Notes under the pieces: generated by a model
What the model saw: only the letters and a program-made list of their open reading frames with translations
Database searches by the model: none
Told to the model about the DNA's origin: nothing
Origin: Bacteroidales bacterium
Lineage (GTDB): Bacteria > Bacteroidota > Bacteroidia > Bacteroidales > VadinHA17
DNA length: 64,000 bases
Assembly (NCBI GenBank): GCA_035531395.1
Contig: DATKTA010000035.1
Location: 72,736 to 136,735, forward strand
Reading direction: 5' to 3'
Translations under genes and position numbers: made by a program
Shown here: positions 1 to 64,000 of the stretch, one piece after another
How the letters are laid out: each line of letters opens with the position of its first letter
How positions within the stretch are numbered: position 1 is the stretch's first letter

Positions 1-1
1 C

Positions 2-637
2 CTTGAGATGGAACTCTTCCAGAATCCTATGTATAATACCTCAAAATCAGAAACATACCAATTCTGGAGAACAATTGCCCAGCATTTTTCAGGACACAAT
101 ACTGTAGCCTTTTATGAAATATTCAATGAACCAACAATTTATCGTGGACAACTAGGTTCGATGTCGTGGGCAGAATGGAAAAATATAAATGAAAAAATAA
201 TAAACCTGATGCGGGCATTTGATAAGGAGACAATCCCCCTTGTTGCTGGTCTTGACTGGGCATATGATCTTTCCCCGTTACATGATGATCCGGTAAATGC
301 AGAGGGAATAGCCTATGTTACACATCCTTATTCAAACAAAAGGAGTCAGCCCTGGGAACCAAAATGGGAAGAGAACTTTGGATTTGCTGCCAATAAATAT
401 CCTGTGGTTGCTACAGAGTTTGGATTTGGGGGTTTTCCCGGTCAGAAAACTGACAATGAATATGGAAACAGGATTATTAAGTACCTCGAGAGCAAAGGAA
501 TAAGCTGGATATGTTGGGTATTTGATCCGGAATGGGGCCCCAGATTATTGAAGTCATGGCAGTATGATCTGACAGAGAGCGGAATTTTCTTTAAGGATGC
601 TATGAGTGGAAAACTTGATTTTCAAAAGATTAAATGA
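2..637 (+). CDS. Glycoside hydrolase family 5 (clan GH-A), C-terminal part; 5' end outside window
   Basis: ORF is open to the window edge. It has the YEIFNEP acid/base motif and the ATEFG nucleophile motif typical of GH5. Confidence 0.75.
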   Translation, partial: LEMELFQNPMYNTSKSETYQFWRTIAQHFSGHNTVAFYEIFNEPTIYRGQLGSMSWAEWKNINEKIINLMRAFDKETIPLVAGLDWAYDLSPLHDDPVNAEGIAYVTHPYSNKRSQPWEPKWEENFGFAANKYPVVATEFGFGGFPGQKTDNEYGNRIIKYLESKGISWICWVFDPEWGPRLLKSWQYDLTESGIFFKDAMSGKLDFQKIK

Positions 638-657
638 CTGTAGAGAAATAATGCAAT

Positions 658-2196
658 ATGAAAATAAATCCATCATATAAAACCTCAATAGTTCTTGCTC
701 TATCGCTATTTTTATGCATTAGTGCAGCAGCAGTTGAACCCGTAACCCCAAATGCCTCACCAGAAGCAAAAGCCCTGCTTAAATACATCTATAGCATAAG
801 TGGAACTTATACTTTGTCAGGACAGCACAATTTCCCTGCTTCAGGTGAGAGAAACACACTTTTTGCAGCTGATTATATCGGAAAAACCCCTGTAGTTTAT
901 AGCCAGGATTTTGGCTTTGCAGCTGATGGCGACAAGGATTCATATCTCTCCCGGCCAGCTATAATTCAGGAGGTTATAAGGCAACATAAGAAAGGGGCAA
1001 TTGTTACTCTGTGCTGGCATGCAGTGCCTCCAACAGCCGAAGAACCTGTGACATTTCAACCTCTTCCGGGAAAAGACCCTGCTGAACCTCTTGCAAGTGT
1101 ACAGGGGAGATTGACAGACAAACAATTCAGGGATATTCTTACTCCCGGAACCGATCTCTATAAACAATGGATAAAACACGTAGACATAATTGCATCCTAT
1201 CTTAAACAGCTTCAGGATGCCAGGGTGCCTGTCCTATGGAGGCCTTATCATGAAATGAATGGGGACTGGTTCTGGTGGGGAGGAAGATATGAAGGCAAAT
1301 ATACCACTGCAGCCTTATACAGGCAGTTATTTGATCGTATGGTAAAATATCATAAGCTTAATAACCTGTTATGGGTATGGAGCGTAGACAGACCCAGCAG
1401 GGAAGGAAGGGAATTTGTTAAATATTATCCCGGGACAAAATACCTCGATATACTCGCAATTGATATCTACGGAAATGATTTTAACAAGTCTTATTACGAT
1501 GGATTACTTGCATTATCAGAAGGGAAACCTGTTACTTTAGGTGAAGTGGGTAACCCTCCTGCACCTGAAATACTTGAAGAACAACCTAATTGGTTTTACT
1601 GGGTTGTATGGTCAGGCATGGTCAGAGGAACCTCAGTTGATGATTATGAAAAACATACCAGGAGTAAACGCTCACTCTTTTTTGAAGATGAAGCTTACCT
1701 TAGGGGCATTAATGATTACAGGCAGGCCTGCGGACTTGATCCGGTTATTATCAGCAAAGCTGTTGATTTTTCAGGGGAATGGAGGCTTAATGAGTGCGAA
1801 AGCAGTACATCAGGTGGACGCGGATTATCAGCAGCTCCATATAAAATGATCGTCGCACAAAAAGATAATACATTGGAAATAAAATCATTCTCAGTTTCCG
1901 AATGGTCCGATGATGATATTAATGAACAATCTCTTACACTTGATGGAACAGATAATAAATCGGTCGCTTTCATGAATTCACCCCGCGTCCAGAATGCAAA
2001 CTGGTCTTCAGATAGAGATACCCTCACCATAACTTCAAAAGTGTCATTTAAGTTTGGTAACAATCAGTCGGAAATCAAATCAAAAGAGGTATGGACCGCG
2101 CAAAAGAGAGGGAAGAAACTGATAGTAGTCCAGACAAGTGACGGGTTTATGGGAAGAGGCCCGAGCACATCAAAAATGGTTTATAACAGATATTAA
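658..2196 (+). CDS. GH26 beta-mannanase-like enzyme with extra C-terminal domain
   Basis: N-terminal signal peptide. WRPYHEMNGDWFWWG matches the GH26 signature. About 150 aa of C-terminal extension has unknown function. Confidence 0.8.
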   Translation: MKINPSYKTSIVLALSLFLCISAAAVEPVTPNASPEAKALLKYIYSISGTYTLSGQHNFPASGERNTLFAADYIGKTPVVYSQDFGFAADGDKDSYLSRPAIIQEVIRQHKKGAIVTLCWHAVPPTAEEPVTFQPLPGKDPAEPLASVQGRLTDKQFRDILTPGTDLYKQWIKHVDIIASYLKQLQDARVPVLWRPYHEMNGDWFWWGGRYEGKYTTAALYRQLFDRMVKYHKLNNLLWVWSVDRPSREGREFVKYYPGTKYLDILAIDIYGNDFNKSYYDGLLALSEGKPVTLGEVGNPPAPEILEEQPNWFYWVVWSGMVRGTSVDDYEKHTRSKRSLFFEDEAYLRGINDYRQACGLDPVIISKAVDFSGEWRLNECESSTSGGRGLSAAPYKMIVAQKDNTLEIKSFSVSEWSDDDINEQSLTLDGTDNKSVAFMNSPRVQNANWSSDRDTLTITSKVSFKFGNNQSEIKSKEVWTAQKRGKKLIVVQTSDGFMGRGPSTSKMVYNRY

Positions 2197-2252
2197 GGTT
2201 ATTATTATTACTTTCTGAAATTATATTGGTTAATAACTAAATCAAAGAAATA

Positions 2253-3179
2253 ATGAATAATAGTGAGCAAAATTCAGGAAGGAGGGAATTCATCTCAAGG
2301 ATTTCCATGGTAGCAGCATTAGGTCTCATTAGCTCGAAGGGCATCAGGGCTTCAGTTCCGGAGGAACAGACTGTGTCAATGCCGGAAATAAATCTGGGCC
2401 CTCACAGGATCAGCAGGCTATTATGTGGCTCGAATCCTTTTCTCGGATATTCATATCTGGGCCAGCATACCGATAAACAGATGAAAGAATATTATACCAC
2501 AGAAAGAGCAGCAGAATTACTTCTCAAATGTGAACAGGCAGGTATAACGGCACACCAGTCATCATCAAGATCTGACTATATGAAGATCCTGAGGGAGAGG
2601 GGATCAAAAATTAAAATAATAACTCTGCAATCAGACAAGAAAGATATCAGCTCGGCTATTGAAAATGTCGATCCAATCGGGCTGGTTCATCATGGCGGGG
2701 TGACTGATCGCCTGTTTGCAGAAGGAAAATCCGAAATTGTACACGACTATGTAAAAAAGGTGAAAGATCAGGGAATTCTTGCCGGTGTTTCTGCTCATAA
2801 TCCGGATGTTATAAAAGAAATAGCTGATAAAGGGTGGGGGGTTGATTTCTTCATGACATGTTTTTATTTTCTGACCCGCAAAATGGATAAACCAGAAACT
2901 TTACCATCTCTTCCTGTCGGCAGTTACCAGTTCATGAGAGATGATCCGAAAATTATGACTGAAGTGATAAGGCAGGTAAAACAACCCTGCCTCGGATTTA
3001 AAATACTTGGTGCAGGCAGACTGTGTTCTAACCAGAAAGATGTCATGGCGGCTTTCAAATTTGCATTTGAGAATATAAAACCAACAGATGGAGTTATTGT
3101 TGGAATGTTCCCCTGGTTTTTCGATGAAGTCACTGCAAATTCTCAATATACAAGAGAACTCAGGGGCATCCGAATTTAA
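2253..3179 (+). CDS. Hypothetical exported protein with twin-arginine signal
   Basis: 308-aa ORF with GRREFISRISMVAALGL, a Tat-like signal. No catalytic motif recognised. It lies inside the glycan-utilisation gene block. Confidence 0.5.
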   Translation: MNNSEQNSGRREFISRISMVAALGLISSKGIRASVPEEQTVSMPEINLGPHRISRLLCGSNPFLGYSYLGQHTDKQMKEYYTTERAAELLLKCEQAGITAHQSSSRSDYMKILRERGSKIKIITLQSDKKDISSAIENVDPIGLVHHGGVTDRLFAEGKSEIVHDYVKKVKDQGILAGVSAHNPDVIKEIADKGWGVDFFMTCFYFLTRKMDKPETLPSLPVGSYQFMRDDPKIMTEVIRQVKQPCLGFKILGAGRLCSNQKDVMAAFKFAFENIKPTDGVIVGMFPWFFDEVTANSQYTRELRGIRI

Positions 3180-3220
3180 AAAGACTACCTGACAAACAAA
3201 CTGACAAACAGACAACCTAA

Positions 3221-4204
<984 letters not shown>

Positions 4205-4308
4205 TAATTAAGGCTGCCAGAAAGACACCAAGACACAAAGATCCACAAAATTAAATAACAATATATCTGCATGTTATACGAAATATTTATAGCTAAAATC
4301 ACTTTAAG

Positions 4309-5445
4309 ATGAAAAATCAGAGCAAAGCAATCAGGCATTGTTTGACATATTTGCTGCTAAGTCTGATTACAACAGTTATTTATGGGCAGAATATAATAAC
4401 TCCTGATAGTGTCTGGCAGGAACCATGGTATGGTGTGCCGGAGTATTATACAAAATGGAATTATCCTGATTATCAGATACCAGGATCACTTTCGAAATGG
4501 AATGATGAAAGGATAAAAATAAAGGAGACCCTTCAGAGTCTCCTTGGTGATATTCCAAAGCGCCCTGAGTCATTAAAAGTCAAGACAATATACCGGGAGC
4601 AGAAGAATGGTTATATTCTTGAGAAGTTTATAATCGACAATGGCATTGATTCATGGATTCCCGCATATCTAGCAATCCCTTCAAATGTAAAAGGTGAAGT
4701 GCCTGTCATCCTTGGTATGCATGGCCATAGCAGCAGCAAGGAGAATATATTTGGATATGATTCGAATACAGCACAGGATGTGCTTGCTCTTCTTATATCC
4801 AATGGTTATGCAGTAATGGCTATCGATAGTTATTTTAATGGGGAACGCCGCGGACAGGGTCCTGCAGGGGAGATTGAACGACAGAGTAATGGATCTGACC
4901 AGGAATTGTCACAGTTCAAGCTGAACCTGTGGTATGGCCGTTCATTATGGGGAATGCAACTACGTGATGAGCAGATCGCCATTGATTACCTTATGAGTCG
5001 CCCGGAAATAGATGGTAAAAGGATAGGAGTGGAGGGAATGAGCATGGGCAGCACACGTGCCTGGTGGGTTGCTGCCATTGACGACAGGGTAAAAGCAGTT
5101 GTTGGTGTAGCCTGTTTTACCAGATACAAAGAACTTATTGAACAGAGGCAGCTTAAGGCTCATGGCATCTATTATTTTGTTCCTGGCATCCTGAATCATT
5201 TTGATACTGAGGCTATTATGGGACTTATTGCTCCCAGGCCATTCCTGGTTCTGACGGGTGACAGTGATGCCGGATCTCCTTTATCCGGGATGCTTGTTCT
5301 TGAAAATAAGCTTAATAGTCTTTATTCACTTTATAAAAAGAATGAAAATTTCAGAAGCATAATCTACCGGAATACAGGTCATGTATATACTGATGAAATG
5401 AAGATTGAGATGCTTGACTGGTTCAATAAGTACCTTAAGAACTAA
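4309..5445 (+). CDS. Alpha/beta hydrolase (acetyl-xylan-esterase / dienelactone-hydrolase-like)
   Basis: Signal peptide. GMSMGS is a GxSxG nucleophile elbow, with a late HV(Y) histidine region. Sits in a carbohydrate gene context. Confidence 0.6.
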   Translation: MKNQSKAIRHCLTYLLLSLITTVIYGQNIITPDSVWQEPWYGVPEYYTKWNYPDYQIPGSLSKWNDERIKIKETLQSLLGDIPKRPESLKVKTIYREQKNGYILEKFIIDNGIDSWIPAYLAIPSNVKGEVPVILGMHGHSSSKENIFGYDSNTAQDVLALLISNGYAVMAIDSYFNGERRGQGPAGEIERQSNGSDQELSQFKLNLWYGRSLWGMQLRDEQIAIDYLMSRPEIDGKRIGVEGMSMGSTRAWWVAAIDDRVKAVVGVACFTRYKELIEQRQLKAHGIYYFVPGILNHFDTEAIMGLIAPRPFLVLTGDSDAGSPLSGMLVLENKLNSLYSLYKKNENFRSIIYRNTGHVYTDEMKIEMLDWFNKYLKN

Positions 5446-5465
5446 AATTTTTATATTTTAAGATA

Positions 5466-6572
5466 TTAAATATCAAAATGATGCAGATATTCTTTAAGGT
5501 CCCATGTATTACATAATCCCCTGAATTCTTCAAGCAGCTGATCGTTGAAAGGTACCCCTTTATCCTTGCGTTCCATCCATGTGTAATATTCTTTTTCACC
5601 TGCAGTAAATATCCTGTCCTGTCCGGGCATCTTCTTCGAAGCTCTTAGTTCACGAAGAATATCTCCTGTGGTCTTTTTAAAATCAGCTGGTTCGGTAAAT
5701 GCACTTATGTCGAATGCTATAAAGAAGTGTCCGATAGGATAGGGAACCTTTTTTCCATCCTTTATACCAAGCAGCATTTTCATAAAAGCACCCTGCTGTA
5801 GAGCAGCAGAAAGTATCTCAACTACAGTGGCATACCCATACCCTTTGTATCCTGCTGTCTCTTCCCCAACGCCTCCAAGAGGAGTTAGCGCAGCCTTACC
5901 CGATATAAGATCCTTAAGCACTTCAGCTGAATTTGTCTTACTCTCTCCATTTTCGTCAATAACCCATCCTTTTGGAAGATCTTTTCCCTCACGCGCATAA
6001 AGTTCCACTTTCCCTCTCTGGGTTATAGAGGTAGCACAGTCGAGAAGGAAAGGAAATGGCTCATCACTTGGTATCCCAAAAGTCATAGGATTTGTCCCCA
6101 GCATATTTTCAATGCCAAACGTTGGTGCAATGGAAGGTCTTGCATTTGTACCTGTAATCCCTATTATGTTATCTTTCACTGCCATCAGCGGATAATAGCC
6201 TGCAAAACCATAATGAGTTGAATTTCTTACAACTACCATACCCATTCCAAATTTTTTTGCCTTAGCAATGGCCAGTTTCATCGAGTTAAAACCTATTACA
6301 TGTCCCATCCCGTTATGACCATCAATCACAGCTGTGGTTGGACCCTCTTTTACAATCTCATATTCTGTTACCGGATTCAGTATACCATCCTTAATGCGGT
6401 CGAGATATATAGGTTTCAGCCTGTTGACCCCATGCGAATCAAAGCCCAGCTTATCAGCCTGTATTAAAACATCACATACAATTATGGCATCTGACTCAGG
6501 TATTCCTGCTTTTACCATCACAGCCACCATAAATTTCTCAATAATCTCAAAAGGAATAGCTTTATTACTCAT
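5466..6572 (-). CDS. Ldh_2 family malate/L-lactate/sulfolactate-type dehydrogenase
   Basis: 368 aa. DSHGVNRL and NSTHYGFAGYY motifs are characteristic of the Ldh_2 family. Confidence 0.75.
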   Translation of the reverse strand: MSNKAIPFEIIEKFMVAVMVKAGIPESDAIIVCDVLIQADKLGFDSHGVNRLKPIYLDRIKDGILNPVTEYEIVKEGPTTAVIDGHNGMGHVIGFNSMKLAIAKAKKFGMGMVVVRNSTHYGFAGYYPLMAVKDNIIGITGTNARPSIAPTFGIENMLGTNPMTFGIPSDEPFPFLLDCATSITQRGKVELYAREGKDLPKGWVIDENGESKTNSAEVLKDLISGKAALTPLGGVGEETAGYKGYGYATVVEILSAALQQGAFMKMLLGIKDGKKVPYPIGHFFIAFDISAFTEPADFKKTTGDILRELRASKKMPGQDRIFTAGEKEYYTWMERKDKGVPFNDQLLEEFRGLCNTWDLKEYLHHFDI

Positions 6573-6593
6573 AACACTTCTTTCTTTGGTTAA

Positions 6594-7238
6594 TTATTTA
6601 TCCATTAAATCAATACAATTTACATTGAAAACCATACCTGCCTCCTCGAGTCCAAGTTTTCTCGCTTTTTGAAGATCCAGACATCCACCTTCTTTGTCTC
6701 CTGTATCTATCTTTATTATGCCACTCCAATAAAACGCCTGGCTCTTTTGTAATCTGGTACTGTATATCGAGTTGGTCACCTGCTCAAAATCAGTCAGAGC
6801 GCCGTTAAAATCTCTTAGCTGATGTTTTGCCTGTCCCCTTACCAGGTAGTATTTTTCATTATCATTTCCTCCACTGATTGCTCTGGTAAAATCATTAACT
6901 GCGCCCTTGTAATCTCTTATACTGAATTCAGCCCAACCTCTTCTTCCATAAGTATTAAAATCATTAGGATTTATCTCCAGTGCTTTATTATAATCTTCAA
7001 TAGCTCCCCTGAAGTCATTAATATAGTACTTTGCCACTCCTCTGTTTTCATATGCCTCAAGAAAGGCTGGATTAAGCCTGATTGCCTCAGACAAATCAAT
7101 TATTGCTTCGGGATAATTTCTATTAGAAATCTTTTCTGTTCCGCTATAGAAATACCGCTTAGCCCTTATACCAGGAGTCTGACTATTTGCCGAAAAAAAT
7201 AATGACAACAACAACACCGCAATTGCAAGTTGTTTCAT
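6594..7238 (-). CDS. TPR-repeat secreted protein
   Basis: Signal peptide followed by repeated AxxxYxxAIxLNP-type TPR units. Confidence 0.8.
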   Translation of the reverse strand: MKQLAIAVLLLSLFFSANSQTPGIRAKRYFYSGTEKISNRNYPEAIIDLSEAIRLNPAFLEAYENRGVAKYYINDFRGAIEDYNKALEINPNDFNTYGRRGWAEFSIRDYKGAVNDFTRAISGGNDNEKYYLVRGQAKHQLRDFNGALTDFEQVTNSIYSTRLQKSQAFYWSGIIKIDTGDKEGGCLDLQKARKLGLEEAGMVFNVNCIDLMDK

Positions 7239-7301
7239 GTAAATTTAAATGCTGATTATCAATAATATATCTTTACTGATTCAGTTTGTTGCCAGATTTT
7301 T

Positions 7302-7733
7302 TTATTGTTTTTTATAAACACTCATGTAGTCTGTTCTCAGCAGATGTCCGTCTGAGGATCCCTCTATCGCCCATTTAATGCTAAGATCAGTTTCATTTAC
7401 TGTAAATGCTGTGTTAACAATTGTGCCGTTGCTCCCGGTCATTATAAGAAGATCACCTTCAACTTTCCAGTATAACTCATCTGAAATTTTCCCATCTAAA
7501 TACTTCTTTGCAGTTCCGTTATTATATATTTCCATAACGAGATATCCCGGTTCATATGTCCTGGTAGATTCATTTTGTTTCACATTATCGTAATAGTTTA
7601 TAGTTGTTGTTGAAACCTGATCCCAAACACCAACTAAAAGGGTTGTTGAATCAATTGGATCTTTTTCACAACCTGTGTTTGAAACAATAATAACTGAAAT
7701 CAAAATGATAATAAATGAATAGCTCTTCTTCAT
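7302..7733 (-). CDS. Small lipoprotein (lipocalin-like), function unknown
   Basis: Signal peptide with a lipobox-like SNTGC and a beta-rich sequence. No motif assigned. Confidence 0.55.
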   Translation of the reverse strand: MKKSYSFIIILISVIIVSNTGCEKDPIDSTTLLVGVWDQVSTTTINYYDNVKQNESTRTYEPGYLVMEIYNNGTAKKYLDGKISDELYWKVEGDLLIMTGSNGTIVNTAFTVNETDLSIKWAIEGSSDGHLLRTDYMSVYKKQ

Positions 7734-7802
7734 ATGACCTGATTTGTTTCTTCAAAAATACGAAAAAGAATTACTTCCTTCTTAAATCTTCTTCCTTTGT
7801 AT

Positions 7803-9206
7803 CTACTTTCCGATACAGAAATTCTTAAATATATTTCCCAGAATCTCATCTGATGTTATGACTCCTGTGATCTCCCCAAGATAATGTATTGCCTGACGAA
7901 TATCGGTAGCAATCAGATCGTCTGGTATTTTATTTTCAAGACCTTCAAGCACGCGTTCAAGACTTAATGAAACATTCCGCAATGCTTCATAATGCCTTAT
8001 ATTTGTGACTATTACGCTATCAGAACTTATCTTTTCCTTAACGACTGTTTCTATGAGCTTTTTTCTGAGATCTTCAAGACCTGTTTTTTCCTTTGCAGAA
8101 ATAAATAAAAGATCTTCATCAGGTGTTAAATCTATTCTGGCCGATAGCTGTTGCTGCTTAGCAGCATCTGAGGTGTCAGCCTTATTGACAAGAATTATCA
8201 ATTTCTTATCAGATTCTTTAATCTTGTCCTTTACAGATTTGATTCTCAGATTAATCTGTTCAGGAGTATCTGACACTTCATCAATCAGAAGAACAACAGA
8301 TGCCTGGGAAATCTTTTCAAAGGTTTTCTTAATTCCAAGTGATTCAATTACATCTGTTGTATCACGTAAACCGGCAGTGTCGATAAATCTGAACTCCAGT
8401 CCCTCAATTACAATTGTATCTTCTATGGTATCTCTGGTCGTCCCCGGAATATCTGATACAATTGCCTTATCCTCCATGAGAAGGGCATTCAGTAAGGTTG
8501 ACTTACCGGAATTTGGTTTTCCCACAATTACAACCGGAATACCATTCCTAACAGCATTACCTAAGCTGAATGACTCTGACAAGTTGTCCGCCAGGCCTTT
8601 AACTCTGATAATAATCTCCTTTAATTGCTTCCTGTCTGCAAATTCTACATCTTCTTCGCCGAAATCCAGCTCAAGTTCAATCAGTGAAGCAAAATTGAGC
8701 AGTTCAGATCTCAGCCTGGCAATCTCGGCAGAAAATCCACCCCGCATCTGATTTATTGAAACTCTGTGAGCTAATCGTGAAGAAGAGGCAATAACATCAG
8801 CAACCGCCTCTGCCTGTGACAGATCAAGCCGGCCATTCATGAAGGCTCTCTGTGTAAACTCACCAGGTAAAGCCAGCAATGCTCCATTTTGTGTCAATAG
8901 TTCAAGTATCTTACCAACTATATAAGGAGAAGCATGGCAAGATATCTCAACTGAGTTTTCCCCTGTATATGAATTAGGCGATCTGAATATACTCACCAGT
9001 ACCTCATCAATTACTTCACCTTCAGATCGAACCTCTCCGAACACAATCGTAAACCCCTTACTTACAATAAGGTTAACAGTTTTATCTAAAGGAAAGAAAA
9101 ACTTTGAGACAATGTTCAGAGCATCCTGACCACTTACCCTAATAATTGAAATTGCCCCTCCTGCTCCGGTAGCAGGAGCACATATTGTCTCTTCCGACCT
9201 GATCAT
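7803..9206 (-). CDS. mnmE: tRNA uridine-5-carboxymethylaminomethyl modification GTPase MnmE
   Basis: G-domain GKPNSGKSTLLN and DTAG motifs, plus the hallmark C-terminal CIGK. Start trimmed to the ATG at 9206 (MIRSEETICAPAT), matching the usual MnmE N-terminus. Confidence 0.92.
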   Translation of the reverse strand: MIRSEETICAPATGAGGAISIIRVSGQDALNIVSKFFFPLDKTVNLIVSKGFTIVFGEVRSEGEVIDEVLVSIFRSPNSYTGENSVEISCHASPYIVGKILELLTQNGALLALPGEFTQRAFMNGRLDLSQAEAVADVIASSSRLAHRVSINQMRGGFSAEIARLRSELLNFASLIELELDFGEEDVEFADRKQLKEIIIRVKGLADNLSESFSLGNAVRNGIPVVIVGKPNSGKSTLLNALLMEDKAIVSDIPGTTRDTIEDTIVIEGLEFRFIDTAGLRDTTDVIESLGIKKTFEKISQASVVLLIDEVSDTPEQINLRIKSVKDKIKESDKKLIILVNKADTSDAAKQQQLSARIDLTPDEDLLFISAKEKTGLEDLRKKLIETVVKEKISSDSVIVTNIRHYEALRNVSLSLERVLEGLENKIPDDLIATDIRQAIHYLGEITGVITSDEILGNIFKNFCIGK

Positions 9207-9377
9207 TCTTTTTACGATTATAAATAACAAATGTATGAAACTTAATCGAAGTGAGGATGACCAGATTTTGGCAGATGTCAGTTTAAATCAGAGAATATTT
9301 AACTTAGTCTTCCGCTTTATTACTTCAACAGAATGACTGAATAAATTAAAGAGCGTCTGCCACCGAGAGTCTATAGT

Positions 9378-9436
9378 CCTGAACCCTGAGCCCTGACCCT
9401 GAGCCCTGAGCCCTGAGCCCTGAGCCCTGAGTTCAG
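9378..9436. repeat. Heptanucleotide microsatellite (CCCTGAG)n, about 7 units
   Basis: Read directly: cctgaa ccctgag ccctga ccctgag x5. Lies in the gap between the LolA-like gene 3' end and the mnmE 5' end. Confidence 0.95.
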
Positions 9437-9461
9437 TGTCCATCGTCATACAATCCTTAAA

Positions 9462-10232
9462 TTAACGTTCCAGATTTTGAATACTGAATACAGAATCATC
9501 AACTTTTGCCCCTTCAGCAATATTTGTCATCTTAATTTCCGATTTTCGGTTTGTTCTCAGGTTGGAAGATAACATATCGCTTACAATGAATTTCCCTTCA
9601 GGGAGGTTATGAATTCCTTTAATCTCAATTATTTTGTAAATAACATTTTCAAAATTATAGATTTCCATCTTCTGTACCTGGTAATTCACCTTATCTATGT
9701 AACTCACCTTCTTTGAATAGCCATACTCATCAGCCTTATCCTCATCGACGGGTATGCTTTCAATGACAAACTGATTATTACTGCCCGATTGTGTTGTATG
9801 TTTATGGACAAAATCACTTACTGGTGGAGAACTCATATCGGCATTTGTAAACTCTGAATTCATAAAGCTCTTACCCTTCTCCGAGCTAACAATGCGACGG
9901 GTTTTTTTCAATGCTGGCAAATATATCCACATCTCATCTGCTGTTTTTAAGTTGTCAATTATCAACATTGCTGTCCCCTTTACGTCTGGTGGGGAGAGGA
10001 ATTTGATATATCTTTTCCCCACGTCTTCAGGAAAGCTTTTTGTTGACATAGCAAATGTCCTGTTCCTGGTGCTTCCATTCTTCTCTGTTATTGTCAGAGT
10101 TATATTGGCACTTATTGTACCTGCGATGCTTAGCTCCCTCGATTTGTCCATAATAATTTCAGGTTCAGGCAATTGAGCTGCTCCCTGTAGAATTGTCAGC
10201 AGGACGAATAATGCTGTTACTGATATTTTCAT
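9462..10232 (-). CDS. Outer-membrane lipoprotein-sorting (LolA-like) protein
   Basis: Signal peptide. The pattern RYIKFLSPPDVKGTAMLI..DEMWIYLPALKKTRRI..SFMNSEFTNADM is typical of the LolA_like family found next to MMPL exporters. Confidence 0.7.
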   Translation of the reverse strand: MKISVTALFVLLTILQGAAQLPEPEIIMDKSRELSIAGTISANITLTITEKNGSTRNRTFAMSTKSFPEDVGKRYIKFLSPPDVKGTAMLIIDNLKTADEMWIYLPALKKTRRIVSSEKGKSFMNSEFTNADMSSPPVSDFVHKHTTQSGSNNQFVIESIPVDEDKADEYGYSKKVSYIDKVNYQVQKMEIYNFENVIYKIIEIKGIHNLPEGKFIVSDMLSSNLRTNRKSEIKMTNIAEGAKVDDSVFSIQNLER

Positions 10233-10249
10233 GATCGTTTTCGTTTAAT

Positions 10250-12514
10250 TTATTTGCGTTCAAAATCTTTTTCAACAAATGATGGCCTGAACTTCAAAAT
10301 AAAGGCTGGAATGATAAGAAGAGCTCCAATGAGACACGAACCTATCGAAATGAATACCATGTACCCAAAAAACCTGATTGACAGGAATCCCGAAAACATA
10401 AGAACTGAGAAACCTGCCATGACTCCCATTGCATTTATAATAATACTCCTGCCTATTGTAGTTATTGCAGTTTGGGTAGCTTCAATATAACCTATCCCTT
10501 TTTTAAAATTCAGATTGAAGCACCATAAATACTGAATTGTAAAATCAACCCCAACACCAATCATTATTGATGAAAGCAAAGCTGTTGCTGCGTCAAGGGC
10601 TATACCGGTCAATCCCATGAACCCGAAACCTATCAATATAGAAAAAGCCAGAGGTATTGATCCTGTCATCCCTCCTTTGAATGATCTGAAGATAATGGAA
10701 AGTAGTATAAAAACCGTGAACAATGCCAGTATCAGCGAAGATGCCTGTCCCTTAATTATCTCTCCTGCAAAATCATCCATAATTATTGCATACCCTCCGG
10801 TTACTATTGTAGCAGGAAATAATCCGCTGAATCCTGAAATTTCTTTTTTGATCAGTTTAATATTGGCATTGCTTGCATCAGATAATTTGATAAGTACATG
10901 AGCTTTAGTGTTTTCAGGATTTATAAGTTGTTTAAAATCGTCAGGTTCACCGCTCATATAATAAAGCTCAAACATCTGGGAAATCGCTTCTTTTGAATCT
11001 GGTATTGAATTATAACCTTTCTCATCTTCCGAGAATATAGCTTTACTCATTTCCCTGATTGCAAGGGATATGGAATACACATCGCCAACTCCATCCATCT
11101 TTTCAATATCCCTTGTCATATTGTCAATACCTTTCATTACTTCAGGACTGAGGATGTCACCTTCGAGCATCACTGAAATGGTCTGTGATCCTCCGAATTT
11201 TTTGTTTATCAATTCAGATGTCATTTTAACAGGATGTTTTGCAGGGAAATAGTTCTCCTGATTTGTATCGATCCTGATAATCAATATTCCAGTTGACAAA
11301 ATTATTGTCACCAATGCAGAAATTATCAGTATTTTCCCACTATGCTTAATAATAAACCGGGATGTCGCTTTTAGTAGTTTATCAAGTAAAAGATTCTTAT
11401 TATCAGACTTGCTTATTCCTGAATCTCCCGGTCCTGTCTGATAAATCAATGAAGGAATCAACATCAGGCTCATAAACAGGGCAACTGCTACTCCTGTTGC
11501 AGCAAGTATTCCAACTTGCCTTGCAGGTATAATAGAATGAGTTAATAAGCCAAGTATTCCTGCAATTGTAGTCAATCCGCTGAAGAGGATGGGCATATTC
11601 AGTGACCTGTACAACCTGCGTAGAACTTCTCTGCCTGACAGTGATGGCTCGCTTCTGATAATTTCCTGCTGCCTGGCTGTCAGGTATATGCCATAGTTAT
11701 TAGCTACAGCTACCATTATAATAGGTAACAGCAATGTAATAATCGACATTTTCCATCCGATCAGGGGCAACAATCCCATGCTTACAAAGGTTGATATCAT
11801 TACAACAGAAAAAGGCATAATTACACTCCTCCATGAGCCAAGGGTAATTTTCAGAATTAAAAGCATTATGAGGAGTGCCAACGGAACCAGCTTGATTGCA
11901 TCTTTTCTGACATCAGAAATAATATATTTCCTGATATATGGAAGTCCTCCTGTCCTTATTTCCATCCTTGCAGGATTACATCTTATTATGGAATCTATTT
12001 TTCTGAGAGTTTCGGTCTCCGGTATATTCTTATCTATAAATGCTGTTATTGACGCCGAAGTCATATCATGGGAGAAGACAATATTTTCAGCAAACCTGTT
12101 TCCGGTAACTTTCTGCTGCAGTTCCCTGGTCTCATCACTGTCTTCAGGTATTCTTTTAATAAGTCTCTCAGCAATCATGGCACCTTCCTCACTTTTTATT
12201 GATCTGACTGTAAAAGGAGAGGTCCTGCTTGTTATTCCCGGCATGCGCGACAAGGCCCGATCGATATTCCTGATTACTTCAAGGTTTTCCCTTTCAAGAA
12301 TGGAACTGTCTGTAAACAAAATAACTACCATATCCTGAACGCCGAATTCATTTTCAATTGTATCAGTATCTATTCGTGATTTCATTGAGGCAGGAATGTA
12401 GTTCCTGATCTCCGGGTCGGTTTCCGAAAAAGGTATAATTATTCCGGAAATGATACCCAGAAGGATACATGAAGTGATTATTATCCAGCGATTCCGGATA
12501 ACAAAATCAGTCAT
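10250..12514 (-). CDS. MMPL/RND-superfamily membrane exporter (two 6-TM bundles)
   Basis: About 750 aa with two hydrophobic blocks separated by large soluble loops. Start moved to the ATG at 12514, 4 nt after the upstream gene's stop. Confidence 0.75.
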   Translation of the reverse strand: MTDFVIRNRWIIITSCILLGIISGIIIPFSETDPEIRNYIPASMKSRIDTDTIENEFGVQDMVVILFTDSSILERENLEVIRNIDRALSRMPGITSRTSPFTVRSIKSEEGAMIAERLIKRIPEDSDETRELQQKVTGNRFAENIVFSHDMTSASITAFIDKNIPETETLRKIDSIIRCNPARMEIRTGGLPYIRKYIISDVRKDAIKLVPLALLIMLLILKITLGSWRSVIMPFSVVMISTFVSMGLLPLIGWKMSIITLLLPIIMVAVANNYGIYLTARQQEIIRSEPSLSGREVLRRLYRSLNMPILFSGLTTIAGILGLLTHSIIPARQVGILAATGVAVALFMSLMLIPSLIYQTGPGDSGISKSDNKNLLLDKLLKATSRFIIKHSGKILIISALVTIILSTGILIIRIDTNQENYFPAKHPVKMTSELINKKFGGSQTISVMLEGDILSPEVMKGIDNMTRDIEKMDGVGDVYSISLAIREMSKAIFSEDEKGYNSIPDSKEAISQMFELYYMSGEPDDFKQLINPENTKAHVLIKLSDASNANIKLIKKEISGFSGLFPATIVTGGYAIIMDDFAGEIIKGQASSLILALFTVFILLSIIFRSFKGGMTGSIPLAFSILIGFGFMGLTGIALDAATALLSSIMIGVGVDFTIQYLWCFNLNFKKGIGYIEATQTAITTIGRSIIINAMGVMAGFSVLMFSGFLSIRFFGYMVFISIGSCLIGALLIIPAFILKFRPSFVEKDFERK

Positions 12515-12518
12515 TCTG

Positions 12519-13928
12519 TCAGAAATCAATCCTGATGGCTGCATAGAAGTTATTCATAAAATCATCAACCAGGTCATACAGCGACCCGTCAATACCTCTG
12601 TAATATTCAAAACCGGTAATAATGGAAAGTCTGTCTGACGGTTTTATTTTAATTTCAGGAATTAATACTAAATCCTTTGATGTTATATTGTACATTGCAT
12701 TAAGTGATGGAGCCAGCCTGCCATAGGCAAGATCAGTTTCAATTCTGGTTCCAAATGAATGGTAGCACCTTTCTATCTGATAATTATAAAGTCGGTTAAA
12801 GGCGCTTACCTGCTGTCGTATATACTCCCCGATGTCAAAACCCGGATCGGCAACAAGCTGTCCTATCATTGTAAAATCAAGCTCTGTACCAAATACTGGT
12901 TCCGCTGAAGGTGTTGTATAGTCAAGGACAGATTTTCCACTATATTCAATCATAAATCTCCAGTTGTTTATTGAATAATCAACTCCTGTGACCCATGAAA
13001 TTTCAGGCAGAGGGACATATTCAAACTCCTCGTATGAAAGTAAGGGATCAGACCAGGCTGTTTCGCCCCGTATGCCAAAATCAGCGATTGATGACTCAAA
13101 ATCAAATCCGATTACTCTTGTTTTGTAAGGTTTGAATGAGAACTCCACAAGCGGTTGAGGTACAGTACCTGATATCTCAAGTATAAAACTGGTAAGTTTC
13201 ATCCCGGGCATTGGATCAAATCCCTCAAACCATGAAATGCTTGCATCAATATGCTTAATACGTAAGTCTGTCTTCAGACCATAGGAGAACATCTCTTTAT
13301 CAGACAGAAGAGAGTTAATTTGATTAATTGTAACAAATTCAGGTATCGGGATCGGATCGATTAAAAGAACTGAAGACCTGTAATATGGCACTAATGCTGC
13401 CTCAAAGCTCATAAAATTAAATGGATGCAGCTTGAAATCTGCCATAATATTTCCCATATCCATATCTTCTCTTTCCGGAGATCTGATAATATAGTTTTGA
13501 GGATTTAATCTTGATACCGGGTTGACAAAATCAGTCTTTCCCCATTTAATTATCTGTTGTCCGGCAGCAATGTCCCATTTCTTTCCATATACCTTCACAT
13601 AAGCTTCATGTAAATATATTGAGCTGGCAGGTTCTTGAAATTCAACTCCATATCTGAATCTCATATCAGCAAATGCTCTGAAATTAACGTCATTGCTTGT
13701 GTTGATTTTAAGTGCCAAATCTGAAAAAGCACTAGGCATATATGGTGTGTTTGAATCATCCTTATCAAGGGCTGCATAACAACCGCCCCTGATAAAACCA
13801 TATATCTCAGTATTTTTGACTATTCCATCAGAAGAGATTTCCGGATTTTCAGTTTGTCCTGCAAGCGATTTATAACATGTCAGGAGAAGAAAAATCATGA
13901 GCATTCTAAAAACAATCCTCATAGTCAC
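12519..13928 (-). CDS. Outer-membrane beta-barrel protein (DUF1302-like), function unknown
   Basis: Signal peptide, alternating aromatic/polar beta-strand pattern, C-terminal ...AAIRIDF. First gene of the OMP-MMPL-LolA-like operon. Confidence 0.55.
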   Translation of the reverse strand: MTMRIVFRMLMIFLLLTCYKSLAGQTENPEISSDGIVKNTEIYGFIRGGCYAALDKDDSNTPYMPSAFSDLALKINTSNDVNFRAFADMRFRYGVEFQEPASSIYLHEAYVKVYGKKWDIAAGQQIIKWGKTDFVNPVSRLNPQNYIIRSPEREDMDMGNIMADFKLHPFNFMSFEAALVPYYRSSVLLIDPIPIPEFVTINQINSLLSDKEMFSYGLKTDLRIKHIDASISWFEGFDPMPGMKLTSFILEISGTVPQPLVEFSFKPYKTRVIGFDFESSIADFGIRGETAWSDPLLSYEEFEYVPLPEISWVTGVDYSINNWRFMIEYSGKSVLDYTTPSAEPVFGTELDFTMIGQLVADPGFDIGEYIRQQVSAFNRLYNYQIERCYHSFGTRIETDLAYGRLAPSLNAMYNITSKDLVLIPEIKIKPSDRLSIITGFEYYRGIDGSLYDLVDDFMNNFYAAIRIDF

Positions 13929-14032
13929 TTTTTGATATAAAGTAACTATTCAAAATTAAGCGCGTCGTCTGAGCCGCTTGTCCCGAACCAATAAAATGAT
14001 GAATTATGTTCGTCCCGAGCGGGAAGAACCTT

Positions 14033-15160
14033 TTACCTTGATACGCCTGTTATACTCTCCCTGTATTTACTTGGAGTCATCCCGGTTTGTGATTTGAAAA
14101 TTGAATTGAATGTTGTCTTTGAATTAAAACCTGAATCGTAGGCAATTGCAAGAATAGTAAAGCTATTATTCTTTGGGTCTTCAAATCTTTCAATTACTTC
14201 CTTTACCCGGTATTCATTTATAAAAAGGAAAAAACTCTTTCCATGACGCTCATTTAAAATCTGGGTGAGGTAGTGACGTGGAATATCTGTTAATTGTGAA
14301 AGATCATGTATGCTCAGATCCCTGTTAAGGTACGGCTTCTCAGATTCAACATAATTAATTAGCTTTTCCAGATAAGTTTCTGCCTGGCTCTCCTTAAGTC
14401 CGCTCCTTGCATACTTTTCAGTTTCTGCATCATTCTTGTCTTCCTCACTGAGATGTATCTTTTCTCCGAAAATTACAGGCTGTTTAATGCCATAAAAACT
14501 ATATACAAAGGTAAATAATGTTATGAATCCAAATATCACGAAATAGGGATCAAACGGGATGTAATTGCCAATCATGTTTATTCCGCCCAGAATAAACACA
14601 ATAAAATAAGCTGTATAGAAACTGATTGACAAAATTTTCAGCCAGTTAAGGGTTAACATGCCGGAAGTATAGGAAACAAAATTCTTCAGATTATCCTGGT
14701 GACGTCTTATCACTATAAATGATAGTATGCTGTATAAAGTAATTGAAAGAAAAAAGCATATTCCGTAGACTATCCTGAGCGATATCAACTTATCAGGAAC
14801 AAAAAAGCTTCTGAGATCCCTTACCAGAGGTTCGGTGCGGAATATTACCGATACAACAAAAAAGCCTGCAAAAGGAAGAAAGTGAAGCAGGGAAAACCAG
14901 TTGAATTTCCTGTCTGGCTTTGTTATATGGATCACATACAGATAGAGCAGTGGCCCATATGTAAATGTGATAAACTGGAATGAGTACATTTCGATCACCT
15001 TGCTGTTGATCAGGGCAAAAATCAGCTCTATACATATTAAAAACAGCCAGGCTGACATAACTCTTTTCGCAGTTGTAAGCGGCTTACTTGTTGCAATTAG
15101 CAGACCTGCAAAAAAAGACTGGGAAATTCCGATGTACAATACAGGATCTATATTAACCAT
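14033..15160 (-). CDS. AraC-family transcriptional regulator with N-terminal multi-TM domain
   Basis: C-terminal HTH (LSIHDLSQLTDIPRHYLTQILN...GFNSKTTFNSIFK). The N-terminal ~230 aa contain about 6-7 hydrophobic helices. Start set at the ATG at 15160. Confidence 0.8.
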   Translation of the reverse strand: MVNIDPVLYIGISQSFFAGLLIATSKPLTTAKRVMSAWLFLICIELIFALINSKVIEMYSFQFITFTYGPLLYLYVIHITKPDRKFNWFSLLHFLPFAGFFVVSVIFRTEPLVRDLRSFFVPDKLISLRIVYGICFFLSITLYSILSFIVIRRHQDNLKNFVSYTSGMLTLNWLKILSISFYTAYFIVFILGGINMIGNYIPFDPYFVIFGFITLFTFVYSFYGIKQPVIFGEKIHLSEEDKNDAETEKYARSGLKESQAETYLEKLINYVESEKPYLNRDLSIHDLSQLTDIPRHYLTQILNERHGKSFFLFINEYRVKEVIERFEDPKNNSFTILAIAYDSGFNSKTTFNSIFKSQTGMTPSKYRESITGVSR

Positions 15161-15301
15161 GGAACAATATTCTGTGATGATAATTATCACTCAAAGATAA
15201 CCAATACCCGACATTTATTAGGTATTTTTGAAAATGCAATCAGAGTAAATATTATATTGCACCCACAAATTTTTTTGAACAATTAACTAACTGTCACGTA
15301 T

Positions 15302-16180
15302 ATGAGCGTTCTTCTAAACAAAGATTCAAAAGTTATTGTACAGGGCTTTACCGGTAGCGAAGGTACATTTCATGCAACACAGATGATTGAATACGGAACT
15401 AATGTTGTAGGAGGAGTTACTCCGGGAAAAGGAGGCCAGAAGCATCTTGATCTGCCAGTCTTCAACACTGTAAGAGAAGCTGTTGAGGAAACAGGTGCTG
15501 ATGTTTCAGTAATCTTTGTACCACCGGCCTTCGCTGCTGATGCAATGCTTGAAGCTGCTGATGCCGGAATAATGCTCATTGTAACAATAACTGAAGGCAT
15601 TCCTGTATCAGATATGATTCTTGTTAAAAACCACATTAAATCAAAAAAATGTCGCCTGATAGGCCCTAACTGTCCTGGTGTTATAACTCCCGGAGAGGCA
15701 AAGGTTGGAATAATGCCGGGTTTTATACATAAAAAAGGTTCTGTGGGAATAATTTCACGATCAGGTACACTTACATATGAAGCTGTGGATCAGGTTACCA
15801 AGATGGGATTGGGGCAGTCAACCTGCATCGGTATCGGAGGAGATCCAATTGTAGGCACAACTACACTTGATGCAGTTAAACTCATGATGGAAGATGATGA
15901 AACGAAAGCAATTGTTGTTATAGGTGAAATCGGCGGAACAATGGAAACAGAAGCTGCTGAATGGATCAGGGAAAACGGGACAAAACCGGTTATTGGCTTT
16001 ATTGCCGGACAGACTGCACCTAAGGGTAGAAAAATGGGACATGCAGGTGCAATAATAGGAGGTAAGAATGATACAGCCAGCGCCAAGATGGAGATTATGA
16101 AGGAGTGTGGAATAAATGTGGTTCAATCACCTGCTGATATTGGTAGCACAGTCTTTAATGCTCTTAAGGAAAGGCAGTAA
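15302..16180 (+). CDS. sucD: Succinyl-CoA synthetase alpha subunit
   Basis: N-terminus [23 protein letters not shown] and the phospho-His region MGHAGAII. No sucC is adjacent. Confidence 0.92.
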
Positions 16181-16266
16181 AGGCTGTAAAGGCCATAGAG
16201 GCTGCAGGTTATGAAGTAAAATAGTCTCTAAAGCATTTAAAGCCTCTAAAGCATTTAAAGCTTTTT
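16171..16266 (+). terminator. Long imperfect hairpin with tandem 9-nt word arms plus T-run (sucD terminator candidate)
   Basis: 5' arm is aaaggctgt/aaaggccat/agaggctgc. 3' arm is an 18-mer (ctctaaagcatttaaagc) x2 followed by ttttt. tagaggct pairs with agcctcta, with further imperfect pairing beyond. Confidence 0.55.
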
Positions 16267-16299
16267 AATATATTTGCAGCAATTCTAAAAATAAAAAAG

Positions 16300-17046
16300 A
16301 TGAAATTACTTGAAGGAAAAACAGCGCTTATAACCGGAGCATCGCGTGGGATTGGTAAGGCAATAGCTTACAAATTTGCCATGGAAGGCGCTGACTTAGC
16401 CCTTACAAATATTGCTGATGATGAAGATTTCCAGGCTACAATCAAGGAACTTGGCAACCTGGGAGTTAAAGTGAAGGGATATGTATCCAATGCTGCAAGT
16501 TTCAGCGATTCGCAGCGTGTGGCTGATGATGTGGCAAAGGACTTTGGAAGAATCGATATCCTGGTTAACAATGCAGGTATCACAAGGGATACTCTTTTAA
16601 TGAGAATGACAGAAGATCAGTGGGATACAGTTATTGCTGTCAACCTTAAATCTGTTTTTAATCTCACAAAAGCTGTTCTCAATACAATGCTCAAGCAGAA
16701 GGGCGGTTCGATTATTAATATGAGTTCGGTTGTGGGAGTGTCGGGTAATGCAGGCCAGAGCAATTATTCTGCATCAAAAGCCGGAATACTGGGATTTACA
16801 AAAAGTGTTGCAAAAGAGGTAGGATCACGAAATATCCGATGTAATGCTATTGCCCCCGGATTCATCATCACAGAGATGACAGAGAAACTTCCTGAAGATG
16901 TTAAGACCGAATGGGCAAACAAAATACCGCTGAGAAGAGGTGGAACCCCTGAAGATGTAGCGAATACAGCTGTTTACCTTGCATCGGAACTTTCTTCATA
17001 TGTGAGCGGACAAACAATTCATGTATGCGGAGGTATGTTAACTTAA
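16300..17046 (+). CDS. fabG: 3-oxoacyl-ACP reductase (SDR)
   Basis: TGASRGIGKA cofactor motif, NNAG, and the YSASKAG catalytic region. 248 aa. Confidence 0.88.
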   Translation: MKLLEGKTALITGASRGIGKAIAYKFAMEGADLALTNIADDEDFQATIKELGNLGVKVKGYVSNAASFSDSQRVADDVAKDFGRIDILVNNAGITRDTLLMRMTEDQWDTVIAVNLKSVFNLTKAVLNTMLKQKGGSIINMSSVVGVSGNAGQSNYSASKAGILGFTKSVAKEVGSRNIRCNAIAPGFIITEMTEKLPEDVKTEWANKIPLRRGGTPEDVANTAVYLASELSSYVSGQTIHVCGGMLT

Positions 17047-17071
17047 AAATATTTATTATATTTACAAAACT

Positions 17072-17160
17072 GCAGGGCGCCTATCCTTTTAGCACGAGGA
17101 AATGCAGCGAGACATATTTATTCCACACTTATTTTAAACGGGCGCCCTGCTTCTTTTTTT
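17072..17160 (+). terminator. GC-rich 10-bp stem enclosing a 59-nt loop, followed by a T-run
   Basis: gcagggcgcc (17072-17081) pairs with ggcgccctgc (17141-17150), then ttcttttttttt. Lies between fabG and the M48 peptidase gene. Confidence 0.5.
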
Positions 17161-17166
17161 TATAGC

Positions 17167-18402
17167 ATGACAATGCATAATTTAATCTTCTACCTTGTAA
17201 TAATAATTCCTGTTGCAGGGTTTTCTATTGAAAGATATCTCGACTACCTTAATTCGAAAATGTGGTCAGATACTCTTCCGGATAAACTTATTGGGATAAT
17301 TGACCGGAATGAGTATAAAAAATCACAGAAGTATAATAAGGAAAATAAAAAGCTCTCTTTCTGGTCCTCTTCATTCAACCTGATTGTGATCCTTGCAATG
17401 ATACTGCTTGGCGGATTTTCATTAGTTGATACAGTTGCCAGGGAATTCAGCTCAAACATGATTGTAACTGCCCTGATCTTCTTTGGAATAATCGGACTTG
17501 GATCTGATATTATAAACATTCCGTTCAGCTATTTTGACAACTTTATCATAGAAAAAAAGTATGGATTTAATACAATGACAGTCAGAACATTTATTACTGA
17601 TCACTTCAAATCCTGGTTTATTGCTCTAATTGTTGGAATTCCTGTGCTTGGACTTATTACCTGGTTTTATTATATGACAGGGCCAAGCTTCTGGTTATTT
17701 GCCTGGGGACTGATAACCCTCTTCTCTGTTTTTATTAATCTCTTTTATTCAGAGCTAATTGTGCCTCTTTTCAACAAGCAGGTTCCTCTCAAGGATGGAC
17801 CTCTCAGAAGTATGATAGAAGAGTTCGCCGGTAAAACAGGTTTTAAACTCAGAAATATATATGTTATTGACGGATCAAAAAGAAGTACAAAAGCTAATGC
17901 CTACTTTTCAGGTTTCGGCCCAAAAAAAAGAATAGTGTTGTATGATACTTTGCAAGATGAATTGACTGACGAAGAGATAGTTTCTGTTCTTGCACATGAA
18001 ATAGGACATTACACCAAAAAGCATGTTCTGCAGACAATTGCCCTTTCCATAGCTGTTACAGGACTTATGCTCTTCCTTCTTTCACTTGTAGTAGATAAAC
18101 CTTTACTTTCAGGCGCTTTAGGATCAGACCAAACAAGTTTTCACCTCGGGTTAATAGTATTTGGGATACTCTACAGTCCCCTTTCTCTTATTATTGGCCT
18201 TGCCACAAATTATTATTCACGAAGAAATGAGTTCGAAGCAGACAGTTTTGTAAAGGATAATCTTAATCCTGAGATCCTTTCATCGGCATTGAAGAAACTC
18301 TCGGTTAAGAACCTTTCAAATATGATGCCGCATCCGGTATATGTTTTTTTCCATTATTCTCATCCCCCTTTGCTAAAGAGGTTGGAAAAATTAGAATCAT
18401 AG
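17167..18402 (+). CDS. M48 family zinc metalloprotease (Ste24/CAAX-protease-like)
   Basis: Multi-TM N-terminal half, HEIGH zinc motif (LAHEIGHYTKKH), 411 aa. Confidence 0.85.
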   Translation: MTMHNLIFYLVIIIPVAGFSIERYLDYLNSKMWSDTLPDKLIGIIDRNEYKKSQKYNKENKKLSFWSSSFNLIVILAMILLGGFSLVDTVAREFSSNMIVTALIFFGIIGLGSDIINIPFSYFDNFIIEKKYGFNTMTVRTFITDHFKSWFIALIVGIPVLGLITWFYYMTGPSFWLFAWGLITLFSVFINLFYSELIVPLFNKQVPLKDGPLRSMIEEFAGKTGFKLRNIYVIDGSKRSTKANAYFSGFGPKKRIVLYDTLQDELTDEEIVSVLAHEIGHYTKKHVLQTIALSIAVTGLMLFLLSLVVDKPLLSGALGSDQTSFHLGLIVFGILYSPLSLIIGLATNYYSRRNEFEADSFVKDNLNPEILSSALKKLSVKNLSNMMPHPVYVFFHYSHPPLLKRLEKLES

Positions 18403-18425
18403 ATTATATTTGCGCACTGTCACAA

Positions 18426-18498
18426 GCCTCCTTAGCTCAGCCGGTAGAGCAGCTCATTCGTAATGAGCAGGTCGTGGGTTCGAGTCCCATTGGAGGCT
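18426..18498 (+). tRNA. tRNA-Thr (anticodon CGU)
   Basis: Hand-folded cloverleaf: acceptor GCCTCCT/TGGAGGC (one T-T mismatch at 7:66), D arm GCTC..GAGC, anticodon loop TTCGTAA, T arm GTGGG TTCGAGT CCCAT. Confidence 0.85.
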
Positions 18499-18505
18499 CT
18501 CTTAA

Positions 18506-18603
18506 TTCGCTTTGCGGATTGACGATTGCAGATTATGGATTTATTAATAAATTTGGCAGACATTATTTATAAATCCGAAATCGGAAATCAAAAATCCGAA
18601 ATT
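18506..18603. repeat. Heptad-periodic imperfect hairpin between the two tRNA genes
   Basis: 5' arm is gcggatt gacgatt gcagatt atggatt (18514-18541). 3' arm is aatccga aatcgga aatcaaa aatccga aatt (18572-18603). The GATT/AATC cores are complementary. Confidence 0.7.
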
Positions 18604-18610
18604 GGTTAAT

Positions 18611-18682
18611 GCGGGAGTAGCTCAGTGGCAGAGCATCAGCTTCCCAAGCTGAGGGTCGCGGGTTCGACCCCCGTTTCCCGCT
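18611..18682 (+). tRNA. tRNA-Gly (anticodon CCC)
   Basis: Hand-folded cloverleaf: acceptor GCGGGAG/TTCCCGC, anticodon loop TTCCCAA, T arm GCGGG TTCGACC CCCGT. Confidence 0.88.
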
Positions 18683-18687
18683 CTTAT

Positions 18688-18719
18688 CCTCCGAAGCTGT
18701 AGCTAAGGAGGTTTTTTTT
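18688..18719 (+). terminator. Rho-independent terminator after the tRNA pair
   Basis: cctccgaagct gt agctaaggagg hairpin followed by tttttttt. Confidence 0.75.
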
Positions 18720-20511
18720 AATCTCTTGCTTTCACAAGTGTATCCGGAATCGAAACCAAAGTAATTCCATTCTTAAATCCCAGATTACCTGAATACTGCT
18801 TATCGTAAGGATTATTCCAGTGCTCATGAACACCAAGGCTTGGGATTGGCCTGCCGCTGTTATCAGGATCATAAACAATACCATCAGGCCAGTTTTTAGA
18901 ATCTGCAGCCTGATGGAGATGATCATCCACTCCGTACATATTTGGCCCTTCCTCGAATACACTGTTTGAAGCATCGTGTTTATTCTTCCCGTTCCATTCA
19001 TTCCTCAGAAAATCATAACAGACCGATTCAAGGGCAACCTGATCCTGTGAAATAAAAATTGAATTGCTCCAGTCATTACTGAAAGGGTCCATATAGTATT
19101 TAACAGGGCCTCTTGTTTCATCAGCGCCTCCTCCGAACAGGCCGTCAACAACATAAAGCATGGTATTCTGCCCAAGATAGCGGCTTCCCATAAGGTCAAC
19201 AAGCACACGGTACTTCATATATCCACCATTCGAAGCTTTCCCTGCCTGCCTTGGCGATTCCTCCCAAAGTGGGGCAATAAGTGCATAGTGGAGGTGGCTG
19301 GCACTTCTTCTGGCATGAGTTCCAAAATGATTCTTTGAGGTGAGGCTTATGCCTGCTGAACCATGTGGTTTCAGGCTGGCTACATTAATCATATAATCAG
19401 CCTGCACAATAACATCAAACAATTTGTCTTTTAGCTTTTTATCTGAATAGAAAAGAAAGTCCTCCTCTGTAGGCTTTATAAGAGTCCTTCCAAACTGATC
19501 AGAAAATTTGTCGACATACCTTACATCCGGAAATTCACTATGCCATACCTTGTAGTTGTGAGCGAAGATATGCGAAATAGGATCTCCGATATATATATCT
19601 TCCTGCTTAACACCTGCATAATTAACAAGTTCCCTAAGCAACTCCAGTACTACATACGGACCTGTTTCCGTGGCTCCGTTAAACCGGCCACGTCTTTGTC
19701 CTGGTTTAATCTCAGAAGGTACAGAGTATCCGTTATTCTGATCTTCCTTAGAGAGCCCCCAGGAGGCAGTCCCCTGGTTAATCTTGATAAAAATTCTTTC
19801 GCCCGTCACATATCCCTTCTTCTTTCCATGAATAGTCTTGTTATGCTGTATGAAAAGTGCATTCCAGGATTTTTTAAGATCACCTGAACCACCGAGTTTT
19901 TTTACTCCATCTGACACCATTTTGCTTACTACCAGACTGTTTGTATTAGCAGGAGAGAAGAACCAGTCGTTATTTTCAATAATATTTTTACAGTTTTCAT
20001 TCGTTGCATCAGGATTCCAGGTCCAAACAACAACCCCGGAATTTACACCTCTTCCTTTTCCGAATGGTGTATTAGGACCATCTCTGGGACCGGTAGGCAG
20101 ATCATCCTGAGCTGAGGTAACCGATGTATCGCTTGTTATGTTTATTCCTGCAAAAACAAAAAATGAAACTAATAAGACCACAGTTGTAAAAGATAATCTT
20201 CGTCTAATGCCTTCTCCTAGTCTTTTTATAACCAAAGACATACCACCTAGAGAAAGAAGGTAAAGAACAAAACCCGACATGAAGGGAGCCACAGCTCTTA
20301 CACAAGGGTATGCTGCTCTGGTAGGTTTAGGTATAACCCTGCCGAAAAACCAGATTGTAGAAGCAATCCCTAATAAAATAAAAACGAGTCTGTCCGGCAG
20401 CTTTCTGTTTTTAAGCCCTTCCTTCATTTTTCTGAACCAATCATTTTTATTTGATGAGTTCAACCTCCTGTCTTTAAACATTGTCGTGATAATTAATAAG
20501 TTATGAACCAA
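18718..20511 (-). CDS. Membrane-anchored DUF362-like protein, function unknown
   Basis: N-terminal TM helices. The central motif ASLKPHGSAGISLTSKNHFG resembles the DUF362 signature. The start may be the internal ATG (MFKDRRL). Confidence 0.45.
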   Translation of the reverse strand: MVHNLLIITTMFKDRRLNSSNKNDWFRKMKEGLKNRKLPDRLVFILLGIASTIWFFGRVIPKPTRAAYPCVRAVAPFMSGFVLYLLSLGGMSLVIKRLGEGIRRRLSFTTVVLLVSFFVFAGINITSDTSVTSAQDDLPTGPRDGPNTPFGKGRGVNSGVVVWTWNPDATNENCKNIIENNDWFFSPANTNSLVVSKMVSDGVKKLGGSGDLKKSWNALFIQHNKTIHGKKKGYVTGERIFIKINQGTASWGLSKEDQNNGYSVPSEIKPGQRRGRFNGATETGPYVVLELLRELVNYAGVKQEDIYIGDPISHIFAHNYKVWHSEFPDVRYVDKFSDQFGRTLIKPTEEDFLFYSDKKLKDKLFDVIVQADYMINVASLKPHGSAGISLTSKNHFGTHARRSASHLHYALIAPLWEESPRQAGKASNGGYMKYRVLVDLMGSRYLGQNTMLYVVDGLFGGGADETRGPVKYYMDPFSNDWSNSIFISQDQVALESVCYDFLRNEWNGKNKHDASNSVFEEGPNMYGVDDHLHQAADSKNWPDGIVYDPDNSGRPIPSLGVHEHWNNPYDKQYSGNLGFKNGITLVSIPDTLVKARD

Positions 20512-20595
20512 TAAATTAGTTACACCAGTACTGTGATTTTCAATGCAAAATAGTCAGAAAACTGATTAGAAGGATAATTAAACCATTAAAATTAG

Positions 20596-21219
20596 TTAAA
20601 ATGAACCAGCATTCCATTCTTTGTGAAACTGATCAAGAAAGATCTCCAGGAATACATGCCGTTCATGTGCCATTTTCTTTCCGGTTTCAGTATTCATCAT
20701 TGCACTGAGCAACAGAAGCTTTTCATAAAAATGATTTATGGTCGACATGGAATTTTCCTCAGCGACCGGACTATAAATAATATTATTCCTGTATCCGCCA
20801 TAACTGAATGCCCGTGCTATTCCTATAGCTCCAATCGCATCAAGTCTGTCAGCATCCTGAATGATACACAGGAGGCTATCATCCTTATTTACAGGTGTTT
20901 TACGACTGCTGAATGATACATTTCTCATTATTCCGGTTATTTCAGAATGACAATTTTCCATACCATTTTCAGCCAGGAATCTGCCTGCAATTTCATAGCC
21001 TTCTCCCGGCTTAGTACCATTGAATTTTGAATCGGCAAAATCATGAAAAAGAGCGGCCAGATCAACCAGAAATGGCTCCTCAAGATTTTCTTTCTCATTA
21101 ATAATCTTCGCAAGGTTCCTCACTCTTACTATATGCCACCAGTCATGTCCACTATCATATGTGCTTACCCTTGCTTTTATTAGCTTTTCAGCTCTTGAAA
21201 GTATTAACTCCTTACTCAT
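20596..21219 (-). CDS. HD-domain phosphohydrolase (YedJ-like)
   Basis: HDWWHIVRV, LFHDFAD and DADRLDAIGAIGIARAF motifs. Confidence 0.8.
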   Translation of the reverse strand: MSKELILSRAEKLIKARVSTYDSGHDWWHIVRVRNLAKIINEKENLEEPFLVDLAALFHDFADSKFNGTKPGEGYEIAGRFLAENGMENCHSEITGIMRNVSFSSRKTPVNKDDSLLCIIQDADRLDAIGAIGIARAFSYGGYRNNIIYSPVAEENSMSTINHFYEKLLLLSAMMNTETGKKMAHERHVFLEIFLDQFHKEWNAGSF

Positions 21220-21284
21220 TTCTTCTTATTAAATTGGTTGTTGAACTTACAAAATATATTTTTGCAATTGACATAAATGGAAAA

Positions 21285-22526
21285 ATGAAGGCTGCAATAG
21301 TAACAATAGGAGATGAGATACTTATAGGTCAGACAGTTGATACAAATTCGGCCTGGATAGGGTCTGAACTGAGCAAAAGAGGTTTTGATGTCTTCAGAAT
21401 AATTTCAGTGCACGATGCAAAGGATGATATCCTGTATTCACTTAATGATGTTCAGGGTAAATGCGAAGTGGTATTAATAACCGGGGGCCTCGGACCAACA
21501 AGCGATGATATTACAAAACCTGTTCTCTGTGAATACTTTAACACAAGACTAATTGAAAACATTGAAGTTCTTGGCATGATTGAAGAGAGGATAAAACGGA
21601 GAAATAATCAAATGAATGAAAATAACAGGAAACAGTCTCATGTACCTGAATCATGCAAAGTACTGACAAATGCAAGGGGCACTGCTCCTGGAATGTGGTT
21701 TGAAAAGAATGGGACTATTTTTGTTTCAATGCCAGGTGTCCCTTCTGAAATGAAATATATAATGACAGAGCATGTTATACCTGAACTTAACAAACGCTTT
21801 ACTTCACAGGTTATAATACACAGAAATATAATGACATATGGTACCTTTGAAGCTAAGCTAGCAGAAATACTAGCAGGTTTTGAAAAAGGACTTCCTCATA
21901 ATATCAAACTTGCATACCTTCCTTCATCAGGTATTATCAAGTTAAGGCTCACAGGTACCGGGAGGGAACAGTATGCGGTTGAGAAACAGATTTCTGAACA
22001 GGTTGATAATTTATATAGTACGATACCTGAATTTATCTATGGAGAAAATGAAGACTCACTTGAAATTGTGATTGGAAATCTTCTTAAAGAAAAGAAGAAG
22101 ACGTTATGCACTGCAGAAAGTTGTACTGGGGGAGAGATCGCCCACCTTATTACAAGTATTCCTGGCAGCTCAGCTTATTACAAAGGATCAGTAGTTGCAT
22201 ATTCAAATTCCGTGAAGAAGGGTTTATTAAAAGTGCCGGACGAATTAATTAATCTTCATGGTTCTGTAAGCGAAAAAGTTGTAACACATATGGCTGATGA
22301 AGCCAGGAAACTTTTGGATACAGATTACTGTATAGCAACATCGGGTATTGCAGGACCAGAAGGTGAAAGTGCTCTAAAACCGGTTGGAACCCTTTGGATG
22401 GCAGTTTCATCTGAAAAAATGACGATAGCTGAAAAAAGAGTCTTTGGAACAGAAAGAGAGGCCAATATAAAAAGGTTTTCATTAGCAGCCTTAAATCTGC
22501 TAAGGAAGCATATTATCAATTTTTAA
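21285..22526 (+). CDS. cinA: CinA-family protein (MoCF-binding domain + nicotinamide-nucleotide amidase PncC domain)
   Basis: MKAAIVTIGDEILIGQTVDTNS N-terminus and C-terminal CTAESCTGG motif. The ORF-track start at 21159 overlaps the HD gene and was replaced by the ATG at 21285. Confidence 0.88.
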   Translation: MKAAIVTIGDEILIGQTVDTNSAWIGSELSKRGFDVFRIISVHDAKDDILYSLNDVQGKCEVVLITGGLGPTSDDITKPVLCEYFNTRLIENIEVLGMIEERIKRRNNQMNENNRKQSHVPESCKVLTNARGTAPGMWFEKNGTIFVSMPGVPSEMKYIMTEHVIPELNKRFTSQVIIHRNIMTYGTFEAKLAEILAGFEKGLPHNIKLAYLPSSGIIKLRLTGTGREQYAVEKQISEQVDNLYSTIPEFIYGENEDSLEIVIGNLLKEKKKTLCTAESCTGGEIAHLITSIPGSSAYYKGSVVAYSNSVKKGLLKVPDELINLHGSVSEKVVTHMADEARKLLDTDYCIATSGIAGPEGESALKPVGTLWMAVSSEKMTIAEKRVFGTEREANIKRFSLAALNLLRKHIINF

Positions 22527-22708
22527 TACTTATTGTAAATTACTGTAATTCAAATAAATATTTTAATAAGAATTTCCCTCTGGCGGGGGTGGGTGGCAGC
22601 TTCGTAAAAAAAGTATTTGAAATATTTGTATAATCAGATAAAAATCACGTTCTTTGCGCTTCATTTTAAAAGGACAAACGTTAGTTAAAGAAGTAAAAAC
22701 AAACATCA

Positions 22709-22951
22709 ATGTCAAAGATTTGTCAGGTTACAGGGAAAAAGGCGATGGTAGGGAACAACGTTTCTCACTCAAAAAGGAGGACCAAGAGGAAGTTTTATCC
22801 AAATCTTTTTATGAAAAAATATTATCTGCCTGAAGAAGAGAGATGGATCTCACTTAAAATTTCAGCGGCAGGTATTCGCCTTATCAGCAAGAATGGTCTT
22901 ACACGTGTCCTTAAGGATGCCAAGGAAAAAGGTTACATTGTGAATTATTAA
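22709..22951 (+). CDS. rpmB: 50S ribosomal protein L28
   Basis: [29 protein letters not shown] is a typical bL28 N-terminus. Confidence 0.92.
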
Positions 22952-22964
22952 ACAAGGATAGAAA

Positions 22965-23153
22965 ATGGCAAAGAGAGCTAAAGGTAACAGACAGCAGGTA
23001 ATACTTGAATGTACCGAGCATAAGGAGAGCGGAGTGCCGGGAACATCAAGGTATATTACCACTAAAAACAGGAAAAATACTCCTGACCGTCTTGAAAGAA
23101 AAAAGTATAACCCGATTCTTAAGAAATATACTCTTCACAGAGAAATCAAGTAA
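22965..23153 (+). CDS. rpmG: 50S ribosomal protein L33
   Basis: 62 aa, [20 protein letters not shown]...[22 protein letters not shown]. Confidence 0.92.
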
Positions 23154-23164
23154 ATTTTTAAACC

Positions 23165-23320
23165 ATGGCAAAGAAAGTTGTTGCAACACTTAAGACAGGA
23201 ACTGGCAAGGCATTTACAAAGTGCATTAAAATGTCCAAGTCTGACAAATCAGGAGCTTACATATTTAAGGAAGAGATCGTTCATAATGATCATATCAAAG
23301 ATTTCTTCGCAAGGAAGTAA
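23165..23320 (+). CDS. Small conserved basic protein (DUF4295-like) downstream of rpmG
   Basis: Hand-translated 51-aa ORF absent from the track: MAKKVVATLKTGTGKAFTKCIKMSKSDKSGAYIFKEEIVHNDHIKDFFARK. The position rpmB-rpmG-small ORF-ftsY is the usual Bacteroidota arrangement. Confidence 0.7.
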   Translation: MAKKVVATLKTGTGKAFTKCIKMSKSDKSGAYIFKEEIVHNDHIKDFFARK

Positions 23321-23409
23321 AAGAGATCTGAAATATACATTTATGGCTTTCTTCTATTCTGAAGGAAGCCTTTTTTTTAATATCAACTTTAATATTCAAT
23401 AACTGAAAA

Positions 23410-24369
23410 ATGGCTTTATTTGGCTTTCTTGGGAAGGAGAAAAAGGAGAGTCTCGACAAAGGTCTGGAAAAAACTAAAGAGAGCGTATTTTTCAAGCTCT
23501 CACGGGCTGTTGCAGGAAAATCAAAGGTCGATGATGAGGTTCTTGATAACCTTGAAGAGGTGCTAGTATCATCAGATGTTGGGGTTGCCACCACACTAAA
23601 TATCATTGAAAGGATTGAAAAACGGGTTTCGCGTGATAAATACCTTAATACAGCTGAGTTAAATACAATACTCAAGGAGGAAATTGCAGGATTACTTGAG
23701 AAGAACCAGTCGGATTCTGATACAGATTTTTCTTCTCCTCTTAATAGCAAACCTTACGTTATAATGGTTGTAGGAGTAAATGGAGTTGGTAAAACGACCA
23801 CAATTGCCAAGCTTGCCTACCAGTTTAAGTCTGCCGGTAAAAATGTAATTGTTGGAGCTGCTGATACATTCAGGGCTGCTGCAATTGAGCAGATTGAGAT
23901 ATGGGCTGAAAGGGTAGGAGTTCCTGTTGTTAAACAGCAAATGGGCTCTGATCCGGCTTCTGTAGCATATGATACACTAAAATCTGCTGTCTCTGCCGGG
24001 ATGGATGTTGTGATAATTGATACTGCAGGAAGATTGCACAATAAAATAAATCTGATGACCGAGCTATCTAAAATAAAAAGGGTAATGGAGAAGGTTATTC
24101 CTGATGCTCCTCATGAGGTGCTTTTGGTTCTTGATGGTTCGACAGGGCAAAATGCATTTGAGCAGGCAAAACAGTTTACAGCAGCAACAGATGTGACTGC
24201 CCTCGCAATCACAAAACTTGACGGAACTGCTAAAGGTGGCGTTGTTATCGGAATCTCTGACCAGTTTAAGATACCTGTAAAATATATTGGTGTCGGGGAA
24301 AAACTTGATGACCTTCTTATTTTCAACAGATTCGATTTTGTTGATTCACTATTCAGTTCTAGGCAATAA
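23410..24369 (+). CDS. ftsY: Signal recognition particle receptor FtsY
   Basis: GVNGVGKTTTIAKLA, DTAGRLH and TKLDGTAKGG motifs. Confidence 0.93.
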   Translation: MALFGFLGKEKKESLDKGLEKTKESVFFKLSRAVAGKSKVDDEVLDNLEEVLVSSDVGVATTLNIIERIEKRVSRDKYLNTAELNTILKEEIAGLLEKNQSDSDTDFSSPLNSKPYVIMVVGVNGVGKTTTIAKLAYQFKSAGKNVIVGAADTFRAAAIEQIEIWAERVGVPVVKQQMGSDPASVAYDTLKSAVSAGMDVVIIDTAGRLHNKINLMTELSKIKRVMEKVIPDAPHEVLLVLDGSTGQNAFEQAKQFTAATDVTALAITKLDGTAKGGVVIGISDQFKIPVKYIGVGEKLDDLLIFNRFDFVDSLFSSRQ

Positions 24370-24387
24370 CCCGCCGAATACCCCTGA

Positions 24388-25707
24388 ATGAAAAACAGCA
24401 GAAAAATAAATGTAGTTACACTTGGTTGCTCCAAAAACGTTGTTGACTCTGAAAAACTTCTGAAGCAACTCACTTATGGAGGTTATGAAATATCCTATGA
24501 TTCATCAGAAACCGATGCAGGAACTGTTATTGTGAATACCTGCGGTTTTATCAACGATGCAAAGGAAGAAAGCATAGATACCATTTTGCGATATGTAAAA
24601 AAACAAAAATCCGGCACAATCGACAATTTGTATGTAATAGGTTGCCTTTCAGAAAGATATATGGATGCTCTTCAGTATGAGATTCCTGAAGTAAAAAAAT
24701 ATTTTGGGGTCAAAAATATGGCCGATATTCTTAATGAACTGGGAGTGAAGCAGAATATGGAGCTTCTTTCTGAAAGAATACTTACAGGCCCCGGGCACTA
24801 TGCCTATCTTAAAATAGCTGAAGGCTGCGACAGAACCTGCGCTTTCTGTGCAATTCCCCGGATAAGAGGGAGGTTCATTTCACAACCAGTTGAGGAACTT
24901 GTCAGGGAAGCTTCAAAACTGGCCGATAATGGCGTAAAGGAACTCATTTTAATTGCCCAGGACCTGAGTTATTATGGCCTTGATATCTACCGGAAACAGG
25001 CCCTGCCTGAACTGGTAAAAGAGTTGGTTAAGATTGAAAAGCTGGAATGGATTAGAATGCATTACCTCTATCCGGCCAACTTTCCATCAGAACTCATTCC
25101 TGTTATAAGAGACAATCCAAAAGTCTGCAATTATATCGATATACCAATTCAACATATTACCGATAAAATGTTAGGATTAATGAAGAGGTCTCATAACCGC
25201 AGTGAAACTGAAAAAATTCTGAACAGGCTGCGAAATGAAATACCTGATTCTGTGATCCGCACCACACTGATCGCTGGGCATCCCGGTGAAACCGAAAAGG
25301 ATTTTAACGCGTTAAGAGATTTTGTCAGGGATTTCAGATTTGACAGACTTGGAGTATTCAGGTATTCACATGAAGAAGATACAATTTCATTCAATAAATA
25401 TAATGACGACATACCTGAAGAAGTCAAGGAAGCGAGAGTAGCCGAACTGATGGAAATTCAACAGAACATCTCCTCAGAGATAAATAAAAAGTTTGTTGGC
25501 AAGGTACTAAAAGTACTTATTGACAGAAAAGAGGGCGAGTACTTTGCTGGCAGGAGTGAATATGATAGTCCGGAAGTTGACCAGGAAATACTTATTCCTT
25601 CAACATACAATCTTAAGGCAGGAAATTTCTACAATATTAGAATTGATCATTCAACTGATTTCGACCTTTTTGGTATTCCTGTCACCAGCCCAATTGACAA
25701 TAACTAG
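24388..25707 (+). CDS. rimO: Ribosomal protein S12 methylthiotransferase RimO
   Basis: N-terminal VVTLGCSKNVVDSE, radical-SAM CDRTCAFCAIP, C-terminal TRAM-like region. Confidence 0.9.
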   Translation: MKNSRKINVVTLGCSKNVVDSEKLLKQLTYGGYEISYDSSETDAGTVIVNTCGFINDAKEESIDTILRYVKKQKSGTIDNLYVIGCLSERYMDALQYEIPEVKKYFGVKNMADILNELGVKQNMELLSERILTGPGHYAYLKIAEGCDRTCAFCAIPRIRGRFISQPVEELVREASKLADNGVKELILIAQDLSYYGLDIYRKQALPELVKELVKIEKLEWIRMHYLYPANFPSELIPVIRDNPKVCNYIDIPIQHITDKMLGLMKRSHNRSETEKILNRLRNEIPDSVIRTTLIAGHPGETEKDFNALRDFVRDFRFDRLGVFRYSHEEDTISFNKYNDDIPEEVKEARVAELMEIQQNISSEINKKFVGKVLKVLIDRKEGEYFAGRSEYDSPEVDQEILIPSTYNLKAGNFYNIRIDHSTDFDLFGIPVTSPIDNN

Positions 25708-25766
25708 TATATTTTTTTCTACTCTGCGCCTCTAAGCCTTTTCGTCTTTGCGAGATATAAATTAAA

Positions 25767-28322
25767 TTAATTCTTTAGTTCTGCTGCATCATCAGAATTT
25801 TCTGACTTTTTCGTTTTTTTCTTCTGAATTTTAATTTTGATCTCAGATTTTTCACTATTGAAACCAACAAAGATTGATTCACCATCCTCTTTTGTTGCTT
25901 TAATCAAAACTTCAGCCATCGGATCTTCAAGGTATTTCTGGATAGCTCTTTTCAGAGGCCGTGCACCATAATTTGAATCAAATCCCTTTTCGGCAATATA
26001 ATCTCTCGCTTCAGAAGCAATTTTAAGAGTATACCCAAGCGACTTAACCCTGTCATATAAGCCTTTGAGTTCAAGATCAATAATCTTATTAATATCCTCT
26101 TTGTCAAGTGAATTAAACATTATTACATCGTCAATCCGGTTCAAAAATTCCGGTGCAAATGTCTTCTGCAATGCTTTCTGAAGAATGCTCTTTGTGTGTT
26201 CATCACGTGAAGCCATCTTAGCCTGTGTGTCGAATCCGATTCCATGTCCGAACTCTGATATCTGCCTTGTTCCTATGTTTGAGGTCAGTATTACGATTGT
26301 ATTCCGGAAATCAACTCTGCGACCCAGACTATCAGTAAGCTGCCCTTCATCAAGTACCTGCAGCATTATATGGAAAACATCAGGGTGTGCTTTTTCAATC
26401 TCATCAAGCAGAACAACAGAGTATGGTTTGCGTCTTACTTTTTCAGTCAGCTGACCACCTTCCTCGTAACCTACATATCCCGGAGGTGCACCCACCAGAC
26501 GAGATACGGAGAATTTTTCCATATATTCACTCATATCAATCCTTATCAGATTGTCTGTTGTGTCAAAGAGGAATTTTGCAAGAACTTTTGCAAGCTGTGT
26601 CTTACCCACACCTGTTGGTCCCAGAAAGATAAAGGTGCCTATTGGCTTATTTGGATCTTTTAGTCCTGCCCGGTTTCGCTGAATCGATTTAACAACTTTC
26701 TGAATAGCTTCATACTGACCTATGACACTTCCTTGAAGTTCTTCAGCCATCTGTAAAAGCCGGGTTCCTTCTGTCTGAGCGATCCTTTGTACGGGGACAC
26801 CTGTCATCATGGCAACAACTTCAGCAACTTTTTCAGCATCAACTATTTCCCTGTTAACAGAAAGCTCTTTTTCCCACTTTTTCTTTTCAACCTCGATCAA
26901 ATCCAGCAGATCTTTTTCACGATCACGGAAGCTTGCAGCTTTTTCAAAGTTCTGATTTTTAACAGCTGTCATCTTTTCTTTCTTTGTCTCTTCAAACTGT
27001 TTTTCAAGTGACAGAATCTTTTCAGGAACTACAATATTTGAAATATGAACTCTTGAGCCTGATTCATCAAGCGCATCAATTGCTTTATCCGGAAGATTCC
27101 TGTCGGAGATATATCTGTTTGTAAGTTTGACGCATGCGTCAATTGCATCATCAGTATAGCTTACATTGTGATGATCTTCATATCTCTCCTTGATATTATG
27201 AAGTATATGTATAGTCTCCTCTATAGAAGTAGGTTCAACAATAACTTTCTGGAACCGTCTTTCGAGAGCCCCGTCCTTTTCAATATGCTGTCTGTATTCA
27301 TTAAGCGTTGTTGCACCAATGCACTGTATCTCACCACGGGCAAGTGCAGGTTTCAGCATATTTGCCGCATCCAGCGACCCTGTTGCACCTCCGGCTCCTA
27401 CAATTGTATGTATTTCATCTATGAAGAGGATTATATTATCATTCTTTGATAACTCATTCAGAATTGCTTTCATTCTCTCCTCAAACTGTCCCCTGTACTT
27501 GGTACCTGCTACGATAGAAGCAAGGTCAAGCGCCACTACTCTCTTATTAAAAAGGACCCGTGATACATTCTTCTTCGTGATCCTTAAAGCAAGTCCTTCT
27601 GCAATTGCAGATTTACCTACACCCGGTTCTCCAATAAGTACAGGATTGTTCTTTTTCCTTCTGGAAAGTATCTGTGCCAGTCTCTCAATCTCTCGTTCCC
27701 GTCCGACAACAGGATCAAGTCTTGATTCCTCAGCAGCTTTAGTAAGGTCTATACCAAAATTATCAAGCACCGGTGTTTCTGAAGAGGATTTCGGCGAAGA
27801 GGAGGAGGATGACTGACCTTTGCCTGGTCCGCCAAGTCCCTGTCCTTCATCATCTTCATCCCTTGGAAAATCAGCCCTGGCACTTGGAATATCACTCTCC
27901 ACCATTCGTCTGACAGACTGATATGTCACATCCAGTTCAGTAAGAAATCTGGTAACAAGGGCATTATCATCCTTGAGGATTGCTAAAAGCAGATGCTCTG
28001 TATCAATTGTGGAACTTTTAAGTGATTTGGCTTCAAGATATACTAGTTTTAATATTCTTTCAGTACTCCTCAGGAGTGGAATAACTTCATGATCTGCAAC
28101 AGGTATCGGGTTTTCAACTTTTATGCTCTTCTCAAGTGAACCTTTTAATACCATAAGATCAATTCCCTGGTTAACAAGTATTTCTATCGCAACACTTTCT
28201 CCATCTCTCAGAATTCCGAGAAAGAGATGCTCAGGACTAATATGGCTGTTGCCAAGTCTGATTGCCTCTTCCTTCGAATATCCAAGTATATCTTTTACTC
28301 TTTGCGAAAATTGTGAATCCAT
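25767..28322 (-). CDS. clpC: Clp/Hsp100 ATPase, ClpC-type (two AAA+ modules, Clp_N repeats)
   Basis: Walker A motifs GEPGVGKSAIAEGLA and GPTGVGKTQLAKVLA, with a Ser-rich linker. Start placed at the ATG at 28322 (MDSQFSQRV); the ATG at 28364 is an alternative. Confidence 0.88.
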   Translation of the reverse strand: MDSQFSQRVKDILGYSKEEAIRLGNSHISPEHLFLGILRDGESVAIEILVNQGIDLMVLKGSLEKSIKVENPIPVADHEVIPLLRSTERILKLVYLEAKSLKSSTIDTEHLLLAILKDDNALVTRFLTELDVTYQSVRRMVESDIPSARADFPRDEDDEGQGLGGPGKGQSSSSSSPKSSSETPVLDNFGIDLTKAAEESRLDPVVGREREIERLAQILSRRKKNNPVLIGEPGVGKSAIAEGLALRITKKNVSRVLFNKRVVALDLASIVAGTKYRGQFEERMKAILNELSKNDNIILFIDEIHTIVGAGGATGSLDAANMLKPALARGEIQCIGATTLNEYRQHIEKDGALERRFQKVIVEPTSIEETIHILHNIKERYEDHHNVSYTDDAIDACVKLTNRYISDRNLPDKAIDALDESGSRVHISNIVVPEKILSLEKQFEETKKEKMTAVKNQNFEKAASFRDREKDLLDLIEVEKKKWEKELSVNREIVDAEKVAEVVAMMTGVPVQRIAQTEGTRLLQMAEELQGSVIGQYEAIQKVVKSIQRNRAGLKDPNKPIGTFIFLGPTGVGKTQLAKVLAKFLFDTTDNLIRIDMSEYMEKFSVSRLVGAPPGYVGYEEGGQLTEKVRRKPYSVVLLDEIEKAHPDVFHIMLQVLDEGQLTDSLGRRVDFRNTIVILTSNIGTRQISEFGHGIGFDTQAKMASRDEHTKSILQKALQKTFAPEFLNRIDDVIMFNSLDKEDINKIIDLELKGLYDRVKSLGYTLKIASEARDYIAEKGFDSNYGARPLKRAIQKYLEDPMAEVLIKATKEDGESIFVGFNSEKSEIKIKIQKKKTKKSENSDDAAELKN

Positions 28323-28581
28323 ATTTAGCTTCTCTAATTCTTTAATATTTCCAAAATAAGTCATAATGTCAGTAAAAAGCCTGACAAAAACACAATTGAC
28401 CCGATTTTCAAAGGTAAATCATGCATATTATCTATATGACAATTTCCATGCCCATTTATGAACAATTGTTGTTAAAAATTCACAGCTTATAAAGCTCAAA
28501 AATAGGCAAATTATAATTATTTTCGTATTTCCAATCCTCAGGGAGGAGTGTAGTTTATAAATACTTAATTAATAATCTGTT

Positions 28582-31107
28582 ATGTTGGATCAAGAGAGAA
28601 TCATCAAGGTGAATATTGAGGAGGAGATGAAATCGGCTTACATCGATTATTCAATGTCAGTTATTGTGTCGAGAGCTTTGCCAGATGTCAGGGACGGGCT
28701 GAAACCTGTTCATCGGAGGGTACTTTTTGGAATGTCTGAGCTTGGAGTTCAATCAAACAAGCCTTATAAAAAGAGTGCAAGAATAGTGGGAGAGGTGCTT
28801 GGAAAATACCACCCTCATGGTGACTCCTCAGTTTATGAAGCCATGGTCAGAATGGCACAGGAATGGTCATTGAGGTATCCTCTCGTTGACGGACAGGGTA
28901 ATTTCGGTTCTGTTGATGGCGATAGTCCTGCAGCTATGCGTTATACCGAAGCCAGGTTAAAGAAGATTGCTGAAGAGATCTTGGCCGATATCGACAAAAA
29001 TACTGTTGATTTTCAGCCAAATTTTGATGACTCACTTGAGGAACCTGTAATTCTGCCTACACGTATTCCAAACCTCCTTGTAAACGGTGCTTCAGGTATT
29101 GCTGTAGGTATGGCCACAAATATGCCTCCGCATAATATTACAGAGGTTGTGGATGCTACCATTGCCTACATAGATAATAATGATATAACAAACGATGAGA
29201 TACTACAATTCGTTAAAGGACCTGATTTCCCGACAGGAGGAATTATTTATGGCAGCCAGGGTATCAGGGATGCATGTGAGACCGGAAGAGGAAGAATAGT
29301 ACTCAGGGCAAAAACTGAAATAGAACTAACTCATTCAGGACGAGAGTGCATAATTGTGAATGAAATACCATATATGGTTAATAAAGCTGAGATGATCAGG
29401 AAAATTGCTGATCTGATCAATGAGAAAAAGCTTGAAGGTATTTCTTATATCAATGATGAATCTGACAGGAACGGAATGCGCATTGTGATTATTCTTAAAA
29501 AGGATGCAAGCGCTAATGTTGTTCTCAATAACCTTTACAAATATTCATCTCTGCAGACATCTTTTGGAGTAAATAATATTGCCCTGGTAAGAGGTCGTCC
29601 AAAAACACTAAATACAAAGGACCTTATTCATTATTTTGTAAATCACAGGCATGAGATTGTCCTCCGACGGACCAGGTTTGAATTGGATCAGGCAGAAAAA
29701 AGAGCTCATATACTTGAAGGACTGATAATTGCAAGTGACAATATTGATGAAGTAATTGCAATTATCAAAGCGTCACAGACACCTGATATGGCCAGGGAGA
29801 AGCTGATGGAACGTTTCGGTCTATCTGAAATACAGTCAAGGGCAATCGTCGAAATGAGATTAAGGCAGCTGACAGGTCTTGAGCAGGAGAAATTAAGGGC
29901 TGAATATCAGGAGGTAATGGCACTTATTGAACGACTGAAAAATATACTTTCCAGTACAGATCTCCAGATGCAGATAATAAAGGATGAGCTGCTTGAAATC
30001 AAGGAAAAATATGGTGATGCAAGAAGGACAGAGATAGTTCCAAATGCTGAAGAGTTCAATCCTGAGGATTTCTATGCTGACGAAGAGATGGTTATAACTA
30101 TTTCCCATATGGGTTATATAAAAAGAACACCGCTTACAGAATTCAGAAGGCAGGCACGCGGAGGTACAGGTGCAAAAGGGGGGACAACCAGAGATGAAGA
30201 TTTCATCGAACATCTCTATATAGCCACTATGCATAACACAATGCTTTTCTTTACCAGAAACGGGAAGTGTTACTGGCTTAAGGTATATGCTATTCCTGAA
30301 GGTTCAAGGACATCAAAGGGACGAGCTATGCAGAATCTGATAAATATTGAACCCAGTGACAGTGTAAGGGCCTTCATAAATGTCAGGAATCTGAACGACG
30401 AAGAATATATAAATAACAATTTTATTGTCCTTTGCACTACAAAGGGGATAATCAAGAAGACCTCACTGGAGGCCTATTCAAGACCACGGGTTAATGGAGT
30501 AAATGCAATTACCGTGAGAGAAGAGGATGAGCTTTTAGAGGCAAGGTTAACGAACGGACAACACCATATTATGCTTGCAATAAAATCAGGCAGAGCAATC
30601 CGTTTCCCCGAATCATCCGTCAGACCAATGGGACGAACAGCGTCAGGAGTAAGAGGAATAAGACTGGCCAGCGAAAAAACTGATTTTGTAATTGGTATGA
30701 TTACCGTTGAAGGTAAGGAAAAAGAGATACTGGTAGTGTCTGAGAAGGGATATGGAAAAAGATCTGATATTGATGAATACAGGATTACAAACCGAGGTGG
30801 AAAAGGTGTAAAAACAATAAATATCACCGAAAAAACCGGATCACTTATTGCTTTAAAAGATGTAACTGATAATCACGACCTTATGATAATAACCCAGTAC
30901 GGTAATATATTAAGATCGTCTGTAGCGGCACTCAGGGTTATGGGCAGGGCAACACAGGGTGTCAGACTTATTAATCTTAAAGAAAATGATATCATTGCAT
31001 CGGTGGCCTGCGTGCTGGTAAATGAAGATGAAGAAGCACAGGAAATGGACATTCCGGAAGAAAATAAACCGGATGGTCAGGAAAATGGCAAAGAATTTGA
31101 TGTTTAA
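28582..31107 (+). CDS. gyrA: DNA gyrase subunit A
   Basis: [21 protein letters not shown] and the [10 protein letters not shown] active-site region, with C-terminal beta-pinwheel repeats. Confidence 0.95.
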
Positions 31108-31164
31108 AAAGTAAAATTATACATTTGGGAAATTTTTTAAGAAATTAAAATTAAAATTATAACC

Positions 31165-32325
31165 ATGAAAAAGTTCATCCTGCTTTTAGCAGTGTTTAGT
31201 ATCACAATCGGAGCAATGTCCCAGAAGGGGAAGGTTACAAGCGCTCTCAGTTTAATTGATCAGGGTCAGCTTGATAAGGCAAAAGAAGCTATTGATCAGG
31301 CGCTTGTCCATGAAAAATCAGCCAACTGGCCAAATACTTTCTATGCAAAAGGAAGACTGGCACAGTCGTCATGGGAATCAGATAACCCTAAATTCAAGGA
31401 ATTTTATCAGAATCCTCTTGAAGAAGCTTATGCATCTTACCAGAAAGCAATGGAACTTGATCCTAAAGATCAGATTAAGAAAAAGATCATTACATCAATG
31501 ACATATAGTCAGCTGGCATCTGACCTGTATAATCAGGGAAGCGTACAGTTTGATGAAAAAGATTTCAAAGGAGCTTTAGAATCTTTTAGAACACAGATTG
31601 AAATTTCCGAAGGAGATATATATGTTGGTTCAATAGACACCGGAATGTATTATAATGCCGGCCTTGCAGCAACTAACTCAGGTAGTTATGAAGCAGCAAT
31701 CAAATATTTTCAGCAATGTGCTGATATGAAGTATATGGGAATTACTCCATATTATCAGATATATGAAGCTTATCTCGGGCAAGGCGATACAGTGAAAGCT
31801 GAGAATACTCTTACAGAACTGCCTAAACTATTCCCTGATGACAAAACCATAACTCTTCAGTTAATTGACCTTTATATTAAAAGTGGGAAAAATGCTGATG
31901 CCCTTAAACACATAAAGACAGCAAAAGCTGACGATCCTTCAAATTATACTCTGTACTTCGCAACAGGTATCATTTATCTGAATGATGAGAATTATGATGC
32001 AGCTATCGAAGAACTTCAGAAATCAATTGAGCTTAATGGAGAAGTTTTTGACACACAGTACGGAATAGGAGCGGCCTATATTAACAAAGCAGCTGAAATG
32101 TTCAAGGCAGCTAATGAAATAATGGATGTTAAAAAATATAGTGATGCTGTTGATGCTGCCAATGCAATTTATGCAAAAGCTCTTCCTTTTATGGAAAAAG
32201 CATACAAGCTCAGTCCGGATGATGTATATACGATGAGAAGCCTGAAGGAACTGTATTACAGAATGAAGCAGACTGATAAGTATGATGCAATAAATGCAAA
32301 ACTTGAAGCTGCAGAGAACAAGTAA
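31165..32325 (+). CDS. TPR-repeat secreted protein
   Basis: Signal peptide followed by TPR-like helical repeats. Confidence 0.75.
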   Translation: MKKFILLLAVFSITIGAMSQKGKVTSALSLIDQGQLDKAKEAIDQALVHEKSANWPNTFYAKGRLAQSSWESDNPKFKEFYQNPLEEAYASYQKAMELDPKDQIKKKIITSMTYSQLASDLYNQGSVQFDEKDFKGALESFRTQIEISEGDIYVGSIDTGMYYNAGLAATNSGSYEAAIKYFQQCADMKYMGITPYYQIYEAYLGQGDTVKAENTLTELPKLFPDDKTITLQLIDLYIKSGKNADALKHIKTAKADDPSNYTLYFATGIIYLNDENYDAAIEELQKSIELNGEVFDTQYGIGAAYINKAAEMFKAANEIMDVKKYSDAVDAANAIYAKALPFMEKAYKLSPDDVYTMRSLKELYYRMKQTDKYDAINAKLEAAENK

Positions 32326-32347
32326 GATTCTTTAAAGTTATTTATAA

Positions 32348-32379
32348 AGAGGGATAAATCAATATCCCTCTTTTTTTTT
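32348..32379 (+). terminator. Rho-independent terminator
   Basis: agaggga taaatcaata tccctct followed by a run of T. Confidence 0.85.
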
Positions 32380-32443
32380 GTGTGGACTGTATAGGGGAGA
32401 GTGAAACCAATATATGAGATTAACCGGATTATATATTGAATTA

Positions 32444-33056
32444 TTCTATTTGACATAATATTAATTATAGGCAAAACGTCCCGCACTCTTAATTATCCCG
32501 AAATTTGCGTTTAGCTCCGCTAATTGACATAATTTCAGATATGAGCCGCAAGGATCATATCGGTACCGAAATTATGTCAAAGCAAATTTCTTCCTTCTAT
32601 ATCGGCAACGATTTTATGTCAAAGGAATTTGCGGTTTACAGAGAAAGTAATTTTCTACAACGCCCTTCTGCCTCTTTTGCAGCGATAATTAATACTATAT
32701 CAAATAGAATTGGCGACCGGCATCCCATCTTCGCCAAGGCTACGATGGACAAGACAGGCTTCCGGCAACTGGCTTTAATTCATCCAGAATCAATTATTTC
32801 GATCCAGGTAGTATATCTGTTCGGAAAAATGCTGTGGAGGCTGGAGATACTTTATAGGCTGTAAAAGCAATAGCTGGTTGAAAAAGCTGAAAGGTTGAAA
32901 AGTTGAAAGGTTTAAGCGTTATTAAAGTGCAGTACTTAGTTCTTTCCATTCGCATTCTCCACAAAATATTTTGAGCAATTAAGTCCAGCCGTTGAGCCAT
33001 TGTCCCATTGCGCCATTGCGCCTTTAATTTGCTTTAAAACATTATGTCAAATAGAA
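32444..33056. repeat. 613-bp non-coding segment bounded by perfect 16-bp inverted repeats (MITE-like or invertible-segment-like)
   Basis: ttctatttgacataat (32444-32459) is the exact reverse complement of attatgtcaaatagaa (33041-33056). Internal copies of the core occur at 32524-32533 (ttgacataat), 32571-32580 (attatgtcaa) and 32614-32622 (ttatgtcaa). No convincing ORF lies inside. Confidence 0.6.
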
Positions 33057-33117
33057 ACAAAGAATCACGTGATTAATCCCGGAATTAATGCTGTGATAAA
33101 CTGGAGGGTAAGCGTGA

Positions 33118-33777
33118 TTAAACTGCCTTTTTATACTCAAAAGTAAATGTCTGATTATAATTACCTGTAAACTCCCAGTACTCTTCAATAAGCCTGGCTT
33201 CACTATCGTAACTGAAATTGATGAATCCTATCACTTTCTTATCCTGGATTATACTCCCCTTACTAAGCTTACCGGTACTGTCGTAAACAAAACTGATCTG
33301 TCCGGTAAACCAACCATGATAGCCTTCCCATTCAGCCTTAATGACCTCTCCCTCTGCATTATACAAATAATTTGCTTTATTGCTGTAACCATCTGATCTA
33401 TGAAATTTTTCAGTTAGTAATTGATTATCTGAGTCATACTCAAAGGTTTCAGTTGAAGTCAATCCATCAGAAAACTCCCTGTACTTTTCGATAATATTAC
33501 CATTAAAATCATATTTATAGATGTTAACAGAACTCCTGCTGTTATCTAATTGCTTCCAGGTTGATCTGCTAAGCCGGCCATCTTCACCATACTCAAAAAG
33601 AGAAATGCCATTTTCTCCTGAAGAACTAGAATAAGGCATACCTGAAAATCCACATTCTGCAAATCTTCTCTGTAACTCCTTCAGATTATACTGAGAAAAT
33701 GAAGTATTTGAAATAATGATGAGCAGAACAGACATTATTAATAAAAGTCTTACATAGATCTTTTTATCTGAAACCAT
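33118..33777 (-). CDS. Secreted repeat protein (YD/MORN-like repeats), function unknown
   Basis: Signal peptide, then repeated Y.YD..G.l..e units (FEYGEDGRL, YKYDFNGNI, FEYDSDNQL, YLYNAEGEV, FVYDSTGKL, FSYDSEARL). Confidence 0.5.
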   Translation of the reverse strand: MVSDKKIYVRLLLIMSVLLIIISNTSFSQYNLKELQRRFAECGFSGMPYSSSSGENGISLFEYGEDGRLSRSTWKQLDNSRSSVNIYKYDFNGNIIEKYREFSDGLTSTETFEYDSDNQLLTEKFHRSDGYSNKANYLYNAEGEVIKAEWEGYHGWFTGQISFVYDSTGKLSKGSIIQDKKVIGFINFSYDSEARLIEEYWEFTGNYNQTFTFEYKKAV

Positions 33778-33994
33778 AATACAACTATTTACTCTTTTGC
33801 AACAAAGTAAAAATAGTTCATTCTATAGATAATATAATATTTCTTATACCTATGGGCGGTTTGATCATACGAATAGCATATTTTAAAGAATGCAGTAAAG
33901 GCTATATTTTCAGTTGTGAATAATTCAATACCAAAAGAATTGGAGTCTGACAAAAGAGCAACTGAATCCCACCATTGAGCCTTTGCGCCAATTA

Positions 33995-35566
33995 TTACAA
34001 GTCGCCAGATATTGGTACTAATCTGGCCTTGAGATCAGGATCCTTCATATCCTTATCTAAAGGAAACATTGGCCGAATGATCCTCTTATAAGGAAGTTGT
34101 TCAATATTCTGGTCAACACCTCCCGGAGTCAAAGCCATTATCCAATCTTTCCTCATATCATAAAGCTCAGGAACTAAATAACCAATTTTAACTACGACTA
34201 TATCGGTTTGCCTGGGATTAAGACCCAGCCGTGTGAAATCAACTTCCCTGTGATATGGTTTACGCTTCTTCGTAACTATGACATTTACACTTCCAATTCT
34301 TACAACAACTTCATTTTCAGCATATTCATCGCCATTCCTAATAGATTTCACGATTCCGGACAGTTTAATTGGAGGTGCAAAACGATTATCAATGTCTGCC
34401 CCTGCATATGCTTCAACTTTTCCACCAACACCTGCTGCAATTGCCTTTTCTACAAAACCGGGTCCCGGAATAGAGGCATAAATCAGAGATGGTCCTTTAT
34501 CAGATTTAAACTCGGGACGAGAGAGTATCTCCTGTAAAGTCCAGGTCACATCCCCTGCTCCACCGGCAGTCGGATTATCTCCCATATCGCTGATAATAAA
34601 AGGATGTTTGGTACTGGAAATTGCTTTTTCAATACATTCATCGAAAGAAGCTGTCGGGGCTACAAAAACAAACTCTGATCTGACATCCCAAAAGGCTTTT
34701 GCTAAATGTTCAGCTCCACTTATTACTTTCTCTTTATCGTCTCCGGTTACCATAACTACAGCATGATTGCGGGGTTCGTCAGCCCATGCATATCCAATCC
34801 ATATTGCAGCATCAACTATTCCTTCCTGGTTGGCAACAGGTGCAACCTTCTCATATAAGCTCTTCCCAGGTTCTATTCTTGTACTTGTTTTTTCTCCCGG
34901 CAGCAGAATCGGAACAGGAATCCATGCCTTGAATGCAGGTTTCCCTTTTCCACTTTCTAATCTGTCTAAAAGATTATCAACAGTCCTTTTTTTAGATTCT
35001 ATTGCATCTTCATGGGGTGCCATCCGATAGCAAGTTATAAGGTCACTATTTTGAGCCAGCCTCCAGGAGACATTGCCGTGCAAATCCATTGAAGTTGAAA
35101 TTATTGTCTTTTTACCTACCACCTCACGTACACGAACAATAAAATCACCCTCCGGATCGTCCATCCCTTCAACACTCATAGCACCGTGAATGTCAAAAAA
35201 GAGTCCATCGTATGGAACACTTTCTCTTAGTAGTTCAAGAGTCTTTGTTACCAGCGATTCATAAGCCTCTCTTGTCACAGTACCTCCCGGCAGTGCATGG
35301 CCATTTAACGTCGGAATCCAAGTAGCCCGCTTCCTGTCAACTGAGTCGGCTGCTAAAAAAGGATAATATGAGAAAACATCATCACCAGTTTTTGCATGGA
35401 ATGCTTCTTCATGCGTAAATGCGGGTGAAAATGTGCTTGATTCAATTGCTAATCCGGCAATAGCAATACGTGGCAGATTTTTTTCCTTTAGCTTGTTGTT
35501 TCTGTTCTGCTGAACACATCCCAATAAGGCTGCTATTGCGATAATGCTTATGAGTACTTTTTTCAT
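33995..35566 (-). CDS. M81 family metallopeptidase (MlrC-like)
   Basis: Lipoprotein-type signal (LLGC). N-terminal RIAIAGLAIESSTFSP is typical of the MlrC/DUF1485 N-domain. 523 aa. Confidence 0.7.
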   Translation of the reverse strand: MKKVLISIIAIAALLGCVQQNRNNKLKEKNLPRIAIAGLAIESSTFSPAFTHEEAFHAKTGDDVFSYYPFLAADSVDRKRATWIPTLNGHALPGGTVTREAYESLVTKTLELLRESVPYDGLFFDIHGAMSVEGMDDPEGDFIVRVREVVGKKTIISTSMDLHGNVSWRLAQNSDLITCYRMAPHEDAIESKKRTVDNLLDRLESGKGKPAFKAWIPVPILLPGEKTSTRIEPGKSLYEKVAPVANQEGIVDAAIWIGYAWADEPRNHAVVMVTGDDKEKVISGAEHLAKAFWDVRSEFVFVAPTASFDECIEKAISSTKHPFIISDMGDNPTAGGAGDVTWTLQEILSRPEFKSDKGPSLIYASIPGPGFVEKAIAAGVGGKVEAYAGADIDNRFAPPIKLSGIVKSIRNGDEYAENEVVVRIGSVNVIVTKKRKPYHREVDFTRLGLNPRQTDIVVVKIGYLVPELYDMRKDWIMALTPGGVDQNIEQLPYKRIIRPMFPLDKDMKDPDLKARLVPISGDL

Positions 35567-35626
35567 AAGGTTTATAAAATTAGCTATTTATTATTCTTTG
35601 ATACTGATTATTGCATAAGCAAAGTC

Positions 35627-36769
35627 TTATACCTTCTTAATTATTCCAATTCCCGGTCTGTCTGGCAGTTTTAGCTTTCCATCCACTACAGTCACACCTT
35701 CATATATATCATTTGAGATAAGCAGATTTCCGTCCAGGTCGGCCCAGTCTACCATTGGCGAAAGCTGCGCAGCAGCTGAAACAGCACATGAAGTCTCTGT
35801 CATGCATCCTATCATTACCTTCATGCTCAGAGCCCGGGCTGTATTGATCATCTTAAATGCAGAGCGCATACCTCCACACTTCATCAGCTTTATATTTATA
35901 CCGCTATAAACTCCATCAGCCTTTTTAATATCTCCAATGGTCTGAACAGCTTCATCAGCAATTACAGGTAATGGGCTATTCTGAGTAAGCCAGGCGATCT
36001 CTTCAACCATAGCTTTTGGCATAGGTTGTTCAACAAAGATAACTCCCTGTTCTTTAAGCCAATATATCATATCCTGGGCCATCTTCTTATCTTTCCAGCC
36101 CTGATTCACATCAACACATAATGGAGTATCCGTTACACTTCTGATAGCCTCAATCATCTCTTTATCAGTGTCTTGCCCAAGCTTGACCTTAAGAATCCTG
36201 TATGGTGAAGCTTCCTTAACCTTTTGCTTAACAACATCAGGCGTATCAATTCCGATAGTGAAAGATGTAAAAGGTGTTTTTCCAGGATTCAGGCCCCATA
36301 TCCTGTACCATGGCTGGTTCATTAATTTTCCTACAAGATCATGAAGGGCGATATCTACTGAAGCCTTGGCAGCATAATTTCCCGGAGCCAGTTGATCAAT
36401 ATAATTCAAGATCTCCTCTATAAGGAATGGACTCGAGAATTGTGATAAATCAACCTTATTAAGAAAATTATTAACTGTCTCATGGCTCTCTCCCAGATAT
36501 GGCGGCATTGATGCTTCTCCAAAACCTGTCACTCCGTCATAATCTATTTCTGTCAACATAACAGGCGTTGACGTACGCGAATTAGTAGCTATTGTAAAGA
36601 CATGCTTCAATTGCAAATCATAAGGTCTGAACCTCAGAATCAGTCCCCTTCCTGCTCTCCTTTCAGATTTTCTTTTAGTTATAATCTCACTTCTCAGCCC
36701 TAAATATGAAAAACCCGCTGCTCCTGTCATTCTACCACAATTTTTTAAAAAATCTCTTCTGCTTGCCAT
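35627..36769 (-). CDS. Dipeptide (L-Ala-D/L-Glu-type) epimerase, enolase superfamily, with Tat-like signal
   Basis: Catalytic pattern ILKVKLG, DVNQGW, VEQP, ADE, KLMKCGG. The N-terminus MASRRDFLKNCG matches the Tat consensus. Confidence 0.8.
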   Translation of the reverse strand: MASRRDFLKNCGRMTGAAGFSYLGLRSEIITKRKSERRAGRGLILRFRPYDLQLKHVFTIATNSRTSTPVMLTEIDYDGVTGFGEASMPPYLGESHETVNNFLNKVDLSQFSSPFLIEEILNYIDQLAPGNYAAKASVDIALHDLVGKLMNQPWYRIWGLNPGKTPFTSFTIGIDTPDVVKQKVKEASPYRILKVKLGQDTDKEMIEAIRSVTDTPLCVDVNQGWKDKKMAQDMIYWLKEQGVIFVEQPMPKAMVEEIAWLTQNSPLPVIADEAVQTIGDIKKADGVYSGINIKLMKCGGMRSAFKMINTARALSMKVMIGCMTETSCAVSAAAQLSPMVDWADLDGNLLISNDIYEGVTVVDGKLKLPDRPGIGIIKKV

Positions 36770-36788
36770 AATTTATAATGATTACATC

Positions 36789-37988
36789 TTAATACCAGTG
36801 ATGATCTTTAATAGCTGTAATACCTGTAGTGCCAACAGATCCGATTATTCTACGTGCTGAAAGAAGTGTATTCTTTCTGTAACTGCTGAAATTTATTCTT
36901 GTTGAATCAAGACTATTTACCTTTACCATTCCGGCTGAGTTAATAAACTCGCTATCTCCTTTATATATAGCTACATGCGTAACGCGTGGCTTGGAATTTC
37001 TGACCGATCCGAAGAAAAGTAGATCTCCTGTCTCCAAATTATTCCATCCGTTCGAAATATCAACCTCATTCCCATGCAATGCCTGCAAAGATGCATCCCT
37101 CGACAGAATAATACCATTCATGAAATAAACAGTCTGGACAAAACCACTGCAGTCGACTCCTTTTGCAGATCTGCCTCCCCAAAGATAAGGCAGCCCCATC
37201 AGCGAAGACGCTACTCTGTAAAGTTCCCTACCGGAAGGTTTTAGTTCATTTATCCATTTTTTATACTCCCTTACTGCTTTGCTTTTTAAATATCCCTCCC
37301 GTCCGTCAGCCAGAATTACCTTTTCAAATGATCCTTTCCTGCCATCGCTTTTTAATATGCATCCAGCCACAACATCTCCCACAACGCCCTCTTCTTTAAT
37401 ATTTTCATATATCCAACCTGAATTATCAATGAAGATAACCTTTTCAGATTCTTTCCATTCCTTAAATTCAGATTCAGTCATTAATTGTACTGAACCTGCT
37501 TCAGTCCAGGCAATATAATTGTCGGGAGTCTGTATTAACATCCAGTAACCTGTATTTTTAAGAATCCTAACCGGTGTTCCCATAATTGACTGGGATACCA
37601 GTTCTTCACTATGAGCGGGTTTTTGGCGCAAGTTTATAACACTCATTATTACAACACCATATGTCTTATCACCTACATCATTACCTGGCAGCACCAAAAC
37701 ACTGTCAATAATTGTAAAACCTCGTGCAGAAACTGAGTCAATTACCTCATTTTTAAATTGCAGACAATCTGTTTCCCCTTTTAGAATTATTGAATTATTG
37801 TCAGCCCTGGCAATAAATATCTCTGCAACACCCTCCCTCTGATCGGGAACCCATTTTTCAGATATAACGTCGATTGTATTTTGTAGTCCTTCAGGCGGAT
37901 AATTATTACACGATGAACAGGTAATCAGCATGGTAAGCATAAAAACTACAGGCAGATACTGAAGAAATCTAATTGGTAATGCTTTCAT
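36789..37988 (-). CDS. NlpC/P60 peptidase with N-terminal SH3-like domains (YkfC-like gamma-D-Glu-diamino-acid endopeptidase)
   Basis: Signal peptide. Catalytic GVDCSGFVQ Cys and the HVAIY His region. Confidence 0.8.
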   Translation of the reverse strand: MKALPIRFLQYLPVVFMLTMLITCSSCNNYPPEGLQNTIDVISEKWVPDQREGVAEIFIARADNNSIILKGETDCLQFKNEVIDSVSARGFTIIDSVLVLPGNDVGDKTYGVVIMSVINLRQKPAHSEELVSQSIMGTPVRILKNTGYWMLIQTPDNYIAWTEAGSVQLMTESEFKEWKESEKVIFIDNSGWIYENIKEEGVVGDVVAGCILKSDGRKGSFEKVILADGREGYLKSKAVREYKKWINELKPSGRELYRVASSLMGLPYLWGGRSAKGVDCSGFVQTVYFMNGIILSRDASLQALHGNEVDISNGWNNLETGDLLFFGSVRNSKPRVTHVAIYKGDSEFINSAGMVKVNSLDSTRINFSSYRKNTLLSARRIIGSVGTTGITAIKDHHWY

Positions 37989-38142
37989 GTCGAAATAAAT
38001 AAAATGTGACTCAAATTTACCCTTTTATGCTTTTAAACATGACAGTTTCGTTAAAAAGTTTTAGTTCCGCCCCTCTCCTTTCACTTTAATAAGTAAATTA
38101 GAGACACTTTTTTTTAAATGAACCTTTTTAAAAAACTTACCG

Positions 38143-40158
38143 ATGAAAAGAATCTTACACATGGCAAAAATAAAAGTGCCTTCAATTAAAATTCTGAGAA
38201 TTTTAATTATTACTGGTTTTCTTATACCGGGGTCCCTTAATAACGGCAAACTTGTTGCCCAGACTGAAGTTATGGCATGGAGCAACATTACCGGAATTCG
38301 GGTTGATGGTCAGTTAATGGAGTTTGAATCAAGCCTCAGGGTTGTTTCAGGCAACTGGATGAATATTAATTCTACAAACAGGGAAAGGCAGAGACCAAAA
38401 TATGACCGTGATGGAAACAAGCAAACTGTCAACACCAAAATCGGGGCGATAAGTTTCAGCCAGATCGTTGAAGATATAGGAATAGGAAGTACAAAGGTTA
38501 CAATAAATGCCTCTTCCGAAGCTGATACCACAATCGAAGGAGCGTTCTTTTCAATCTATTTACCTGACCGGATTTATTCTGACGGAGAGATAAGAGTTAA
38601 AAATGGTTCATCTTCAGGTAAATCACTTAAGATATCTTCCATCAAGCCAGTTGACAATGCCAGACCATTTAAGGTCTCTTCAAAAGGATTGATAGTTGAA
38701 ACGGGCAAAATAAAGCTGGATATTGATTTTGATAAAACAAGTAATATTTTAATTAGAAACGAACCTGGTACAGATGGCATACAATTGTATATCAGGCTGC
38801 TCAATTCCAGGATAAAGAAAGGTGATTCATCTGCAAAGACAATTACAATTAAAAGTTCCGGGGAGATAGACCATTCTCCTGTTGAGATAGCTATTAATTC
38901 ACATAATCCCGGGCGTAAATTTGAAGGCCTTGGCGGTAACTTCAGGCTGCAAAATCCGACAACTGACCCTCAGGTCATTGACTATTGTCTTGATAATATG
39001 CGTGTTGCATGGGGCCGTGTTGAAATGCCCTGGGCATTCTGGCATCCTGATGAAAACAGTGATCCGATTGGAGAAGCAGAGGCTGGCAAGCTTAATCCAC
39101 GAGTACATGCTGCCATGATGATGGCCCAGAGACTGACAAAGACAGGTATGCCAGTAATTATCAGTGACTGGTCAGCACCTGCCTGGGTTATACTTGGTGA
39201 TCCGAGGGATGCTTTCAGAAACCGGTCAAAGGGGATTTATGGTTACCAGCTGAATCCGGATAAAACTGAAAAAATATACAGATCGATCGGTGACTATATC
39301 CAATATATGAAAGATAACTACGGTGTTGAAGCAGATATGTTTTCATTCAATGAATCAGATCTGGGAATCAATGTACGGCATACTGGTAAAGAACATGCAG
39401 AGTTTATTAAAGGACTGGGAGCACATCTCTCAAAGCGCGGCCTGGCAACCAAACTGCTGCTTGGAGATAATTCAGACGCCACTACATTTGATTTTATTAT
39501 TCCGGCCATGAATGATCCGGAGACACATAAATATATTGGAGCCGTCTCCTTTCATTCGTGGAGAGGATGCACAGATGAGACACTGAAAAAATGGGCCGGT
39601 GCTGCCAGGGAATTAAATCTCCCTCTTATTGTCGGAGAAGGAAGTACAGACGCAGCAGCCTGGAACTACCCGGAAATATTCTCTGAAGAGTCTTTTGCAT
39701 TCTATGAGATTAATCTCTATACAAGGATTTTATCAACCTGTGAACCAATCTCAATTCTTCAGTGGCAGCTGACAGCAGACTATTCATTATTAACCGGTGC
39801 CGGTATTTTCGGTACCCAGGGTCCTCTGCTTCCAACCCAGCGATTCTGGAACCTTAAGCAATTGTCTGCCACACCGTCAGAATCATTTGCACTGCCACTT
39901 AAAAGCAGTAAGGATGGAATAAACTGTGCAGCATTTGGTAATATTGCCCGCGGTGAATACACCCTTCACATTGTAAATAACGGAGCTTCCTGCCAGGCTT
40001 CTGTAACGGGTATCCCTGAAGGAGTATCTTCATTAGAGATATTTGTTACAGACAAAACAAAAGGAATGGAAAAAGTTGGTGAAGCTATTGTCACTGATGG
40101 CAGAACTGAATTTACTCTGCAAAAAGCCGGCTTCACAACCCTGATTGGCAGGAAATAG
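38143..40158 (+). CDS. Putative secreted glycoside hydrolase (clan GH-A / GH30-like catalytic region plus N-terminal beta domain)
   Basis: Signal peptide. FEGLGGNF, SFNESDLG and VGEGSTD segments resemble GH30-type motifs. Family not verified. Confidence 0.4.
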   Translation: MKRILHMAKIKVPSIKILRILIITGFLIPGSLNNGKLVAQTEVMAWSNITGIRVDGQLMEFESSLRVVSGNWMNINSTNRERQRPKYDRDGNKQTVNTKIGAISFSQIVEDIGIGSTKVTINASSEADTTIEGAFFSIYLPDRIYSDGEIRVKNGSSSGKSLKISSIKPVDNARPFKVSSKGLIVETGKIKLDIDFDKTSNILIRNEPGTDGIQLYIRLLNSRIKKGDSSAKTITIKSSGEIDHSPVEIAINSHNPGRKFEGLGGNFRLQNPTTDPQVIDYCLDNMRVAWGRVEMPWAFWHPDENSDPIGEAEAGKLNPRVHAAMMMAQRLTKTGMPVIISDWSAPAWVILGDPRDAFRNRSKGIYGYQLNPDKTEKIYRSIGDYIQYMKDNYGVEADMFSFNESDLGINVRHTGKEHAEFIKGLGAHLSKRGLATKLLLGDNSDATTFDFIIPAMNDPETHKYIGAVSFHSWRGCTDETLKKWAGAARELNLPLIVGEGSTDAAAWNYPEIFSEESFAFYEINLYTRILSTCEPISILQWQLTADYSLLTGAGIFGTQGPLLPTQRFWNLKQLSATPSESFALPLKSSKDGINCAAFGNIARGEYTLHIVNNGASCQASVTGIPEGVSSLEIFVTDKTKGMEKVGEAIVTDGRTEFTLQKAGFTTLIGRK

Positions 40159-40186
40159 AATAAATCTGCATTCAACAGGCAGGAAA

Positions 40187-40453
40187 CTACTTATGCTTCC
40201 ATCTATCGAGCTTGCTGATATGGGATGTATAAAACCATCTTTTTATTGGACCTACACCCATCTCCTTCAGTTTTTCTTTTACAAGTTTTACCATTTCTGC
40301 TGAAGTGGTAAAATTATCTTTAAAGGAACCTCCCTCATAACAAAAACTGCAGTATTTAACTGTTATTGAGCCATCTGCATTAGTTCCTCCCCTGGCTGGA
40401 TCTTTTTCCATTGGCATTCCGCAACTCTGGCAGAACTTATCAAATTTTTCCAT
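40187..40453 (-). CDS. Small zinc-ribbon domain protein
   Basis: CQSCGMP...CSFC cysteine pairs. 88 aa. Confidence 0.6.
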   Translation of the reverse strand: MEKFDKFCQSCGMPMEKDPARGGTNADGSITVKYCSFCYEGGSFKDNFTTSAEMVKLVKEKLKEMGVGPIKRWFYTSHISKLDRWKHK

Positions 40454-40669
40454 AAGTCATGTAATATGATTAGTTTTTAATCAAAGAACTGACTATAATT
40501 TAAACCTTTTCAAATAAATAGCATCATTGTCAATTGTTTTTTTCTAATTTTATATGAAAACCTGCTTTTATATATATAAATCAGACACCTTAAATCCATT
40601 AACATTAATCTTTATTAAATTTGAAAATGCTCTTTTTCGTATCTCACTTTAATTTTGATTGCCAATAAA

Positions 40670-41332
40670 ATGATACAGATACAAACCACTACTCTTGACT
40701 TTCTCAACTTGCTAATGCGTAATAATAATAAGGAATGGTTCGATAAACACAGGACTGATTATCTTGCTGCTAAAGCCAACTTTGAAAGTTTTGTGCAGGC
40801 ACTTTTAAATGAAATAACTGGTTTTGATCCGATTATGAAAGGACTTGAAGCTAAAAGCTGCATTTTCAGAATAAACAGGGATATAAGATTTTCTCATGAC
40901 AAATCTCCTTATAAAACCAATATGGGTGCATTCATGGTTAAGGGAGGCAAAAAGAACGGAGACAAATTTGCAGGATACTATTTCCACATAGAACCAGGAA
41001 AAAGCATGCTTGCTGGTGGTGCATATTTACCTCCTGCTCAATGGCTTACTGCAATAAGGGAGAAAATAGATGATGAACCTGCCACTCTTCTAAAGGCAAT
41101 TAATACCCCGGAATTCAAAAAGTATTTCGGACAGCTTGAGGGAGAAAAATTAAAAAAAGCACCAAAGGGCTTTGATCCCGGACACAAATACATTGAACTA
41201 CTTAAGTTCAAAAGTTTTTTAGCAATCCATAACCCACTTGATAAACAAATACTTGGATCTGATTACCTGAAGTATTCTGCTGAAGTATTCAGAGCCATGA
41301 AACCATTGAATGATTTTCTGAATGAGTACTAA
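40670..41332 (+). CDS. DUF2461 (TIGR02453) family protein
   Basis: FLNLLMRNNNKEWFDKHRTDY and RINRDIRFSHDKSPYKT motifs. The TTG at 40655 was replaced by the ATG at 40670. Confidence 0.75.
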   Translation: MIQIQTTTLDFLNLLMRNNNKEWFDKHRTDYLAAKANFESFVQALLNEITGFDPIMKGLEAKSCIFRINRDIRFSHDKSPYKTNMGAFMVKGGKKNGDKFAGYYFHIEPGKSMLAGGAYLPPAQWLTAIREKIDDEPATLLKAINTPEFKKYFGQLEGEKLKKAPKGFDPGHKYIELLKFKSFLAIHNPLDKQILGSDYLKYSAEVFRAMKPLNDFLNEY

Positions 41333-42929
41333 GTACCTTACAAGGATTACCCTTGTAGCCACTCTGGGTGGCTTCCTGTTTGGTTTTGATACGGCAGTTG
41401 TCAATGGTGCTGAAAAATCTCTTGTCGGCTTGTTTATTTCAAAAGCGCTTGATCCATCAAACTATGAATATGCACGAATACTGATAACTCAGTACAGGTG
41501 GCTTGTCACATCTGTCTTCCTGGTAATTTATTTTATTGTAACAGGACAATTGTTAAGGCTTTTGGGATTCCGGCGCGGCGTAATATCAGGCATCATCATA
41601 CTAATTCCACTGGTAATTTTCCTTTCAGGATATTTAAGTAAGTCTGTGCCATTACAGGAAAATACAGATTCGATCAGGGACATAACCGATTCAGTCAAAG
41701 GTTTTGTGGTCTCCAGCGCTCTTGTAGGATGTATTATCGGAGCAGCATTATCAGGTTTTATTGCAAAAGCATTAGGCAGGAAAACCGGGCTGATAATAAC
41801 GGCCCTTTTCTTTTCAATCTCTGCATTTGGTGCATGGCAGCCTGAAGCACTTAACATTTTCGGAACACTCGATGTTTATTCATTTATAATCTACAGAATT
41901 TTGGGAGGCATAGGTATTGGACTTGCTTCGATCCTATCCCCGATGTATATAGCTGAAATTTCTCCTGCGCAGATCCGTGGAAGACTGGTTTCATGGAACC
42001 AGTTTGCAATTATTTCAGGAATGGTATTAATATACTTCGTTAACTACCTGATTGCCAGGAGTGGCAACGATGATTGGCTGATTAACGTCGGCTGGAGATG
42101 GATGTTCTTTTCCGGTGTAATTCCTGCAGTACTCTTTCTGGTTCTTTTGTTTTTTATCCCTGAGACTCCGCGATACCTGATGATAAAAAACAGGAAACTC
42201 AAGGCTCTTGAAACTATTGTCAGGATTTCAGGACCTGAACATGCAACAAAAATCCAGTCAGAAATAGAATCAACTCTTCATGAAAAGAATGCACCCTGGC
42301 TTTCATTTGGTCACACGGTAATAATAATTGGAATAATATTATCTGTATTTCAACAATTTGTAGGGATCAATGTTGTAATGTACTATGCAGCAAACATTTT
42401 CAGGAATATGGGTGCCAGCACTGATTCTTCACTGCTGCAGACCATAATAGTTGGAATAATAAATATGCTGTTTACAATAATTGCAATATTTACGGTCGAC
42501 CGTTTCGGCAGAAAACCGCTTATGATTGCAGGAGCTTTGATAATGAGTATTTCAATGCTATCTTTAGGATTCTCATTTTATTCAGGCAGTACAGGACTAA
42601 CAGCTCTTGTATTCATGCTGCTCTATATTGCGGGATTTGCAATGAGCTGGGGTCCGGTAACATGGGTTCTTCTATCCGAAATATTCCCAAACAGTATACG
42701 TGGTGCAATGTCTATACCAGTTTCCACCCTGTGGATTTCAAACCTTATTGTTTCATGGACATTTCCCATGATGAATGACAACGTATGGCTTACTGGGAAG
42801 TTCAACCATGGTTTTTCCTACTGGATCTATGGAATAATGTGCCTTGCGGCCCTCTTTTTTGTCTGGAAATTTATTCCTGAAACAAAAGGAAAATCACTGG
42901 AGGAGATTGAAAAATTCTGGAAAAAGTGA
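41322..42929 (+). CDS. MFS sugar-porter family transporter with an insertion after TM1
   Basis: GGFLFGFDTAV, PETPRYL and PETKGKSLEEIE signatures. Overlaps the upstream gene by 11 nt. Confidence 0.85.
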   Translation: MSTKYLTRITLVATLGGFLFGFDTAVVNGAEKSLVGLFISKALDPSNYEYARILITQYRWLVTSVFLVIYFIVTGQLLRLLGFRRGVISGIIILIPLVIFLSGYLSKSVPLQENTDSIRDITDSVKGFVVSSALVGCIIGAALSGFIAKALGRKTGLIITALFFSISAFGAWQPEALNIFGTLDVYSFIIYRILGGIGIGLASILSPMYIAEISPAQIRGRLVSWNQFAIISGMVLIYFVNYLIARSGNDDWLINVGWRWMFFSGVIPAVLFLVLLFFIPETPRYLMIKNRKLKALETIVRISGPEHATKIQSEIESTLHEKNAPWLSFGHTVIIIGIILSVFQQFVGINVVMYYAANIFRNMGASTDSSLLQTIIVGIINMLFTIIAIFTVDRFGRKPLMIAGALIMSISMLSLGFSFYSGSTGLTALVFMLLYIAGFAMSWGPVTWVLLSEIFPNSIRGAMSIPVSTLWISNLIVSWTFPMMNDNVWLTGKFNHGFSYWIYGIMCLAALFFVWKFIPETKGKSLEEIEKFWKK

Positions 42930-42938
42930 TTTTCACTC

Positions 42939-43595
42939 TTACAGAGCACCGCCAAGATTAGTCAGTATCCATTTTACACTGGCTCTGCTCCGGTAATCAG
43001 GATTAAAATATACAGCTGTAATTATTCCGTCCTTATTCATAATATAGGTTGCAGGAACAGGCAAATTTGCAGCTTCCCTCCCATTGTTCTTTGCAATATC
43101 AATCGAATACCCTTTTGCCAGCTTATCCTGGTAATCCTTTGTAACACTGAACATTACATCGTAATCCTTCATGATTTTTTCCTGACAGTCGTAAATCACT
43201 GTATAAGTAAGGTTGTGCATTTTTACTGTCTGCTCAACATTCTCTATTGATTCCGGAGTTATTGCAATAACCCTGAATCCCATACCTGTTATTACATTCA
43301 GTGAATCCTGATAATCATTAAGTACCTTACTGCAGACAGTACACCACTTTCCCCGATAAAAAAACAGAACAACCGGCCCTTCCTTCAGCAGTTCGTTTAA
43401 CTCAACCTGTATTCCGTTCTGGTCATAACCAACGAAATCAGGAGCTTTGTCTCCGGGCTGCAGCCCTGCTGGTGCAGTTTCTTCTGAAACATTCATACCA
43501 AAACGGGCGTAGTCAAATGCCTGTCCGTAAGTGAAAGCAGAAAAAGAGATAATAGTAAATACCAAAGCAAGTCTTAAAACATTCTTCATTTGCAT
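42939..43595 (-). CDS. Thioredoxin-fold redoxin (AhpC/TSA family) with signal peptide
   Basis: FFYRGKWCTVCSK is a CxxC-type motif. 218 aa. Confidence 0.75.
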   Translation of the reverse strand: MQMKNVLRLALVFTIISFSAFTYGQAFDYARFGMNVSEETAPAGLQPGDKAPDFVGYDQNGIQVELNELLKEGPVVLFFYRGKWCTVCSKVLNDYQDSLNVITGMGFRVIAITPESIENVEQTVKMHNLTYTVIYDCQEKIMKDYDVMFSVTKDYQDKLAKGYSIDIAKNNGREAANLPVPATYIMNKDGIITAVYFNPDYRSRASVKWILTNLGGAL

Positions 43596-43614
43596 ACCTG
43601 TTAATTCTTAATAG

Positions 43615-45396
43615 TCAACTAAATTTATAGGTAGGTATCTTTCTCATTCTTAGATTAAGAGGAGTAACCTCAAGGTACTCGTCTTCCTTAATCTGTTCCA
43701 TTGCTTCCTCCAGTGAGAACTTGAGCTTTGGTGCAATCCTGAGTCCTTCATCTGATCCTGAGGCCCTCATATTTGTAAGCTTTTTTCCCTTTATAATATT
43801 TACTTCAAGGTCACCCTGCCTGGTGTGTTCTCCAACAACCTGTCCCCTGTAAACCTGCTCACCCGGATCAATATAAAACCGTCCCCTGTCCTGCAGTCGG
43901 TCAATAGCATAACCGGTAGCCATTCCCATGTCAAGAGATATCAGAGATCCGTTTTGTTTTGGGAGCAGATCATCGCCCTTGTATTTATCATATGCACGGA
44001 ACCGGTGATGCATAACAGCTTCTCCAGCAGTTGCAGTAAGCATGTTGTTCCTCAGGCCTATCAGCCCCCTTGAAGGAATGTCAAATTCCAGGTGGATGAG
44101 ATCGCCTTTCGGCTCAATTATTATCATCTCCCCTTTTCGCTGAGTGACTAATTCAATTGCTTTTCCTGAAAAATCAGGTGGAAGATCAATAGTCAGGGTC
44201 TCATATGGCTCCGATTTTATCCCCTCTATGTCTTTAAGGATTACCTGTGGTTTGCCTACCTGGAACTCAAATCCTTCGCGCCGCATTGTTTCAATAAGAA
44301 TTGAAAGATGAAGTATGCCCCGGCCAAAAACATTAAATGTGTCTTCAGATTTTGTCTCCTCAACTTTTAAAGCAAGATTCTTTTCAGTTTCACGTAAAAG
44401 CCTGGTTCTGAGATGTCTTGAAGTAACTAATTTACCTTCCTTACCGAATAAAGGTGAATTGTTGATTGTAAAGACCATACTCATTGTAGGTTCATCAACT
44501 TCAATTCTTTTCAGCGCCTCTGGGGCGATCAGATCTGCAAGCGTATCTCCAATTTCAAAGTCTTCAAGACCAATGACTGCACATAAGTCTCCACAGCGGA
44601 CACTTGAAGTTTTTACCCGCCCCAGTCCCTCAAAAACATATAATTCTTTTACCCTTACTTTATTTACTTTCCCGTCCCTTTTACACAACGTATAATCAGA
44701 ACCTACATTAATATCTCCTCTGAAAACGCGACCTATAGCAATTCTTCCTACATAGCTTGAGAAATCAAGAGAGGCAATCTGCATCTGAACAGTACCGGGA
44801 ATATACTCTGGTCCCTGGATTTCCCTGATTATAATATCGAGCAAATACCTGATATCAGTACCTGGGTTTTTCCAGTCACTACCCATCCATCCAAGTTTAG
44901 AAGAGCCAAAGACAGTCTCAAAATTCAGCTGGTCATCTGAAGCGTCAAGGTTAAACATCAATTCATACACATCCTGCTGCACTTCATCAGGCCTGCAGTT
45001 TTCCTTGTCAACCTTATTGACAACCACAATTGGTTTAAGGCCAAGAGCAATCGCCTTTCCAAGAACAAACCTTGTCTGAGGCATAGGACCTTCAAGTGCA
45101 TCAACAAGCAGGAGAACACCGTCAGCCATTTTGAGAACCCGCTCCACCTCACCTCCGAAATCAGCATGTCCGGGAGTATCAATTATATTGATCTTTACTC
45201 CTTTGTAGTTAACTGCAACATTCTTTGATAGAATGGTAATACCCCGTTCCCGCTCAAGATCATTATTGTCGAGGATAAGATCACCCGCATCTTTTCTTTT
45301 ATCCAAAACCTGGCATTCCTGTATTATTCTGTCTACCAGAGTGGTCTTCCCATGGTCGACATGAGCTATGATAGCTATATTTCGTATTAATTGCAT
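43615..45396 (-). CDS. typA: Translational GTPase TypA/BipA
   Basis: [19 protein letters not shown] and [14 protein letters not shown]. Start trimmed to the ATG at 45396. Confidence 0.93.
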
Positions 45397-45511
45397 ATAA
45401 GTAAATAAGACCGCAAAAGTAATATTGTTCACCGGATTAATGTTAAAATTCATAAAAATTAATTAATGATAAAAAATTCATATATTCGGCGTAAACTTAA
45501 AAGACAGACTT

Positions 45512-46051
45512 ATGAAAAAAATGATCATCATTCTCGTTATCAGTTTATTTACTGTTCCAGGCATCTTTGCACAGGGTAATGTGAAGCTGGCTGTAGGGGT
45601 TAAAGCACCTGACTGGATGTTCACAGATTCTGAAAAGAAAGAGTTTACAATGAATTCCTGGGCGGGGAAAGTAATGCAGATCAATTATGTTGACCCGGAT
45701 GAATCAGAATTGAATGAGCCTTTTAATGAAGCAGTTAATAAAGCTGTTGATGTTGAAAAGAGAATAACCCGCGATCTCTTCAAGGGAATTGGAATAGTTG
45801 ACTGCAAGTCGACATGGAAGCCAAATGGCTTAATACGTATAATTGCAGGGAACAAAGCAAAGAAATTCAATACCACCATACTTTTTGATTATGATGCCAA
45901 ACTGCAGGAGCTATGGGGTATGCCACAGGATAACTATACGGTTGTAATTGTTGATAAGAACAGAATCTGCAGGGCTCTGTATGTCGGCAAGATCCCGGAA
46001 TCAGATAATGAGAAGATAATCAAGATGATAATTGAGTTAACAAAAGAATAA
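45512..46051 (+). CDS. Periplasmic YtfJ-like thioredoxin-fold protein
   Basis: Signal peptide. Overall colinearity with my memory of E. coli YtfJ (WAGKV..INYVD ... VVIVDKN). Not verified. Confidence 0.45.
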   Translation: MKKMIIILVISLFTVPGIFAQGNVKLAVGVKAPDWMFTDSEKKEFTMNSWAGKVMQINYVDPDESELNEPFNEAVNKAVDVEKRITRDLFKGIGIVDCKSTWKPNGLIRIIAGNKAKKFNTTILFDYDAKLQELWGMPQDNYTVVIVDKNRICRALYVGKIPESDNEKIIKMIIELTKE

Positions 46052-46128
46052 TAACTTCCAATATCCTGATACCATTACCAAATCTCCTCATAATTTCCGG
46101 CACAGGAAACAAAGCAGGCAAGACAAGC

Positions 46129-46617
46129 ATGGTTTGCAGGATTATTGAAAATTTTCCTGAGCTTGACATAACTGCAATTAAAATTACTCCGCACTTTCAT
46201 GAAACCACTGATGGTTTGATTGTTATTGATGAAGGAGATGGATATGCTATATACAGTGAGACCAATCCCGGAAGCAATAAAGATTCTTCCCGAATGTTGA
46301 GTTCAGGTGCTGTAAAAGTATATTTTGCAAAAGTCTGGGATGAAAAGCTATTGACTGTATTCAACAAGATAATGAATTACATTGAGGCTGGGAGTCCCGT
46401 AGTCTGTGAATCCCCTGCCCTCCGAAACTATATTGAACCTGGAGCATTTATTTTAATGAATTCAGATTTGCAATATAATAAAAAGAATATAAGCCATTTA
46501 CAAACATTACCTCATTTAATGATAAAACTTGAGGAGCTTGACAATATAGATTCAATATCAATTGGATTTGAAGATGGGAAATGGTTTGTTAAGCCGGAAG
46601 ACAGAAGTCAGAAGTAG
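46129..46617 (+). CDS. MobB-like P-loop protein; annotated ATG probably truncates the N-terminus
   Basis: The in-frame upstream sequence (open from 46036) reads NLLIISGTGNKAGKTS before the ATG. IKITPHFH resembles MobB IKHTHH. Confidence 0.45.
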   Translation: MVCRIIENFPELDITAIKITPHFHETTDGLIVIDEGDGYAIYSETNPGSNKDSSRMLSSGAVKVYFAKVWDEKLLTVFNKIMNYIEAGSPVVCESPALRNYIEPGAFILMNSDLQYNKKNISHLQTLPHLMIKLEELDNIDSISIGFEDGKWFVKPEDRSQK

Positions 46618-46650
46618 ATTAAATCTTCGGTCTTCGGACTTCAGTCTTCC
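46596..46650. terminator. Heptad-word hairpin between convergent genes (bidirectional terminator candidate)
   Basis: 5' arm is gaagaca gaagtca gaagtag. 3' arm is cttcggt cttcgga cttcagt cttcc. ggaagac pairs with gtcttcc at the base. Confidence 0.55.
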
Positions 46651-46652
46651 AG

Positions 46653-47480
46653 CTATTTCTCCTCATCTATATCTGAAATGTCACTTCCAAGCCTGGCCTT
46701 GATACGCTGAAGGTCATGTTTCATTCCAGCTACGGCCTGTATGAGCTGTTTCTCAGGTAAAACAGGGTCCGGCAGCTCGTTACTTATGTAATTAACAAAC
46801 TTCCATATCTCCTTTACCTCATTTATATGAACCTCATATGGTTCATAAATAGGATTAAGTGAATAAAGAACAAGTTTCCCATCCTTTCTCAGGGTATTTT
46901 CAACCACCTTGAAGACAATCCCATCATCAAGAGTAAAGACTATATAAGCTTTTCCGCTTATTATCTCCATCCAGTCCTGCACATATTCACCTGTGACCCA
47001 TGATCCATCCGGTATTGGCAGCATGGAATCGCCCTTGAGCTGGAATGTTCTGTATTTCTTCCTGTCAGACAGGAATGGCAGGGTAAATACCGGCAGTTCT
47101 CCAATATATTCAGGGTCAGCATATCCTGTTGCATAGCCGGCTTTTGCCTTTTCAGGTACCAGCTCGATGTTTTCCCTGTTCTGAGAGTTTACCGTGGTAG
47201 TTAATACTCTCAGATTACTACCTTTTACATAAGCATCATATCCGCGTTCCAGTTCACCAAGCTGACTCTCTGACAGTTTTGAGATATCAAGCTTCAGTAT
47301 TGTATCGATGGATATATTAAAATACCCTGAAAATGAGATAAGTATCTCTATCCCAGGCTGAGCTACACCGTTCTCATAGCCACTTAGCGTTGAACGTTTG
47401 AGGTTAAGGGCAAATGCTACATCATCCTGTGTACGCCCTCTCCTTTTTCTTAGAAATTTTATGTTGGAAGCAAAATACAT
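46653..47480 (-). CDS. LexA-like repressor: XRE-type HTH plus S24 autopeptidase domain
   Basis: N-terminal HTH (RGRTQDDVAFALNLKRSTLSGYENG). C-terminal LKGDSMLP serine motif and a downstream Lys region. Divergent from the polymerase genes. Confidence 0.8.
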   Translation of the reverse strand: MYFASNIKFLRKRRGRTQDDVAFALNLKRSTLSGYENGVAQPGIEILISFSGYFNISIDTILKLDISKLSESQLGELERGYDAYVKGSNLRVLTTTVNSQNRENIELVPEKAKAGYATGYADPEYIGELPVFTLPFLSDRKKYRTFQLKGDSMLPIPDGSWVTGEYVQDWMEIISGKAYIVFTLDDGIVFKVVENTLRKDGKLVLYSLNPIYEPYEVHINEVKEIWKFVNYISNELPDPVLPEKQLIQAVAGMKHDLQRIKARLGSDISDIDEEK

Positions 47481-47491
47481 AATAAAATATT

Positions 47492-47533
47492 TGATTATAT
47501 TGTAATCATTGATTTGATTAATTTCTAATCAAA
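47492..47533. promoter_or_regulatory. Two tandem palindromes TGATTA-N5-TAATCA (candidate operators); the second overlaps a TAnnTTTG-type -7 box on the minus strand
   Basis: tgatta tattg taatca at 47492-47508. tttgatta atttc taatcaaa at 47513-47533. The minus strand reads TACTTTTG at 47537-47530. Confidence 0.5.
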
Positions 47534-47580
47534 AGTAAAATATATAATCTAATTATCCAAGATATTAATGGAAAAAGTTT

Positions 47581-47640
47581 GGAGTGAGCTAAAGTCTGGA
47601 GTACTTAAAGTCACAACAACTTTAGGCACTTTAGGCACTT
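47581..47640 (+). promoter_or_regulatory. Imperfect hairpin module ending 11 nt before the Y-family polymerase start codon
   Basis: ggagtgagctaaagt / ctggagtacttaaagt pairs with ctttaggcact x2 (ctaaagt:actttag plus gagtg:cact). Confidence 0.55.
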
Positions 47641-47651
47641 AAAACTACAAA

Positions 47652-48911
47652 ATGTTTTTAATCGGCAACATAGAACGTTCCATCCTGCATCTCGATCTCG
47701 ACACCTTCTTTGTATCGGTTGAGAGGCTCAGGAACAGCAGGCTCCTCGAAAAGCCGGTGATAATAGGCGGCATGTCGGACCGTGGAGTGGTATCAAGCTG
47801 CAGCTATGAGGCCCGCAAATACGGTGTAAGCTCAGCAATGCCCATGAAACTGGCCCGTAATATGTGTCCTGATGCGATCATAATACGAGGCGATATGGAA
47901 CTTTACAGTAATTACTCAAACATTGTAACAGATATAATAGCTGAAAGATCACCACTTTATGAAAAGTCATCGGTTGATGAGCACTATATCGATCTTACAG
48001 GCATGGATCGTTTCTACGGATGCTACAAATGGTCACATGAGCTGAGGCAGTATATAATAAAAGAGACCGGGCTGCCTATTTCAATAGGATTATCGGTAAA
48101 TAAGACTGTATCGAAAATAGCAACAGGAGAAGCAAAACCGAACGGGGAGATAGAAGTGCAGAAAGAAATAGTCCTCCCCTTTCTCGATCCGCTTTCAATA
48201 AACAAGATCCCGATGATAGGTCAGAAGACTTACCATCTGCTCCGTTCAATGGGAATAGCAAAAATCTACACACTCAGGAATATTCCTCCGGAAATGCTTG
48301 AAAAGCTTATGGGCAAAAATGGTATTGATATATGGAAGAAAGCCAATGGCATTGATTCAACACCTGTTTTCAGCTACTCGGAACAGAAATCAATAAGTAC
48401 AGAGCATACATTTGAGAAGGATACTACCGATATGGCTCGGCTTAACCAGCTGCTTGTAAGCATGATAGAAAAGATCTCATTTGAGATGAGGAAGCAGGAG
48501 AAGCTCACATCGTGCATCACAGTTAAAATAAGATATTCAAATTTTGATACCCACACCCTGCAGAAACGTATACCCTACACATCTTTCGACCATGTGCTTG
48601 CCGATGTTGCCAAGGAGCTCTTCACAAGGCTGTACCAGCGGCGTATGCTCATAAGACTGATCGGGGTCAGGTTCAGCCATTTGGTCAGGGGAGTACAGCA
48701 ACTCGACATGTTTGACGATACCCCTGAAAAGGTAAGTCTCTACCTGGCTATGGATAGTCTGCGGAAGCGTTTCGGGCGAAATGCAGTAGAAAGGGCCTCA
48801 GGTGTGATGACAATAAGAGAAAGGGAGGAGAAAGTGCTTAAACAGCTCGAAAATGCTATCAAAGAACAGAATATGATGGAGGAACGAATAAGAAAGTATG
48901 GAGTGAGCTAA
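47652..48911 (+). CDS. dinB: Y-family DNA polymerase (DinB/Pol IV-like, catalytic residues present)
   Basis: LHLDLDTFFVSVE and SVDEHYIDLTG align to DinB IHVDMDCFFAAVE and SLDEAYLDVT. 419 aa. Confidence 0.85.
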   Translation: MFLIGNIERSILHLDLDTFFVSVERLRNSRLLEKPVIIGGMSDRGVVSSCSYEARKYGVSSAMPMKLARNMCPDAIIIRGDMELYSNYSNIVTDIIAERSPLYEKSSVDEHYIDLTGMDRFYGCYKWSHELRQYIIKETGLPISIGLSVNKTVSKIATGEAKPNGEIEVQKEIVLPFLDPLSINKIPMIGQKTYHLLRSMGIAKIYTLRNIPPEMLEKLMGKNGIDIWKKANGIDSTPVFSYSEQKSISTEHTFEKDTTDMARLNQLLVSMIEKISFEMRKQEKLTSCITVKIRYSNFDTHTLQKRIPYTSFDHVLADVAKELFTRLYQRRMLIRLIGVRFSHLVRGVQQLDMFDDTPEKVSLYLAMDSLRKRFGRNAVERASGVMTIREREEKVLKQLENAIKEQNMMEERIRKYGVS

Positions 48912-49019
48912 AGTGTGGAGTGAGCTAGAGTTAAAAATAATAAGAATAATATGAGAACCAAAACTCTAAGTACTCTAGGCACTTAGGCACTCTAGGCACT
49001 CTAGGCACTCTAGGCACTC
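48900..49019 (+). promoter_or_regulatory. Second copy of the hairpin module, spanning the polymerase stop codon and ending 6 nt before the dnaE2-like start
   Basis: Same 15-nt 5' word ggagtgagctaaagt, then gtggagtgagctagagt. The 3' arm is ctaggcact repeated about 4.5 times. ctagagt pairs with actctag. Confidence 0.55.
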
Positions 49020-49025
49020 AAAACT

Positions 49026-51962
49026 ATGTATTTAAACTGCCATTCATACTACAGCCTTCGCTACGGAACAATGTCTGTTGAACAGCTTGTGCAGAAAGCA
49101 GTTGCCGGATCGGCTGAAACCATTGTGCTTACCGATATCAATAACTCAACAGCCATACCTGACTTTGCCGCAGAATGCAGAAAGAATGGAATAAGACCTG
49201 TTGCCGGTATCGAATTCCGTAATGAAAATGAACTTCTTTACATATGTATTGCGCGCAATAACAATGGATTAAGAGAACTCAATGAATTTCTCTCAGATTC
49301 TAACTTCAGCAAAACACCGGTCCCCTTCCCTGCTCCACGCTTCGATGAAGCCTATACAGTCTATTCACTGAAGAAAATTCCTTCAAGAGAACTATTTGAT
49401 AATGAGAGAATAGGAATAAAAACTAATGAGCTTAACAGGCTTATCTCTATTAATTCCTCATTTATAAGGAACCGCATGGTACTGCTTCATCCGGTAACAT
49501 TTGCAGAGCCAAATGATATATTTATTCACCGCAGCCTGAGGGCTGTTGACAATAATATCCTGCTCAGCCATTTAAAACCCTCACAGCATGCAGGTGAGGA
49601 TGAGTTTTTCAGGAATCCGGAATATTTTGAAAAATTGAAGAAGGAACATCCATGGCTATTTGAAAATACAGGAAAGCTTATTAATGACTGTAATCTTTAC
49701 TTTGACAGTGAAAGTCTCAAAAACAAGAAGTTATACTCCGCCAGCAGATATGACGATAAGTTGCTGCTTGAGAAGCTTGCATGGGACGGAATGACTTACA
49801 GGTACGGTAAAAAAAACTATGAGGCTAAAAAAAGAATTACACATGAACTTGAGATAATTGACAGGCTGGGTTTTTCTGCCTACTTCCTGATTACCTGGGA
49901 TATTGTAAGGTACTCGATGGCCCGGGGTTTTTATCACGTCGGCAGAGGCAGCGGAGCAAATTCTGTTGTTGCTTACTGCCTGAAAATCACCAATGTTGAC
50001 CCTATTGACCTGAACCTTTACTTTGAGCGCTTCATCAACCCCAAACGAAGTAGTCCGCCTGATTTTGACATCGATTATTCATGGAAAGAAAGGGATGAGG
50101 TGATCGATTATATTTTTAAGCGGTATGGTTACAGCCATACTGCGCTTCTCGGCACTATCAATACATTCCGTGGAAAGTCGATAGTAAGGGAACTGGGCAA
50201 GGTACACGGACTTCCAAAGGAAGAGATCGATTCTCTGATCGATAACCCGTCATCAGAAACCAACAGGAATGAAATAACCGAAACCATTTTCTCAACAGGA
50301 CTCAGGATTGCTGACTTTCCAAATATGAGAAGCATTCATGCAGGAGGCATACTTATATCAGAGGAACCGATCACCTGCTATACTGCTCTGGATATGCCGC
50401 CAAAAGGATTCCCCACAACACAGTGGGACATGTACACTGCTGAGGAAATAGGCTTTGAGAAGCTCGATATACTTAGTCAGAGGGGCATTGGCCATATCCG
50501 TGAGAGCACCGAGATAATACTGCAGAACAGGGCTATTGAAGTTGATGTCCATGCCATTCAGAAATTCAAGGAGGACAGTAAAGTAAGGGAATACCTGCGT
50601 AACGGTGAGACCAAGGGATGCTTTTATATAGAGAGCCCGGCAATGAGAGGATTGCTGAAAAAGCTGAAGTGTGACACCTACACTACCCTTGTTGCTGCCA
50701 GCTCGGTCATCAGGCCCGGAGTAGCACGATCCGGGATGATGAAGCAATATATATACAGGTTCCATAATCCCGATAAATTCGAATATATACATCCTGTGAT
50801 GAAAGAACAGCTCGAAGAGACATTCGGCGTAATGGTATACCAGGAGGATGTTCTGAAGGTATGCCATCACTTTGCAGGACTCGATCTGGCTGATGCCGAT
50901 ACGTTAAGGAGAGCCATGAGTGGTAAATACAGGTCTAAACAGGAAATGAAGCGCATAGTTGACAAGTTCTTCTATAACTGCCGTCAGAAGGGATACAGCG
51001 AAGAGGTGACACAGGAGGTATGGCGACAGATCGAATCGTTTGCCGGTTACTCGTTCTCCAAAGCGCACTCAGCATCATATGCTGTTGAGAGCTTCCAGAG
51101 CCTGTACCTCAAGACGCACTTTCCACTGGAATTCATGGTTGCTGTCATCAATAATTTCGGTGGTTTTTACCGTACATGGGTATATGTGCATGAAGCGCGA
51201 AGGTTCGGTGCAAGCATCGAACTCCCATGCGTCAATAAAAGCAAATACAAGACAACTATTTATGGAACAGTTATATACATAGGGTTTATACATATCATGA
51301 GCCTTGAATTCAGCCTTGCACAATCGATCGAGACTATACGTGCCGAGGAAGGGCCTTTCAAAGATCTGAATGATTTTGTAACCAGGGTTGCTCCGGGTCT
51401 TGAACAGTTGATCCTCCTGATAAGAGCAGGTGCTCTCAGGTTCACAGGGAAAAAAAAGTCTGTACTTCTATGGGAGGCTCATATGATGATAAACAAGAAC
51501 AAGACTGAAAACATCAGGCCCCTCTTCTCTCCTCCTGTTAAAAACTTTACACTTCCTGAACTGGTTCAGGGTAAGATGGAAGACGTATATGATGAGATTG
51601 AACTATTTGGTTTCCCTGTTACTGTAAGCTGGTTCGATATGCTTGAAACATCATTCAGGGGCGAGATTACTTCTCAGAAAATGATTGAATCTGTCGGTAA
51701 AACTGTACGTATGGTAGGTCACCTGGTTACAGTCAAATATATTAAAACAGTAAAAAATGACTGGATGAACTTTGGCTGCTTCATTGATGCCGAAGGAAGC
51801 TTCTTTGACACAGTGCATTTTTCAAATTCACTCAAATTATGGCCATTCAAGGGAAGCGGGACATACCTGCTCCTCGGAAAAGTTGTTGAAGATTTTGGTT
51901 TTCCGTCACTCGAGGTTGAAAAAATGGCTAAGCTTCCCATAAAGCCTGACCAGAGATATTAG
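49026..51962 (+). CDS. dnaE2: Pol III alpha-subunit paralog, DnaE2-like error-prone polymerase
   Basis: PHP N-terminus MYLNCHSYYSLRYGT. Polymerase core motifs (PDFDIDY, GFEKLDILSQRG, SFAGYSFSKAHSASYA). 978 aa, shorter than a typical replicative DnaE. Positioned after the Y-family polymerase. Confidence 0.8.
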   Translation: MYLNCHSYYSLRYGTMSVEQLVQKAVAGSAETIVLTDINNSTAIPDFAAECRKNGIRPVAGIEFRNENELLYICIARNNNGLRELNEFLSDSNFSKTPVPFPAPRFDEAYTVYSLKKIPSRELFDNERIGIKTNELNRLISINSSFIRNRMVLLHPVTFAEPNDIFIHRSLRAVDNNILLSHLKPSQHAGEDEFFRNPEYFEKLKKEHPWLFENTGKLINDCNLYFDSESLKNKKLYSASRYDDKLLLEKLAWDGMTYRYGKKNYEAKKRITHELEIIDRLGFSAYFLITWDIVRYSMARGFYHVGRGSGANSVVAYCLKITNVDPIDLNLYFERFINPKRSSPPDFDIDYSWKERDEVIDYIFKRYGYSHTALLGTINTFRGKSIVRELGKVHGLPKEEIDSLIDNPSSETNRNEITETIFSTGLRIADFPNMRSIHAGGILISEEPITCYTALDMPPKGFPTTQWDMYTAEEIGFEKLDILSQRGIGHIRESTEIILQNRAIEVDVHAIQKFKEDSKVREYLRNGETKGCFYIESPAMRGLLKKLKCDTYTTLVAASSVIRPGVARSGMMKQYIYRFHNPDKFEYIHPVMKEQLEETFGVMVYQEDVLKVCHHFAGLDLADADTLRRAMSGKYRSKQEMKRIVDKFFYNCRQKGYSEEVTQEVWRQIESFAGYSFSKAHSASYAVESFQSLYLKTHFPLEFMVAVINNFGGFYRTWVYVHEARRFGASIELPCVNKSKYKTTIYGTVIYIGFIHIMSLEFSLAQSIETIRAEEGPFKDLNDFVTRVAPGLEQLILLIRAGALRFTGKKKSVLLWEAHMMINKNKTENIRPLFSPPVKNFTLPELVQGKMEDVYDEIELFGFPVTVSWFDMLETSFRGEITSQKMIESVGKTVRMVGHLVTVKYIKTVKNDWMNFGCFIDAEGSFFDTVHFSNSLKLWPFKGSGTYLLLGKVVEDFGFPSLEVEKMAKLPIKPDQRY

Positions 51963-51966
51963 ATGT

Positions 51967-54165
51967 TCATGAGGAACCGTCAATTCGGGTAGCTTTTACA
52001 ATACCTTTTATACTTTGTATTTTACGTATAATTGTATGAAGAATATCACTATTAGGTACCATTATATTAAGTATTCCTTCAAATAATCCATCATTCATAT
52101 TATAATTGAAACTGCGCATCGCAACCTTATGATCAGCAATAATATCTGCAATTTTGTTTACCATCCCAATATCCTCTACCCCGGTTATTTTAACTGAAGC
52201 TATGAATGAAGGAATATTTGATGACTTTGACCATTTTGCTGCAATCAGTCTGTATGGATACCTTGAAAGCATATTCCTTGCATTCGGACAACTGCTCCTG
52301 TGAATCTTAATCCCTTCAGATATTGTCACAAATCCGAAAATGGCATCTCCGAACACCGGGTTGCAGCATTTGGATAATCTATAATCAAGTCCTTCAACTT
52401 TATCCTGAATTATAAGATAATCTGCATACTGTGGACTCTTTAACTCTCTGGTTTCTTTTTCTTCTGACACAACTGCTTCAACAATCGGTTCAGAGGTTTC
52501 TGCCTTTAGTAAAACATTTTTTATCTCAAGTAGTTCAAGTTTTTCTATCGCAATAAAATAGTACAGATCAATTGCATATTTCAGACGATAATGATTAAGA
52601 AGGCTTTGAATAACTGTATCATTATAGGCAATTTTCCAGTTTTTCATTCTCCTCATCAATATTTCCTTACCTTCAGCTGCAGCTTTAGTCTTCTCCTCAT
52701 TCAGTACCTGTCTGATCTTTGTTTTTGCCTTATTTGTGACCACGAAAGAAAGCCAGTCCTGTTTCGGCTTCTGGCTTTTTGACCTTAAAATTGAAACATG
52801 ATCACCATTTTGCAGGATATACCTGATTGTCACATTCTTTCCGTTTACTTTTCCACCGACACATGAAGCCCCGACAGCTGTATGAATATCAAAGGCAAAA
52901 TCGAGAAGCGTTGCACCTGCAGGCAACTGTAGAAGATCGCCTTTAGGGGTGAAAACAAAAACTTCATCTGTATATAGCCCTGATTTTACATGGTCCAGAA
53001 AAGCAGTATCCTCTTTTTCAGATGATTCAAGTATCTCACGCATTTTTGAAAGCCAGGTATCAAGACCGCCTTCCCCCTTTATTCCCTTATATTTGAAATG
53101 AGCAGCCAGGCCCTTTTCGGCAATCTCATCCATCCTGACTGATCGTATCTGAACTTCTACCCATTTACCTCTGGGACCAACAACTGTTGTATGCAGTGAT
53201 TCATAACCATTCGATTTTGGAACAGATATCCAGTCTCGCATCCTGCTTGGATTTGGCTGATAAAGATCAGTAACAACAGAATATACTCTCCAACAGTCTG
53301 ATTTTTCGTTTTCCGGTTCGCTGTCAATTATAATCCTGATAGCAAAAAGATCATAAACTTCTTCAAATTCCACACCCTGCTTTTTCATCTTAAGCATTAT
53401 GGAATGAATTGATTTTGTGCGACTTTTAATAGTTAACTTGAAGTTTATCTTCAGAAGCTTCTCTTTCAAGGGGGTTGAAAAATCACGGATCAGCTTATTT
53501 CTTGATGCTGTGGTTTGCCTGAGTTTACACTCTATCTCATTATATTGTTCAGGTTCAAGATACTTTACTGCCAGATCTTCCATTTCCGACTTGATATTGT
53601 AGAATCCAAGCCGGTGTGCCAATGGAGCATAAAGAAAATATGTTTCGGACGCCAGTGGCAGCCTCTCCTTTTCCGGGGCATTATCAAGATTCCTCATATA
53701 CTCCATTCTTTCAACAAGCTTAATGAGGATAACCCGGACATCGTCGGCCAGACTTAAGAGAAGCTTACGGAAGTTTTCAGCCTGATATGACGACTGCATT
53801 GAATCTATGTCTGTTATTCTGGAAAAACCCTGAAGTATTTCAACTACTTTACTCCCAAACTCTTTTTCAAGCTCTTTGTGACTGACTGGCAGATTATTAT
53901 ATGAATCATGCAACAAGGCTGTTATTATCGCAGTAAGACCCAACCCCATTTCACCTGCAATGATTCTTGCCACTGATAAAGCATGAAGTATCTCGGGCTC
54001 ACCGGTAATTGTTATTTTATCGCCACTTGCCTTCACTGCAAACTCAAGCGCTTTTCTGATCTTTGAGTTATCTTCATGACTTACAGAGTTTCTGGCAGCC
54101 AGCAGCAGCGCTCTGTAAGCTGAATATATTTTTTGCTTGTTTGAAGTCATGGTTTTCCTGATCAT
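51967..54165 (-). CDS. relA: Bifunctional (p)ppGpp synthetase/hydrolase RelA/SpoT homolog
   Basis: HD region (ALLHD), the synthetase region RMRDWISVPKSNGYESLHTTV, and TGS and ACT-like C-terminal domains. The TTG at 54189 was rejected in favour of the ATG at 54165. Confidence 0.9.
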   Translation of the reverse strand: MIRKTMTSNKQKIYSAYRALLLAARNSVSHEDNSKIRKALEFAVKASGDKITITGEPEILHALSVARIIAGEMGLGLTAIITALLHDSYNNLPVSHKELEKEFGSKVVEILQGFSRITDIDSMQSSYQAENFRKLLLSLADDVRVILIKLVERMEYMRNLDNAPEKERLPLASETYFLYAPLAHRLGFYNIKSEMEDLAVKYLEPEQYNEIECKLRQTTASRNKLIRDFSTPLKEKLLKINFKLTIKSRTKSIHSIMLKMKKQGVEFEEVYDLFAIRIIIDSEPENEKSDCWRVYSVVTDLYQPNPSRMRDWISVPKSNGYESLHTTVVGPRGKWVEVQIRSVRMDEIAEKGLAAHFKYKGIKGEGGLDTWLSKMREILESSEKEDTAFLDHVKSGLYTDEVFVFTPKGDLLQLPAGATLLDFAFDIHTAVGASCVGGKVNGKNVTIRYILQNGDHVSILRSKSQKPKQDWLSFVVTNKAKTKIRQVLNEEKTKAAAEGKEILMRRMKNWKIAYNDTVIQSLLNHYRLKYAIDLYYFIAIEKLELLEIKNVLLKAETSEPIVEAVVSEEKETRELKSPQYADYLIIQDKVEGLDYRLSKCCNPVFGDAIFGFVTISEGIKIHRSSCPNARNMLSRYPYRLIAAKWSKSSNIPSFIASVKITGVEDIGMVNKIADIIADHKVAMRSFNYNMNDGLFEGILNIMVPNSDILHTIIRKIQSIKGIVKATRIDGSS

Positions 54166-54184
54166 CTGTTTTAAAATCCATCGG

Positions 54185-54223
54185 AACAAAAAATCCCCGG
54201 AAGTACGAGAACCCCGGGGATTT
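54185..54223 (-). terminator. Rho-independent terminator (minus strand)
   Basis: aaatccccgg / ccggggattt forms a 10-bp stem. On the minus strand it is followed by uuuuuug. Confidence 0.8.
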
Positions 54224-54243
54224 CAGAAAAATTTTATCTATAA

Positions 54244-55332
54244 TTATCTGAACGAGATTCCCAGTCCTGTTGAAACAATATTATATTGTGCCCTGGTATA
54301 GTCAGCATGAATGGTGATTACAGCAAACTTGAGCCTTATTCCAATATTTGCTCTAAGTCCTGAAAAGTTCTCAATATCAATCTCAGGAAAATCTGTAGCA
54401 GTTTTTACCCCTGAATTATTATATTCGGCATACGGTACCTGAGGGAGGGCCGGAGTAACAAGAACCGGTGTGGGGAAGTTACCAGTGATTTTCATTGTGG
54501 TTTTTGTTTTACTATAGCCAAGTCCTCCATAAAAGGTCACCACAGGTAGGTTAAAGGATGCTATTGCACTAAGATTTAACCCTTTAACAGTTACATTAAG
54601 ATTTTGATCATCAAAAGCTCCACTGGTATTAAAGGGGCTTGTATAATTCTGTGGAATGGACATATCTGGACTGAGACCTAAAGGTACATTGCTCTCAAGT
54701 TTTGTATACCCCCCAAATACTGAAACATCGAACGGAAGCAGTTTATCTCCGGGTAAATATTGCGTTATACTATGCATTAATCCAACTCCCCATAATGAAA
54801 TATCACCATCCTTAATGCTAATCTTTGGAATAAATCGTCCCTTTATTTCTGTCCCCAAAGGCAGGCCGATCCCAACCTGAGCTACAGGAACAGGAATATA
54901 TTTCCAGCCTGTCCCCTGTGGGGCATTGAAAGATGCTAAAGTATAAGATCCTGCCTTATAAGACATTACAGGGCCAGACTCACTTGGGCCTGAAATTGTT
55001 GATGTCATTCCAGTAGCAGCAAGTGAAGAAGAAAGACCTATTTTTGAAACATCAAACTGATCATCGGATGTTGGGATCATCCCAACGTTTATACTGGTTG
55101 TAATATCAAAACCTCCCAGTTTATGAGGCTTTGCCGTATTATACCACCCGCTGCTCAGACCGGCACCGAAGGCATTTGTCCAGGGAGCAATATAGGCCTG
55201 AAGAAACTTGGCCCCATCAGATGGTGCACTACGTAGAAAATCAACATCATCAAACTGTGCATGAGATACAGTTGTAAATAATGACAGGATGACTGAGGTT
55301 ATCAATAATTTTCTGGTCCAGGGTCTGTTCAT
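54244..55332 (-). CDS. Outer-membrane beta-barrel-like protein, function unknown
   Basis: Signal peptide MNRPWTRKLLITSVILSLFTTVSHAQ from the ATG at 55332, with a beta-strand-rich Gly/Ser/Thr sequence. Confidence 0.55.
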   Translation of the reverse strand: MNRPWTRKLLITSVILSLFTTVSHAQFDDVDFLRSAPSDGAKFLQAYIAPWTNAFGAGLSSGWYNTAKPHKLGGFDITTSINVGMIPTSDDQFDVSKIGLSSSLAATGMTSTISGPSESGPVMSYKAGSYTLASFNAPQGTGWKYIPVPVAQVGIGLPLGTEIKGRFIPKISIKDGDISLWGVGLMHSITQYLPGDKLLPFDVSVFGGYTKLESNVPLGLSPDMSIPQNYTSPFNTSGAFDDQNLNVTVKGLNLSAIASFNLPVVTFYGGLGYSKTKTTMKITGNFPTPVLVTPALPQVPYAEYNNSGVKTATDFPEIDIENFSGLRANIGIRLKFAVITIHADYTRAQYNIVSTGLGISFR

Positions 55333-55468
55333 AGCTATCAGTATTAATTTTTTTCTCGAACAAATATAGTAAAAATAGGATACCCGGTCAACCTTGAGTA
55401 TCTCTGCTTTGAGATAGACCAAAATCTTTACATGAAGGTTGCGTCGGAATTGCGACACAATAGATATT

Positions 55469-55993
55469 TTATTTTTTATTCTTATTTTCGATGTTGTCCA
55501 GACTCTCCAACTCGTGAATTCCTGTATTTTTTGAAAGCTCTGAAAGATTTTTCATATTCAATTCACCCCTTATTGAAATAAGTGAATTACCCGAAGGACC
55601 TCCTGTTATTACCAGAAGTTCCTTAATAATGTCTCCTTTCTGGATTGTAAGAAACTTTGTGGTATTTCTGCCTTCCTTAACCACCATTAACTCTTCATAA
55701 GCAGAAAATTCAAGCTTCTTTTCAAGCTCCTTATAAAAGTTAATATTCACATTGAGAGTAGAATCTTCCACGGATAGTATCCTGATTGATTTAAGGTTAC
55801 TTATTACCTTTTCTCCATCATTTTTTGATCCTTCCATTTCAGAAAACATGTTGAACATCTTCCCTGATATCGAAACAACAGTAAATCCATCTCTTTCCGA
55901 ATATTTTTCAAAAAGATCATCTACAGCACTTCTCTGTCCATAAATAAGAGTGGTGAGACTTAAAATCCAAATAAGTGAAAATACCCTTTTCAT
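55469..55993 (-). CDS. DUF4252 family secreted protein
   Basis: Signal peptide plus LFEKYSERDGFTVVSISGKMFNM, a typical DUF4252 N-terminus. Confidence 0.7.
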   Translation of the reverse strand: MKRVFSLIWILSLTTLIYGQRSAVDDLFEKYSERDGFTVVSISGKMFNMFSEMEGSKNDGEKVISNLKSIRILSVEDSTLNVNINFYKELEKKLEFSAYEELMVVKEGRNTTKFLTIQKGDIIKELLVITGGPSGNSLISIRGELNMKNLSELSKNTGIHELESLDNIENKNKK

Positions 55994-56011
55994 ATAGCAT
56001 ATATTATTTAT

Positions 56012-56599
56012 TTATTTATTCATTGATCCCGTATCAGTTTTATTTTCTGACGATACTGTTTCTACAATGTGGTTAACCTTCAAAAATGATCTGTTCATAA
56101 GTGAAGATGATTCAGTTATCTTCTCTATGCTCTTTTCAGTCACCCCGCTTAGTTTACCTATTGGTGTTAGCTTACTGGTACCTTTGTTTAGCCTTGAAGA
56201 AACATCCATAAGTATCTTCATTGTTTCAGCATAGGCAACAGCAGGATCAGAGAAAGTGTCAACCTGGTCTGACTTCTGAATAAAAAAGAAATATGAACCA
56301 ATTAACAACAGCAAGGCAGCTGCTGAGCTTATTGCTGAATATAGAATTCTTCTTCTGTGTTTAAGCTCCTTGTCCCTTTCAAGATCATCAATTGAAGCAA
56401 TAATTCTGTTTTCAAATCCTTGTGAAGGCAGAGGTACCTCCCCTTCACTGACATAGAAATTAAAAATTTCCTTCTCGCTTTCAAGTTCAGGAGGCACAGA
56501 AGCTTCGCTAAATACCTTTTTAAGCAGGGTTTCTTCTTCATCTGAAGTCTCCCCTTTGTAGTATTTATCGAGAAGTGCGGATAATTCCTGCGTTTTCAT
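56012..56599 (-). CDS. Putative anti-sigma factor (single-pass membrane protein)
   Basis: Lies directly downstream of, and overlaps, the ECF sigma gene. One TM helix (ILYSAISSAAALLLLIGSYFFFI). Start chosen at the ATG at 56599. Confidence 0.5.
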   Translation of the reverse strand: MKTQELSALLDKYYKGETSDEEETLLKKVFSEASVPPELESEKEIFNFYVSEGEVPLPSQGFENRIIASIDDLERDKELKHRRRILYSAISSAAALLLLIGSYFFFIQKSDQVDTFSDPAVAYAETMKILMDVSSRLNKGTSKLTPIGKLSGVTEKSIEKITESSSLMNRSFLKVNHIVETVSSENKTDTGSMNK

Positions 56600-57107
56600 A
56601 TTTATATTTTTTATATTCATCACGTATCATCACTCTAGCACGTGAGAGGGTTACCCTCAATGTGTTTATATTCTGACCGGTGATTCCAGCTATCTCTTCA
56701 TAAGATAAGCCATCAATCTCTTTCATTATAATTACTGACCTGTATAAATCAGGTAATCTTTCTATTATACTGTTCAGGATCGATGAGGATTCCTTTCTTT
56801 CCATAGCCTCCTCCGGTGAAGGTTCCTTATCATGAATTTCTTTGTGGCTCTCCTGATCTTCAATTATCATTAATTTTTTCCTGCGAAGAATATCAATGCT
56901 ATAGTTCTTTACAGTTGTTATTGCAAAAGCTTCAAGGCTATTGTACCTGTCAAGTTCGTCAACCTTATTCCAGAGTCTGATAAATACCTCCTGAACAGCA
57001 TCTTCAGCTTCATCCTTTCTTTTGAGCAGACGGTAAGCAACCAGATATAGGTTTCGGCTTAACTGCATTACCTGGTTATTGAATTCAATTCTTGTCATCT
57101 GGCTCAC
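56565..57107 (-). CDS. ECF-type RNA polymerase sigma-70 family factor
   Basis: Region 2 (AEDAVQEVFIRLW) and region 4 (SYEEIAGITGQNINTLRVTLSRAR). Confidence 0.88.
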   Translation of the reverse strand: MSQMTRIEFNNQVMQLSRNLYLVAYRLLKRKDEAEDAVQEVFIRLWNKVDELDRYNSLEAFAITTVKNYSIDILRRKKLMIIEDQESHKEIHDKEPSPEEAMERKESSSILNSIIERLPDLYRSVIIMKEIDGLSYEEIAGITGQNINTLRVTLSRARVMIRDEYKKYKYENAGIIRTSR

Positions 57108-57139
57108 CCTGTTTTTGCAAAGATAAGTCTGAAGAATGA

Positions 57140-57637
57140 CTAATCCTTATTGCCCAGGATATTTGTGCCATGTTCCTTTTTTGCGCCTTCTGAAAATTTC
57201 CTTGCTTCTTTAAGGCTCATATTGCCTTTTATCTGGATGAGTGCATTATCATCTCCACCTGCAATAAGCAGGAATTCAGAAAATTTGTCTCCATCCATCT
57301 TTACAAGCATCCTTAGATCCTGGCGAGCTTCCTTAACCCTCATAAATTCCTCGTATTGTGACAGGTCAATATCCTTTATAACAAAGTCATAAAAGTTTCC
57401 TGATTTCTCTTTACTATTATCATCTTCAACAAGAATCCTGAGTGATGTGATGTTTTTTGGCATACCTACATCATTATCTTCATCACATGATAACATTTTC
57501 ATAAGGTCTCCGCTTATGGATACTGTTACAAATCCATCTTTACCTGCGTACTTATCAAACAGATTATCAAATGATTTCTGTCCATAAATTATTGTTCCGC
57601 TGATCATTAAAACGATAACAAATATTAGTCTTTTCAT
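57140..57637 (-). CDS. DUF4252 family secreted protein
   Basis: Signal peptide plus LFDKYAGKDGFVTVSISGDLMKML. Paralog of 55469-55993. Confidence 0.7.
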   Translation of the reverse strand: MKRLIFVIVLMISGTIIYGQKSFDNLFDKYAGKDGFVTVSISGDLMKMLSCDEDNDVGMPKNITSLRILVEDDNSKEKSGNFYDFVIKDIDLSQYEEFMRVKEARQDLRMLVKMDGDKFSEFLLIAGGDDNALIQIKGNMSLKEARKFSEGAKKEHGTNILGNKD

Positions 57638-57753
57638 GATATTAGTTTTTTAAATTTTTAAACTACTCTGAATACATGACGAGACTAGCGACATTTCATT
57701 ACAAAGAAATCCGGAAACTTTACGATTCCGGAATTAATTTAATAAAATGACTA

Positions 57754-58569
57754 TTATTTTAAAAGTGATTTTGGTTCTCTTGACATCTCATAATAGTATA
57801 CCCAGTCGACAAATGAAGGAACAATACGTTGAAAAAGGGCTGTCAGTCTTGCCTCCCAGGTAAGCAACTTATTCCTCTTTTTCTTTCTTATACCCTTTAT
57901 AACCCATTTGGCAACATATTGTGCCGGCATCAGTTTATGTTCATTCCTTGGTGATTCACCCTGTTCTTCACCATTTGCCAGAAGAGCATGCTTTCTGATA
58001 TCAGTAGTTGTAAATCCAGGTGCAATGATCATAACATGCAAACCTTTCTTGAGATTCTCTATTCTTATTGTTTCAAGAAAACCGTGAATAGCAAATTTTG
58101 ATGCTGAATAACCAGTTCTTCCTGGCAATCCGTGAAATCCGGCTACTGAAGAAACTCCAATAAGAGATCCTTTATTTTGTATTAAAAATGGAAGTGCATA
58201 CTTAGTGCAATATACCGTTCCCCAGAAATTGACATCCATTAATCGATGAAGTACTTTAAGATCAACATCAAGAAATGATGCTCTCATTGATATCCCCGCA
58301 TTATTTACAAGGATATCAATTGTCCCAAATCTCTCAATTGTTTTTTCAATAAGATTTTTGCATTCTTCTTCAATACTGACATCCGTTTTCACAAAGAATA
58401 CGTTCTGATTTGACATTTTCAATTCTTCAGAAATTTTAATTAGTTTTTCCTCAGTCCGTGCTGCCATAACAACCCTGCTTCCTTTGAATGCAAATTCCCG
58501 GGCGATCGCTTTTCCAATACCTGACGATGCACCGGTCACTATTACCACTTTGTCTTTTAATGACTTCAT
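57754..58569 (-). CDS. Short-chain dehydrogenase/reductase
   Basis: VTGASSGIGKA, NNAG and YSASKFA motifs. Start at the ATG at 58569. Confidence 0.85.
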   Translation of the reverse strand: MKSLKDKVVIVTGASSGIGKAIAREFAFKGSRVVMAARTEEKLIKISEELKMSNQNVFFVKTDVSIEEECKNLIEKTIERFGTIDILVNNAGISMRASFLDVDLKVLHRLMDVNFWGTVYCTKYALPFLIQNKGSLIGVSSVAGFHGLPGRTGYSASKFAIHGFLETIRIENLKKGLHVMIIAPGFTTTDIRKHALLANGEEQGESPRNEHKLMPAQYVAKWVIKGIRKKKRNKLLTWEARLTALFQRIVPSFVDWVYYYEMSREPKSLLK

Positions 58570-58745
58570 AATATAATTGTTAATTAACAATGGGTTGAAA
58601 TGCTAAGGTACTTAAATTGAAAAATATCTGGCTAAAATGTGAATCACTTTTGGTTAAAAAGAACCGGACCGAGCGTTAAGAAATTGCCCGTTGGGCAATT
58701 TTAGCGATGGAGACAGTCTGCCGCGCAGGCGGGTTCGAGATATAC

Positions 58746-58773
58746 AATAAAAAAAGCAGCCGTTTGGCTGCTT
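58746..58773 (-). terminator. Rho-independent terminator after tRNA-Lys (minus strand)
   Basis: aagcagcc gttt ggctgctt hairpin. On the minus strand it is followed by a U-run. Confidence 0.8.
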
Positions 58774-58775
58774 TG

Positions 58776-58848
58776 TGATCCAGCTGGGTCTCGAACCCAG
58801 GACCCCATCCTTAAAAGGGATGTGCTCTACCAACTGAGCTACTGAATC
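58776..58848 (-). tRNA. tRNA-Lys (anticodon UUU)
   Basis: The reverse complement folds as GATTCAG TA GCTC AGTTGGTA GAGC A CATCC CTTTTAA GGATG GGGTC CTGGG TTCGAGA CCCAG CTGGATC A. Confidence 0.9.
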
Positions 58849-58988
58849 CTCCTTTGTTTTTGCGAGTGCAAATGTAAGATAAAAATATTTTAAATCAAAA
58901 ATATGAATTACTTTTTAAAATCAGAATTCAACATCTTCTGATTAAACAAAATTACAATTTTCATGAAGGCATAATATTCAGGCATTTA

Positions 58989-59459
58989 CTACCTTGACAA
59001 AACAGGTATCTGCCTATTTATAGACTCCTCAAGTGAGATAAGTGTCTCTGTTCTGACTATACCTGAAATATTCTGAATAGTATCAGTAAGAATCATCCTA
59101 AGATGCTCATTATCACGCGTATAAACCTTTATGAAGAGAGAATAATTTCCTGTTGTATAATGACATTCAATGATTTCAGGTATATCCCTGAATTTATTTA
59201 TAACGTCCCTGAAATGTCCGGGATGATCGAGAAATATTCCAATATAGGCACATGTTTTAAATCCTACCATCACCGGATCAACCTTAAATTCAGATCCTTT
59301 AATCACTCCTATCTTTATAAGGCGCTGTACCCTTTGATGAATTGCTGCGCCAGAGACACCACATTCACGAGCAACTTCCAGATATGGAATCCTTGCATTT
59401 TTTGTGATGATATCAAGTATCTTCTTATCAAGATTATCTATATGCGTATTTTCTGACAT
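58989..59459 (-). CDS. Lrp/AsnC family transcriptional regulator
   Basis: LDKKILDIITKNARIPYLEVARECGVSGAAIHQRVQRL HTH plus a RAM-like C-terminal domain. Confidence 0.88.
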   Translation of the reverse strand: MSENTHIDNLDKKILDIITKNARIPYLEVARECGVSGAAIHQRVQRLIKIGVIKGSEFKVDPVMVGFKTCAYIGIFLDHPGHFRDVINKFRDIPEIIECHYTTGNYSLFIKVYTRDNEHLRMILTDTIQNISGIVRTETLISLEESINRQIPVLSR

Positions 59460-59561
59460 ACTTAATTGTTTAAAATTGATGCAAATAATATTTAAAAACT
59501 TACAAATTTAAAGATAAAATAAATTTACTATACTTATTATTTAAAGTAATAATCTAATAAA

Positions 59562-60473
59562 TTACTTATTGAGATAACCTATTATCTCTCTTATGTCAGA
59601 AAATCCTTTATCAATCATATATTTTTCAATTCCCTCAAGAATTTTCACAGGAGCTACAGGATCAATAAAAGTTACTGTACCGACCTGAATGGCACTTGCT
59701 CCTGCCAGAAAGAATTCAATAGCATCCGTGGCATTCATTATTCCACCCATCCCAATCACCGGTACTTTAACAGCTTTTGCGACCTGCCATACCATCCTAA
59801 GAGCCACAGGTTTAATTGCGGGACCAGAAAGACCTCCAGTAATTGTAGAAAGGGATGGCCTCATTTTATTCACATCTACTGCCATACCAAGCAGCGTATT
59901 AATAAGCGATACGGAATCAGCACCCTCCTCTTCAACCACCCTGGCAAAGTCAACAATACTGGTAACATTAGGTGAAAGCTTAACTATCAGGGTTTTCTTA
60001 TATACTGACCTTACAGCTTTTGTAACCTCTCGTGCAGAATCGAGATTTGTGCCGAATACCATCCCGCCCCTCTTTACATTGGGACATGAAATATTGAGTT
60101 CGATGGCAGGTATTCCTTCAAGTCTATTAATCCTCTCAGAAAGAGAAACATAATCATCTATTGTATTACCATTTACATTTACAATAATATGGGTGTCATA
60201 ACGGACTATTTCAGGATATATATGTTTTTCAAAATAATCAATTCCTTTATTCTGTAATCCAACCGCATTCAGCATCCCGGAAGGAGTTTCAGCCATTCTC
60301 GGATATGCATTTCCCTCCCTGGGTTCTATTGTAGTTCCCTTAACAACAATTCCACCCAGTCGTGAAACATCAAAAAAATCATCAAGCTCAGGTCCGTATC
60401 CACATGTGCCTGAGGCAGTAAGCACAGGATTTTTAAAATTCAGATTTCCGATATCTATTCCCAGGTTCACCAT
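59562..60473 (-). CDS. pyrD: Dihydroorotate dehydrogenase catalytic subunit (class 1B)
   Basis: [17 protein letters not shown] and [10 protein letters not shown] motifs. Overlaps pyrK by 7 nt. Confidence 0.92.
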
Positions 60474-61234
60474 TTTAATTCCCTGATATTAAAAACTGGT
60501 CCTTCCGTACATGTGCAGATATTTCCTCTGGTCGTTTCAACAATGCAGCAGAGGCAGATTCCAAAACCGCATGCCATCAGATTTTCAAGTGATACTTCAC
60601 AGTTGATATTGTTTTTTCGACAGTAATCTGCAATGGAATGCATCATCGGATCAGGTCCGCAACAATATATTATACTTATATTTTCTGACTTTAGTGCCGA
60701 ATGTGAGGTAACCAGTCCTTTTTCTCCAACGGAACCATCTTCTGTAGCTATATGGACTTTCCCCACATTGGTATACTCCTCAACGAGAATAACCCGGGTT
60801 TTATTTCTGAAACCAAGAAGATACTCAATTTCAAATCCTCTGTTTTTCAAATATTTACCAAGAAACAGAAGTGGTGCTATACCCGTACCACCGCCAACCA
60901 GAAGAATTTTTTGCTTACCGGCAGGTATGCTGAATGAATTTCCAAGGGGATGAACAACATTAAGATAATCTCCTTTTTTCAGATTATAAAGCATTGCTGT
61001 TCCTTTTCCAAGCACCTGAATCAGCATTTTGAATCTGTTTCGGATAAAATCAACATCGTGAACTGAAATAGGCCTTCGAAGAAAAGTATCAGGGCTGCCT
61101 TCGATTTTTACCTGGACAAACTGTCCTGGTTTGAAATCAGGAATCTTACTCATTGATTCCAGTTCCATAACGCAGAAATCATCTGTAAGAAGCTTATTTT
61201 CAACTATTTTTAAATCCTCAACCCTTTTTGTCAT
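60467..61234 (-). CDS. pyrK: Dihydroorotate dehydrogenase electron-transfer subunit
   Basis: FAD/NAD-binding fold ([14 protein letters not shown]) and a C-terminal Cys cluster ([11 protein letters not shown]...CTC). Confidence 0.88.
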
Positions 61235-61333
61235 TCAACACTGGTTTAAGGCAAAGATAATTTTAAAGTAGGATTTCAGGAAATATGAAGTACTGTTATT
61301 TCCAATTGTTTTTAACATTCTGAAAAGATTACT

Positions 61334-61771
61334 TTATTTTCTTGGCAAAAATTCTTCAAAACTGTTATTGTCATAGAACCATACTATCTTAACTACCTTA
61401 TTTCTTCCGTGTCCGGGTAATTGTTCTTTGTCTGTGAAAGTCTTAAATTGTTCGATACCATCAGTTTTAGTCTCTCCTTCAGAAATTGTACTGTCCTCAA
61501 GACCAGAATCAGTTACTCTGTTTACAGGGGCAGAGTTGTCAAACAACGATTGTATTTTACCTTCCTTGTACATTGGACCGTTCCCGAACAGGAGCCAGTC
61601 TGTCGAAATGTTCCTGTATTTCTCCAGCATCTTAAGGACAAAATCAAGACTTGGATTATTCCTTCCGGAAAGAATGTGAGAGATACCTGAAGGCTGTACA
61701 CCGATCTCTTCAGCGAATTGTGCTGACGATTTGTTTTCTGACATTAAAAATTCACGGATTCGTTCATTCAT
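61334..61771 (-). CDS. Small XRE/Cro-type HTH transcriptional regulator
   Basis: HTH QFAEEIGVQPSGISHILSGRNNPS. The C-terminal ~70 aa have no recognised motif. The ATG at 61771 is preferred over the TTG at 61780. Confidence 0.8.
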   Translation of the reverse strand: MNERIREFLMSENKSSAQFAEEIGVQPSGISHILSGRNNPSLDFVLKMLEKYRNISTDWLLFGNGPMYKEGKIQSLFDNSAPVNRVTDSGLEDSTISEGETKTDGIEQFKTFTDKEQLPGHGRNKVVKIVWFYDNNSFEEFLPRK

Positions 61772-61789
61772 TTTTGGCAAGTATTGATA

Positions 61790-61847
61790 TTACAAATGTA
61801 AATATTAATTAATTTACACATGTAAATATATTTAATTACAAATGTAA
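61790..61847. promoter_or_regulatory. Three perfect TTACA-N2-TGTAA palindromes spaced 24 and 22 bp apart, directly upstream of the XRE gene
   Basis: Sites at 61790-61801, 61814-61825 and 61836-61847, read directly. Confidence 0.55.
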
Positions 61848-62117
61848 TTTTACTGTATTCACCATTTGAGAATAATATAAAAATATTCTTCAAATTACTG
61901 ATTATTAATATCTTAATTAAAGCATGTATTTAATCATTTACTTTAGTTTAGATATATATGTATCTGGTAAATAGATATATATACTAAATATCTAATTAAA
62001 TAAGCATGCTCCACGCAATATATTTTTGTATTTAGCTATATCTATTAATTATATAGAATCTTATATAATACTGATTATTAATTCTATATGATTGATAAAA
62101 CTAATTTTAAAAAACAA

Positions 62118-62197
62118 TTACCTGTGTAACTATTAAAAGTAGTAATTATGGTTACATCTGTACATATTTACTTATGTAAATGGGGTTACAGTTGTAA
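62118..62197. promoter_or_regulatory. Second cluster of the same palindrome (one perfect, three with a single mismatch)
   Basis: 62118-62129 ttacc tg tgtaa. 62152-62163 ttaca tc tgtac. 62168-62179 ttact ta tgtaa. 62186-62197 ttaca gt tgtaa. Confidence 0.5.
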
Positions 62198-62420
62198 ATA
62201 ATGTCTTCATGGATATATTTTACTATGATGTCAATATTTTTTCATTTTTCTGATTTTTACCAATTCCAATTTCCTTTGCTAAATTCAATTTTCACTAATA
62301 CTCCTGTCCTATTATTCAAATATTCAATTCTCACGGGGTTATGAGTAATTTAAAAAAAATGGATTTTTTGAATTGATTTATCAGTTAGATTGTATTTCTT
62401 TAAAAGTTTAAATTTTCTGT

Positions 62421-63656
62421 ATGCAAAAAATTAAGATTGCTTTACCCTTGCACTACCAGATCCTTATTGCACTTATTGCAGGAGGTTTCTTTGGTTATTT
62501 ATTCCCTGACAAGGTTATATACACAAACTGGGCTGGTGAAGTCTTTCTCAGGGGATTAAATATGATTATCATCCCATTAATATTGTTTTCTATAACAACT
62601 GGTGTTGCAAGTGTTGGCTCGGGAGGCAATCTGGGACGTCTCGGACTAAAGACAATGGGATTTTATTTCCTTTCCACATTCCTGGCAATTATTACAGGAT
62701 TCTTCTTTGTTTCAGTAATTAAGCCTGGTATAGGTGCCGACCTTGGTTTTAAAATGCCGGTTGAGAATATTTCTGCGCTTTCAGATAGCTTTGGCAGAAC
62801 ACTTATAAAGATAGTCCCGACGAATATTTTTGAATCGCTGATGCAGGGTCAGATGTTATCTATAATATTTTTCGCAATCCTGTTCGGCTTTTTCCTCACA
62901 AAAATCAATGAAAATTCACGTATTCTTTTATTGGATGTATTTAATGGAGCCTTTGAAGTTGTGATGAAAATGACCTTGTTCATAATCCGGTTTACTGCCA
63001 TTGGAATCTTCAGTATTACGGCAAAGGTTATTGCTCAACAGGTTGTGATGGGAAACCAGATCAGTGAAGTAATCAGCAGGTTGGGATTATACGTGGTCAC
63101 AGTGCTTGCAAGCCTGATTATTCATGGAGCAATTACACTTCCTATGATGGTCAAGGTACTTGGCCGTTCTAATCCGCTGAAGCATTTCAGGAATATGGCC
63201 ACTCCTCTTCTTACTGCATTTTCTACATCCTCATCAAATGCTACACTGCCGCTTACAATGGAGGCAGTTGAAGATAAAGACGGAGTTTCAAACAAGATAG
63301 CAAGTTTCACCCTTCCGCTGGGGGCAACAGTAAATATGGACGGGACAGCTTTATATGAATGTGTGGCTGTGATGTTTATAGCCCAGGCATATGGGATTGA
63401 ACTTACCTTTGTTCAACAGATGGTTGTTGTATTTACTGCACTTCTTGCTTCAATAGGGTCAGCAGGTATTCCAATGGCAGGACTTGTTATGATGGCAGTT
63501 GTTCTGAAAGCTGTAGGCTTACCTTTGGAAGGCATAGGTCTTATACTGGCAGTTGACAGAATCCTGGATATGTTCAGAACTACAATAAATGTTTATGGTG
63601 ATACTTGTTGTGCAGTTATTATTGCAAGGTCAGAGGGAGAAAATCTGAATATATAA
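62421..63656 (+). CDS. Dicarboxylate/amino acid:cation symporter (DAACS family)
   Basis: 411 aa, multi-TM. SSSNATLP and GATVNMDGTALYE motifs are typical of GltP/DctA/SstT-type carriers. Confidence 0.85.
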   Translation: MQKIKIALPLHYQILIALIAGGFFGYLFPDKVIYTNWAGEVFLRGLNMIIIPLILFSITTGVASVGSGGNLGRLGLKTMGFYFLSTFLAIITGFFFVSVIKPGIGADLGFKMPVENISALSDSFGRTLIKIVPTNIFESLMQGQMLSIIFFAILFGFFLTKINENSRILLLDVFNGAFEVVMKMTLFIIRFTAIGIFSITAKVIAQQVVMGNQISEVISRLGLYVVTVLASLIIHGAITLPMMVKVLGRSNPLKHFRNMATPLLTAFSTSSSNATLPLTMEAVEDKDGVSNKIASFTLPLGATVNMDGTALYECVAVMFIAQAYGIELTFVQQMVVVFTALLASIGSAGIPMAGLVMMAVVLKAVGLPLEGIGLILAVDRILDMFRTTINVYGDTCCAVIIARSEGENLNI

Positions 63657-63696
63657 CAATCCAGATACATATTTCCCGTATTAATTATTTATCTTC

Positions 63697-64000
63697 TTAA
63701 CTACATGAACCTGAGCATACTGAATGTTCATCTGAACTTCCGCATGAGGAACATGAATGGTTCAAACCGGCAATCTCTTCAGCAGTAGCTTCACGGACAT
63801 CAATGATCTTACCAGTAAAATGGAGACCTATTCCGGCCATAGGATGGTTGAAATCCATTCTTACATGGTTATCAGTGATTTCATTTATGATACCGTTTAG
63901 CGGATTACCTTCACTATCCATCATAGGAACTTCATTTCCCACAAAGCAGATGTCTTCATTGAGTTTACCGTCTGTTTCAAATACAGAAACCGGTACATTA
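63697..64000 (-). CDS. slyD: FKBP-type peptidyl-prolyl isomerase (SlyD-like) with Cys/His-rich tail; N-terminus outside window
   Basis: The ORF stays open to the window edge (..NVPVSVFETDGKLNEDICFVGNEVP..). FNHPMAGIGLHFTGKIIDVREAT is FKBP-like. The tail is HSCSSCGSSDEHSVCSGSCS. Confidence 0.7.
   Translation of the reverse strand, partial: NVPVSVFETDGKLNEDICFVGNEVPMMDSEGNPLNGIINEITDNHVRMDFNHPMAGIGLHFTGKIIDVREATAEEIAGLNHSCSSCGSSDEHSVCSGSCS

Follow-up and report, generated by a model that had tools for sequence, protein, structure and literature searches.

Conserved palindrome clusters upstream of a Cro/C1-type regulator gene in Bacteroidales: a probable autoregulatory operator array

Why should a single intergenic gap in a Bacteroidales chromosome carry at least seven copies of one 12-bp palindrome, and in two separate clusters? 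The gap (61772–62420) lies within a 64-kb stretch of DNA, hereafter the window, and is bounded by a regulator gene (minus strand, 61334–61771) and an SDF/DAACS transporter gene (plus strand, 62421–63656). Based on sequence comparison, we propose that the gap is probably a multi-operator region through which the neighboring XRE (Cro/C1-type) regulator represses its own gene. Contact between the two clusters through a DNA loop is plausible and is taken up below.

A conserved array of palindromes

The gap is the most AT-rich region of the window. It is 649 bp long and has a GC content of 20.6%, compared with ~39% for the window as a whole. Exact copies of TTACA-NN-TGTAA (TTACANNTGTAA), hereafter boxes, start at 61790, 61814, 61836, and 62186, while copies with a single mismatch start at 62118, 62152, and 62168. 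No perfect copy was found elsewhere in the 64 kb. A previous sequence-only reading of this DNA had described the gap as unusually long and AT-rich and had listed these sites; both descriptions are accurate, and every box coordinate was recovered in the sequence.

The boxes are far more numerous than base composition predicts. Shuffles of the whole window give an expectation of 0.08 perfect boxes against the four seen. As a stricter control, we shuffled only the gap (649 bp, 20.6% GC), 5000 times and with dinucleotides preserved, from which 0.006 perfect boxes are expected against 4 observed, and 0.14 sites with ≤1 mismatch against 7 observed; no shuffle contained more than two. AT-richness therefore provides no explanation for the boxes, and the earlier claim that four perfect copies exceed chance is upheld. 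The same reading had named similar motif density in other AT-rich DNA as evidence that would count against it. Across 80 related loci, 30.7 kb of other AT-rich DNA has a box density of 0.52/kb (one perfect box), compared with 6.4/kb (236 perfect) upstream of the regulator gene. The motif thus does not simply accompany AT-richness.

Boxes are concentrated upstream of the regulator gene throughout the comparison set. This set comprises 80 loci from different GTDB species, with the regulator gene oriented to the plus strand. The 60 kb upstream of the regulator orthologues contains 236 perfect and 150 one-mismatch boxes, and the remaining 535 kb contains 3 and 49, respectively. Both clusters are present, with boxes in the same slots, at ~67 of the 75 orthologous loci with sufficient flank, all from other Bacteroidales species, so that the gap is conserved in relatives. 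One locus (L042) that appeared to lack the distal cluster was discarded as a case, as the region is an N-run assembly gap. The boxes in the window are as follows (coordinates of the window; the palindromes are given without strand).

61790–61801: Box P3, gene-strand sequence TTACATTTGTAA, perfect; perfect in 36/41 loci, with a central TT in 41/41
61814–61825: Box P2, perfect in the window, 24 bp from P3; an intermediate slot, perfect in 11/41 loci
61836–61847: Box P1, an exact copy located 46 bp from P3; a strong slot, perfect in 32/41 loci
62118–62129: Box D3, gene-strand sequence TTACACAGGTAA, one mismatch; a weak distal slot
62152–62163: Box D2, gene-strand sequence GTACAGATGTAA, one mismatch
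62168–62179: additional box with one mismatch, located between D2 and D1; rare elsewhere and not a conserved slot
62186–62197: Box D1, an exact copy located 396 bp from P3; a strong slot, perfect in 30/41 loci

The array has a fixed geometry of three proximal and three distal slots. Measured from the ATG, the proximal boxes occur at about -28 (P3), -52 (P2), and -75 (P1), and the distal ones at about -355 (D3), -390 (D2), and -425 (D1). Relative to P3, the slots fall at -24 (P2), -46/-47 (P1), -327 (D3), -362 (D2), and -397 (D1). In the window, P1–P3 span 19–76 nt before the ATG. The two clusters are ~330 bp apart, and outside the boxes the spacer has diverged across species while the slots have remained unchanged. 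Slot strength across 41 loci is greatest for P3, followed by P1 and D1, then P2 and D2, and finally D3, which retains mainly TTACA...TAA. Thus, the second cluster described by the sequence-only reading (62118, 62152, 62168, and 62186) does exist, although only three of its four sites are conserved slots, 62168 being the exception.

Spacing between neighboring boxes is 22–24 bp for P1–P3 and 34–35 bp for D1–D3. Neither is a whole multiple of the 10.5-bp helical turn, and simple cooperativity along one face of the DNA is therefore not evident. A common 11.7-bp phasing of all boxes was considered and rejected, as it failed in a second clade.

The array belongs to the regulator gene rather than to the divergent transporter gene. 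The usual gene order is DAACS (divergent), gap, regulator, pyrK, pyrD, an AsnC-type regulator, and an SDR gene. In ~15 loci a different, often co-directional, gene occupies the upstream position, and both clusters are nevertheless retained. It is this persistence of the clusters without the DAACS gene that assigns the array to the regulator. Among cultured relatives, Labilibaculum and Marinifilum have an upstream region of ~1 kb with many degenerate boxes, and the neat 3+3 layout is therefore lineage-specific. These two genera also carry two perfect abutting boxes downstream of pyrD, ~100 bp before an aminotransferase-cobD-cobU cluster, which hints from sequence that the regulator might have targets beyond its own gene. 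A regulator that controlled nothing but itself would serve no purpose, although no other targets were found in the ~0.7 Mb of family DNA scanned.

Promoter, spacer, and the question of a loop

The strongest box contains a putative promoter element. The Bacteroidetes -7 promoter consensus is TAnnTTTG, and because the center of P3 is always TT, the sequence TACATTTG within it is a perfect match.

61793–61800, minus strand: putative -7 promoter element TACATTTG (TAnnTTTG), inside P3, its end 22 nt before the ATG

This is the only positionally conserved TAnnTTTG within 900 bp upstream of the gene (51/55 loci). A -33 element was not recognizable upstream of P3, and a sigma-70 promoter scan, which is not informative for Bacteroidetes, returned counts equal to those of shuffles. 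Downstream, pyrK is preceded by a separate conserved -7 box, TATCTTTG, which lies 25 nt from the pyrK ATG in 53/58 loci, and has no operator boxes. This indicates that the regulator gene is transcribed as a unit by itself. It also shows that the position of the element in P3 is normal for these genomes, given the similar distance to the ATG. For the same reasons (a conserved -7 box of its own and no boxes), pyrKD was rejected as a regulated target. Since P3 contains the -7 element, a protein bound there would occlude the core promoter.

The spacer between the clusters is not neutral. It spans 270 bp from D3 to P1 and contains several short conserved blocks, listed here for the window.

61896–61909, minus strand: spacer block A3, ATTAATAATCAGTA, one copy of a 14-nt repeat; its core WA[TC]CAR recurs near -140
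61939–61953, minus strand: spacer block C, ATCTAAACTAAAGTA; CTAAACT occurs in 32/74 spacers versus 2.3 expected, fixed at -179 or -168
61960–61973, minus strand: spacer block A2, TATTTACCAGATAC, between blocks B and C; core near -200 in 33/58 loci
61984–61997, minus strand: spacer block B, AATTAGATATTTAG, consensus GTTTAGA, the inverted partner of TCTAAAC in block C and less conserved than that block
62069–62082, minus strand: spacer block A1, ATTAATAATCAGTA, the other copy of the 14-nt repeat; core at -320 to -300 in 55/58 loci

On the gene strand, WATCAR blocks thus recur near -310, -200, and -140. GTTTAGA lies near -230, its inverted partner TCTAAACT-AAGTA at -179 or -168, and TATACCAGTA sits between the members of this inverted pair. 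Two minor features that had been noticed in the sequence alone acquire a context here: the 14-nt direct repeat (61896 and 62069) matches two conserved ATCAG blocks, and the tagatat..atatcta palindromes match the conserved TTAGA/TCTAA inverted pair around a conserved ACCAG block.

The length of the spacer is constrained as well. The distance from P3 to D1 is 394–398 bp in 30 loci and 387–390 bp in 10 loci, with block C shifted by ~11 bp, or about one helical turn, in the latter group. Matches to the IHF consensus WATCAR-N4-TTR number 32 in 58 spacers versus 2.7 expected, with the caveat that this is the E. coli consensus and may not be that of Bacteroidales. At -320 to -300, the full E. coli consensus is present in 23/58 loci, while block A1 of the window has the core only. 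AA dinucleotides in the spacer show a 10.5-bp periodicity (z = 3.8), a modest signal obtained from phylogenetically related sequences. These properties fit a spacer under selection for its length and its capacity to bend, as might be expected for a repression loop aided by an architectural protein.

Further upstream lies another conserved element, the membership of which in the array is uncertain.

62318–62331 and 62281–62293, minus strand: far-upstream AGAATTGAATATTT-type pair

This pair (-560 to -495) has two arms 38 bp apart in 34 loci, and a single perfect copy of AGAATTGAATATTT occurs in the window. The arms do not covary, so protein sites are likelier than an RNA stem. From its sequence, the pair is probably the site of another protein.

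Looping between the clusters is plausible. The sequence-only reading had suggested two clusters that could loop the intervening DNA. We confirm the two-cluster layout and find a conserved spacer length, while the loop itself is what we infer from that length and from the positionally conserved IHF-consensus-like block. We place cooperation of D1–D3 with the proximal boxes, through a loop of roughly 330–400 bp, at slightly below an even chance.

The main competing view is that the boxes are indeed the regulator's operators and that the distal cluster acts without looping: it might buffer the repressor level as a titration sink, stop read-through out of upstream genes in the manner of a roadblock or insulator, or control an unannotated transcript. 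Such read-through is conceivable, since the upstream gene often runs in the same direction as the regulator gene. In distant homologues the distal pair can lie anywhere from -250 to -500; furthermore, no canonical promoter is conserved near D1–D3, and the box spacings do not correspond to integral helical turns. However, within each clade the spacer length is constant to a few base pairs, and the positionally conserved blocks, including the IHF-consensus-like site, would be needless for a passive sink. The spacer also contains no conserved small ORF, no conserved promoter or TAnnTTTG, and no sign of RNA structure (RNAalifold gave 0 consensus pairs across 18 spacers). We thus consider a non-looping role for the distal cluster unlikely.

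The regulator and what binds the boxes

The regulator belongs to a large family with a conserved DNA-binding domain and a distinctive C-terminus.

61334–61771, minus strand: 145-aa regulator gene; Cro/C1 domain (HTH_3) at residues 1–68, then a linker and a C-terminal motif

Its ATG at 61771 is fixed by homologue alignment. HTH_3 is matched at 40.6 bits against a Pfam cutoff of 23, and the AF2 model places the helices of a five-helix HTH within residues 2–62 (pLDDT ~88). The recognition-helix region, ISHILSGRN, is nearly invariant. The linker is variable, and residues 78–120 are predicted to be disordered (pLDDT <50). They are followed by a conserved motif, KIVWFYDNNSFEEFxP, which is predicted to form a beta-hairpin (pLDDT up to 92) and matches no family in Pfam. 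The closest folds found by Foldseek are SinR, P22 c2, P2 C, HigA, and 434 Cro, with the HTH matched at a probability of about 1 and an rmsd of 1–2 Å over 50–67 residues. These proteins bind operators as dimers. A sequence search of the PDB gave one weak structural-genomics match (3bs3).

Protein searches returned 2835, 5782, and 931 matches, and thus >2800 homologues. The hosts are nearly all uncultured Bacteroidales, along with Labilibaculum, Marinifilum, Tenuifilaceae, and Perlabentimonas; no orthologue from a named model organism was among the matches. A literature search found no published description of the family or of the motif. A phage origin was rejected, as 2.9 million viral contigs (IMG/VR) yielded three weak relatives only and the PHROG matches are generic HTH families. 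We also rejected a type II antitoxin of the HigA, HipB, or MqsA type. Such antitoxins have a neighboring toxin gene in the same transcript, whereas no toxin or antagonist gene adjoins the regulator, and the downstream genes are pyrK and pyrD with their own promoter.

The motif and the protein family find each other in both search directions. When metagenomes were scanned by motif alone, for two boxes 0–8 bp apart, 120 stretches were returned. Among those with abutting boxes (gap of 0–1 bp), 22 of 38 encode a homologue of 30–60% identity with the same C-terminal motif, compared with just 4 of 73 where the boxes are 2–8 bp apart. Nine of the matches are tandem palindrome arrays that we set aside as unrelated, one of which (L163) resembles eukaryotic satellite DNA. 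In distant homologues, from genomes of 29% to 53% GC, proximal boxes lie at -16 to -100 and distal boxes at -250 to -500. The recurrence of both groups makes the two-cluster layout a family trait; the exact 3+3 geometry is particular to the clade of the window.

The operator array for the adjacent HTH protein that had been predicted from sequence alone is thus supported in several respects: the boxes follow the regulator gene, they occupy fixed slots, P3 holds the -7 element, and a search by motif alone recovers the family. We propose the following mechanism. Regulator dimers would recognize the 12-bp palindrome TTACA-NN-TGTAA. With their spacing of 22–24 bp, P1–P3 would cover the core promoter, and because P3 includes the -7 element, its occupancy would block RNA polymerase, so that the gene represses itself. 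We consider it likely that regulator dimers bind the boxes and that occupancy of P1–P3 represses the gene's own promoter. D1–D3, spaced by 34–35 bp and lying about 330–400 bp upstream, could increase the local repressor concentration. They may do so by looping onto the proximal set via protein oligomerization, possibly by the C-terminal beta-hairpin, and a bend at the conserved ATCAR (IHF-consensus-like) spacer blocks could help such a loop. Binding by this protein, repression, cooperativity, looping, a bending protein, and any part played by the hairpin are all inferred.

A different protein could, in principle, bind the palindromes and have the XRE gene as its target, for example the highly conserved AsnC/Lrp-type regulator encoded two genes downstream. 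Most of the close loci have this AsnC-type gene in synteny, and its own promoter contains a box-like sequence.

59500–59511, minus strand: candidate weak extra operator TTAAATTTGTAA, one mismatch; at the same place as the -7 box in front of the AsnC-type gene

In most loci CTTTAAATTTGTAA is kept ~50 nt before the AsnC ATG, and 12 of its 13 positions are identical to P3 and its flanks. This recurrent site, at about +2260, is most simply the -7 box of the AsnC promoter; judging by its sequence, it is possibly a weak operator too. However, arrays stand beside XRE homologues in loci without the AsnC, pyrKD, or DAACS genes, and the motif-only search yielded the XRE family specifically. A perfect 12-bp palindrome with 5-bp arms is also more in keeping with binding by a Cro/C1 dimer than with a site of the Lrp/AsnC type. 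Given that the two-way association with the XRE family holds in loci that share nothing else, we regard another binding factor as quite improbable.

Three further explanations were considered, and we find each of them very improbable. The gap could be an oriC or an iteron-type replicon origin, as it is long, conserved, non-coding, and very AT-rich, with clustered repeats and IHF-like sites. Against this, it contains no DnaA box (TTATCCACA) with ≤1 mismatch and no TTWTNCACA, and dnaA, dnaN, and rep are all absent from the 10 kb nearest to it. When GC skew is split into transcription and replication components, the latter is unchanged across the gap (-0.027 on the left versus -0.029 on the right, the right-hand value coming from 9 kb), genes are co-oriented through it, and same-strand genes hold their GC skew. 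The proximal boxes, moreover, lie directly before a start codon and include a promoter element. The sequence-only reading was therefore right to doubt an oriC for want of DnaA boxes. Its suggestion of plasmid-like iterons fails, the repeats being palindromes rather than direct repeats.

The same reading had also raised recombination sites, and one palindrome in two clusters around ~270 bp does have the typical size of a Bacteroides inverton. An invertible promoter or other site-specific recombination substrate is nevertheless hardly tenable, because all 59 aligned loci share one orientation of the asymmetric spacer blocks, no recombinase is encoded within 10 kb, and no promoter is conserved inside the spacer.

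Finally, the gap might specify a small protein or be transcribed into a structured non-coding RNA, with the palindromes as RNA hairpins. Local inverted repeats in a conserved non-coding region would be compatible with this far-fetched view, but their arms drift independently toward the consensus, with no covariation. An Rfam scan of 61000–63000 at E ≤ 1 returned nothing but a spurious snoRNA match inside a coding region, and the absence of consensus pairs, of a conserved ORF, and of a conserved promoter in the spacer argues the same way.

Relation to known repressors and wider meaning

Operator-based autorepression by the XRE regulator has its closest analogue in lambda CI. The latter has tripartite operators, OR1–3 and OL1–3, and OL-OR looping. 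Judged by sequence, the two systems would share a Cro/C1-type HTH, two clusters of three graded operators, adjacent operators about 23–24 bp apart from center to center, and an operator overlapping the repressor's own promoter; autoregulation and long-range cooperation, both features of the lambda system, are proposed here for the regulator. In contrast to lambda, the regulator has a chromosomal housekeeping context with pyrK-pyrD synteny and no prophage. The putative loop would be about 0.33–0.4 kb rather than 2.4 kb, and there are no divergent lytic promoters. The operator is a compact 12-bp palindrome, and in place of an S24/LexA-like C-terminal domain the protein has a linker predicted to be disordered and a 15-residue motif with a predicted beta-hairpin.

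Other repressors resemble the array in part. The GalR-HU repressosome, DeoR (three operators), and NagC are looped multi-operator systems aided by an architectural protein. Like them, the regulator has the same palindromic operator at its promoter and hundreds of base pairs away, a candidate bend site in the intervening DNA, and a constrained spacer length. Unlike them, it is an XRE protein rather than a member of the LacI/GalR, DeoR, or ROK families and has no ligand-binding domain; it has six sites instead of two or three, and the sole target found so far is its own gene. Multi-operator autoregulators are also known within the XRE family, namely HipB (four operators), HigA, MqsA, SinR, and PBSX Xre. 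The HTH fold and the short palindromic operators overlapping the promoter are shared with these, as, we suggest, is autorepression. The differences are that no toxin or antagonist gene adjoins the regulator, that a second cluster lies 330–400 bp away, and that the C-terminal motif is absent from Pfam.

Non-canonical LexA proteins of Bacteroidetes offer a comparison within the phylum. Their binding motifs are GGA-N5-TCC or CTAA-N5-TTAG, and the proteins include an S24 peptidase domain (PMC8565304). They, too, form a phylum-specific family of CI-like HTH repressors with palindromic autoregulatory sites. Regardless, we rejected the regulator as a LexA-like SOS regulator of this kind (PMC8565304), as its predicted motif differs and it matches no Peptidase_S24 in Pfam or NCBIfam.

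A more ambitious interpretation is that the whole module of ~550 bp serves as a higher-order nucleoprotein switch, a chromosomal "repressosome". Its parts would be the far-upstream two-arm motif, the three distal operators, the IHF-like blocks and those of the 7-bp inverted pair, and the three proximal operators. The regulator would then represent a new Bacteroidota-wide family that oligomerizes through its hairpin, wraps or loops its own control region, and acts as master regulator of a conserved process. We regard this as rather doubtful. The family recurs beside two different types of dihydroorotate dehydrogenase gene, a linkage that points tentatively to nucleotide metabolism or to the control of growth.

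Apart from polysaccharide utilization, little of the transcriptional regulation in Bacteroidales has been mapped. Here, sequence alone defines a family of thousands of regulators, cultured Labilibaculum and Marinifilum species among their hosts, together with the sequence that the family probably recognizes, its putative promoter, and a conserved multi-site architecture. If looping is true, a lambda-like logic of two operator triplets would operate in a non-phage chromosomal gene across a whole order, and the unannotated C-terminal motif would gain a function. The motif could then be used to locate the regulon of the family in complete genomes.

Promoters downstream of the regulator gene

The pyrK-pyrD genes have their own promoter directly after the stop codon of the regulator gene, because pyrK is preceded, exactly 25 nt upstream of its ATG, by a -7 promoter box, which is found in 53 of 58 loci. 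The AsnC/Lrp-type gene is very highly conserved (80-97% identity across loci). At 12 of 13 positions, its promoter sequence matches P3 (the TTACA-NN-TGTAA box at 61790..61801, which contains a putative -7 element) together with the bases that flank P3. This sequence could simply be a -7 box, or it could also act as a weak operator.

61252-61259, minus strand: -7 promoter box TATCTTTG
59500-59511, minus strand: AsnC/Lrp-type gene promoter sequence CTTTAAATTTGTAA

A paired motif upstream of the distal boxes

Two copies of a further motif, spaced 38-39 bp apart, lie upstream of the distal box cluster (D1-D3).

62281-62293 and 62318-62331 (also 62370-62376): AGAATTGAATATTT-type motif

The pair is kept at about -560 to -495 from the regulator ATG in 34 related loci, regardless of the upstream gene. 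The second arm in the window is a direct rather than an inverted copy. Because the two arms drift independently among these loci, they look like sites of another DNA-binding protein. The distal cluster itself seems to be absent from one related locus (L042), but only because a run of N (3847-3955) masks most of the upstream region.

Boxes at other positions

Labilibaculum and Marinifilum carry two perfect abutting boxes downstream of pyrD, about 100 bp ahead of an aminotransferase-CobD-CobU gene cluster. The placement of these boxes makes this cluster a candidate second target for these regulators.

L087 7212-7235; L088 about 7218-7241: abutting box pair GTTTACATCTGTAATTACATTTGTAAAC
L070 about 4362; L074 about 4302: intragenic perfect box

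The intragenic boxes, in two distant homologues, fall at about +300 to +360 within the regulator's own coding region. The same palindrome also forms tandem arrays, with periods of 18-20 bp or roughly 140 bp, on mostly lake-derived metagenome contigs (L094-L096, L102, L104, L163, L164, L166, and L208). No regulator homologue was found on these contigs. One of them, L163, resembles eukaryotic satellite DNA and contains low-complexity ORFs.

The regulator family and its neighbors

Across the regulator family, as seen in L112, L151, L153, and L176, the HTH domain and a C-terminal [IV]x[KR]I[IV]xF[YF]xDxTFxE[YF] motif are constant. The disordered linker ranges from about 50 to >230 residues, and in L112 it contains tandem GLTPDPSPKEKT repeats.

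More distant regulator homologues (L061-L063, L067, L069-L071, L074, L107, and L127) are followed not by pyrK-pyrD, but by a dihydroorotate-dehydrogenase-like gene of a different type, whose product shares about 26-28% identity with the PyrD of the window. Thus, the regulator's association with a pyrD-type gene recurs across enzyme types.
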